Positions 1 through 59,306 of a stretch of DNA of 59,306 nucleotides are shown here, piece after piece. The stretch comes from Rhynchobatus australiae (Eukaryota): positions 60,416,069-60,475,374 of the forward strand of contig JAUZTB010000076.1 of the NCBI GenBank assembly GCA_034780895.1. Reading direction: 5' to 3'. Position numbers and translations under genes: made by a program. A model generated the notes under the pieces. It ran no database searches. It was not told where the DNA came from and saw nothing but the letters and a program-made list of their open reading frames with translations. Position 1 is the first letter of the stretch. Each line of letters starts with the position of its first letter.

Positions 1-713
1 ACCACCAGATTGTTTCGTGAAGTTTGTAACAAAGGATTTTTGGCTTATAATGGTTATTGTGAGCATTATGAAAAATGTCATCCCAACGTGGATATTAAAG
101 TGGATGTAGTGCAGTGGATGAAAGAAGTTAGACTATCACACTATATCCTTTCATTTCACCAAATGTAGGTTTGATGCAGGCTGGTGTTGACAGGGTAGCT
201 AAGGAGAGGTTTGAATGTGCAACATATGATGCAGTTTTTATCTCCGAGTGGTCTCAGCTATCATGAAAGGCAGAGACAGCCAGTGGTGCATTACCAAAAG
301 AGCACTGGGAGGGAAGGCACTAAGTGAGATTGACAGTAGGAATGGCACTATTAGGAAAAGGGGGAGGCTGATGTCAGTCTGGACTGAAGAGGAAATTAAG
401 TTATTAGAACTGGAGAAGTTTGCAGGACAGAGAAGTAATAATGCGTTAGTAACCAGCTAAATCTAACAAACAGGTACCTGATAAAAGGCGCATGACTAAG
501 GTTAATAATAGGCATGCAGCTTTGGTTAGTAACTCTGTTGAGTTGGACAAGGATGATAAAGTTGAAGAGTGTAGTGTGGATAATACATATAATGGGGGAG
601 TAGTAATGAGACAGATATTGTAAGTGAGGAAATTGGTAAAGGAGCTCAACTTAGGCTGGAGATACCCTCCCTTATACAGGTTGAGGAACAGTGTGTTCTA
701 ATTCTAGTAGTAG

Positions 714-946
714 TGTAGTGACCCGTACTCGTGTGTGTCGAACTGCCATCGATGGCCGCGGGCACATTGCGATCAGCCCGCAAGGCGGGCCTTCCGGTGC
801 GGACCTGACAACACATCCGCCAAAAGGCCCCTCGGGTACTTTTGTGCGCGCACGCGCGCCTTTTGTTTCTCTGAGTAAAGTGTGCTTCAATCCAGCCTCC
901 ATGTCTCCGAATCATCCCTTGTGGAAATGCGTCACGTACGGCCACA
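714..946 (+). repeat. 5' LTR (233 bp)
   Basis: Starts TGTAGTGACC and ends GGCCACA. Aligns with 4682-4924. AGTAAA poly(A)-like signal at 874-879. Confidence 0.95.
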
Positions 947-948
947 TT

Positions 949-961
949 TGGTGACCCCGAC
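949..961 (+). promoter_or_regulatory. Primer-binding site, tRNA-Trp
   Basis: TGGTGACCCCGAC lies 2 nt after the LTR end. It is complementary to the 3' end of tRNA-Trp and matches the first 13 nt of the avian sarcoma/leukosis virus PBS. Confidence 0.9.
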
Positions 962-990
962 ACTTCCAGACAGCATCTGGGATCCACGAC

Positions 991-1692
991 ATGAGTTCCA
1001 GCGACTTGCACAACGCAGTCTCGTTCAATCTCCCGATGTTCTGGGCCGCCCAGCCCCACGTGTGGTTTGAGCAGGCAGAGGCCCAGTTCAGCATCAGAGA
1101 CATTACAGCCGACACCACACTGTACTACTACGCGGTCAGCGCGCTCGACCAGGACACGGTGGGCCGGATCATCGATTTCCTGCACCGACCACCAGCAGAG
1201 GACAGGTACACTAAAATTAAGGCGCTCCTCATCCGCACCTTCGGGCTTTCCAGCCGAGAACGGACCATGCAACTCCTGCACATGGATGGTCTGGGCGACC
1301 GCAAGCCATCCAAATTGATGAACGATATGCTGGCACTCATGGACGGCCATAAGCTGTGCTTTTTATTCGAACAATTGTTCCTTGAGCAACTGCCAGAGGA
1401 ACTTTGCCCCTTCCTCGCGGGCGAGGATTTCAGCAACCCCCACAGACTCTCACCCCGTGCCGACATCTTGTGGCAGAGTAAGCAGCAGGGCGCGGCTTCT
1501 ATCTGCCTAACCATGACTGCGCAGCCCAAGCCCACGCCCAAAGCCCCACAACCGGAGCCACCGGGGCCTGCGAGGGACCAGGAGGAAGGCTCGGACCAAT
1601 TGTGTTTTTACCATCAGAGACGGGGATCGAACGTGCGCTGCTGCTGCCTGCCATGTTCCTACCAGGGAAACGCCAGGGCCGGCTGTCGCTTG
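991..1692 (+). CDS. gag: Gag of the Gypsy element (CHCC zinc knuckle); the natural stop is probably mutated, so the ORF track extends to 1908
   Basis: N-terminal LPMFWAAQPHVWFEQAEAQF, LGDRKPSKLM, and C-x2-H-x9-C-x3-C (CFYHQRRGSNVRCCCLPC). The end coordinate is inferred. Confidence 0.85.
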
Positions 1693-1710
1693 TGGCTTCG
1701 ACAGCCGGCC
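1665..1710 (+). promoter_or_regulatory. -1 programmed ribosomal frameshift signal (slippery G GGA AAC + 12-bp hairpin)
   Basis: GGGAAAC at 1665-1671 is in gag phase. A 5-nt spacer precedes the perfect stem GGCCGGCTGTCG (1677-1688)/CGACAGCCGGCC (1699-1710). The -1 frame is the protease frame. Confidence 0.85.
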
Positions 1711-4620
1711 ATCACGACAGCCTCCTTTTCCTTTGGGANNNNNNNNNNNNNNNNNNNNNNNNNNNNNNNNNNNNNNNNNNNNNNNNNNNNNNNNNNNNNN
1801 NNNNNNNNNNNNNNNNNNNNNNNNNNNNNNNNNNNNNNCGGACGTACGGCACGTGTACCATCCTGCTGCGTTTCAGACCCAGCTCTTTCACCTGGACCTT
1901 CACGGTAGCAGCAGTATCACGGCCATTACTAGGGGCGGATTTCCTACGGGCCAACCGCCTTCTGGTCGACCTGAAGGGCTGACGTTTGGTCTACGCAGAG
2001 ACTTTCCAGACATTCCAGCTCGGGGATGCCCATGTCCCGGCCCTCCACCTGGACTCCGTCACACTCTCGGGTGACGAGTTCGGGTTCTGGCTGATTTCCC
2101 CTCTATCATCACTCCACAGTTCTCCACCACCAGCCCCAAGCACGGCGTGCAGCATGACATCCCCACACAGCGGCCACCACTGCACGCCCGAGCCTGTAGG
2201 CTCCCACCCAACAAGCTCCACCTCACCAAGGAGGAGTTTCGGAAAGTGGAGGAGTCATCTAGCACTCTGACAGCTCTTTGAGCATCGCCGCTGCATATGG
2301 TGCCCAAGGTCGCCGGGGGTTGGAGGCCCTGCGGGGACTACAGGAGGCTCAGTGATGCCACCGCTGCCAATCGATATCCGGTGCTTCACATCCAGGACTT
2401 CACGGTGAACCTGCACGGGGCGACCATCTTCTCAAAAATCAACCTTGTCCAGGGGTACCATCAGATCCCTGTACGCCCCGAGGACGTGCCCAAGACAGAC
2501 CTCATCACCCCCTTCGGGCGATTCGAATTTCCCTGGATGCCCTTCGGCCTCAAGAACGCCACCCAGACTTTCCAGAGACTCATAGATTCGGTAGGGCGAG
2601 GCCTGGATTTTGCTTTTATCTACCTGGATGACATCCTGGTGGGCAGCCAGTCACGCCATGAGCACATGGCACATCTGCACCAGCTCCGCCAATGCCTGAG
2701 CGACCACGGAATGGCAATTAACCCGGTGAAGTGCCAGCTTGGGCTGCAGGAGTTCGACTTCTTGGGCCACAGAGTAAACCAGCACAGCGCCGCCCCTGCT
2801 ACTGGACAAAGTCCAGGCTATCCGCCAGTTCCCCAAACCCAGCACGGTCAAGGGCCTGCAAGAGTTTGTGGGGATGGTGAATTTCTACCATCGTTTCGTG
2901 CCAGTGGCGGCGCGCATCATGAGGCCCCTGTTCAGTCTGATGGCTGGGAAGGCCAAAGAGGTGGCATGGGACGCGGAATCCATGGAGGCTTTCGAGCGGA
3001 CCAAAGAGGCTTTGGCGAGAGCGACCCTCCTGGTACACCCGAGAGTCGACGTGCCCACGGCGCTCACAGTCAACGCCTCCGACACGGCGGTCAGCAGGGT
3101 CCTGGAGCAGCTCGTCGAGGGCAAATGGCAGCTGCTCGCCTTTTCCAGCCGTCACCTGCAACCACCAGAGGTTAAATACAGCGCTTTCAACAGGGAGTTG
3201 CTAGCGCTCTACCTGGCGATTTGGCACTTCCAGTATATCCGTCATCTATACGGACCACAAACCCCTCACCTTCGCTTTCACGAAAGTATTGGACCCGTGG
3301 TTGGCCCAACAACAGAGGCACCTCTCTTTCATCTCGGAATTCACCACAGACGTCTGACACATTGCAGGAAAGAACAACGTGGTTGCCGACATGCTCTCCC
3401 GCCCCCCACATCCACTCAATGGCCACAGCGTCCCCGGGCATCGACTACGTGGGGTGGCGCAAGCACAGCAGGCGGACACCAAGATCCTGGCATACCGCAC
3501 AACCATTTTGGGGCTCCAGTTGGAGGACATCCCTGTCTGCCCGGTGTCAGTTCGACTCCTGTGCTACACGTCCACTGGCAGGCCCCAGCCCGTGGTGCCA
3601 GCAGTGTGGAGGAGACGGGTGTTTGACACACTGCACGGCCTGGCACACCTGTCCATTCGGGCGTCTATCAAACTGGTAGCAGACAAATTCATTTGGCACG
3701 GCTTGCGGAAGCAGGTCGGGCACTGGGCCAGGACTTGCAATACACTGCCAAACATCCAAAGCCCAGCGGCACGTGAAGGCCCCCCTCCAGCAATTCCAGC
3801 CCATGCTCGGGAGGTTCCGGCACATCCACATTGACATCGTCGGCCCCCTACCGGTCTCCCAGGGCGGCAGGTACATCTTCACCATGGTCGACAGGTTCAC
3901 CAGGTGGCCAGAGGCCGTGCCGTTGGCAGACACATCCACTGAGTCCTGCGCCAGGATGCTCATTGCGAATTGGATCGCCAGGTTCAGGCTGCCGGCGGAC
4001 ATCACCTCTGACAGAGGTGCACAATTCACGTCTAGTTTGTGGACAGCACTGGCACAACTTTTGGGCACCCGACTACACCACACCATGGCATACCACCCTG
4101 AGTCCAACGGCCTGGTCGAGCGGTTCCACAGGCACCTCAAGTCAGCACCAAAGGTGCGCCTCCAGGGACCCAACTGGACTGATGAGCTTCCCTGGGTCTT
4201 ACGGGGCATCTGCACGGCCCCCAAGGAAGACCTGTGCACCTCCTTGGCGGAGTTGGTCTACAGCACCCCCTGACAGTCCCAGGTGAGTTCGTACCAGAGA
4301 CCCAAGACCCAGCAGGGACACCAGCAGAGGTGTTAACGAGGCTGCGGGACAGGGTGGGGACCATGGCACCAGTCCCCACCTCCAGACATGGGTCAACACC
4401 ATCCTTTATCCCCAAGGACCTCCAGGACTGCAAATAAGTGTTCATTCGCAGGGACATGCACAAGGCACCACTTCAGGGTGCTCTGGCACAACGGCTCTAC
4501 ATATGTTGTCGAAGTGGGTGGCCGAGAAGAAACTTTCACAGTGGACTGCCTTAAACCGGCATATGTGGACATCGAGCAGCCGGTGCAGGCACCCGCACCC
4601 TGCCGGTGGGGCAGGCCACC
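1665..4620 (+). pseudogene. pol: Pol polyprotein (protease-RT-RNase H-integrase), broken by stops and frameshifts
   Basis: PLLGADFL (protease C-terminal part; the active site falls in the N gap 1739-1838). RT: WRPCGDYRRL, MPFGLKNA, YLDD (2621-2632). RNase H: [N]ASD, YSAFNRELLA, VADMLSR. Integrase: HIDIVGPLP, DRFTRWPEA, TSDRGAQF, YHPESNGLVERFHR. Confidence 0.93.
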
Positions 4621-4669
4621 CAAGAAGGACACGCAGACTGGGGGCTCCACATGCCCGATGGGCATTTCT

Positions 4670-4681
4670 GGGGTGGCGGGG
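4670..4681 (+). promoter_or_regulatory. Polypurine tract
   Basis: GGGGTGGCGGGG immediately before the 3' LTR. Confidence 0.8.
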
Positions 4682-4924
4682 TGTAGCGACCTGTACTCAG
4701 GCGTGTTGAACCACCATTGGTAGCTGCAGATGGACGCGCAGGGGCATGTTGTGATCGGCCTGCAGGGCGGGCCTTCCGGCAGGGACCTAGCATCACGTCT
4801 GCCAAAAGGGCCCTCGGGTACTTTTGCGTGCACGCGCCTTTTGTTTCTCTGAGTAAAGTGTGCTTCGATCTAGCCTCCATGTCTCCAAGTCTTCCCTTGC
4901 GGAAACGCATCGCCTACGGCTACA
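4682..4924 (+). repeat. 3' LTR (243 bp)
   Basis: Starts TGTAGCGACC and ends GGCTACA, followed by TSD GTAG. AGTAAA at 4852-4857. Confidence 0.95.
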
Positions 4925-7475
4925 GTAGCTCCATTTATCTGTCATAGTTTGTAAACAACACCGTGTTACTTGTGGATAAATGGGATTCTAAAAGCAATTC
5001 CTGCTGAGAGTTACTGAATAAAATCTCACAGTTGTTATTTGCGCTTGGGAAAAGGAAGTGAAGAAAGGTGTGATAAATAGGAAGACAACTAAAAGGTTAA
5101 ATATTCCCAATTCTGATGATGAAAGATTTGCCAGGTGTAAAGGGGAGTATTTAAGGGCACAACGCTGATTCAAAGAAAATAAGGTGGCATTGGCCAGACA
5201 ACTTATGGATGGTCCAGCTAGTGTTGATGTCCTTTGAATATTAGTAAATTTGAAGAATATTACAAAGGCAGATTTACTGTCAATAATAAGGCAGATATCA
5301 CAAAATTTAGCCCTCCGTTTTGCCTGGCTCTTATTAGATATGAGCATCAAGGAGGTAAAAGAAGCTATTGGTAATTTTAAGGACACAGTTGCTGGTCCAG
5401 GTGTCTTTCAATAGATTCAGTAAATTAGATATGGAGGTTAAGGCTAAGATGTACTCCTTGTGGATCAAGAGTAGGATGATACTATGCTACTTTAAGAATA
5501 GCTGCACCATTTTAATTCCCAAATCAGATGACCCAGTTAAACTTGAGAATGTCAATAACTGGAGGCCCATAACAACTGGGTCCACCTCACCGAAAACTTT
5601 CACTGAAATTCAATTCTCTCAAAATGACTAACCAAGATGATCTTAATTAAAGAACGGTTGAAGGGTTTCTTAATGGCTAACCCTGGCTGCAATCAAGATA
5701 TTGCTATTTTAAATAATCTTTCAACTGGGTCTAAAAAATATTTTAAAAATCACCACAGATTTTTATTGACTTGGGTAAAGCCTTTGACTGGGTTGAACAC
5801 AAACTAATTAGCAAGACATTATGTCGGTTATGGTCTGCAAGGATTTTACTGAGTTAGTTTCAGATCTTTATTCCGAATGTTCCACTTTTATCGAAGTTAG
5901 GACTGGTAAGACTGCTCCCATTTTAATTGAAGTGGAGTTAAGCAAGGCATTCTGCTTTCAACCATTTTATTTAATTGTATAATGGACTTATTATTATGTT
6001 TATTAGAGCAAAATGGGAATGGTTTTATCTCAATGGTTTTGACATGTCATGTGCAGAACTTGCCTTTGCTGTTGATGTTGCATTAATTAGCAACTATCCC
6101 AAGGGCATGGCTAGAAACCTTAAAATTGGTGAGAAGTTTTGCAGTAGGACAGGTTTAGAAATCAATACTAAAAAGAACTGCTGGTTTTCCCATGACAGTC
6201 CAAAATCCAAGTTTTATTCATAACAATAGTGAGAAATGGAAGATCAAAAACGATGAGCGTCACTTTATTGGTCATGTGAAAAATACCTGGGAGCACGGAT
6301 TGGGGGTTTTAGTTAAGAATTTAAAAGTAAATTAGTTCAATAGTCTGCCAGTTTAGATAAAGCTAAGCTTAAACTGAAACAGAAAGTAGAGATTTTAAGA
6401 GTTTTTGTGATCCCTTGTCTATACTATTCATTAATGTTAAATGAGGCATCACAAAATATCCTAGTTAGTTTGGATGAAGTAATCCAAAGTTCTGTCAAGA
6501 AATTTTTAAACCTACCACCCTGTGTTAACAATGGTCTATTATAGTCAAGAGCCTGTGATGGGAGGTCTGAAAATTCTAAAACTGAAAACACCAATACCCA
6601 TCCCTCTTGTGAGTATACTGGAAGGTTTTACTAAAGCCACTGATAAACTGGACCCAACTCCATTTAAGTTTGCGGGGACAGATTTATCAGATTAAATTAG
6701 ATCGTATATGGGATTCAAATGTCTTGGTGATGATGGTGTGAATTTGGATAGTGTTTCAGTTGGGGGTCCTCATGATAATGTCATCATCTCGAGGAACCTT
6801 AATTGGAGAGATTTAAAGAGTTTGAGTGTTGGATGTGATTTCCTCAGCAAGGGGTCGGGGTGAAGAGTTTTAAAAATGTCATTTTTAAAACTCTTCACCC
6901 CGTGATTGGGTTAAGGGTTTTGGTCCTTTCATCAAGTCAGATTTTATTAATGCACTTTTAACCAGATCTAACACATACCCTGTGAAATGCAGTCTTGCTA
7001 CTGCAAGACCAAGCATGGACAGACGTGTAGGCATTATTTGGGTGGGGGGGGGGGGGTAAAAAAAACCTTTGGGCCATGTTTCTAGGCACTGCCCGGCAAT
7101 TAAAAAAAAGCCCTGGATAAAGAGGTATAACAGAAATTTAGATACGTTGGTTCATTTTTTAAAAACCTTGGTTTGCAGATGCAGATGGAAAAAGATGGAT
7201 TTGTGATGCCATTTTTGATAAGGGAAATACCTCTGTTATTGTTGACATCATAACAGCAACTCCTTGGACAAGGCTCTCAGTGAGAAACACAGAAATATAA
7301 GCATTTAGAAGCCATGATTAAGGAGTGTTACTCAGTGGAGTTTGTTGGCTTTTTGTGGTTTTGTCAAGGGTGCCGGAGGAATTAGTCCCCTGAGAATGAT
7401 GATTGAGTTTCCTCGGGATCCCAAAATCTGAGAGGTTCTCCCCCCGGAGTTTCAAGTTCAGCACTTAAATCAATA

Positions 7476-7782
7476 AATTGGTTTATTATTGTCAAATGTA
7501 CTGAGGCACAGTGAAAAACTTTGTTTTGTATGCCATCCATGCAGATCATTTCATCACATCAGTACATCGAGGTAGTACAAGGGAAAAACAATAACAGAAT
7601 GCAGAATATAGCATTACAGTTATGGAGAAAGTTTAGTGCAGGTAGACAATAAAGTACAAGGCTGTGATGAGATAGACTATCAAGTCAGGAGTCCATCTTA
7701 TTGCACAAGAGGTCTGTTCAACAGTCTTATAACAGTGGATAGAAGCTGTCCTTGAGCCTGGTGGTACATGCTTTCAGACCTT
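7476..7782 (-). mobile_element. Rex1/Babar-like LINE 3' end
   Basis: The minus strand reads ..TTRLKDSFYP..RLLN, then a 3' UTR ending AATAATAAACCAATT. Same family as 8870-9096. Confidence 0.65.
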
Positions 7783-7789
7783 TACAACC

Positions 7790-8830
7790 CAAAGGGAACA
7801 GGACCGATATCTGTGTAGGGGATGGAGTTTGCTCGTGCTGTTGGGGAGGGTTTAATCAAGCTTGGCAGGGGATGGGAACCTGAGAGTAGAAGCAGAAGGA
7901 AGGAAAACCAAGTTGAAAATAGAAGATAGAGGTTCAGGTGAAGGGCTATTTAAGGTTGCAACAAAATATCAACAGTGTAGGGGTAATGATAACAAGAGCT
8001 TATAAAGAATGGGCACAGCATACAATCATACATATGGAAGTTGCAGGTAGAGCTGAGCAAATACAGTGAGAAGAACGAAAAGGGGTAAGATCAAATTAAA
8101 GGCTCTTTCACTGAATGCATGCAGCATTTGTAATAAGATAGTTGAGTTGATGGCACAAATAGAAATAAATGGGTATGATCTGATCACCAATGTCATGTTA
8201 TTGTATTTTAAATGACATCTTTACGCAGCAGGCATTTGACAGAAAATGTGAGAGATGTAGGGTTGCAAAGTGACAAGGCTGAGAAATGAACATTTAGGGT
8301 TATTTCACNNNNNNNNNNNNNNNNNNNTAGCAAGAAAAAGTGTTAATAATGGATGAGATCATATCGTGGTCAGAATAAGACTAGCTCAGAAACTCGAGAT
8401 ACAGAATCAGTTTGGACAGAGTCAGACATCACTGTTGGGACTGGTGTACATGTGAGTGAGAAGGTCCCTTTATCGACAGTATAACAGAGCAAATTGAAAT
8501 TAAAGAAAAATGTGGATTTTGTATGAAAGTTGCTACAATGATCTTGAGAAACTTTCATCAGCCTATAGATTGGACAATTCAAATTGGTAGGGACAACCTT
8601 GAGGACAAGTTCACAGAGGGCTTGTTTCTGACAGCAGTATGTTGAGGAACCAACCAGGAAACAGGCTACTTTAGATCTGGTATCACGTAAAGAGACAGGA
8701 TTAATTAATGACCCACGGTAAAGGGTCCCACTGGAATGAGTGATCATAGCATTGTAGCATGTCAAATTCTGCCCAAGGGTGAGAAAGAGGCCTGAAACTA
8801 GTGTCCTAAACTTAAATAAAGGCAACTACA
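7790..8830 (+). mobile_element. CR1 LINE fragment (ORF1 end + APE endonuclease start)
   Basis: FARAVGEGL-like ORF1 end, LNA[C]SICNKI, YVEEPTRKQATLDLV and SDH motifs; decayed. Confidence 0.75.
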
Positions 8831-8869
8831 TTAATAGGAATCAATATCATAAATGGAAATTGGTTTCAA

Positions 8870-9096
8870 TTCCATAATCTTGATCTCTCAATCTCCCTTG
8901 TCGTAACCCTTGCACCTTATCGTTGACCTGCACTGCACTTTCTCTATAACTGTAACACTATATTCTACATTCTGTTATTGCTTTTCCCTTTGTACTGCCT
9001 TGTACTTATGTTTTGAAATGATCTTTAATGGATGGCATGCAAAACAAAAGTTTTTCACTGTAGCCTGGTACGTGTGACAATAATAAATCAATTACC
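8870..9096 (+). mobile_element. Rex1/Babar-like LINE 3' UTR fragment
   Basis: Reverse-complement match to ~7476-7700; ends GTGACAATAATAAATCAATT. Confidence 0.65.
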
Positions 9097-9894
9097 AATA
9101 GTTTTTAGGCAAGCTTAGAATGTCACAATTATTGAAAATATATCGTGCAAAAATAGAGAAGCCTGGAAACTACAGTGTTTGTCACTCCAGAAGTGTGACA
9201 TCTCTTGGCAGAACCAATTACTCCTTGCTTCACACTGTTCACTATCAACTGCCCCAGACACTCAGTAGTTAATAGGAATCATCTAGGACAACAGTTCTAA
9301 CTGCGGAAAAAGCACAAAATAGGAGTACTTCACAGAGATTGAGAGTATGTGACATGCTGAAGAAAGCAGCATAAGTCTGACTGCATAAAAGTTGCAGCAC
9401 TCGATTTTTATTTGAAGGATATGAAAAGGGAAAGAAGTTGAGTGGTATGGTCATCAAGAGTTACTAAAAGATGGAGATTTATTTTGTAACCATGCTTGTG
9501 CTATGTATCTCACTGGCGATTTCAGAAAAAGCAAAATGATATTGTTACAAATTGATAATAGCCAGCAGTACGAATCAGATTCTCCCTTTCTAAACATCAT
9601 TTGCATATGCAGAAAGAATTTCTTTTCCCATCAAATGCCTGCTACGTAAAGATGTCATTCAAAATAATGATGAACATTGGTGACAGACCAAATTTATTAT
9701 TAGGCAGATTTATTAACATAACTTCATTCAGGTAAGTGAAAGGTGCAGAATATTGGGTCTTGTAAAGAGTCTGTTTTTCATTCTTTCTTTGTGTGCATTT
9801 ACTACCACATTGTCCAACTGCAAAATAGTCATATTTGCCAAGATTCCTTGTCCCTTAACATAAGTTAGGTCAGAAACAAGCAAGTTTTACCTAC

Positions 9895-10026
9895 CTTCTC
9901 TGCGTGTTTACTCTCCTCACGAATTTGGTCAGTCTCATCATCTTCTAAGTACTGTCCATTATTCAGAACCCAAGCAGCTGTCCTCTCCACTGGTGACATG
10001 GTGGCAGTCTCCACTGGTGACTGAAC
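9895..10026 (-). CDS. RASAL2: RASAL2 coding exon (VQSPVETATMSPVERTAAWVLNNGQY...KHAEK), 132 nt, phase 0-0
   Basis: tgcag acceptor and GTAGGT donor. ERTAAWVLNNGQY is the conserved RASAL2/SynGAP-family C-terminal motif. Too short for the ORF track. Confidence 0.95.
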
Positions 10027-11131
10027 CTGCATTGAATAAAGTCAGGTGACTAACTCAAACTTCTATACATTGCCAGAATGTCACAGTCACAATCTACAGG
10101 CTCAAACATCATCCATTTTCTTGCAGTTCCTCTCTTGCCCTCATTGTGTTACTCCAAGTAACAGGACTACGCACAGGCTGCAAATGAAGCAAACAATACC
10201 AAAGAACTGTAGAAAATATTTTATAATCATCACTTCCTCAGATAATTGATGCTCACAAGGCCATGCACTAGAATATTTCAGTGGAAACAGCTAATATTCT
10301 CCTCAGAGCGTGGGGCTTATTGTTGACAAAAGCTAAGTAACACTGAAATTACAAGTGCAGTGTGTTATTACATTGATATTAACATTTCTTTTTCTCAATG
10401 CATTTATTAAACTTGTGGTGGAGAGGGGATATGTTGTAGTCATCTAATTGAAGAATGTCAGTACTAGAAGTTTGCTTTTGCATGAATAACCTCTTCTACG
10501 TTCTCACACCAGGTATAACAGGGGTTAAGTTCAACAAGTAGTGCTGTAATTTTATTTTAAGATCAGCACTGTTTCTGCACCAGTGTAACCTGCACCACCT
10601 GCNNNNNNNNNNGATTCAGATTTCCAGATATAGTCATGGCATGGATAGATCTACATCTATCGTAAGGTGGAAACCTGCGCACTTTCATTAAAATAGGATC
10701 CCTGCAGCTATACAAGCCAATTTACATTACTCTGGAGCTAGTATGTATTCAATTTACATGTCTGAGTTGAAAAATTATGTGGCTTGAAACTATGCAACCT
10801 CTCCAGAGAATGAGGATGAACATGAACGAGAGAAAAAGCAGATGGAGGAAGTATATGGAATGAAACCTATCAAGGTTCCTTCTTCTTGCTGCTGCTAAGC
10901 AACTCTAATCACACTAAAGCAGACATGCTGAGTGCAGCACCAGTTGCTTGCTATAACTCGCCTGGCAATTCTCACACTGATGAATGGCAGCTTAGGTGAA
11001 GCATCTACAGAATAGCACTCCAGCAGAAACTGCCATAATCCTCAGGAAGGAGCTCCCAGTAAAGTCAACAAACAAAACAGCTGATGAAAAACAGGGGCTG
11101 CAGTGACAGCAGCTTGGAGACGCTTCCTCAC

Positions 11132-12008
11132 CTGGTGTGTTTGCTGCTGTCTATGTACTGCCCGGACTTTGGGCACAGGACTTTCTCCTTTCGAAGAAGT
11201 TGATGGTTGCCGTGAGCGGTTTTCATTGTGTGGTGGCTCAGGTGACGTAGATGGTAATCCTGTCATGCTACCCGTGCTTCTCTGCGATGCACTCAGAGGT
11301 AACGAATGTGGTGCTTTCACTCGGCCGCTGGAACCTGACAACTCTGTCCTACGGAGCTGTGAATGCCCAATGCTATTCTGCCGAGGCAACGCCACCGGGA
11401 GATTGTTCCTGTCTGGCATGGTGTGTCGTTTGGAGTAATCTTCACTGTATGCGCTGCGTTTGGCAAAATCCTCAATGCTGCTGTTACTGGGGCCACTCAG
11501 CTTGCTGATCAGCTCCTCGCTGTTGGTGTGGCTCCGCGAGCTTGTGGAACTCAGGTTCTCAGAACTGGAGTCCATACCGGCTTTGCTGCTTCCTGCTGGA
11601 GGGTTGTTCAGTTGGTAAACAGGGTTTTGGAAAGACAGAGGCTGAAGGCTGCTCTGTTGGCTCAGAGCTGGATGCAGAGGCCTGCGGATCTGAGGGGCAC
11701 TCTGCGCCCCACTCTGCACCTCTCGCAGCTGCTTGATGTTTGCTGTATGTGTAATTGAGGCCTGGCTGCCAGGGTGCCGGACTGGCACACTGGAAACAAC
11801 TGGAGCACTACTTATTGCCTGAGTCACAGCAGTGCTCTGCAGATCTACGAGTGATACGCTCCTGCCGTTATGGAGGGTGGACTCTTCTTCATCCCTGTCA
11901 GAGTAAGTCATACTGTGTGTGGAGGCTGGCTGACCTGGGAAGTGCTGCTTGCTGTGGAAAAATGCTTCAACGTTTTCTTGAGTTGGAGACTGCAATTGTT
12001 GCACATCA
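11132..12008 (-). CDS. RASAL2: RASAL2 large Ser-rich exon, 877 nt, phase 2-0
   Basis: tttcag acceptor and GTGAGG donor. NGRSVSLVDLQ, LQPLSFQNPVY, LPRQNS and SPVPKVRA match RASAL2. Confidence 0.96.
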
Positions 12009-12289
12009 CTGAAATAAAAATATATTTTTTGTTTGCATATTCACACTTCTTAAAAAAACATTTATTTCCAAACTTATTTATTAATATTTATTTATACATT
12101 TATTCTCTATCCAACTCTTCAGTTCCCTTATACCAGATATTGTTGGTTATTCACTGGTCGGGGTGGCCTGTAATTGACCAGTTGCTGAGTTCTGCTGCCT
12201 TCACAGAGCATATGGAATTAGGGGAGATGATAAAAAGCTGGACATCGGATAACTGTTGATGCAATGTGATGAGAAGTGTACAAGTAAGA

Positions 12290-13720
12290 GGACGGTGTAG
12301 ATAAATAGAGCAGGAGGGAGGCTTCCAGATTACTGGAGGTTAGTTCTGTGGGAGGTGGGACTGCTGCAAGCCAGAAAGGTTGCATCTCAAGGGATTGGGG
12401 TCGACATCAGTGCATGGAGGTTTGAGATTCTAATTTGGGGGGGGGGGGGGGAGCAACGCAGAAGGGAGAAAGGCAACGCTGATTGTGAAAAACAAGAAAT
12501 TAGCAAAAGAGCTTTGCAAAGGAAACAAACGATGGAAAAACTGCAACTGATGAGTGCTTCATGATTTTGCACTTCAAGGAATCAAGGAAATTAGGTCCAG
12601 TGAAATCAGAGCATAGGTGCAGAGTGCATGTACTATGATGTCACTATTACTGAAAAGTATGTTAGAGTAGGCAGGATGGCAGTGCAATCTCCCTAGTTAT
12701 TGGGTAAAGGTAAGGATAAAAAGAGGATGGGCAGGGAGGGTTTGCAATATTGGTTAAAGAAATATATACAGCTGAGGAGGGATCATATGCTGAAGATGGA
12801 TAAATGAAGCACAACTGGTCAAATTGAGAAAGAAAATGAGCAATTACACTCTTGGGGGTGAAATACTCCAGGTCAGAGGGAGATTGAAGAGCCAGTTGGT
12901 GACGTGCAGTACAAAGTGCCAGTAATAGCAGGAGATTTCAACTAACCCAATTTTAAACAGATCAGAAATAGTATGAAAAAGTTGACAGGGTGCAGAAGTC
13001 TTAAAATGCATTCAAGAGAACTTTTATGAACAGTTTGTAGCACATTCAACAAGAGATGGGGCAATTCTGGCTATAGTTTCAGGAATGAAGCTGGGCAGGT
13101 GAAAGGACTGGTAAAGGGAAACTATTTTCCAGGTGGTGATTGACTAGAATTAAGTTAGCTGGTATAGTTATGCAAAAGAACATAGAACAAGATTTCAGTT
13201 AAGGCAAGGCCAATTTTGTTTGCCTAAGATCGAATTGACTAAGTGGAATAGAATCAGCAATTTGAAAGCAGATAAAATCAGAGCTTCAGCAGACATTCAA
13301 GGAGGAAATTAGTGAGGATCCCGTTTAGACAAGGACGGAAGTCCAAAGTCTGGACCCGCTGGTGTTCAAGGAGTTGAGGTTCAATAAGACAAAACCAAGC
13401 AGCTTCTGATGAATATCAAGAGCTCAGTTTTGCAGTAGACCAAGAGAGTAGAGAAAATGCAGGAGTGAAATTAGAGAAGAAACTAGGAAGGCAAAATGGC
13501 TGAATAAAAAAAATATTGTCAGGTAAACCAGGATGTTTTGTAGGTAAGGGAAGGAAAATAAAAAGAGCAGGGCATTTTGAGAGGAAATAAACAAAGAAAC
13601 CTCTTTTGAACCATAAAAAATTATGGGGAATTGGGGAACTTTGTGACTTTCATCACATAAGAGGGGAATGATCCAGGTACTGAAGCGAAGGAAACAGATT
13701 GGTCACATCAAAATTATAAG
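12290..13720 (+). mobile_element. Old CR1 fragment (ORF1 end/APE/linker)
   Basis: Decayed AGDFN.P, ENF..QFV..STR..AIL and KANF motifs. Confidence 0.55.
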
Positions 13721-14399
13721 GAAGAAAAATATTCAGCTGAATCTTGTCGGCTCTGGCTGGCAGAAGCAGCACCATTCAGCCTCAACCAAGCGTCTGTCTC
13801 TAGGGGCACGCATCATTAGTTTGTGACAGTTTTGGGGAGGTCAAAGCAGTCACTACACTCTTGTTACTGGATGGGGCCCTAACCTCGTGCAGAATTCAAT
13901 TCTCTATTAATTACAATGGGGATTCCAGGTCAGCAAGTAAAGAGGCAAAGGAGGAAGGTAAGATTTAAAAAAAATTTTTCTTTAGTTTTAATTATTTCCA
14001 ATGGCTTTAATTATTTCTTCTCATTTTAAAAGTGTTCTCTTTTTTTTATTTAACAGTTGTTAAATGGCTCTGAACCTCAGACATTTAAAAACTGATANNN
14101 NNNNNNNNNNNNNACTTGCAAGATAAGAATGTGTTACCTGTGTTCGCATTGGAACTTCAATATGCTTCCCACAGTTCAGCTGTCATTTGAATTTTGCCAC
14201 TGCATTTCAGCTACCAAGTACCACTGACTGAGGATCTCCACATCTAGCAAGTCTGGGAGTGTGGAGACAGCAGGCAGTGATCCTGGTTGGGAGGCACTGT
14301 CCAGAAAAATCTAGTGCATTAAGAGGTCTAGCATATTTTAATAAATCTGCAGAAAATGTGTCTCCGACAGTTAACGTAAGCAGGGGAAGAAATATCAGT

Positions 14400-15070
14400 G
14401 ATATGGCCATCAATTTCCTATCCTCTCTGACTGCAGGCATGGTGATGTGACACTGGAAAACTGTAGTACCGTTGTTTGTAAAGAGATAGAGTAATTATCA
14501 ATCAGCTGAACATCACGAGAGGGCAAATTATTAGAAGATATTGGAAAACAAAAAGGCACAGTTCAATTGAAGATAGTCTGCATGGCTTTGTAAAGGGAAG
14601 GTCACGCCTCACTTGATTAAATGTTATGAGGAAGTTATACAAAGAAATGAAGAAGGGAAAGTATTTAGAAATGGATATTAACAAGATCCCACAAAGCAAA
14701 TAGTTCGGGAAAGTGAAACCTTATGGGATCCATGAGAAAGTGGCAAACTTAATCCAAAATCGCTTCAGCGATAGAAAACAAAGGGTAGTGGCGAACAGAA
14801 GTTATAGTGTTTACACAATACCATATGGATTCTGCAGGGTTCAGAGCCAGATTATTTTTTTGTGTATATCAATGACTTGGACTTAAAAGGTAGGAGCCAA
14901 GAGTAAGAAGTTCGCAGATGATAACAAAAGTTGCAGAGTAGTTGATGGCAAGGAAAAACATTTTAAACTGCAGAAAGATTATCAGTGATATGTTATGTGA
15001 GAAAAAAGTAGCAAATATCCAAAGATGTGTGAGATAATGCATTTGCGAAGGCAAACAAGGCAAGGCAATA
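14400..15070 (+). mobile_element. CR1 RT fragment
   Basis: VVPLF.K, HGFVKGRS.LT, INDLD and KFADD.KV motifs. Confidence 0.7.
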
Positions 15071-15854
15071 CCCACTCTGACACTGCGATAAAACATCATT
15101 CATGTCCTTACCACATGGGGGAACAGGAGCGAGGGGCCAAAGAGCATACTCTGTTTTCTATTTCTTACATAATACAAAGTGTGGATGGACAGGGACTTGT
15201 GAGATCCCAGTGTGGGGAGGTAAGATGGTTAAAATGGCACAGGTTGCATTTGCCTTTATCGGCTGAGCCTGAGGATTTTAAACTCAACCTGCACATAATC
15301 CCAGCAAGGGCACAGCTACAGAAGTAAGTGCATTTATGAGGAGATATTAGTCAGGGTGGAAAAGGGGAGGCTGAGGGCTGGTTCCATCAAGAAAGGTCTC
15401 ATATTTCATTTCTGTCATGACAAAGGAAGAGGTCATTTGGCCCACTGACAGCATGCTAGTTTTCAAAGCAATCCCATCAATGCCATTCCCCCAATTATTT
15501 TGGGCCAAGACAGAGTGAAAAGGAAGGACCCATCACTCTCAACAGGGTATTCAATAACTGGGAGCCACGGATTTAATTCAACAGTTTGAATGATCAGCAG
15601 GATGTTGAAGATTTCTTTTAATCCAAGGGGTGGCACAGATCTGGAACTCATGGCGAAGAGCTTTAACTTCACCATAAACATTAACAGAAAATGCTGCAAA
15701 CACTCAATATATCAGTACAGAGAGAAATACAATGTTAACATTTAAGTTTGATGAAATTTCATGCAAACCTGGGAGCAGCAAGCACCCTGTCATCATTGAT
15801 CAGCAATTGCAGCAGGTGTGGAGAAACAGTTCTTTAAATGGACACAAGTAGTCA

Positions 15855-16275
15855 TTCAGAGTCATTGAGTTGCTGTACAGCATAGAAACAGGCCCTTTGG
15901 CCCAACTCATTCAGGCTGACCATAATGCCCATCTACACTAATCCCATTTGCCCGCATCACTTCTACTCCTTTCCTATCCCAAGTCCCCGTCCTAATGCCT
16001 TTTAAATAAATTGTACCCACCTCTACCACTTCCTCTGGCAGTTCATTCCAGATAACCACCACCCTCTGTGTGAAAAAGTTGCCCCTCAGATTTCTTTTAA
16101 ATTCCCCCCTCTCACCTTGAACCTATGCCCTCAAGAGACTCTGACTAACTACCCTATCTATGACCCTCATAATTTTATAAACCTCAATGAGGTCACTCCT
16201 CAGCCTCCGATGTTCCAGTGAGAATAAAACCAGTCTTTCTAATCACCTCCATTAAAGGCAACATACTGGTGAATT
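15855..16275 (-). mobile_element. CR1 3' end
   Basis: Reverse complement of a typical CR1 terminus (GGGCCAAAGGGCCTGTTTCTATGCTGTA) and of WNELPEEVVE. Confidence 0.75.
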
Positions 16276-16339
16276 TACATCCATTAACAGCAGCTCTGCT
16301 TTGATGTGAAAAGAAAGAAATCCAGCAACAAATTCCTAC

Positions 16340-16542
16340 CTGTCAGCTGGATCCTCGAATATCCGCTGCAGCCCAGACGACACACTGCCACTCACATTTG
16401 GGGATGAGCTGATGTGCTCCCCAAATCTCCGCACCTGCTGCTGAATTGGTGTGGGGCTAGCTAGTGATTTGGTGATATCGCTGAGTATTCGTGGGAGAGG
16501 GCCAAGCTTCGCTACTGTTGCCTGTAGAAATGAATTTTCACC
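16340..16542 (-). CDS. RASAL2: RASAL2 exon ([GENSFLQ][11 protein letters not shown]...FEDPAD), 203 nt; alternative acceptor 21 nt inside (exon start 16521)
   Basis: ccaaccag acceptor at 16543-16544, second ctacag acceptor at 16522-16523, GTAGGA donor; phase 0-2. Confidence 0.95.
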
Positions 16543-18009
16543 CTGGTTGGACAGTACCACGGAAACATCCACAATTTATTGGGTGGAGGATGGCGATTGA
16601 TGTGAACGGACCAGAATGCAGATGTGCCGAACAACATAACCATGATGATTGTGGTGAGGGAGGGAGGGAGGGAGCAAAAATGGTGCAGGAGCAGGATAGG
16701 GATGAACGGAAGGGAAGGAGAAGAGAGAAAGGGGACATAAAGAAATTAGAAACAAAACTAATGTAACTCAATGTGGCTTCAAACTGCTCCACAGCATTGC
16801 AGCATTCAAACATACAAAACATGCAAAATAAATACCTTAAATGATTCTAAAAAATAAAGCAACATAAAAAAAAGGTGCATCCACCCAGAGGGAGGGAAGG
16901 ATGGTCGGGAAGGATTCACTGGCAAAAGAACAGAGACTACAAAATGGCAGTAAAACCAAACTAACTATGCATGCAAACAATTTAAATGCCAGTTTGATGT
17001 TCACAGAGTTAATTATTACTTCTACTTACAAAGACAGAAAAAAGATACAGTACAATAGTACAGACTGAATTCAGCCTTAAGATAACTGACAAAAGGTGGT
17101 TGCTGCATTGGACATCCAACAAAAATTCTACCTTTCGTCAAGGTCCTTTTTCTCACCATTTCCCTCACACAAAAGTCATCCACCTTTGTAGGCAGGATAC
17201 AAGGGGAAACAAAATAAACTGTATGCCTGTTCTGAGAGAACTCTTTGTCCATTGTTCTCACCAACTTCTGTGGAGTTCATTTTTGTGAAATTCCATCATT
17301 TCAGACAACATTCTTGTCCTCATCAAGAGGGATCTTTACTTCCTTCACCCAAGGAACCCGAAACCCCTTGCAGTGTTCTGCCAACTTCTGACACAAACTA
17401 GCTCACTGACTTCAGACCAGGGACCAAATAAGGTGCTGACCGGGAATATGACAGTACAGCAACAAACATTTCAAGCAAGTAAATCAAAGAACTTTCTGCT
17501 GTAACGTAACTCTAAAAATAAAACTTTTTTCTTCACATGGAAAATTAAGGTGAAATGAAAACAATTAAAATTAAAACAAAATATACACCCTCCTTTTTAT
17601 TTGACTGAAACAAGCAAGGACAAGAAATGAATTTCTGAATAGGAACGTCAATGAATGAACTGGCTGTCCAACCAATCCCCTTGAACAACCAAAACAGCTA
17701 GCTGCATGCATGTAATTCCTATACCTTAGCAAAAGCTTGCAAGGCACTTCATAGTAGTGCTATCAATCAGAATTAGACAACTGGTCACATCAGGAACTTG
17801 TCATAAAATTTATTAAAAAAAAGATTTTAAAGAATGCCCTGAAGGAGACAAGAGAGCTAGAGAACCAGAGATTTGCAGAGGGAATTCAGAGCATGTGATC
17901 CTGATACCTAAAGACACAGCAACAATGGTGCATCAACTATATTCAGGGACATTTAAGAGGTCAGAAGTAGAAACGTGCAGATATCTTTAGAGAATTATAT
18001 GACTGCTGG

Positions 18010-19620
18010 AGATAGAGGAGAACCTATAGATATGGTTTATTTAGATTTCCAAAAGGCTTTGACAAGGTGTCCCATTAGAGATTGGTGCATAAATTAAGAG
18101 CTCATGGTATTGGAGGACCTGCGTTAGCATGGATGGAAAACAGAGAGTTGGAATAATTAGGTCTTTTTCAGGGTGGAAGGATGGAGCCCCCCAGGGATTA
18201 GCTCTTGACCTTCAATTATTTATACAAATAATATGGGGTGGACTGGTGGGACGCAAAATGCAAGCTACTGAAGTCTGCCGAAGACACAAAAATATTTGTG
18301 ACCCCACTATAGGATATAGATAGATTGAGTGATTGGGCAAAAACTTGTCAAGTGGAATTCAATGTGGCCATGCACTTTGGTAGGAAAAACCAAAAGGCGA
18401 TTATTATTAAAATGGTGAGAGCGCCAGTGAGTGAAGTACAGAGGGATCAAGGTGCTCTTATGCATAAATTACAAAAAAATTAGCAGGCCGGTGCAGCGAG
18501 TAGTTATGAAGGCATATAGCATATTGGCCTTTATTGCAAAGGGGTTGGAATTTAGAAACAGGGATGTTTTGTTTCAAATGTAGAGTGTACTGGCAAGGCC
18601 ATACCTGGCATACTGCACACAGTTTTGGTCCCCTTACCCAAAAGTGGACATGGTAGCATTGGAGACAGTCCAAAGGAGATTCACCAAGTTAATTCTGGGA
18701 GGAGGGTTTGGAAGAATGAGGGGTGACTTTATTGAAAGATGTAAAATCCATTGAGGGTAGGACAGAGTAGATGTTGATACGTTTTCACTTGTGGGAGAGT
18801 CTTGAACAATGCGACATCGTTACAAAATTAGGGGCCAATCATTTAAACAGAGATGCGAAGAAATTTCTTTTCACAGGAGGGGGCTGAATCTCTGGAATTT
18901 TCTTCTCCAGAGAGTTGTGGAGGCTAGATCGTTAAAAGTATTGAAGATGGAGGTTGATAAATTTTTGAAAGACTGGGGAATTGATGGCTAAGGGAAACTG
19001 ACACAGAAGTGGAACTGAGGCCAGTAGAGATGAGTCAGTTCTGTTTGCCACACTATAAGGAGAATGTTGCTGTGCTGGTTATGGCACAAAGGAGATTCAC
19101 CACGATATCACCTGGATCAAAGGACTTCAGTTATTGGGAGAGAATGGATAGTCTGAGTTTGTCTTCCATGGAGTGTAGGAGTCTGAGGGGTGATTTAATA
19201 GAGGTATATAAAATTATAAGAGGCATTGATCGGGTTGATAGTCAGAATCTTTTTCCCACGGTAGGGGTATCAAAAACAAGAGGGCAAAGATTTAAGGCGA
19301 GAGGAAGGAATTTTAAAAGAGATTTGAGGGAAAGTTTTTTTTACGTACAGAGTGGTTGATATTTGGAACTCACTGCAAAAGGAGGTGGTGGAATCAGATA
19401 CAATCACTGTTTATAAGAGTCATTAAGACAGGTACTTGAATAGGCAAGACAGAGAAGGATACAGACCAAACATGGGCACATGGAATTTGTGTAGATGGGC
19501 AAAAAAGGCATGGATGTGGTGAGCTGAAGGGCCCATTTCTGTGCTGTACAGCTCTATAGTGAGGCAGGCTTGAAGGGCCAAGTGACCAACTCCTTCCCCT
19601 ATTTTCTTGTCGTCTTATGA
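18010..19620 (+). mobile_element. CR1 RT + 3' end, with a second CR1 3' fragment (~19031-19558) nested in its 3' UTR
   Basis: YLDFQKAFDKV, RPYLAYCTQFWSP, QRRFT, RGDLIEVYKI. The outer 3' UTR resumes at ~19560. Confidence 0.85.
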
Positions 19621-20799
19621 TGGAGATTATACCAATACTAATACAAAGTTAGATGGAGAGATTTAAAATATGGACAAGAATATTAAAATCAAGACACTGG
19701 CAGACCAGAAGGCAAGAGATTGTGCAAAGAGATTCAACATTAGGGACATGACCTCATCCCCACCCATTACCCTGTTGCAAATGTATCAGTCATAACAGTA
19801 CTGATGTGAATGACTACTGCACAGGTCACTGTGCAGACAAAGTCCTGCCTTTACACTGAGCGCATCCTCCATCACGTTGTATGTCATTACTATTTTACTA
19901 AATGGGATACATTTCAAATTGATCTAGCAGCTCAAAATGCGGCATCCACGGGAAGCTATGGGCAAACAGCAGCAACAGAATTGTATTCCACCACAATCTA
20001 TAACCTCTTCACCGTAAAGATTTCCTTTTATGCCACACACCATCCTGACATGGACAATTTTTCAATGTTCCTTCACTGTAGTCCAACCTCTACACTCCTG
20101 ACTAAACAGCACACAGGAAGTACCTTCACTCGACAAACTGCAACTGCTCAAGAAAGTGGCTCACCATTACATCCCAAGGGCATGAGGGATGGGCAAAAAG
20201 ATTATCGCTATGCCAGGAATTGTAATTGCACATGACATTGGTGACACCTGGAGTACTGTATACAGATTTGGTAGCCCTGTCATAGGAAAGACATCATTAA
20301 CCTGGAAAGAGTGCAGAGAAGATTTACGAGGATGNNNNNNNNNNNNNNNNNNNNNNNNNNNNNNNNNNNNNNNNNNNNNNNNNNNNNNNNNNNNNNNNNN
20401 NNNNNNNNNNNNNNNNNNNNNNNNNNNNNNNNNNGAAAGAGTGCTGAGAAGGTTTACGAGGATGCTGCCAGGACTCGAGGGCCTGAGTTATAGGGAGAGG
20501 TTGGGCAGGCTAGGACTTGATTCTTTGGAATGGAGGAGATTGAGGGGTCACCATATAGAGGTGTATATAATCATAAGAGCCATTGATAGGGTGAATGCAC
20601 ACAGTCTTTTTCCCAGTGGAGGGGAACTAAAAACTAGAGGGAATCAGTTTAAGATAAAAGATTTAAAAGGAACCTGAGGGGCAATTTCTTCACACAAAGG
20701 GTGATGCATTTATGGAATGAGCTGCCAGAGAAAGTGGTAGAGGCAGGTACAACAACATTCCAAAGACATTTGGATAAGTACATGGACAGGACATTGGCA

Positions 20800-21414
20800 T
20801 TCTGTCAACGGCCTCCTCTACTGCCAAGTTGAGGCTAAACGCAGATTAGAGCAACATCACCTCATTTTCCTTCTTGGTAGTCTCTAACCTGATGGCATCA
20901 ACAAAGATTTCTCTAACTTCTGGTAGCCACTGCCCTCTGTTCTACACCACCCCACCCTACCCTTTGTTTTCCCTTATCCCTCTGGCCCCTTTACCCCTTC
21001 TCTTTCCCTTTCCCCAGTCCCACAACCTGCCCATCACCCACATCTTCCTCCCTCTGGTTACCAAACCCCTCCCTTTAGTCCAGGGTCTATTTCCTGTCAG
21101 ATTCTATCTTCTTCAGTCCTTTGCCTCTTCCACCAATTACCTCCCAGCTTCTTACATCATTCCCACACTCCCCTCCCCCACCCCACGTACCTACCTTCCC
21201 CTGTCACCTGGATTTACCAATCACACACCAGCTCATGCTTCTCCCCTGCTCATTTATTCTGGCTTCTGCCCTCTTTCTTTCCAGTCCCAATGAAGGGTCT
21301 CAGCCCGAAACGTCAACTGTTCAATTCCCTCCATAGATACTGCCTGACCTGCTGAGTTCCTCCAGCAATTTTTGTGCGTTGCTCCAGATCTCCAGCAACT
21401 GTAGTCTCTTGTGT
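20800..21414 (+). mobile_element. Penelope-like element 3' end (GIY-YIG C-terminus + pLTR with hammerhead)
   Basis: GLLYCQVEAKRRLEQHHLIFLLGSL*PDGINKDFSNFW*, a C/T-rich tract, then TGAAGGGTCTCAGCCCGAAACGTC and the tail CCTGCTGAGTTCCTCCAGCA. Confidence 0.8.
21282..21319 (+). ncRNA. Degenerate minimal type I hammerhead ribozyme (Penelope-associated)
   Basis: CAGT..[CCAATGA, consensus CTGATGA]-AGGG TCTCAG CCC-GAAA-CGTC-A-ACTG. Stems I and II pair, but the core carries two substitutions. Confidence 0.6.
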
Positions 21415-22089
21415 TAGGGGTTTAGAGGGATATGGGCCAAACATGGGCAAATCGGACTAGCTTGGTGAGCACTATGGTGAGCATGGATGAGTTGGGCTGA
21501 AGGGTCTGTTTCCATGCTGTATATGTATTACTCTATGAATGCCAACATCTTGTGAACTATTAGAAAGTACCAAGAATTGTGACACATGTTCCTCACAGAA
21601 AAATATGTTCAAAAATAGTTCCTTCAAGCATTTGCTGTGGACAACCTGAATTTTTATTTGGTGGCTCAAGTAACCTCAGTTAATTCCATTTTGCCAATCA
21701 CACAGAAGAGTGCATTGGCTACTTATGGTGACTGTGATTGATGGGCATTTATACATTTCCTGTCTGGGCTACTCAGTAATATGTTGGGGTCTCAGTGAAA
21801 TGTTGCCTTCTGTGCTCCAGACATGTATTCTTCAGCACTATAAAATTCTGCTCACTAATGGAAGTGAAGTCCTGAAGGTTATTTTGAATTCTGCCGTTTC
21901 TGATAATGACACACATCTGATTAACAATACCAAATGATCCTAACAGCATCAATAACTGGATATTAAGTAGCAATTAATAAGTCATACTTGAAGTCTAATC
22001 TTAGTCATTATTATTATTAAAACAAATAGTCTGCCATGGTGATACATGATTCTGCATGCTGTAATACCTGTATGTTTCTTATGTCTCCA

Positions 22090-22435
22090 CATCACTTCCC
22101 AGTCTCCGTCTCTACCACCATCCACCCTTCCCACCTGCCTCCACCTGCCCTTTGTCCATTTTTCCTCTTTCCTTGTCTCCACCTATCACCCGCCAGCCAC
22201 CGTCTCCCAACTCTGCCCCTCCCCCACCTGGGTCCCACGGCCCCTCCTCCCCCGCCCGACCTGGATCCACCCCTCCCTCTCACCTCTTTATACTGGCTGT
22301 CTCCCCTCTAAACTCTCACTGATGCAGAGTCTTGACCTGAAATGTCGACTGTCCCTTTGCCTCCTGATCCTACTGAGTTCCTCCAGCAATTTATTCGTAG
22401 CTCCAGATTATAGCATCTGCAGTCTTTTGTGTTTT
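22090..22435 (+). mobile_element. Penelope-like pLTR fragment with degenerate hammerhead (~22313-22351)
   Basis: C/T-rich tract, CTGATGC..GAAATGTCGACTG, and the same tail as 21340-21410. Confidence 0.7.
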
Positions 22436-23046
22436 CAATCAACTGCAGAACTAGTTTTAAAAACAATTCTTCTTGTAACATTTTACTATGAAATAACTTG
22501 AGAGAAATAAGTTTAGCAAGACCAAAAAGACTAGTTTCAATCTCATTACCAAATATGTTATCATTCCTAACCAATAAAAAGCATTATTCATTTTTATTAA
22601 CTATAAAAGTACCAACTCATCTTATAGATTAACAACCATAGTACCAACTCCTTTATTTTTTAGATTCTGCTGAGAGAAAAACACTTTAGCTTGCACTATT
22701 TCCCTGGGAAGAATCTCTTGTTCGCATCCGAGTCATCACAGCTCAAATCAGCTCCGCAGCATCACCTCTCCACCCATTCCTCACTATTCCATGCAACACA
22801 AGTCTACCATATAAAATCACTGAAGAATGTTTTCTGACTTTCTGAAGTAAAAACGTTTGCCTCGATACTTCAGTGTTAATCANNNNAACAGTAAAGTTTA
22901 AAATATTAAAGCAGTGAAGTATTAAAAATCTGGGCAAAAACAAAACAGGTATAAGTTTAAAAATATCAATCTTTTTTTAAAAAAGGGTCAATATTGCACT
23001 TTAACTACAGTACTTCGTGGTTCATAATTAAGTCAAATCAAGGTAC

Positions 23047-23248
23047 CTTATCAAGCTGTGACACCACTTCCCATAGCAGTGAGTGCAGGACAGAGAGCTC
23101 ACGACCTAGATCAATATATCCTTCAAATCCCGGTGTGTTGGATATTGTGTCTGGGTTTGAGATTTCCACCAGAAAACGTTTCATCCCACTCCACTCATGT
23201 TCCAGAAAGTCATTCATAAATGCCATGTATTCTTCTTTGTTTCCAAAC
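23047..23248 (-). CDS. RASAL2: RASAL2 RasGAP exon ([19 protein letters not shown]...SQLDK), 202 nt, phase 2-0
   Basis: ccatag acceptor and GTACCT donor; near-identical to vertebrate RASAL2. Confidence 0.97.
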
Positions 23249-23797
23249 CTATGGAAATCAATGGAAGTGAATGAAGGATAAAATGCTGACTGTCTCAGTG
23301 GGAAATGATGGATGGGTCAAGCATTTGTTAGTGGTGTAGCCTGCAGAATATAGTCAACATTATCTCAGAATAAAGTCAGGCAAAAATCAGTTCTTAACAA
23401 CTATCTGCAGATCTTGTTATATGACTGGACAGAAATGAAGCTGTAGATTTAACATTTCTGCAGAATGTTAGATTTATACCTGCACCCTCACATTCAGGAA
23501 ATCAGAATGCTGAAGGCACCCATGAACTTCGTTGACACACTTCTTTAATTTGTCTTTAGAATTACCTTCTCCAACATTCACTGTAAACGGCCTGATCCTC
23601 TTGATTAAACTATTCACTCTTGCATATTCACTTTGACTTTAAGAATTACAAAATACAAATTATGGCCATTACAGCTCAAAAACTGGCAGGCATTTCAATA
23701 TTAAATAAATAATCAACCTCAGCCAACACCACACTCAAGAAAAAATGGACACACACAGCTGAGAGTAATGTGGCACATGCAGCACTGCATAACATAC

Positions 23798-24034
23798 TTG
23801 GTAAAATTGGCAAGGTTCTGGATGACTTTGGCGATCAGGGTGAGAGTGCGAGAAGTTCGATCATCCGGNNNNNNNNNNNNNNNNNNNNNNNNNNNNNNNN
23901 ACATAATTGCAGGACAGAGGAAACGTAGGAAGAGTGAGGCACTGATCAGGCGCTCGCTGGTTTCATGCTTCCCACGGATTAAACATTGCTGCTTCCATGA
24001 GGCAAAGACTTCTTTAAGTTCCCGTGGAAACACA
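23798..24034 (-). CDS. RASAL2: RASAL2 RasGAP signature exon ([10 protein letters not shown]...[10 protein letters not shown]...[10 protein letters not shown]), 237 nt, phase 2-2
   Basis: tctcag acceptor and GTATGT donor; FLR signature. The internal 32-N gap preserves the frame. Confidence 0.97.
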
Positions 24035-24618
24035 CTGAGAAAAACAGAAAAAATAGATGAGTGAAGTGGCAGACAAGCTGACATTTGGCCCACACAGACA
24101 TCAACCTCCTCCCTCATCCATCATGGATGTAGCTGTCTCTCTACTGCAATATCCCAGTTCTGAGGAAGTGCCTTGTCCAGTTCATTTATCTGTCTTCCTC
24201 CTTCAGTTAATTGCTAATTTTTCTGATGCACAATCAGAATTGTAGTGTTTATATTTCCTCATACTGGGCTTGAGATCATCTTCTGGTTATTTTCTTCACA
24301 TAACAAAATTCTCCTTAAAATAATTAACTTCCACAAAATATTTCTTTCAGAGTAGGTGTAAGAAAGAGGAAGAAAAATACAAATTCATCACTAATGGGAA
24401 AACTAAACGTAGAAAATTAAACATAATAAATAAAATTTCGAACTGCCAAATAGCAACCTGGAAGATTTTTGTGACCCAAGATGTGCAGTGGATTTCTGGA
24501 TCAATGGAAGTGCAGGGGATGGTTAAGGGCCACAGAAAGCTCAAGAGACAGGTACATGAATGCCCGAGGATTGCTCAATGGCTTCCCTCTTGACTCATTA
24601 ATTTATGGTGTTGATATA

Positions 24619-25147
24619 CAGTAAGACTCTGATAATCTGGCACACTTGGTACTTTGGTGGTGCTAGACTAGCAGATTTTCTGGAGTGTTGGATGGCATTT
24701 CTATTAATCAACACCCTATTAATTTACTTTTCTAGATGTTACATAGTATAACAATAGATTTTCCAGTGAACCAGGTTGGTTGAAAGGAAATACAGGAACT
24801 GGGGCCCCAGTGAGTGGAAAAGGGAACCTCAGAACCAGGGTCCTTGTGAGTGAAAGGAGAGCCTGGGAACCAGGGCCTCCATGAGTATTGAGGCAGTGTG
24901 GGAACCAGGGCCTCCATGAGTATTGAGGCAGTGTGGGAACCAGAGCCCTCGTGAGTGGAATAGGAGTATGGGAACTGGGGTCCCAGTGGAGGGAATGCAG
25001 AAACAGGGGCCCCCTTGAGTGGAAAAGGAAGTGTGGGAACTAGGGCCCTAGTGAATGGGAAAGGGAGCAAACATCACCGGGTGAGACAGATGCCAGAACA
25101 GCTGGATTTCCAAAGTGTTGAATAGCAGATTATTGGAGTTTTGTTGG
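24619..25147. mobile_element. Tc1/pogo(Tigger)-like MITE with an internal 35-bp minisatellite
   Basis: Imperfect TIRs CAGTAAGACTCTGATAATCTG / CAGATTATTGGAGTTTTGTTGG, flanked by TA at 24617-24618 and 25148-25149. Confidence 0.55.
24795..25070. repeat. Degenerate ~35-bp tandem repeat
   Basis: TGGGAACCAGGGCCTCCATGAGTATTGAGGCAGTG occurs exactly at 24864 and 24899, with roughly six more diverged units around it. Confidence 0.85.
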
Positions 25148-25256
25148 TACCACTACATGCCAGACCATTAGAAAATCTGACCTGCTCTTTGAAAAAGTTA
25201 CAATTATTTTTCAGTTGAATCTCCCTTCATTTCCTCCCTAAATGACAGTTTCTTAC

Positions 25257-25401
25257 CAGTAGGAGTTGATAATCTTGCAGAAGGCCAATTCACAACACAT
25301 TTTGAGGTTACTCTGATGTTCTGGCAGTTCACTGGATGAACACTTACTCTGGTCCACCTCGCAATTTTCATCTGATTCATAAAGTGCCTTTATGAACTCT
25401 C
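25257..25401 (-). CDS. RASAL2: RASAL2 RasGAP exon ([16 protein letters not shown]...FCKIINSY), 145 nt, phase 1-2
   Basis: cttcag acceptor and GTAAGA donor. Confidence 0.96.
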
Positions 25402-25829
25402 CTGAAGCAGGATACAAGCAGGTTGAATTAGTGAGGATGTCACCAGGTTAATATTATCATTTACAGGAACAGTACATTCTAAACTGAAAGAACAGTGACA
25501 CCTCATTTGTTCAAAGAGGATCAAACTCTTGCCTCTGTGCTCACTGATCGTCACTGAGCACAATGTTAAGNNNNNNNNNNNNNNNNNNNNNNNNNNNNNN
25601 NNNNNNNNNNNNNNNNNNNNNNNNNNNNNNNNNNNNNNNNNNNNNNNNNNNNNNNNNNNNNNNNNNNNNNCACTGAGCACAATGTTAAGAAATAGAAAAG
25701 AACACTGATAATTTGCAGCAATAAAATCTCTTTTTATTCATCAAACAAGTCCAGCAGCAAAATCAACAGGGGAATTGCTTCTTATGAATCTGTTGGTTAT
25801 TCTGAGGGTGTAATATCAAGGGTATATTG

Positions 25830-26700
25830 GGGGGAAATCAGTGAATGTAGTGTGTTTAATTTTTGAAAGATATTCAATAAGGTGCCATAGAGGCATTTAT
25901 GGAAGATTAGACCTCAAGGAATTGGGTTTGAGAAAAATTAAGAGCAAGAATAAACCTCATTTATGGGTGTAACCAGTGAATCCGTGTTCGAATCTGAGCA
26001 ATGTACCTATAACAATGATTTTCATCAGGGAGCTGAGTGCAACATAGCTCAATGTTCAGAAAATATAAAGGCAGGTAGAAAGTAAGCATGAAAAGATTAT
26101 GGTTAAGTGATTGGGCATGAAGATGATACTTGGAGTGAAGTATGGCAAACTTATTTACTGGGGTACAAAGAAAAAAGGCAGAATAATGTTTACAATGCAA
26201 GAACTTGACATTTGGGAATTTTGGGGGTGCTTCCATAGGAATAATAGTAACTAAGCAAGCTTGCAGAGTAATCAATTTGGAAGGTACTTTTCATTTTAGG
26301 CTTCACTACAAGAGGGTGGGAGTTAGAGTGTAAGAAGGTGCTGTACGTACACAGGGCTTGGGGAGACCACCCTGGTCACAATTTGGTTTCCTTCACCAAG
26401 GAAGGATTTATTTGCTTTAGAGGGGTGCTCAATAGATTTATTGCTGAGATGAAAAGTTGTCTTTTGAAATAAGACTGAATAGTGTATGCTTATATTCTCT
26501 GGAGTTCAGAAGAATTAGAAGTGGTCTCATGACATTTTAGGGTTTGACAGGGCAGGCGCTGAGAGGCTATTATATTTATAAAAAATAGTATGGTATATTA
26601 TTCATTCCCTATTTGAACATGTCCTCCTTAAAGGAAANNNNNNNNNNNNNNNNNNNNNNNNNNNNNNCAGGGGATTCCAGGAAAGGTTCCTGGTCAACTT
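25830..26700 (+). mobile_element. Highly decayed CR1 RT/3' fragment
   Basis: Remnants of the FDKVP region, of the YSLEFRR.R.GL region and of the 3' tail. Confidence 0.5.
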
Positions 26701-27266
26701 TTTCCACTGGAGATAATTTTAAGAACCAAATATCCCTGTGCATGCTGTCACAGGGCACCAGCACCACAGTGTCAGCACCAGCACCACAGTGTCAGAACCA
26801 GCAGCACACCTCCTGTGCTGCCTACGTCTTGGTCTGTACCCTTCAATAGATTTGCGTAAATCAACCTCAGATTTGAAATTAACCTTGAGGACAACTATGG
26901 CCAGCAGTTGCTTCTGAGTCTGAAGACATGTTTCAACAACAACTGTAAATTCAGGTAAACTTCTCTCATGGCACAACTTTGTCGCTTCTGTGCAAGAAGA
27001 TTGACAGTTTCCTAATAATGCAAGAAGACTGAAGAATATCCCAGGTAAATCTAGTCAAACTCTGTCATTATTTATATCTGGAGGAGGGGTATAGGGTATC
27101 TTTGAAATACAATGTTTGTCATCCTCCCTCACATACTTCTGCATATTTTCCTCCGTCCAAAGGGATTAGAGACAGTGGTAATCAGAACCTCCCCCACAGC
27201 ACCTGAGCTATAGCAGCAGCATCAGTGAACATCAAACAAACTTATTCATCCATTATTGTATCTCAC

Positions 27267-27411
27267 CTAAGGCATCATGGAGGTACTTCTGGCCAACAAG
27301 CTTCAAATACTCCTCTATGGCTTTTGTTGCTAAGGTATTTTCCCTGAAGAGGAGAACATCGTGCTCCCCACATCGATCTACCTCAGACATAACCAAGTCT
27401 GTAAGAAAATC
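27267..27411 (-). CDS. RASAL2: RASAL2 RasGAP exon ([48 protein letters not shown]), 145 nt, phase 0-1
   Basis: attcag acceptor and GTGAGA donor; contains the arginine finger FRENT. Confidence 0.97.
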
Positions 27412-28399
27412 CTGAATGGAGAAAGAATTAAGAGCCTCAGTGGTGGGTAACAGCTGATGTTCTATAATGTGTTGAGAAAAATGAAATTTTCACTAATATT
27501 AGCACTCACATAGCTTCAATCCAAAGTGATTAAAAGCAGTTTATAGAAGCACAGAGACTGGAAATGAGGCATATCGAGGCAAACAGAAATGTATGGGAGT
27601 GAATTATTCCCTGTTACCTACTGTGTAAAGGAACTGGCACTGAGCCATACAAGGGAGAAGAAAGAAGTTAACACACTCTCAACATGTGACTGTTTTATGG
27701 ATGGCATAGGTTCAGTTTAATTCTTTAAATGTAGTCGCTGGAAAATGGAAGCAGTATAAAAACTGCTATTTCTGAGACACTTGCTTGGAAACCAAGATCA
27801 AATATCGTCACTGAGATCTTGACATTCAAGAACATTTGATATTGAAATCCTCTTGTGTGAATATTCCAACACATAAAGTTATCCAAAAGTCTGATTGGTA
27901 AGAAGCAGAGATTATCTGTTTCCAACACAACTGGACTTAATACAAACTATGCTGAAGTTTGTAAAACATAATAAAGATTGAGTAGCAGCATGAGGGGCTT
28001 ACTGAAAAAAAATCAAGTGGTTCCAAGGAATCACAATCAACATCCATCTCCTTTATCTTTTAGGCAGTCCGGGGTAATTTGAACCAGTGTAATGTTACAG
28101 AAGGTACTACTCTGAATTAGTTACTAAGACATAATGGGGTGAGGTCAAATTAACAACAACAATTCAGTTATTAACCTGAGAACACTGTGCAATAAATAAC
28201 ACAATCAATCACACAAATGCTTAGAACCACATTTCTCAAAAGCATTAATTAAACAAAAAGACCAAATATTAACCAATCAAAATAGACATTAACAAGAGAC
28301 AGAGTTTAAGCAAAACTGACTGCAACAATGTGTGGTGGAATCACCTTCCAAACCATTTAGTTGCACTAAAGCCAGAAATTTTATGTTAGATAGGTTACA

Positions 28400-28735
28400 G
28401 TCACATAATCATGGAAACGGCATGGAAATAGGCCCTTCAGTCTACCGAGTCCACATCAACCATCAAGCACTCACACTGACACTAGTTCTACCCTAGGCTA
28501 TTGTACTCTCCTAGTATTCTCATCAATTTCCCCCCTGATTCTACCACACATCTACATACAAGAGGTAATCTACAGTGGTCAATTAACTTATCAACCTGCA
28601 CATCTTTGGGATGTAGGAGGAAACCAGAGGAAACCCATACAATCACAGGGAAAATGTGCAAACTCCAGACAGCAGCCAAAGTCAGGTCACTGGAGCAATG
28701 AGGCAGCAGCTCTCCCAGCTGCACTATTGTGCCAC
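28400..28735 (-). mobile_element. tRNA-derived V-SINE (HE1-like) with CR1-derived tail
   Basis: Minus strand: GGCACAATAGTGCAGCTGGGAGAGCTGCTGCCTCA head, then V-domain TGGAGTTTGCAC..GGGTTTCCTCTGGTTTCCTCC.ACATCCCAAAGA, then tail GAAGGGCCTATTTCCATGC. Confidence 0.75.
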
Positions 28736-29414
28736 TTATTAGTTTTATCAACTGGTTGTTTTGGATCTTTCCNNNNNNNNNNNNNNNNNNNNNNNNNNNN
28801 NNNNNNNNNNNNNNNNNNNNNNNNNNNNNNNNNNNNNNNNNNNNNNNNNNNNNNNNNNNNNNNNNNNNNNNNCCCACCTCCCAGCATTGAACCCAGGCAA
28901 GGGTTCCAAAGTGACTCAACTATTTGCCCCTGTGCTGCAGTACCTGAACATCAATTCTTAATCCAGATGTACACACACTGGGGGAACTAGAGTGAAGACA
29001 CCACCCAAAACGTTGGAAAATTTAAAGCTAATCTACTCAAAATGACAGCAATGATTTGCTTATGTCAGGACTCTCTGGAGTGGTTTCAGGGTATTAGATT
29101 CCCAGTTTCCCATTAACTTGATCCAAGCAAGAGAATGAAGATCAACATCATTGTGCTCACTAATTGCCTCAAACTGTTATAACAAATGGTTCCAGCCATT
29201 TGTCCTTTATGCATGTTTTTATTATGGCTCTTTATTCAGAGAACACAGCACAGTTGCAGTGCTGTTCAATAGAAAAGAGCCAAGGGAAAAGAAGAAGAGA
29301 CAAGCATCTGCATCAACACTAGTGATGCAAGTCCACAGCATAAAAGGTCACTAATGGCAGGAGGTTATATAAGTGTTAGCAGCAAGTATAATATCAACTG
29401 GCAACTTATATTTT

Positions 29415-30155
29415 TTGAAAACAGAAAACTGAGCACATCAGGCAATATCTGGAGAGAGAAACAAACTATGTTTCAGATTGATGATTATCGGGATTAGGAT
29501 AAATTGGAGGTAAACATGTTTTAAAGATGCAGAAATGGGAAGGAGGGTGTGTTCTAGGGGAAATTGGAGGAGAAATTAAATGACTGATGATGAGAGTGAA
29601 AGGAACAGGGTGGGAATGGGATGAGAGGCTAATGATAAGTTGAGAGAGGGAAGGCAGCAGCAGCAAGGCCATCAAGTCTTCATTTGGTGATAGGTCCAAC
29701 GTGAAACAAACAAATGTTGTATACATATTTGAAAATAGAAGTATTTTGCTGTTTCACCTAGAAAGGGTGTTTGGTTTCTTGGATGCTGGGAAAGGGGGAT
29801 GCAAAAGAGCAAGTACTGTACCTTATGTGGTTGGAAGGTAAGATGCTTTGGGAAGGGAAGGTTTCTTTACAAATACAGAAAGGAGAGTGGAAGATGGGTC
29901 TGGGGATCGCTGTAAATGTTGAATGTTGGAAATGGCAGATGACGACCCACTGAACTTTTGGTTTGCCAAAAGATGGATTCAGGAGTAATCTCACCACAAA
30001 ATGGGAGATGGGGAAAAGGAAGAGGGCAGAAAATGTGCCAAATGGAACGGACAGATCAAAGCAAATGCAGTGCAGAGAATTTAAGGAAAAGGAAACAGCA
30101 TTTTATCTTCCAACAATTCCATCTTAAAGGTTCAACACTGAGTTCGACAATTCAT
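29415..30155. mobile_element. Decayed Penelope-like fragments in both orientations
   Basis: Minus-strand pLTR and GIY-YIG-proximal sequence, plus a plus-strand KQHFIF..GFN.EFDN-like end at ~30090-30150. Confidence 0.5.
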
Positions 30156-33052
30156 GACAGGAAGCATTTTTGTTTTGCAGATTTACAACAAATGCAGTAA
30201 TTTTGTAACTTTAGATATTGATTTTTTTCTTGCAGATACACCAATGTGCTACAATTGATGAATCAGCAATGGTTAAATATCATATTTGGTGTATGTTATC
30301 CAGGACCTCCCACAGGCAGGTCTTGGCTTGAATGTTTTGTCTATTTATGATCAAATGACCTAGCCATGCTCAGAATTTTGACTCACATCAAGATGGACTA
30401 CTTTGCTGAAGTACTTAGCACCTGCTGGACTACATCTCAGGATCAGTCAGCAGTGGATGAAGAGTGAAAATGTGGAGGAATTATCAAATAGCAAGTCCAC
30501 CAGCCTCTGTAAATCAACTCACTTAACCTTTATGAAAGATCGCCTTCAAGATAATGATTCAAAGCCAAGCAGTTTTCAGGTGGCAAGTGATCCCACCCAT
30601 ATCTCATTCCTGTGTTCAGGTACATCCCTCTTGGTCGGACAATTCAAACATAATAATGCAAACCTTTGAACATGTTTGTGAAATTTTCACCAAATGCAAA
30701 ATTACACTATTTCATGTTATAAATAAAATTTAAGAAGTCCAAACTTCTGTAATTTATTATAAGTTAAATCACAATATTCAATATTATTTGTCTTTCTGTA
30801 TTCTGCTTGCTCTCCTGAAGACCCTTTGATGAGGTTTGGGACAAATTTCTAATCAGGGCAAAGAAATGTACCTTGAAAATAGCAAATCATTTTAAAGAGG
30901 AGATATGAAGATTATATCAAAGAACAGCTTAACACAACATTCTAGCTAATCAGAAAGTAGATCATTTTACACCTCTCTCATTCACTGTAGCACTCAGAAG
31001 ACACAAAAGTCAAACCTATGATTCGCCAGGACAGTTCAAGGTAATACTGGACTTGCATATTTATGGTATCTTTCATTAGCCTAGGATATTTGAAAGAGCT
31101 TCAGGGCCAAAGGAGTTGAAGTTCTTTTGTTATATCAGAAATGCAGGAGCCAATTTTAGCACAAGNNNNNNNNNNNNNNNNNNNNNNNNNNNNNNNNNNN
31201 NNNNNNNNNNNNNNNNNNNNNNNNNNNNNNNNNNNNNNNNNNNNNNNNNNNNNNNNNNNNNNNNNNNNNNNNNNNNNNNNNNNNNNNNNNNNNNNNNNNN
31301 NNNNNNNNNNNNNNNNNNNNNNNNNNNNNNNNNNNNNNNNNNNNNNNNNNNNNNNNNNNNNNNNNNNNNNNNNNNNNNNNNNNNNNNNNNNNNNNNNNNN
31401 NNNNNNNNNNNNNNNNNNNNNNNNNNNNNNNNNNNNNNNNNNNNNNNNNNNNNNNNNNNNNNNNNNNNNNNNNNNNNNNNNNNNNNNNNNNNNNNNNNNN
31501 NNNNNNNNNNNNNNNNNNNNNNNNNNNNNNNNNNNNNNNNNNNNNNNNNNNNNNNNNNNNNNNNNNNNNNNNNNNNNNNNNNNNNNNNNNNNNNNNNNNN
31601 NNNNNNNNNNNNNNNNNNNNNNNNNNNNNNNNNNNNNNNNNNNNNNNNNNNNNNNNNNNNNNNNNNNNNNNNNNNNNNNNNNNNNNNNNNNNNNNNNNNN
31701 NNNNNNNNNNNNNNNNNNNNNNNNNNNNNNNNNNNNNNNNNNNNNNNNNNNNNAGAGAGAAACAGAAGATATTTAAAACCGAACAAGAAAGTATCAGAAA
31801 TCTCAGTCTCAGCAATAAATATCTCAAGGTACAAATTAAACAATAAACCACTCCGATATAAAATCGAGAACAGAAAATGAAAATACACTAAATTCCTATA
31901 GTGGGAATTATTTCAATTGCTTAAGCTTCAAAATATTGTGACTGAATGGCAAACAAGACAAAGTTGTAGAGAAGTAATATTTACTTTCAATCAATGACAA
32001 CAATTTGCAAAAGCCAAGAGAGAAGTCCAAAGACTCTGAGACCAGGAATGCTGGGGATATACACAGTTGACAGTTTGGACAATCCAGCCCATTTTGACAA
32101 AGGCCTGACACTGCAGGATCTGCAATTTCTACACTGTTGCAATATATACTGTATGGGCACCATCAATGGCTGTATTTTATGGGTCGGTCGAAGATGGTGT
32201 TGATAAAAAGGCTTCAGCTACAATGGATCCGAGCAACATCTGATATTGCAACATCTTTAATAATTCAAGCTAAATCATCTCATGTTCAACAGCAAGGGAT
32301 GCCAAAATTATGATGTGGATGGATATGGAAGATTGCTTTTTAGAAAGTTGAAATTTTACTCTAAGCAAAGTGAGTGACATCCATATTGAACAATAGAATC
32401 TTTTCTGCTTTCGGAAGGCTGATAAAGAACTGAATGGTCTTAGAAAGTGTGGGTTCTCTCTGTGTACCCCAGTGATAATGGTTCAAATGTAATCGCAGAA
32501 GAGCAAAACTGTGATGATGTAATAATATTCCCTATTCTCCCCAGCTATCCTTCATCAGTGAGCCTCAGCACTAACTGGCAACTGACTTTACAGGGTCGTT
32601 GGGCGGCAATCACTCTTGGCGTCCCTGCCTGGTGTCATGTTACAAGGCCAATGTGTTTTCATTTTGCGTTGTCTCACTGTATTGGAGTTCAAATCCAGNN
32701 NNNNNNNNNNNNNNNNNNNNNNNNNNNNNNNNNNNNNNNNNNNNNNNNNNNNNNNNNNNNNNNNNNNNNNNNNNNNNNNNNNNNNNNNNNNNNNNNNNNN
32801 NNNNNNNNNNNNNNNNNNNNNNNNNNNNNNNNNNNNNNNNNNNNNNNNNNNNNNNNNNNNNNNNNNNNNNNNNNNNNNNNNNNNNNNNNNNNNNNNNNNN
32901 NNNNNNATACACTACAGAAAAACACAGAAGGATTTCATTAGTCAAATTTGCTGATAAGGGGCGTCAATATTCTTAACTGGTTCAGTTTATTACCACAGAA
33001 AAAAATGACACAAAAGTCCCAATGTTACTGTAGTATTTATTTCTTTGCCTAC

Positions 33053-33625
33053 CTTTGCACGACCAGTACTTTGCAAGATGTGAACAAGTGCACAGGCCAT
33101 CTCTTCTTTGTTCTTCACACTGATAACTGGTTCCAGAACAGAGCACAACATGGTGTAGTTATTGGTGACAAACTCTGCAAACTCCTTATACTGTTCCATA
33201 GGAAGAATGGCAATTGTCTGATAGCGACATTTAATGCGGATACAAGGGCTTCCTCCTTTGCCCTTGTTTGGGTTTGGTGTGCTGACAGGGTACCATTTCT
33301 CTATGAACTGCCGTCCAGTGACACTGGTGATGGGAATATTGATCAATCCCACATAATTATTCTTATCTTTCTTTTTCTTCTTGTCCATATCCTTGTAAAT
33401 ATGTACAGTGATGTTCCTGACCATTGGCAAAGTGTAAAATTCAAAGTGCTCACCCAAAAACAGGTTATCTGCTTTCATTTTACTGGTTGTTCGTGCATAA
33501 AGTGTGTCATCCAGGCACAGTTCACAGAAGTACCTCTTTTTAGGNNNNNNNNNNTTTTTAGGGGCTAAGTCTTTTGCTTCAATAATCCAGAGACGGAGTA
33601 CATTTTCTGCACGGCGACAGTTGTC
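33053..33625 (-). CDS. RASAL2: RASAL2 C2-domain exon ([18 protein letters not shown]...QSTGRAK), phase 0-0; true length probably 555 nt after removing an 18-nt gap artefact
   Basis: tgcag acceptor and GTAGGC donor; [33 protein letters not shown]. Confidence 0.97.
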
Positions 33626-34074
33626 CTGCAAACATAAAGCAGTGCATCTATCAATATGTTTTAATCCATTCATTTCTTGATTGTTTTTCATCTGTCCAAA
33701 AGACCCACCCACCCAGGTTACCGAGTCCAAAGCATGCCATTTTTACAAGTTGATAATGATGGTGATGACGGGTAGAATTGAAAGGCTGGGCATTTGGACC
33801 CAGCACGATTTACTTTCCCCTCTAATTTCCCTTGTTTTTCATAACGTGATAGCCTGCGGCACGTTTGGTGTNNNNNNNNNNNNNNNNNNNNNNNNNNNNN
33901 NNNNNNNNNNNNNNNNNNNNNNNNNNNNNNNNNNNNNNNNNNNNNNNNNNNNNNNNNNNNNNNNNNNNNNNATAACGTGATAGCCTGCGGCACGTTTGGT
34001 GTCTTTTCCCAATAATGGAGCTGGAATCAAACACTGACATGTGGGGCATCAAAAGAGACAATCCTGCCAACCAC

Positions 34075-34225
34075 TCCTCATAGAGTCACAGAGTAATACA
34101 GCACATACGGAGGCCCTTCAGCCCAACTCATCCATGCCAACCAAGACACCCACCTGAGCACGTCTCAGTTGGCCATGTTTGGCCCATATCCCTCTAAACC
34201 GTTCCTATCCATGTACTTATCCAAA
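34075..34225 (-). mobile_element. Short CR1 3' tail
   Basis: Reverse complement of GGATAAGTACATGGATAGG..GAGGGATATGGGCCAAAC..GAAGGGCC. Confidence 0.75.
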
Positions 34226-35461
34226 CTTCTCCTGGGCAATTCAGAAACATGTAATGGTTCACTTTACTAGTACTTTATATGGTTTATCTGGCAATATTAA
34301 ATCAAGTAGTTTTCTAACACTGAATCTTGAGGAGTGATAACTGGCAATCGAGAGCATCCAGTATTTTTGAGTGCTTTCAATGGTCAAAATGTAGTTTAAA
34401 TAAGGATCTATTTAATAACCTGTTATCTGAATCATCAGCTGTCTCCTTGAAGATTAAAATTCTAATTTAAATCAGGGGTTATGCTAATAATTACTCTTAC
34501 TAATGACCAAGAATAAAATAGCAAGGAAATGGGGTTTCAATAACTGTGAAATTGTGAAACTGGTGACAGGGATTCAAACACTTTTTGCTCATTTGCAAAA
34601 TTTCATGAGCAATTATTTTTCAGCTGTTTTACAGATCATCTTAAATAATAATCTTAGGATGNNNNNNNNNNNNNNNNNNNNNNNNNNNNNNNNNNNNNNN
34701 NNNNNNNNNNNNNNNNNNNNNNNNNNNNNNNNNNNNNNNNNNNNNNNNNNNNNNNNNNNNNNNNNNNNNNNNNNNNNNNNNNNNNNNNNNNNNNNNNNNN
34801 NNNNNNNNNNNNNNNNNNNNNNNNNNNNNNNNNNNNNNNNNNNNNNNNNNNNNNNNNNNNNNNNNNNNNNNNNNNNNNNNNNNNNNNNNNNNNNNNNNNN
34901 NNNNNNNNNNNNNNNNNNNNNNNNNNNNNNNNNNNNNNNNNNNNNNNNNNNNNNNNNNNNNNNNNNNNNNNNNNNNNNNNNNNNNNNNNNNNNNNNNNNN
35001 NNNNNNNNNNNNNNNNNNNNNNNNNNNNNNNNNNNNNNNNNNNNNNNNNNNNNNNNNNNNNNNNNNNNNNNNNNNNNNNNNNNNNNNNNNNNNNNNNNNN
35101 AAATGTTCAAAACTATAATCATGGCAAATTATTATTTTTTGATGAGGTGGAATAGAAGGCAGGAAAAATAACCTTCCTCAGCTCAACCAAAATAAGGGTC
35201 TTGTTGCATGTTATTACTGCAATCAGTAATTTAGCCTGCTTTCAAACAAAAAAAAAATCCATCGATCCAAAAAAGAACATTTAAAGAACTGAAGACCTAT
35301 GTAGTGAAAGTGTCCTATGTATAAATTAACATACATTTAGAGAAAACATAAGAAGCCGCAGATGTGAATGCAGAAGAATTAATAATCTCAGGTGAAAGAG
35401 TGCAATAATTAATTGACACCGATGGGAAACACAGAAAAATGTCAGTGGGACAGTACCAAGT

Positions 35462-35462
<1 letters not shown>

Positions 35463-35509
<47 letters not shown>
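35463..35509. repeat. (CG)4(CA)19 microsatellite
   Basis: Directly visible. Confidence 0.95.
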
Positions 35510-35512
<3 letters not shown>

Positions 35513-37681
35513 TGACATTATCAATCCAGCAAACAACCAGACCAGGTTGAGCACGCCCCATTGCTATTACTGACACAAATTCTGATTAGGTGGAAATTTG
35601 CAGCAGGCGCACTTAAAAGCAGCTGGCTAATGCAGGGAGAGCCACTTCTTCAAGTGGTAAATTGAATGAAACATTGCACTGGGTGAATAATTCACACATG
35701 TTGCCATGTGAGTGACTTGTGGCCCTAGTAAATCCTGTGGACCCAATTCAGTTTGCTCACAAGACTGATGGTATGACCAAGGTTGTGGATAGAGTGATGT
35801 CACATACACACAGACAGGCACACTGTAATGTGCTGCAGTTCTGTAAAAGCCCCACTGACGTGAAAGCAACGCTTGCCTCATGCAGTCCCACAATACCACA
35901 CAAGCTGTACATCATAATAATATTTATCTGAAGAACACACCAGCATTTGACCTGCCGGCAAGCAGCAATGAAAAGACCTGAAAGAAGAACAGAATGTGAC
36001 AGTGAACTGCGCACAAAAATGAAAGCACAGAATCAGCCACAGATATGAACACCGTCAAAATTGGAGTACACCCACCGTTTCCAGGTTTTACAGTCCTTGG
36101 AGACAGAAGGCAGAGTCCTAACAGCATTATATAAGGCTGAGAGGTGAATAACAGCATTACTGTTAGGAGCAGAAAGCTGCAGATTAAATTAGCAAGACTG
36201 ATGTGATTATTTAGACGTTATGATCATGAACTTAATTACATTCTGCATCTTCCAACATCATGATGAATATACGCAGAACTTTGCAAACATGGTTAATCGA
36301 AATTATGAACATTGCAGTCCAAGAATAATGACTCTTCCAAACCCTTCTGTTCAGAAAGATCAGCATGGCACTAAAATATCCTTGAGAATAGTGAATCTGC
36401 CAAGCATAAGTATCAACGTCCACTGCATAAGCCCTTCCACATTTCCATTAGTACTGCAGGGGACTGTGCAGTAACATTATTGAGAACAGTATTTTACAAC
36501 ATCCTAATTGTAATCTGAATCCAAAAACTAGATGAGATAAACTTGATTACCTAACTGCAGTACAGAATAAAACTGACCCAATGAACCAATGAGGTTTAGG
36601 GCAGGTTTCAAGTGATAATTCAAAGTGACTTACTGTTAGAGTCAGCATTACTTCACCACTTTGCATGCACTGTACTGACTCAATTGAAATATGCATCCAA
36701 TTTGTCTGGACACCAGTGTCATAAAATAGCAAATGCTGATGTACATGCATTTTGAATATCTAATGTCTTCTTTAGAGTAGCAATCAGCAATAGAACATAC
36801 ACAAATCTCTACTGATTAAGCACTAAACCTGTGGATGATATCAATTGAAAATTATCCATCCTCAAACCTCTGACATACAAAACATCCCCTTGTGTGTTAA
36901 GATTTGTACGATATTGTATCATGGCAGGCCATAAGGTATGATAGGATATTTAGCATAAAATGTGAGAAAGAAGAATTTTATAAGCTATGGTAAAAAGATT
37001 TAAAATCAGGGAAGCTGAGGTGAAGCACAAGAAGAATATTTAGTGCAAAGTCGAGTTCAAATAATAGGTTGGGAACGATCAGCAGGCTTGAAGACAAGAA
37101 TAGATGAGTGTTGGGACCTCTTAGCCCACTGTTAAGTCAGGATGAATGACATGCACAAAAAAGTACTCTACAAAAGGTGTGCTTCAGGGAACAAACTTCA
37201 TCGGTGAGCTGCTGGGCCCTGTTGAGTGTGTAAACAAGTAGGTTGCTTGTGTTACTCATATGTTGTTCAATAAAATCATGACATTGATCTGATTTGAGGG
37301 ATTCCTACAGTATTTATCACTTCAATAGCTATTTCCCCTCTTTCCTAGGAGATTCTTGATGAACTTAATATGCAATGAAGAAAGAGTCACTGCATTGCAG
37401 GAGGATATCTAGACCACCCCTGGAGTTGTTCCTTATTAATGCAGAGTGCTTTGAAAACACGTCACCATCATGTACAGATAAACAAAACCAGATAAATGCA
37501 AAATGTCCTGACATTCACTTGCTCTTATTGGTAATAGTCTTAACACTGCCTGTTGGGTTGCTCCAAGTGCACATTTTTATTGGCTGAATTTGATAACCTG
37601 GTTGCCAAATTTCTGTACTTTAAAAGTAGAACAAACTGTTTTAACACAGTTATTGATAAATTTTTGCTTAAATATAACTAC

Positions 37682-37780
37682 CTTGTTTGGTTGCACTGTT
37701 CTCCGAAGGTTCTCCATCCACTTATCTCTCTCTGCCACGGATGAACAGCTAAAGCATTTACTTCCTCCTGTGTATGAAAC
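37682..37780 (-). CDS. RASAL2: RASAL2 PH-domain exon ([33 protein letters not shown]), 99 nt, phase 0-0
   Basis: ttgcag acceptor and GTAGTT donor. Confidence 0.97.
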
Positions 37781-40700
37781 CTGCAAAACAAAATGTGTCA
37801 GGTTATGCCTGGCATGCTACAAGTGCAAGATGAAAACTAATTCAGTGTCATTTGTTTACATAACAAGATGTAATGAGAGGTTGAAAACAATACCAGTTCA
37901 GTGCAGATATGAAATATTCAAGTGCACCATTGGATGTGAATCTTGAAAAGCATTGTTGAAGACTTTTCATGTTTTTACAGAAATGTTAGAGTCATGTGTT
38001 GCATACAAAGGCAACATTGATTAATATAAATTGTGCAAGTATCTCCACCAGAAGATTGGAAGTTTCAGTTACATTTGTACTCCGCTGTCACCCAGTCAGG
38101 AAGGAAGAATTTATCTAAGTGGCAAAACAAGGCACAGTAGCACTAGTCAAAGCCAAAGGAATACAAATCATAGTGACGGTATTTAAACTCAATCCCTTCC
38201 CAAGTAAGATCAGCATTTAGCTGTCTTTCCCAGAATTATTACTTGCAAAAAGACTTTGTTTAAACCACAAGTCTTTACCACGGTATGGATTTCAGAGCAA
38301 ATGTGCCAAAGTATAATAAAAACAATTGCAATAGAGCCCCTCACCATGTATATTCTCCAGTGTCAGGGGAAAATTCAAACACCATAAAGATCACATGGCT
38401 GACTGTTTTGAGTCTCCTTTCAGGCAGTACAAAAGGACAGCCTGCAGCATTGAGTGGTACTTGTTTATACCTTAGGGTAGCATTATAGCAGCAGCACAAA
38501 GGAAATCATATCCTTTGTGGTTAAGGAGTAGTCTCTGTGCCAACTGAGTCACATCACCTTTTTCTTTACTAGCAAAGGTGAGATCACCTTCAGTGCCACG
38601 GTCCAAATTCAAATGATGCTTGCTGTCCTGAGTTAGCAACCTTGGTGTCCACACAACTACCAATGGAGTGTTTGAGTAAACAGTCACATGCTACAATTAG
38701 GCTGAAAATTTGCCTGCAGCCTTTCACTACCATGGTGAATCTGGTAGTTCTGAAGACAGTACTTCCTATTTTAAAAAGGGCATTGAAGGAACTTATTGAC
38801 AGAGGACATGAACATCACATTAAAATAAAGTGATCCAATAAATATACTGAAAAGGAGAAATCTCAAAGTTCTATGAGGTCTTATTACACAATGCTGTTCT
38901 ACAAAGGGAAACTACAAAGACTGTCCTTTTTAAACATCATCATTCTTTCACATATGAATAAAGAGGATCTGCTTTCAAATCCATGGCTGTCCTCACACTG
39001 AACCTTTTGACGACACGACCTTTGCACAGATTTTGACCTGAAGCTAACCTCTTGGGTTGCAGTCAATCAATCACCTATACAGCCCTTTCCATCATCTTCT
39101 TGAGGCCCTTCTCTCTCACTCAATGCTTGAACCTTTACTCCTTTAAATTTACACTGCTACTCTTCACTACCAACATTTATTATTTCCATTAATACAACCA
39201 GTGACTTTAGAGGAGAGAACACATTGTTTACTTCACCATCTAATGAAATGCTGTTGCCATTTATTTATATAAATATTAATTATCAAAGTAACACAAGGAA
39301 AACCCCAGCACTAGTTCAAGTGTCAAGTGAAAGAACTACAGTGAGATAATTGAGATAGACTGAGCTAACTGAAGGCTCCACCACTAAAAATGGGCTGAAG
39401 GGGAATGGAAAAAGATTTGGGAAGGTACAGAAATGGAGGAGTGGTTCCAGAGATGGGGTGAAATGAGGTTGGGTGGAGAATAATAATTTTAAACTTTATC
39501 TGCTGGGGCTACGAGAAACAGGGTAGGGCTGTGAGAAGTTGGATAACTGGCATGCAGGGTTCATGCAGTGCAGAATGTGGCCAACTGCATTGTGGCTAGA
39601 GCGAGTTGGAGGTCAGGAACAAGATTGTGGAGAGCACAGGTCTGGGATTTGGCATTCAGCCCTATTCATGGCTAATCTGTATTCTGACACCCACATGCTT
39701 TGGCTGTACATTCAGCAGCTAAACTCTCAGATTTATATTTATTAATTGAACAAGTATGTCTTGCTTTTTTATGAGAGAGAGTTGTACAAGTATTAAACAA
39801 AGTTTGCTGACTTCTCTCCTAAACAATCTGGCTCTGATTAAGGACTTGCGCTAATGTCCCGGATTTCCTTAAAAGGTATTTATCTTCCTGATCAATTAGG
39901 TTCAGAATCTTAAACATTTCAATAAAATTATCCATTAATCTTTGTACTCCAATTGAGATCATGAAAAGACGTATTCACTTTTTCATAAACTTGAATTGCA
40001 GATAAGTCTTTTACTTGGAACATTACTGAATGGCTTCTGGAAGTGTATTAAAAATAATCCACAGAAATTGTGTGTATTAGTTCTTTAAAAAAATTCAGAG
40101 GCCCATCCATTACACATGCATGTTGATTCTCTCTAATCATTTCAAATTTGTGCTCTGTCACTCAGTCCTTNNNNNNNNNNCCACTATTTTTCTTTCCAAT
40201 GATGGATGTTAATTAACAGAGTATTATTTCAAGGTTTCTGTTTCACTGTAATTTTTCAAGCCAAAGAACAATTGTAGAATTGATGAAACTTGGAATCATA
40301 AGGCAAAAGAATCTGCAAATCCTTCACTACTTCCCTTAAAATGCTGGGATGGAAACCAAGAGGACCTGGGATCTGTCAGTCTTCACAGGCATTTATATTT
40401 TCCTTACTTTTTTTTGTGTGTCCCCTTTACCTTTATTAAGTTTCAGTCCTTTATTCATTATTAGTTTGCAGAATGACAGTTATATTACCCCCTCCCTTTG
40501 CTGTAATGACTGACAAAGTATTTATTCAACAAACTGCCATTTCCTTATGAAATCAAGGCCAAAGAAAATGAGAAAATAAACATTTTAGGAGCATAGGGAA
40601 TAAGATAGGATAAACAATGCAGCGCCAATATTTTGTATTCATATTTTAAAAGACAGTATTGCTCTAAAACAAGGTGGACATTTGGAAAGTACACCAATAT

Positions 40701-42156
40701 ATTTCCTGTTGACAGCTAGGATACATTTCTTCCATTGATCTAAGGAGATGCTGCAGTATTTGTCAGTGCACAACGGATGGTAGCACAGATGGTAAGTACG
40801 AATGAGGGAGAGGAATCGTGAGTGATTACAAAAGCATTTTTCTTCTCAAATCTGGTCTAAAATGTGTTACTAGTTTTCACAAATTTTAAACATTTTGGAA
40901 ATCAGAGGAATGTGTTAGGATCTTAATTTTCTGGAGGTTGATTATGCAAATTTTTAAGCAACCTTGCTGATTTGACCAGGCCCAGCAAGAATGTATTACA
41001 GATGTACAGACTTAATATGCTAATGTCACTTGATCTGCAGCTGTTTCATGTCACTGTCACTCATGGTATTCCCTGCAGACTGCTTGGTAACAAGGGCATG
41101 AAAGTTCATTCAAGAACGGCACTGCGCAAGTAGCACAATCATTTCTGGCAGAGGAGAATAATTAATCACTTATTTGTTCAAGGTCAGACAATAGGACTGT
41201 GCAGAGCTGTGCAGTTCTTTGGTATATTGATGCTCTTTTCCCACAGGCTCAGAAAGTGCTCTTGCTTTGGAATTCACAACAGTACTTGCCTGATGGCTCA
41301 GTTAAAAATATAATAGAAGCAGAAGTAGACCATCTGGTCCTTGAAGCCTGCTCCACCATTCATCAAGATCATGGCTTACCTCCTGCCTCGGAGCCATTTC
41401 CATCACTATTCCCATATCCCTTGATTCCTTTATTGGCCAGAAATCGACTGATCTCTATTTTGAATGAACACAATAACTGAACCTCCACAGCCCTGGCCTC
41501 TGGAGCAGAGAATTCCAAAGGTTCAATGAGGAAATTTCTCACCTCAGCCTTAAAAAACCTGCCCCTTATTCTGAAACTATGACCCTTGGTCCTCACTCCT
41601 CACCTGGGAAAACATCCCTGCACCCTGCCTGTCAAGTCCTTTAACAATTTTGGTTCATTGAGCCCTCCTTTGATTCTGATAAACATGGGAGAATACAGGC
41701 CCAGTCTACTCAATTCCATTTCATTCAACAAACCTGAATCAGCCTAGTGAATCTTTGTTACACTCCCTCCATGGCAAGTGTATCCTTTCTTCAGTAGGGA
41801 GACCTAATCTAAACACTATCTTTCAGGTGGATAACAGTACAAATGGTAAGTACCATTGAGGAAAAGCAATGGTGAGACATTACTGAAAAGCTCTCCTTCT
41901 AAATCCTGGTTTGAAATGTAATACACATTTCCAGAATTTTTGAATACCAAAGAAATCAGAGTAATGCACTGGAATCTCAGTTTGCTGGAAGTTCATACCA
42001 AAGCTCTACAGAACTTTAATAAGATCTTTTTACTCCTGTAATTAAACCCTCCCATTTTAAAGGCTACCATCTGTGTCTTAATTGCTTTTTGCATTGTATG
42101 TTAGCCTTCAGTGACACACCTAAGTCCCATTGAATATCAACACTTCCCAATCTTGC

Positions 42157-42480
42157 ATCCACCATTGAAGACATCAAAAGGTGGTGCCTCAAGAAGGCAG
42201 CAGCCATCATTAAGGACCTTCACCATCCAGGACATACCCTATTCTTGTTACTACCATCAGGGAGGATGTACAGGAGCCTGAAGACCCAAACTCAACGATT
42301 CAGGAACAGCTTCTTCCCCTCTGCCATCAGATTTCTAAACAATCCATGAATACTAACTCATTCTTTTTTTTGCACTACTTATTTATTTTTGTAATTCATA
42401 GATTTTTCTGTCTTTGCACTGTACTGCTGCTGCAAAATAATGAACATCAATTGTCAGTGATAATAAATCTGATTCTGATC
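42157..42480 (+). mobile_element. Rex1/Babar-like LINE 3' end nested in CR1
   Basis: CLKKAAAIIKDLHHPGHTLFLLLPSGRMYRSLKTQTQRFRNSFFPSAIRFLN; tail AATAAATCTGATTCTGAT. Confidence 0.8.
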
Positions 42481-43027
42481 ACTTCACAAATACTTTGCTT
42501 TTCTGTTATGTGCACTAAAGTGAATGACCTCACATTTCTCCACATTATATTCCATCTGCAGTGAACTTGACCACTTCCTCAGCCTGTCCACGTCATCTTA
42601 AAGCATTTTTACATCCTACTCTGTACTCACAATTCCACTCGTTCAGTATTGACAGGAATCTTGGAAATGTGGAATGTAGTCCCCTCAGCAAATTTGTTGA
42701 TTTAGATTGTGAAAATCTGGGGCTCAAGCACCAAACCTTGTGTACTCGACAGCATGCCAACCTGAAATGATCATTTTATTCCCAATCTCTTCCTTCTGTC
42801 CAACCAATTCTTANNNNNNNNNNNNNNNNNNNNNNNNNNNNNNNNNNACCAACTTCCTATTCAGGACATGATCAAACATCTTCCAAAAATCCAAATACAT
42901 CACATCCAAGGGTTCCTTATTATGTATTCTGCCAGTCACATCCTTAAAGAACTCCTGCAGATTAGTCGAACATGATGTTCCTTTCATAACCACATGGGCT
43001 TTGCTGAGTCTTATTCTTTTCGAGGTG

Positions 43028-43325
43028 CAGCCATCCCCAATTTATGGATACCCCTACATGGAAGTGAGCTCCAATAATATTATTAAATTCAGAGATTCAA
43101 CTTAAGTACCAACATTCGTCCCTGCAAATGGCAGGACTGGCTTCTTCTCTCTCTTCACTTTTAGTAAGTTTCTTATCAACCTTGTGTTTTTGATGCCATT
43201 CATTACAATACTGTGGAGATATGGTTACCTTATCGAGTGATATTTGTGTACTTTCCAACATATAGACAAAATTGACCTCAGGATATCTGTAAAAACGGAT
43301 CCATTGGTTAACTGGGGATGTTCTG
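43028..43325. mobile_element. Probable short DNA-transposon MITE inside CR1
   Basis: Inverted ends CAGCCATCCCCAATTTA / TAACTGGGGATGTTCTG interrupt otherwise colinear CR1 sequence. Confidence 0.4.
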
Positions 43326-45990
43326 TGTTCTTAATTGCAGATTCCAGCTTTTTCCAACCAATGATGTTAGTTTCACAAGCCAAGATTGCCCCATTTTCTC
43401 TCTCCCTCCTCTCTCAAAAAGCAAGATCAGATTTCTGAGCCTCCAATCCACTGGAACAATTCCAGAATCTATAGAACTTTGGAAGAGGATAACCAGAGCA
43501 CTCACCATCTCTAAGGCCACCTCTATTAAAATCCTGGGATATAAATCAATGGGATTTATCAGCTTTCAAGCTCACCAACTTCTTCAGCACTATTTTTTGA
43601 ATAATACTTTGTTCCTTCAGTTCCTCATTCTCAATTTTCCAGTATATCAGGCAGGGTTTGTGTATTTTCTTCCATAAAAGCAGATACAAAGGAATTTTCA
43701 TTTTTCTGCTCTTATTCCCCATTATAAATTCTTCTGTTTGTCTGTCAGGGGCTTTGTTTGCCTTCACCATTCTTTTCCTTTTTACTTCCCCATAAAAGTT
43801 TTTACAGTCTGTTTTAATGTTCCTCAACAATCTGTTCCAATGTTCTCATATTTCGTTATGATATAAGAATACAGACCGGCTCCAGGTAACAAATGGGTTC
43901 TGTTTCTACAGACGTCTTTAAGTTGATTTTGTCCACAAATCAGAAAATACACAATAATCACTTGATATGGTAACCATAGCTCCACAGTACTGTAATGAAT
44001 GGTATCAAAAGCACACAAGACTGATAAGAAAGAATAATGACTAAAAGTGGAAAGAGGAAACTAGTTCTGCAGTTCGTAGGAACAAATGTATATATCAGAC
44101 TTTTGAATTTAATAATATTATGGAAGCTCATTTGTATGCAGCCTGTCCATAAGTCAGGCATTCTTAATCCAGGGATGGCCTGTAGGCTATTCAGCTGAAT
44201 ATGCCCATGCTGTCTCCCAATTCAATCCCACTTCTTCATTTACTTCTCTGTAACCTATTCTTCACACTTGGCCAACTGTCCTCCTCAGCACAGTTCTAAA
44301 TGCATCCAACCCTCAGGCAATTTATGAATTAAATGCCAACCACTACCCATCTGCTATTATAACATTTAATGTATTCTCCCAATCAACCACNNNNNNNNNN
44401 NNNNNNNNNNNNNNNNNNNNNNNNNNNNNNNNNNNNNNNNNNNNNNNNNNNNNNNNNNNNNNNNNNNNNNNNNNNNNNNNNNNNNNNNNNATCTACTACC
44501 CATCTGCTATTATAACATTTAATGTATTCTCCCAATCAACCACAGCCAACTCTCTTATTATGCCTTCACAGTTTCATTGTTTAGTTTAAGACCATAGTTT
44601 CACACTGAAATTGCACTACTTTTATTTTCAAATTTATTGTCAATTCTGTTGCATCACCGTAACTTCCCCAAAGGCCCCTTGACAACAGGATTATATAATA
44701 ATCATTTCTTATTGCACAAAACAAGATCCAAACCAACCTTTTCTCCCTCAGTGGCTCATCATATTAATTTAGAAAAGTACCTTATATACATTCCACGAAT
44801 TCATCTTCCACCTTATCATAGCGAATTTGATTTGCCCAATCTGCATGTAGTTTAAAGTTTCCCATGATTACTTTATTACCCCTGTTAAATATGCCTCTAA
44901 TTTCCAATGAACTATTTTACATTAACTGTTTGGTGGTCGATAAATATTTCCTACCATGATTTCTCCCTTTGGTATTTCTTAGCTCACATCAAATTGATTC
45001 CAGTTTTACATCATTCTGTCAAGTCAAGACCATTTCTTATCCTTGCACTGATCTCCTCCCTTACTAATAGTGCTACACAATCCACATTACTTTTGCCTCC
45101 CCTTCCTACATGTTGAATACCCTAGAGTATTTAGTTCCCAGCTTTGGTTATACTGCAGCCATGTTTCTATCATGGTAATTAGATCACAGATGTTTACTTC
45201 TACTTGTTCTTTGGTTATCAGTGGGTGAAGAAGTCCCCAAATTAATATTTTCATTCACTGTGTTATCAAATGATCAATGGATATGTGCACAAGGATCTGA
45301 AAAGCAGCCAATGGTTGTAAAACCATAGCACACAAGATTCAACAACTTGAGATATAGCATGAAAAATTGGCTAATAACATAGGCTGTTTTATGCAACACC
45401 TTTCATGTCAATGAGGCATCCCAAAGTACCAAACTGTAAGCAATTACCTCCATTTGAAGTTATCACTGGCCTTCAGTGTTTAATATAGCAACTCATGTGT
45501 TCACATCACGAGTCCATAAAAAGCAGACAACTTGATTTCTAAATTTTTTGAGTGGCATTAACAAAGGGTATATGTTGGCTAGAACAGCTTTCCAATTCTT
45601 TGAATCTTGATATGAATATCTGTTACTGGGATCTTTCATTTAGTATCTCAATCAACGATTTACACCTCCAGTTCTACCTATGCACAGAAAGGTCAATTTG
45701 AATAATGTGGCCCAATACTGCAGTGGNNNNNNNNNNNNNNNNNNNNNNNNNNNNNNNNNNNNNNNNNNNNNNNNNNNNNNNNNNNNNNNNNNNNNNNNNN
45801 NNNNNNNNNNNNNNNNNNNNNNNNNNNNNNNNNNNNNNNNNNNNNNNNNNNNNNNNNNNNNNNNNNNNNNNNNNNNNNNNNNNNNNNNNNNNNNNNNNNN
45901 NNNNNNNNNNNNNNNNNNNNNNNNNNNNNNNNNNNNNNNNNNNNNNNNNNNNNNNNNNNNNNNNNNNNNNNNNNNNNNNNNNNNNNNNNN

Positions 45991-46326
45991 CAGTATCTTT
46001 CTCCTCAGCATCAAAATGTCTCATACCAGTGGGCATGCATTTAAAGTGAGAGGGGCTAAGTTCATAGGAGATGTGTGGGGCAAGCCTTTTTAAAAAAAAG
46101 AGTGGTGGGTGCCTGGAATGCACTGACAGGGTGGTATTGGAAGCAAATATGATAGAAACATTTAAGAGGCTCTTAGATAGGCCAATGAATGTGCAGAGAA
46201 TAGAGGGACATAGATCTTGTGTGGGCAGAAGAGGCAAGTTTAGTTTCGTGCTTAATTTCTGGTTTAATTAGTTCAGCAAAACATCATGGGCCAAAGGGCC
46301 TGTTCCTGTGCTGGACTGTTCTATGT
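45991..46326 (+). mobile_element. CR1 3' end
   Basis: GHAFKVRGAKF, FKRLLDR, and tail GGGCCAAAGGGCCTGTTCCTGTGCTG. Confidence 0.8.
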
Positions 46327-49300
46327 GTGAACAAAAATGAATAAAATACAAGTTCACATCTTGCCAGTCTGTGTGAATGCAATATTTGCTTTGCAGTATT
46401 TGTACAGGCATGGAACTCAGTGTTTGGTCAGTATTTGTTGCTTCACCTAGAGCTGCTGGTGGAGGTACCAGAGTCTGATGATCAGTTAAAAGCTAAATCT
46501 CAAACGTCCGGTGACCCTTGCTCGAAAGTGAGTGCTTGCACATTTGGTGGATCCAATTGTGAAGTTCCCTGCATTAAAACTTCATAATGTAAATTGCAAA
46601 AAAAAGTGCAGAAACTTCAAAAAGCATCCATAGAACTGTATCCCAGAATTCAGTGTCTTCAAGAAAGAACAGAAACAAAAAAATACAAGAATAAATAAAA
46701 AGGGGCCCAAAATATGTGACGAGATGATGGAGGAAATCTTGAAACAAATTCTGAAGTGCACACTGAAGCAGTAAATACAGAAATCCAGAAATTGCCGTAT
46801 TTGTGCTCTGGTGAAGCCTTTGCTAACAAGCAGAATCAAAGTATTGACAAGAACGTTGGCTATGTATGAATACTGAAAATTTTCTACTTTGTTAAACAGC
46901 ATACTGTGCTGTTATCTCTCTGATCTGACAGAAAACCAAGTCTTTTATGCATTCAGCATTTATTCCTTCAGATAATTATTTCAAAATTACATATTTTTTT
47001 AAATAATAAAGTCTTTTTCAGCTTTGATTTTAATTCTCAGCCAAGAAATTGCTATCATACCTTCCAGCACTATTTGTGGAAGTCCTGTAAAAGTCAAGAT
47101 TATCAGGTTTCTCGATGTAACGCTGTGGTGTGTTAGCTTCAGTGTGGGACTACTGTATTGATCTATTAACAGTTCTCGGAGCTGCTGGCATTTAGCATAG
47201 CAGCTGCAATTTTAAAAAGCCACTCTTAAAGGGACATAGCATATAACAAGCAGCTTTCTCCCAGCATCAAAGGAGTGCTTCTACTTAATGAATGAATAAT
47301 GCAAGAATTGGGGTGGGGAGAGTGGGGGCAAGTGAGAGAATGTTTGCAGGGGTCAAAAGGCCCTGGACAGGCTAATGAAGAATGGTGCCTACAGGAGGCA
47401 AGTTCGTTATGCAAAATGGCAGTAGAGACACTTAAGGGGTAAAGTAATCACTCCTGACAGGATGTCACCAGGGAAGACTCTAAATGGATGTTATTACAGT
47501 TGATGAATGTCCGCATTGCAGGCAGCCCCCACCCCCCTCTTTGCCCACTCCCCCAATCCAGTGGGCTGAAGGAAAAGTAAATATGTTCTTCTCTCCCTAA
47601 GTATGGAACTTGAGTAACCTCCCAAATGCAGCAGTCAGCAGTGAACTGTGAGATTTGGCAGCAACAACCTGTAATCTCAAGGTTATGAAGCTGAGAATGA
47701 CTCTAACCTGGACCACTCTGGACAAAACAGTTTTATGTGTTAAGTATATCAGAGGATGCAGGAGGTCAATCTCAGGAAGGACATCCAATGTAACTTGAGT
47801 GTTGGAAAAATTCTTTGAATAACATCATATCAGGGGAAATGTGGCTAATCTGGCAAAGAGATGATTTTATCTGTTAGCAACCCTCTTCAAGGTCAGCAAC
47901 AAACATCATCATCTTGCCCCAGAACCTGGGCTATAGAGTTACTCTTGTGTTTCTGTAGGTTATGAGTTTGAGATGCATGGCATTACAGGGTGTGATTCAG
48001 TTTCTGTATTATCATCTGTCTGGATCTTTGAAAATACTTTGTACATCAAAGTTTCCAAGTGGCAGTGGAGTTCCAACCAGAAGTGAAGGGGATAATGGAA
48101 CAATTGGTGCCACAAGCTGAAGAAGGGAACTGGATTTTGTGTCTTTGATACATGAAGGATTTCCCTTGTGAGAGATTGAAAATGCATCACTCAGGGACAC
48201 AGAACTCCACAGTTGGCACCTGGCTGGTTGGTTAGTGTGGTGACATGCAGCCCTAAGAGCTCGTCAAAAGCTTGCACTGTCTGGCAGATAACCACCACTG
48301 TGCATAGTTGCAGACAGTCATTGGGAGTAAGGAGCCAGTGATCACATTATTGTTAAAGGGAAAAGGGGCTTAAGGTAAAACTGCAAACTAATTACCTGCT
48401 CCACCAACACAGTGCATATGAATTCTGTGTGCACCTCTCTCATTGCACCTCTCTCTTTGAAATAGATGACATGTTGTGTGGTATATTGCAAATCCAGTCT
48501 CTCTTGAGGCAGATATTACAATTAGTCTTTCAGTGAATTTGGGAGATTCCTTGAGCATTAAAATTATAGTCATAGCTATTTTCTAAAATAAAATCTCAGA
48601 AGTCATTCACCAAGTTCAAATCTCCTTTCAATATTGGCTAAATATATTTAGCTTTTCTGAAATTTTAAACAGAATCAACAGTAATTTTTGGATTTAACAT
48701 GTTTAAGGAGCTTGATAAAGGCAAAGCTATATGATTGCACAAGCTCCTAAAGGAGGGATCATTTCAAAAAAGAGAAATGACCCAATTCTTTTCCATCAGA
48801 TTTACTTTGTTCCTATCGGATTGAATTTACTCAAAAGGAAAACTTAATTCCTGCTTACAGTTAGCTGCTTTCTGTCTTTCAGTTGACCCAGACAGTATGT
48901 TAAAATAAAATTGTTCACATTCATCCAATAAAATTTACAGTGCTTTCCTCTTGACAGCTCCACACTTAATACACTTGATTTTACAAGTTTCCTAATTTTG
49001 GTCTCCTCAGGACAAATAACTCCATTTGGGATTCCAAACTCCAATTAAAGGCAATGAGATTTCCCCTTCCTAGTGGGGAAGCTTTGTCCTTTCAAAAACA
49101 ATCAGTAACAGCACTTGATGCATAATCAGCAAAAGATTATGTCATCCCATTTCACAATGCAGCCTGCCAGAGATCAAAAGCTGGTCAATTGATCAGAATT
49201 TCAAAACATCAAATCTTCCCAATGTAAGTATTAGACTTGTGACCAAGTCAGGAACCTTGTCGATATTTCTGAATATATTAGCATGAATCATCCATTAAAT

Positions 49301-50634
49301 ATAATTCTCAATGACTGTTTAACATCATGTACAATCAAATGTTAAAACTAAGCAGTTAAATATTGCTTTTCATAAAAATAAGGGACTGACAGTAACTTGC
49401 AGATAGATGAGCTCGTGTTGTCTGTGTTTAAATATAGTTTGAAGTGAAATCCTAAAGTGCAGCCATATATATATCCAAATAGTGTGCTACAGTAGATTAC
49501 AGGATAGCTTCCTGCTCACACAGAATGTTCCTGATATCTGCCAAATTGGTGAATGATGAGGGGCTGTGGAGAAGAATTGATACCTTAAAAATCTATCCAG
49601 CTCACAGTGGAGGCTGTGATTCAGAAATAGGAAACCATAAGCTCTTTAATTGCTTTTAAACACGGTTTGCAAATTCCCAAATCATTGCCAGACTGCAGAC
49701 AGCATCTATCTCCTATGTGGTACACTTAACATGCTCTTTTTGTAATGTCACTCTGTCCATGGTCATCCTGAGCAATAGTGGGGGGAAGGGGAGAGAAAAA
49801 CTGCCAGTGGTTGGGATGTGAANNNATGTGAAGGGTGGATTTCAGAGCTTGTTTTGGGGTGGGGGGGGGGGAAGGTTTGAGATCAAGTATTGGTGCGGGG
49901 GGGGGGAAGAGTGCATTGCTTGGGAGGGGGGAGATTGGCATATTCGGACCACATGCTGATGGGAAGGAGGGATTTAGCATAATGGAGGGTAGGGAGAGAA
50001 ATGGGCCAGCTGCCCGTTCCCCACTGCCGCAGAACAGCAATTAAATTAAAAACAAAATCAAAGGATACTTGCCTGGGACCTGCTCAAGGAGACCTCCTTT
50101 AAGCAGTAGTGTGAGGAAAACATAATTGTTCTCAGAATGGCCAACAATGGGCACTCCTAGGAGCGTGACCTGATTTCTTGGGCATCACTCCAAATTAAGT
50201 CATCCCCTGTGCAACTGAAATGAAAAGTGTGCCAGGTGCACAAGGGTGCCACATGTCCAGAAATTACAGCTCAAATTTCCAGATTGGTGTGATTTGACCC
50301 AGAAATACTCACAATCACATTCCATTCCTGGGACAAATGCTTTTCAGATGAGTACTATAGGGAAAAAAAGAACCAGATGACTGAATTTCTCAGCCAGTTC
50401 AGTTACACTTAGTGACCACTTGTCAAATTTAAAATAAATTAAGCTCATAATTATGAGAAATATAAAATATTCCTGCTCCAACTAAGCAGGTGGGTACTAG
50501 TGTTTTGCATCTATGGCTCAAACAGATCTTTAACCTCTACTGCATCACAATTTAATTCTGAGTCGGTCNNNNNNNNNNNNATAAAAAGTGTCAGTCTTCT
50601 GATCCCAGATAAAATCTAAATGATAAAACAGTAC

Positions 50635-50788
50635 CTCAAAGCAGAAATCCTGCCCCAGGATACTACTGTGCAAAGGTTTAATAAAGACATCCTGCTCCAT
50701 GCTTAATTCCAAAGTCTCAATTGCACTGCCAGGACTCAGCAGGGATTCATGGGAACGAGATTCTTTCAATTTTGGTAAAGCACGAGAC
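50635..50788 (-). CDS. RASAL2: RASAL2 exon ([19 protein letters not shown]...[12 protein letters not shown]), 154 nt, phase 2-0
   Basis: ccttgcag acceptor and GTACTG donor; SRSHESLLS motif of the SynGAP/DAB2IP/RASAL2 family. Confidence 0.96.
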
Positions 50789-53700
50789 CTGCAAGGAACA
50801 ATAAATAATTCATGGCAGAGTGCATCACATAGAACAAATAAAAACTTCAGTCTTGTCCGATTCTATCCTATAAACAAATACAAGAGATCGAAGAGGGTGT
50901 TAAGAGTAGAACAATAAATTATTGTACTTGCCTGGGAAAAGATAATACATGAATACAAAGGGGTATAGGTGGGAANNNNNNNNNNNNNNNNNNNNNNNNN
51001 NNNNNNNNNNNNNNNNNNNNNNNNNNNNNNNNNNNNNNNNNNNNNNNNNNNNNNNNNNNNNNNNNNNNNNNNNNNNNNNNNNNNNNNNNNNNNNNNNNNN
51101 NNNNNNNNNNNNNNNNNNNNNNNNNNNNNNNNNNNNNNNNNNNNNNNNNNNNNNNNNNNNNNNNNNNNNNNNNNNNNNNNNNNNNNNNNNNNNNNNNNNN
51201 NNNNNNNNNNNNNNNNNNNNNNNNNNNNNNNNNNNNNNNNNNNNNNNNNNNNNNNNNNNNNNNNNNNNNNNNNNNNNNNNNNNNNNNNNNNNNNNNNNNN
51301 NNNNNNNNNNNNNNNNNNNNNNNNNNNNNNNNNNNNNNNNNNNNNNNNNNNNNNNNNNNNNNNNNNNNNNNNNNNNNNNNNNNNNNNNNNNNNNNNNNNN
51401 NNNNNNNNNNNNNNNNNNNNNNNNNNNNNNNNNNNNNNNNNNNNNNNNNNNNNNNNNNNNNNNNNNNNNNNNNNNNNNNNNNNNNNNTTCACCGTTTGAA
51501 AAAAATACATCTTCCTTTACATAGAAACTACAAGAGGTGGTAACTTGCAGGCAAATGAGTGAAGGATTATGCTGGACCAATGTCCAGAGTTTATCAGCAC
51601 ATTATAAGGGCATTACACATCATTGCTGAAACCTTCAGGTGTGGAAAAATCAATGCAAGATTATACAGCAAGATCACAATCAGAAAGAATCAAAAGCTTA
51701 TTTTCCTTTTCTTCTAATTTGACTGGAATGCAGTATTCTAATTTACTTTGCAGAATAAAAGCTGTTGGGATTCAGAGGGAATTTGCCTTTTTAAGCACCT
51801 GCCACTTCACAGTACAGTCACTGTTTCTATGAACTATCCTGCAACACATTCGCACACAGCCAAGAGTTAACAGTGATAACAGGAACTTGTTAAAGAAAAT
51901 ATGAAGCTCACTCCCTATCGAGATATGTATGTCTCTTATCTCCTCAATACAATTGACCAGTTGATCACCTGTTCACTGAAATATTAACCAGTTCTCCCAA
52001 TAAATTACTTAATTGCAGTGATTGTCTGACAAAAAAAAACCTTCCAAGATGGAAGTACAGACAGCCGCCTGCTTTGCTCCCAATCAGTTTTTCTCCTTCC
52101 TTTTTAGTGGCACCAACCCAAACTTGGCAGCAGGAGCTCCCCACTGTTTCATTCCACTGGTGATTCTATACATCAGCTTTGATGGAAAAAGCTAGATAGC
52201 TATTTAACGTAAGGGCAGGGCAGGGAAATCACAGCCAACACATTCAATATTTGCTGCAAAATGTATGCAGTATAATTTGAATTTAGACTGACATAATTGG
52301 CAGAAACCAGGATTCAATATTTTATCACACAAATTGACACAAGAGCAGTGATCACACCTGGGGATGCTCTACCTATATTGGCTCAACACCACACAATCTG
52401 CTAATTTATTAGACAAATCAATTTGCATTTTACTGAAGCGATGGACAAGTGTCATTAGTTGTCACAACTATTTTTTCAATGACTAAATAGAAAAATACNN
52501 NNNNNNNNNNNNNNNNNNNNNNNNNNNNNNNNNNNNNNNNNNNNNNNNNNNNNNNNNNNNNNNNNNNNNNNNNNNNNNNNNNNNNNNNNNNNNNNNNNNN
52601 NNNNNNNNNNNNNNNNNNNNNNNNNNNNNNNNNNNNNNNNNNNNNNNNNNNNNNNNNNNNNNNNNNNNNNNNNNNNNNNNNNNNNNNNNNNNNNNNNNNN
52701 NNNNNNNNNNNNNNNNNNNNNNNNNNNNNNNNNNNNNNNNNNNNNNNNNNNNNNNNNNNNNNNCTGCTCTCTATATTTTTTCAAATGAACTGAGAAATGC
52801 CTGGACCCTGCCTGGCAATTTCCAACAAGACAAAGATCAGGAACTCACCAACATCCCCTGTAGCTAAAATGGACTCCCTTAATACATATTTGAAAGTAGG
52901 AATTCATTCCCTGTACAGCTTTAAAATCTGCTCTGTTGATAAACAGGAAAAACACCAAGTTTTCAACCCCAAACCTTGTACCACTGTTGCTCCAGTGAAA
53001 GAGGTGCAAAGAATAGATCTGCAAAAACATACAAAGCTTGAAAAACTAAGGTTTCATGAGTGTCATGGCAATGCTTCAGCTTAGTTGGGAAACTGACACC
53101 TCAGCACATATGCAAAACAATAAATGAAACTGCAGCATGTGTGCAATGTCAGATACTGCAAAGCCGTTAAACAATTTGATTCAAACAGCCTATCAACAAA
53201 CACACTGGGGGTGTGCAAAAGCACTGGACACAACAAGCTTTGATTAAAAATGGTACATACATAGCATTCTCCATTTAAAGTCTCTAACAATTATGCTTTT
53301 CCATGGATTCCAAAAATAGATTTGGTTCAGAGGTAGGAATGAATACTGCTGTTCTGCTTTAGTACTACTTTTACTTTGCAAAACCTTCAGAGCTTAAGAG
53401 CAAGGACAGCATAAGTAAAAAAAAACATAGCTCACAAAGTCCTTTCAGAAGGACGATGTACGCAAGGTGGACAACTATGGTTATACCTCAATGCTCTCTG
53501 CGGGCACAGGGGACTTGATGACTTCCTCATTCGCAAGCAAACCTCCTCAGTTCACTGTGCTCCAAAAAATAGCCTGCAGAATGTAATTCTTTCATGTTCT
53601 CACAGTGATGGGGGTTAAATCTCCATGTGCAGTATCACAATCTTTATGTTTGCTATTTAAATTCTTTGAAAGAATTCTGGAGCTTTACCTCTCCCCACAA

Positions 53701-56700
53701 TTCAAAGAAATCTACATGCAGGGGCAAAACAACCACACCTGTCACTGTTTTCTTAACAATAAATCTACATTCCATAAGAGAAAAAGTACATTACAAGATT
53801 CTACAGCACTCTCATTAAATACACCAAATCTACAGAAAAATTGTTCCACTGATTGTGTGGAACAAGTTGGCCACTCCAGAAATATGACCCAAGGCAAGGC
53901 ATACATTCCTATTTTGTAGCTATAGGTAAAAGAAAATAATTCAGGGGTTGTATGAGATATAGTAAAATCACTTCATCTCCAACCCTATTGAATTTTTCAT
54001 CACAGGAACACTGACCCAAAGTGTCCCTTCAATGCACCACATTTAGACCAGCTTCTGATATCTTGGGATTCCTGTGCACAGATATATTTAGCAAATAGTC
54101 ACTTCTAATTTGTCTTTATGGCAATAAACAATTCTCACCATGCAACAGAAACTTAGNNNNNNNNNNCTTAGTGTGAGTGGGTGATTAAATTTACAAAGAC
54201 TTCGACATACATGAATGCTTGCAACTGCAGTAGCATCTGTAATCACTTCTCTCAAAAAGGAAATTACAGTTGCAAACAGTGTATCATCAGCTCTTCAAGT
54301 TATGGGCATGGAGGAGAACATGTTTGTGTGATCAGCCGGAGCAGAGCAAAGAGGTTAGAAGAAAAATAAAATAATAGAAATGATTAACTCAAGCTATTCA
54401 TCATTATTGGTGGGTCTCTGGCACTACAGCTGAAGGCATGATAATAAGTCAATGGGCCACACACGTGCAGGTAATAAGAAACACATCAGGATAGACATAA
54501 GGGAGCAGAAGAAAACATCCATGGGAATTTTTTCTTTAAAAGATGTAATACCCATGTCAAATCATCAATGACATCAAACACACACAGTATTTTTCAATAT
54601 TCTGTTGTTTAGCTTGGAAACCACTCAAACAAACTGACATAATACTATACTTACATTAGACAGCTACGCAGCCACTTAACAGAACACCCCCAGATCATGA
54701 TNNNNNNNNNNCAAGTTAGGGGAAAAAGTGATTTCACTTTCCCCCTTCTCTCAAGACAATCCTTGATACAATCTTCGAAACACACCTCGAGTAGGATGGT
54801 TCTCCAATACTTTCAAGATCTCAAGTGGCCTTCAAGTCTTCAAAGCTTAATTCCATCAAGGATAGTTTTATTCCTGAAAACATTGTGTCTATTAAAATAA
54901 ACTACCCTGGTGGTCTCCACATTGCAGGGTTGCACACTGAAACTGCCTGGAAAAAAAAGTTTTAAAAAAAGCCTCTTCAGAGCAGACTCCAACTTCAACA
55001 ATTGAAGTATCCCATTACTGGCTGGGTGTCAGGCCAACTCCAATTATTTCTCCTTCTCCCAAAAGATAAGTGAGACAATCCTCTTCATTTTAGTCAAAGC
55101 CCTGGAACACACTGATTTTTCTCCTGAAAGAGCAGATCCAAGCATCCACCATGTTCTGATCACTTGAAGGCTGGACACCTTTCTTCCCTTTGTCTAAATT
55201 ACTTGGCTGAACATCCAATTATCCTCACTTGATGGCAATCCTTGTGCAGAAGAGAACAAGATTCTTCCAAGTTCTACCCATCACAGGGATCAAAAAAGCC
55301 AGTTTCTAAGTCTCCTTTCAAACACAAAGCTAGATCAGGTCAAAACACTCCCATTTCCTCCTGGTACACAATGGGATTCGAATGATTTTCTTCACTTCCA
55401 GGCACAAGAAGCAGCGATTTGTTCTTTTCATATTTCAGTGATGTATACAGCACAAGTAAGAACACTGTTCAAGGGACTGAAAGTGATTCCCAAACAAAAC
55501 CAACAATTCATCACTGCCTCTTAAACAGCATAAACATGGGCCTGACGTATATTGTTTTGTCCCACCTGGGGCAGTTGTTATGGCAATGCACCTATGAGAA
55601 GATTAGTGTCTGAAGCCAGCAGGGGCCATGAGCACCAGAGTCACTTGAATGCTGCTTCTTTACTGCAGCACTCTCTGAATAGCACACCGATCACAGCAGT
55701 AGAAATCAATGTGACCCTTAAGAAGAACAATAGTAATTTCACCTCGAGAAGGACTGTCCATCACATGACATCTTCAGCCTCTCTGAGCACACTCCAGCTG
55801 AGCAGTGAGCTCGAGTGCAGCAGCCCACTGCGTAAAATGCTCTCATACAGATGCTTTCATCTGGATTCTGGCCAAGTCAAACTGTAGTGACAGGGATTAA
55901 ATATAGAATGATGGATGGTCAGGAGTACAATAAAATATATTTACTAGCCAGAGCACAGCTTATTAATTGTACAAAGCCAGGAGCAAGGGACAAAATGTGC
56001 ATCATCATAATTTATCCTTAAAACAACAGGAGAAAAAAAAGATTTTAAAAAATCTTTTAAGCTATTTTATCTCTTATTAAAATGATAGCTGACATTGTGC
56101 AAGGATGAATTGCTTGCATAGGTAGCCACACAGTTTTAATTAACTGCAACAAAGCAGGAAACTGAATGATGAAAGCAAAAGGAAAATGTCAGATTGAACA
56201 GAATAAATGCTAATTAGAACCACACAGGATGGCAGAATAATAGTTGCATGGAGGTATCTATTCTAAGCAATCCCAGAAAGGACTGTGACTTTCATCAATA
56301 AATCTCGATATTTAGCAGGCACAAAGCATTATGCCAAACAAGATACATGAGATTGTGTGCCATTTAGTCTTTCACGGAGAGTAAGGGTATGCTTTTTAAA
56401 AAAACATATGGACAGTTAAGGAAAGGAAATGAGCACATTCATGGAAAATATTCATTGAAACAGATGAGCTACTCAGAATTAAAGTAACACATCATCTCAC
56501 CTCACTGCCTTGCTTCTACATTCAAATGAAGAGGTAAAACTGACACACACAATTAAACTCTCGTGTTACATGGGCCACACTGATACCTTAAATCATGTAA
56601 AATTACATTCTGTACTTTGAACAGCAGCACTCCCTTGGTATTTCACCAGTGTATGCCTTGGTTCATGCTTGTCCTTGAACTCAGAACCTTTGAACAGAGA

Positions 56701-57564
56701 TGAAAGCTCCACAATGATTCTTATTTGTTTAATTAAATCACCCTGGACAATTTAATTTAAAAAAAACATGGGGAATTCCATGTTTTGAAGAATATTAGTT
56801 GCTCAACAGCAATTTTCAATTTGAAAATAATTCCTTACTGCTAGTCATTAGCAAACTAAAATTCAACCATTTTGTACCAAGGCAGGCATCCACAATTGAA
56901 AGTGACTATATTGGGTATGTATACATAGATTATTTTCATTAAGTGAAAATCAAAAAACTGCAGATATTGGAAATCTGATATAAAAACAGCTAATGCTAGG
57001 CAGCAGGCAGTCAGCAACCATAAAGGTTCCTTTGACAACACAGCTCATTACTGTAACATTCATGTGGCTTGTCTATTTAAGTTTCTGGTCACCAATGACC
57101 AGCAGGATATTGGTGGGGAAGCCAATGATGGCAACCCTGGTGAAGATTAAAGAACCTTGTCAAAGTTGATTATTGCCAAGCACTTTGCTGGCACCAATGT
57201 TATTTGACATTTATTAGCCTGTATCTGAAGTTTTGATGCATGTAAACAGGGGCTGCTCAATATTGGAAGTAAACCGCAAAAGGAACTGAACATTGCATAA
57301 TATGTGACCATTCCCCACTTCTGACCTTATGATGAATGCAAATGACAAACCAGCAGAAATGGCAGCAAAATCCTGTGGCTAGGTTGATTGACCTACAACA
57401 ACCACAAACATTGGTGCTTGGTATGAATCCAATCAATGTGAAGAGTTTCCCCTCAATTCTCATTTACTTCATTTTAACAAGAGCTGTCTTGGTGCATAAT
57501 AATGTCACACCTTCCAACGCTTTACTGATGATTGAGAATAAACTGGGTTGACAATTGAAATCAT

Positions 57565-57835
57565 CTGCACAGCTTGATCCTGACATCCAGTTGTTCCTGT
57601 GTGGAGTTAGCATGTTAGTGTGGAGTTTCCCTTGTCCGTGTGGGATTTTCCCACGTGCTTAGATTTCCTCCCACATTCCAAAAATGTGCTGGTAGATTAA
57701 CTGGCAAATGTAATTGCCTGTGGTTGATGTGAGCAGCAGGAGAGTTGGTGAGCATCTGAGAGAGAATTGGTTACAAGGAAATACATGGGGCAATGGGACT
57801 GATGGAAAAGGTCTGGGAACTGGCATCCTTCTATG
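57565..57835 (+). mobile_element. Decayed V-SINE
   Basis: V-domain remnants GTGTGGAGTT..GTGTGGGATTTTCCC..TTTCCTCCCACATTCCAAA. Confidence 0.6.
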
Positions 57836-58239
57836 TTGCAAGGAAATGTGAAATTCCTGCTTTTTGTGGGCGGAGTGCACCTCGACAAAATTGCATGTTA
57901 TTGGACAGCTTCTGGTACTGTAGAGCATGAAAATAGCTTGGCTCGGGGCAAAGCTGGCTGAGAAACACGAGCCTTTAGCACTACAGCCAGGGTACAGTCA
58001 GGGCCTATAACCATTGCTACATGCAGTGCACTCAGCCATTTCCAGATATCAAGTAGAGTGAATCAATTTGGCTTCTGTCATGTTGCAGATCTTTGAAGGA
58101 GATGGATCTTCAGTGGATAAACTACAAGGTGCTTCTGGCTGAGCAAGCTGGTCCTGTCCAGGATGGTACAAAAGATCTACAATTCACCTTCACAACTGTG
58201 GCCTGGAGTACAAGAAAGAAATATGCTACTTTTAATTGG

Positions 58240-59306
58240 TTTCAATAATACATGGTAGAAAAGAGGTGAGTCTCTGTGCGTGATCTGGTGAGTTTCACTT
58301 GCAGAGTTGGGAGTTGGAGCGAGATTTTGAGCGGGACACTTGAAAAGAGGTGAGTCTCTGTGCCTGAACTGGTGAGTTTCACCTTGCAAGAGTCTAAACA
58401 AGGCATATTTGCAAATTGTTACCTGCTGATTGGCTTATTAAGGGTAAAGGTAAGGCACGTGTAAGCGGAGCAGCCCAGTGTTGGAGTGGGGAGTTGAAGC
58501 TTTGGTTCAAGAGACGAAGGTAAGTCTCTGGCAAGTTTCTTTCTGTCTTTCTTTCTTTGAGTTGGTGTTCCCTGTAGTGCAAACTAGTGAGAATGGCTCC
58601 AGGGTCAGTGGTGCGTTCAGCTTGTGAGATGTGGGAGTTCTGGGAGACATCCAGTCTCCCTGATAACTACATCTGCACGAGGTGCATCCAGCTGCAGCTC
58701 CTTGCAGACCGTGTTAGGGAACTGGAGCTGCAGCTGGATGACCTTCAGCTCTTGCAGAATACCAAGCACAGAGAAAAGAGCTGAAGGGAGGCAGTTGCTC
58801 AGAAGCTGCAGGAGGCAGGTAGCTGAGCGACTGTCAGAAGGACAGAGAATAGGCAGGTAGTGCAGAGTACGCCTGTGGCTGTTCCCTCAATAACAGGTAT
58901 ATCACTTTGGTTACTGTTGGCGGGGGAGGGAGGGAAGGAGAGAAGAAGGTAGTAGTGATAGGGGATTCCATAGTAAGGGGGGCAGAAAGGAGATTCTGTG
59001 GATGTGAAAGAGTCCTGGATGGTATGTTGCCTCCCTGATTCCAGAGTCATTGACATCTCAGATCTGGCCCACAGCATTCTGAAGGGGGAGGGTGAACAGC
59101 CAGAGGTCATGGTACATATTGGTACAATGACATAGGTAGGAAAAAGAGAGGTCCTGAAGAGGGAATTATAGGGAGTTAGGTAGAAAGCTGAAAAGCAAGA
59201 CCTCAAGGGTAGTAATCTCTGGATTGCTACCTGTGCCATGTGCCAGTGAGGGTAAGAATAGGATGATTTGGCAGATGAATGTGTGGCTGAGAAATTGGTG
59301 CAGGGG
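58240..59306 (+). mobile_element. 5' portion of a CR1 LINE (5' UTR + ORF1 zinc finger/leucine zipper + SGNH esterase), continuing beyond the window
   Basis: ATG at 58593: MAPGSVV[R]SACEMWE..YICTRCIQLQLLADRVRELELQLDDL. Then VVIGDSIVRG (~58950), VCCLP, VMVHIGT and VVISGLLPVP; frameshifted. Confidence 0.88.

Follow-up and report, generated by a model that had tools for sequence, protein, structure and literature searches.

A dead A-clade R2 retrotransposon in an intron of Rhynchobatus australiae, probably an off-target copy of an rDNA-resident element

Introduction

R2 retrotransposons normally insert only into ribosomal RNA genes. The window studied here, a stretch of 59,306 nt from Rhynchobatus australiae (GCA_034780895.1, contig JAUZTB010000076.1, positions 60,416,069 to 60,475,374), was read from its sequence alone as carrying an R2 element antisense within an intron of a protein-coding gene, which raised the question of how an element of this kind came to lie there. 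Two answers had been proposed, namely a rare ectopic insertion, or membership of a dispersed family that had lost its 28S specificity. In this work, the element was reconstructed, its host intron was delimited, and its relatives in the same genome were compared by their junctions, phylogeny and coding constraint.

Results

Identity and decay of the window element

Three-frame translation shows R2-like pieces in both halves of the element (window 1-713 and 4929-7441), which are separated, in the R2 linker, by a GC-rich Ty3/gypsy-type element (Table 1). Because the latter is bordered by a GTAG target duplication, the excision proposed by the sequence-only reading (714-4928, the element plus one duplication copy) is right. 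A frameshift-aware alignment of the joined halves, as that reading had advised, covers residues 150-1254 of R2-1_CPu (34.8% over 1017 codons) with a score of 881 against 37-46 for shuffled sequences (8/8), and reveals 23 frameshifts and 10 stops. R2-1_CPu was also the top-scoring reference (862, next 732) among the 14 tested of 120 reference proteins; the protein used, GCC16572.1 (P0001), is a shark R2 that was assigned by eye to the R2-1_CPu row of Table S2 in PMC13188248.

Table 1. Features of the window (position 1 is its first base).
Feature	Position	Strand	Remarks
Zinc finger 3 remnant (CCHH)	11..81	+	all four ligands kept (C11, C25, H64, H79), one frameshift
Zinc finger 2 remnant (CCHC)	105..166	+	C105, H152, C164 kept; second Cys not recovered
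Zinc finger 1 remnant (CCHH)	216..279	+	C216, H262 kept; second Cys to Tyr (225), last His to Gln (277)
Myb remnant (WTEEE...KQVPDKRR)	380..491	+	alignment to R2 references
GTAG target duplication, left copy	710..713	+	4 bp
Decayed Ty3/gypsy-type LTR retrotransposon	714..4924	+	DUF7041, RVT_1, rve matches
LTRs of Ty3/gypsy element	714-946 and 4682-4924	+	84% identical over 229 columns, K2P 0.19
GTAG target duplication, right copy	4925..4928	+	4 bp
R2 N-terminal extension, reverse transcriptase and thumb	5022..6560	+	LIPKS..NWRPIT.GS 5512-5583, FAVD 6065-6076
CCHC knuckle remnant	7026..7092	+	second Cys to Tyr
Restriction-like endonuclease (RLE) remnant	7163..7441	+	PD to CD (7202-7207); without 3' UTR or 28S tail
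Host exon ending KHAEK, followed by GT	9895..10026	-	exon end at 9895

The domains are individually recognisable. When compared with the genome's own R2, 9 of the 12 zinc-finger ligands are present at homologous positions, which bears out the CCHH/CCHC/CCHH arrangement first read from the sequence, and the Myb remnant aligns to the Myb domains of R2-1_CPu and of the near-intact R2 of this genome (L055, see below). The piece with the LIPKS..NWRPIT.GS motif matches R2Tg and PlaMe R2 in the PDB (9dou, 9nl3 and 9nl2; E 3e-8 to 5e-6) in three of its four matches, the reverse transcriptase (RT) active site reads FAVD, and a decayed CCHC and RLE follow the RT, the PD motif of the RLE having become CD. 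Pfam searches with 18 pieces from the R2 side of the window gave sub-threshold matches alone (RVT_1, E 0.01-0.04), and none of 41 candidates scored in a homolog search with a 66-residue window piece; the intact RT of the genome's own R2 was used as query in its place. A Utopia or NeSL identity, marked by the lack of a Myb domain and by U2 snRNA or other targets, does not fit the element: the Myb domain, which separates R2 from Utopia (PMC13188248), is present, and Rfam gave no match in the window or the 20 kb upstream.

The domain set had been called complete. Its order (three zinc fingers, Myb, RT, CCHC, RLE) is indeed recognisable, but both ends are lost: the 5' end meets 1217 N directly upstream of position 1, and homology stops about 20 codons short of the reference end, before the stop codon. 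The R2 should end near 7441-7465 and not at 7468. No 28S target had been seen in the window, and motif, Rfam and profile searches (the latter for the 28S tail and both types of R2 3' UTR) agree in finding none there. Two local rearrangements were observed. Within the decayed R2, at 6856-6902, two perfectly inverted 23-bp arms enclose a loop of 1 nt, likely a local template switch after insertion; further, one repeat is present in two inverted copies at 7476-7661 and 8908-9093 (arms 81-89% complementary), the first adjoining the cut 3' end of the R2.

The R2-bearing intron extends from 9894, past position 1 and across the 1217-N stretch, as far as the next exon (AG, then YEQEITKLK..., at L013:8259), about 1.7 kb upstream of position 1. 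The antisense placement in an intron extending past position 1, as originally proposed, is thus confirmed, with host exons flanking the R2 in order on the minus strand and their AG/GT borders kept. Pfam DAB2P_C matches lie in that next exon and in a large exon at 11045-12040; the host gene is a member of the DAB2IP/RASAL2/SynGAP family, putatively RASAL2 rather than DAB2IP or SynGAP. In the upstream sequence, whose inspection for 28S had been suggested, Rfam at the gathering threshold reported nothing over 20 kb, and the stretch directly 5' of position 1 consists of the 1217 N. At the same threshold Rfam also reported nothing in the window or at 37 loci, and since some of these carry short true 28S pieces, it is too blunt an instrument for stray fragments.

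By its alignment, its PDB matches, its place in the protein trees described below and its position in a host intron, the window element is a real A-clade R2, dead, and outside rDNA, as had been claimed.

The living R2 and the dispersed copies

A search of the genome with R2 protein gave 35 matches. One (L055) is a near-intact three-finger R2 with one frameshift, joined to upstream 28S, and a matching 3' end (L076) is joined to TAGCCAAATG of 28S. In L055 the 28S bases from position -28 (GGCGGGA) pair with TCCCGCT behind the ribozyme core, the first pair being G-U; -28 is the commonest self-cleavage site of R2 ribozymes (PMC11331408; PMC3774820). The window R2 shares 39.6% amino-acid identity with this living element. 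L056 (G000:C69232:1-4745) is a young copy, with 87% identity to the living element; the 720 bases of its 5' part, -28 leader included, stand in inverted orientation beyond its 3' end. Another locus (L075, G000:C107:51147570-51147640) is a short 28S target fragment in non-rDNA, in which CTCTTAAGG is tandemly repeated immediately ahead of TAGCC.

An R2 ORF piece or UTR was present at 74 of the 88 distinct places fetched, by a mechanical criterion (tblastn E<=1e-5 or a profile match) under which some ORF-only matches may be other LINEs. A pattern for the leader matched at 14 places, and its reversed control at 2; of the 14, 11 begin at -28 with unrelated DNA upstream (6-19 of 53 flanking bases identical to 28S) and 10 of these continue into the R2 5' UTR, while the other three keep upstream 28S (51/51 and 53/53 identical). 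At the 3' side, a 74-mer of 28S below the R2 nick yielded 27 matches, all of which were examined and which are by design selected for a 28S tail. In 22 of them the fragment follows an R2 3' UTR or ORF, 18 of these being on scaffolds longer than 30 Mb, and in five no R2 can be recognised upstream (two carry the uninserted target and three show no recognised R2).

The shortest tails measure about 75 nt and the longest at least 436 nt, and the tails differ from their own majority by 1-22% at non-CpG sites. Among eight tails of the lineage termed B below, a single non-CpG change is common to at least three (188 columns; 32 CpG-type set aside); because these tails share almost no changes, they look as if each had been copied independently from live 28S genes. 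Tails are not universal. In a less tail-biased search with a UTR alone, 4 of 8 matches to the L084 query were tailed, the query itself being counted, and none of six new places with the lineage-B UTR found without tail selection (L125-L128, L132 and L133) has a long tail. By eye, TAGC stands at the junction in three of seven tailless ends that reach the end of the UTR; L018 and L074 end in this way. No poly(A) was seen in the 28S-tail ends inspected by eye. Off-target PRINT insertions in human cells, at 0.1-1%, are reported to share only the primer-complementary bases below the nick (PMC11371274), and the match of the three TAGC junctions to this signature favours off-target priming driven by R2. 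That the relatives arose from RNA is thus well supported.

Several composite copies were also encountered. L109 (G000:C104:5571-7197, minus) is a 1.4-kb internally deleted, non-autonomous R2 derivative with a -28 leader starting in unrelated DNA and at least 205 nt of 28S at its end; L141, L143 and L147 combine matches to the R2 5' and 3' UTRs in short spans; and in L164 (G000:C64:104748470-104748900) the 3' UTR of one R2 is followed without a break by the 5' UTR of a second, head-to-tail, outside rDNA. In a turtle, a 1291-residue R2 protein annotated as a PDE3B isoform (P0002, XP_065448199.1) lies on a 156-Mb contig and is possibly an intact R2 frame outside rDNA.

Two R2 lineages

In a 138-row FastTree the window R2 forms a clade with R2-1_CPu and the 28S element of the genome (support 1.00), and in the protein trees all copies fall in two groups among three-finger vertebrate R2s. 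The placement of the RT suggested by the sequence-only reading is therefore upheld in the sense of nesting among A-clade vertebrate R2s, the trees being built without an R4, NeSL, Utopia or Hero outgroup. The position of R2-1_CPu relative to the window's lineage had a support of 0.12 in the 138-row tree versus 96 in a tree anchored on R2-1_CPu itself.

A codon-anchored DNA tree of 27 rows, from which L059 and L023 were kept out for short overlap, separates lineage A (12 rows, including the living element) from lineage B (15 rows, including the window copy), each with support 100/100. Nine of the 15 lineage-B rows carry a 28S tail, and three further places with UTR and tail, whose ORF is too short (L081, L085 and L088), bring the tailed total to 12; in all 12, TAGCC... 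follows the R2 3' end at the canonical nick. Within B, the window copy is surrounded by tailed copies (L115 basal, L071, L100; sister clade 100/99). The test rejects the grouping of the six tailless or truncated B copies as a single clade (p-AU 1e-48), and a node of six members that unites the tailed L100 with the window copy, L016, L018, L074 and L118 has support 81/91; without L100, the remaining five, all lacking long tails, gave a p-AU for monophyly of 0.39. Among long relatives L018 is the nearest to the window copy (67%); it ends in CTATATTGTAA followed directly by TAGCCCA, in register with the tailed L071. The survey of copies and junctions that had been recommended found many R2 places, with 28S junctions common to both lineages.

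We found no -28 leader on any lineage-B copy, and no intact or rDNA-embedded lineage-B copy in this genome. One lineage-B copy (L155, G000:C71) has, by eye, a ribozyme-core-like motif resembling that of R2-1_CPu, which lies some 0.55 kb 5' of the zinc fingers of L155; no -28 leader is recognisable there, and the RNA of lineage B may have been cut at another point. Lineage B is likely a second, 28S-targeting R2 lineage seen only as fossils, and, because only broken copies were found, it appears to be extinct in this genome.

Pairwise dN/dS, computable for 17 of 25 pairs, was 0.15-0.61, mostly with dS above 1, and 0.16-0.49 between the window copy and its seven computable relatives, values in which the reference-anchored alignments may lower dN and draw decayed rows toward R2-1_CPu. 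Because of this constraint at high dS, the copies are best read, from their codons, as separate snapshots of long-lived working lineages and not as a burst; the test is silent on where the master copies lived. The frameshifts shared with the window copy are scattered (at most four positions per copy) and occur also with lineage-A copies, so there is no sign of duplication after decay. The nearest copies are 67-79% identical to the window R2 over aligned stretches; a 1.3-kb window probe gave at least 11 other matches (66-86%), a 3' probe at least three other places and a 5' probe at least one.

Discussion

As the window copy lacks its own 5' and 3' junctions, its origin has to be judged from its relatives. 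Since many of these, in the same genome, keep pieces of the 28S target, we read the window copy as an off-target copy of an rDNA-resident R2, with a probability of roughly two in three. The parent would have resided in a 28S rRNA gene and been co-transcribed with it, and an HDV-like ribozyme would have trimmed the 5' end of its RNA, which ended variably in downstream 28S. The R2 protein probably nicked a non-rDNA site in the intron; priming at the RNA end would have left a long tail, and priming through base-pairing between a TAGC-like site and the start of the 28S part would have left none. Having no rDNA promoter, such a copy would presumably have been dead on arrival. After insertion, it decayed, took the LTR insertion and lost its 3' end.

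Of the two answers first offered, the ectopic insertion keeps its mechanism, which is likely right, and loses its rarity, given an R2 part at 74 of 88 places. The retargeted family fares worse: it is weakened because both lineages carry the canonical 28S 3' junction, with tails that seem independently copied and long branches that appear to have been under purifying selection, and the living lineage has the -28 leader besides. A narrower form of it can be drawn, in which the window copy, L016, L018, L074 and L118 represent an extinct A-clade offshoot with loosened DNA recognition, a subgroup of lineage B that, once outside rDNA, was propagated by masters at scattered sites as a family of relaxed or absent specificity, comparable to R2NS of flatworms. 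The monophyly of these five members without long 28S tails is compatible with the data (p-AU 0.39), lineage B has shown no -28 leader, and R2 is present at many dispersed places, all of which such an offshoot would accommodate. Lineage B as a whole, however, is not made of copies flanked by unrelated DNA and free of junction 28S, and among the copies compared it includes no young near-identical dispersed ones (67-79%, dN/dS below 0.5), while described R2NS copies are more than 98% identical to their consensus (PMC5035012). The few close copies recovered by the window probes, the dN/dS of 0.16-0.49 between the window and seven relatives, and the TAGC ends of L018 and L074 also speak against the offshoot, and we regard it as improbable. 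Were it true, it would be the first such non-specific R2 family in a vertebrate, with sister lines that stayed 28S-specific.

The long tails imply priming away from the R2 3' junction, and upstream of 5 of the 27 28S fragments no R2 can be recognised (two of them with the uninserted target), which would suit a passive insertion of R2/28S co-transcript fragments by the machinery of another LINE, or by capture at DNA breaks, in place of the R2 protein. This is nonetheless an unlikely course, as 22 of the 27 fragments of this 28S stretch are joined to R2, poly(A) was absent from the tail ends inspected by eye, and the TAGC junctions resemble off-target priming by R2. We give very little credence to a relocation at the DNA level of an rDNA piece containing R2 (an orphon), or to a misassembly. 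The 1217 N directly upstream of the window R2 might hide either, and at one locus (L145) an R2 piece is indeed preceded by upstream 28S, of which 53 nt or more are kept; but relatives start sharply at the RNA cut site at -28, the host exons stand in order on both sides with AG/GT, Rfam is empty over 20 kb upstream, and the gap leaves no room for an rDNA unit after deduction of the 5' part that the element lacks, which measures about 0.7 kb in L055.

The off-target reading thus places the window copy within a larger record. In the literature we found no description of dispersed R2 in sharks or rays, whereas the logic of stray copies is already in print for fly R1/R2 and for bird R2 fragments. 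The single window copy is ordinary, and the set of strays is more useful. The A clade is the one employed for gene insertion into rDNA, and here an R2 of this clade has left off-target events in nature by the dozen. They preserve the 5' cut of the RNA at -28, show that native R2 RNA often extends hundreds of bases into 28S, and document, in fossil form only, a second R2 lineage. Compared with the empty sites at orthologous positions in related species, these strays would yield a natural off-target spectrum.

In comparison with known systems, the window R2 shares its domain order (three zinc fingers, Myb, RT, CCHC, RLE) with R2-1_CPu, R2Tg and PlaMe, and unlike them it is dead, has lost both ends and lies in a host intron. 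R2-1_CPu has 28S on both sides (Table S2 of PMC13188248), and the same source describes shark and ray R2s as 28S-inserted and places non-specific homologues in Porifera. Closer in condition are the dead R2 copies outside rDNA reported from five Drosophila species, together with R1 strays that carry 28S bases (PMC2718515), and the R2 copies of birds, severely mutated and with 28S fragments at their flanks (PMC5035012); as here, these are dead copies of rDNA families with upstream or downstream 28S bases. In contrast to these, the copies studied here number dozens, belong to two lineages, span a long time and start sharply at -28, and their tails reach at least 436 nt, versus up to 14 nt reported for fly R1 (PMC2718515). 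The roughly 70 strays are far above the few reported for Drosophila, which counts against our preferred reading. R2-like elements outside rDNA, the trait shared with the window copy, are also represented by two non-specific flatworm families, R2NS-1_SMed and R2NS-1_CSi (PMC5035012), by the Porifera homologues and by the non-specific, R2-like BLAG elements of a cockroach (PMC7650587). Those elements are of the D or C clade or basal, and both R2NS families have young, near-identical copies, whereas the lineage described here is A-clade and old, and many of its members keep the canonical 28S junction.
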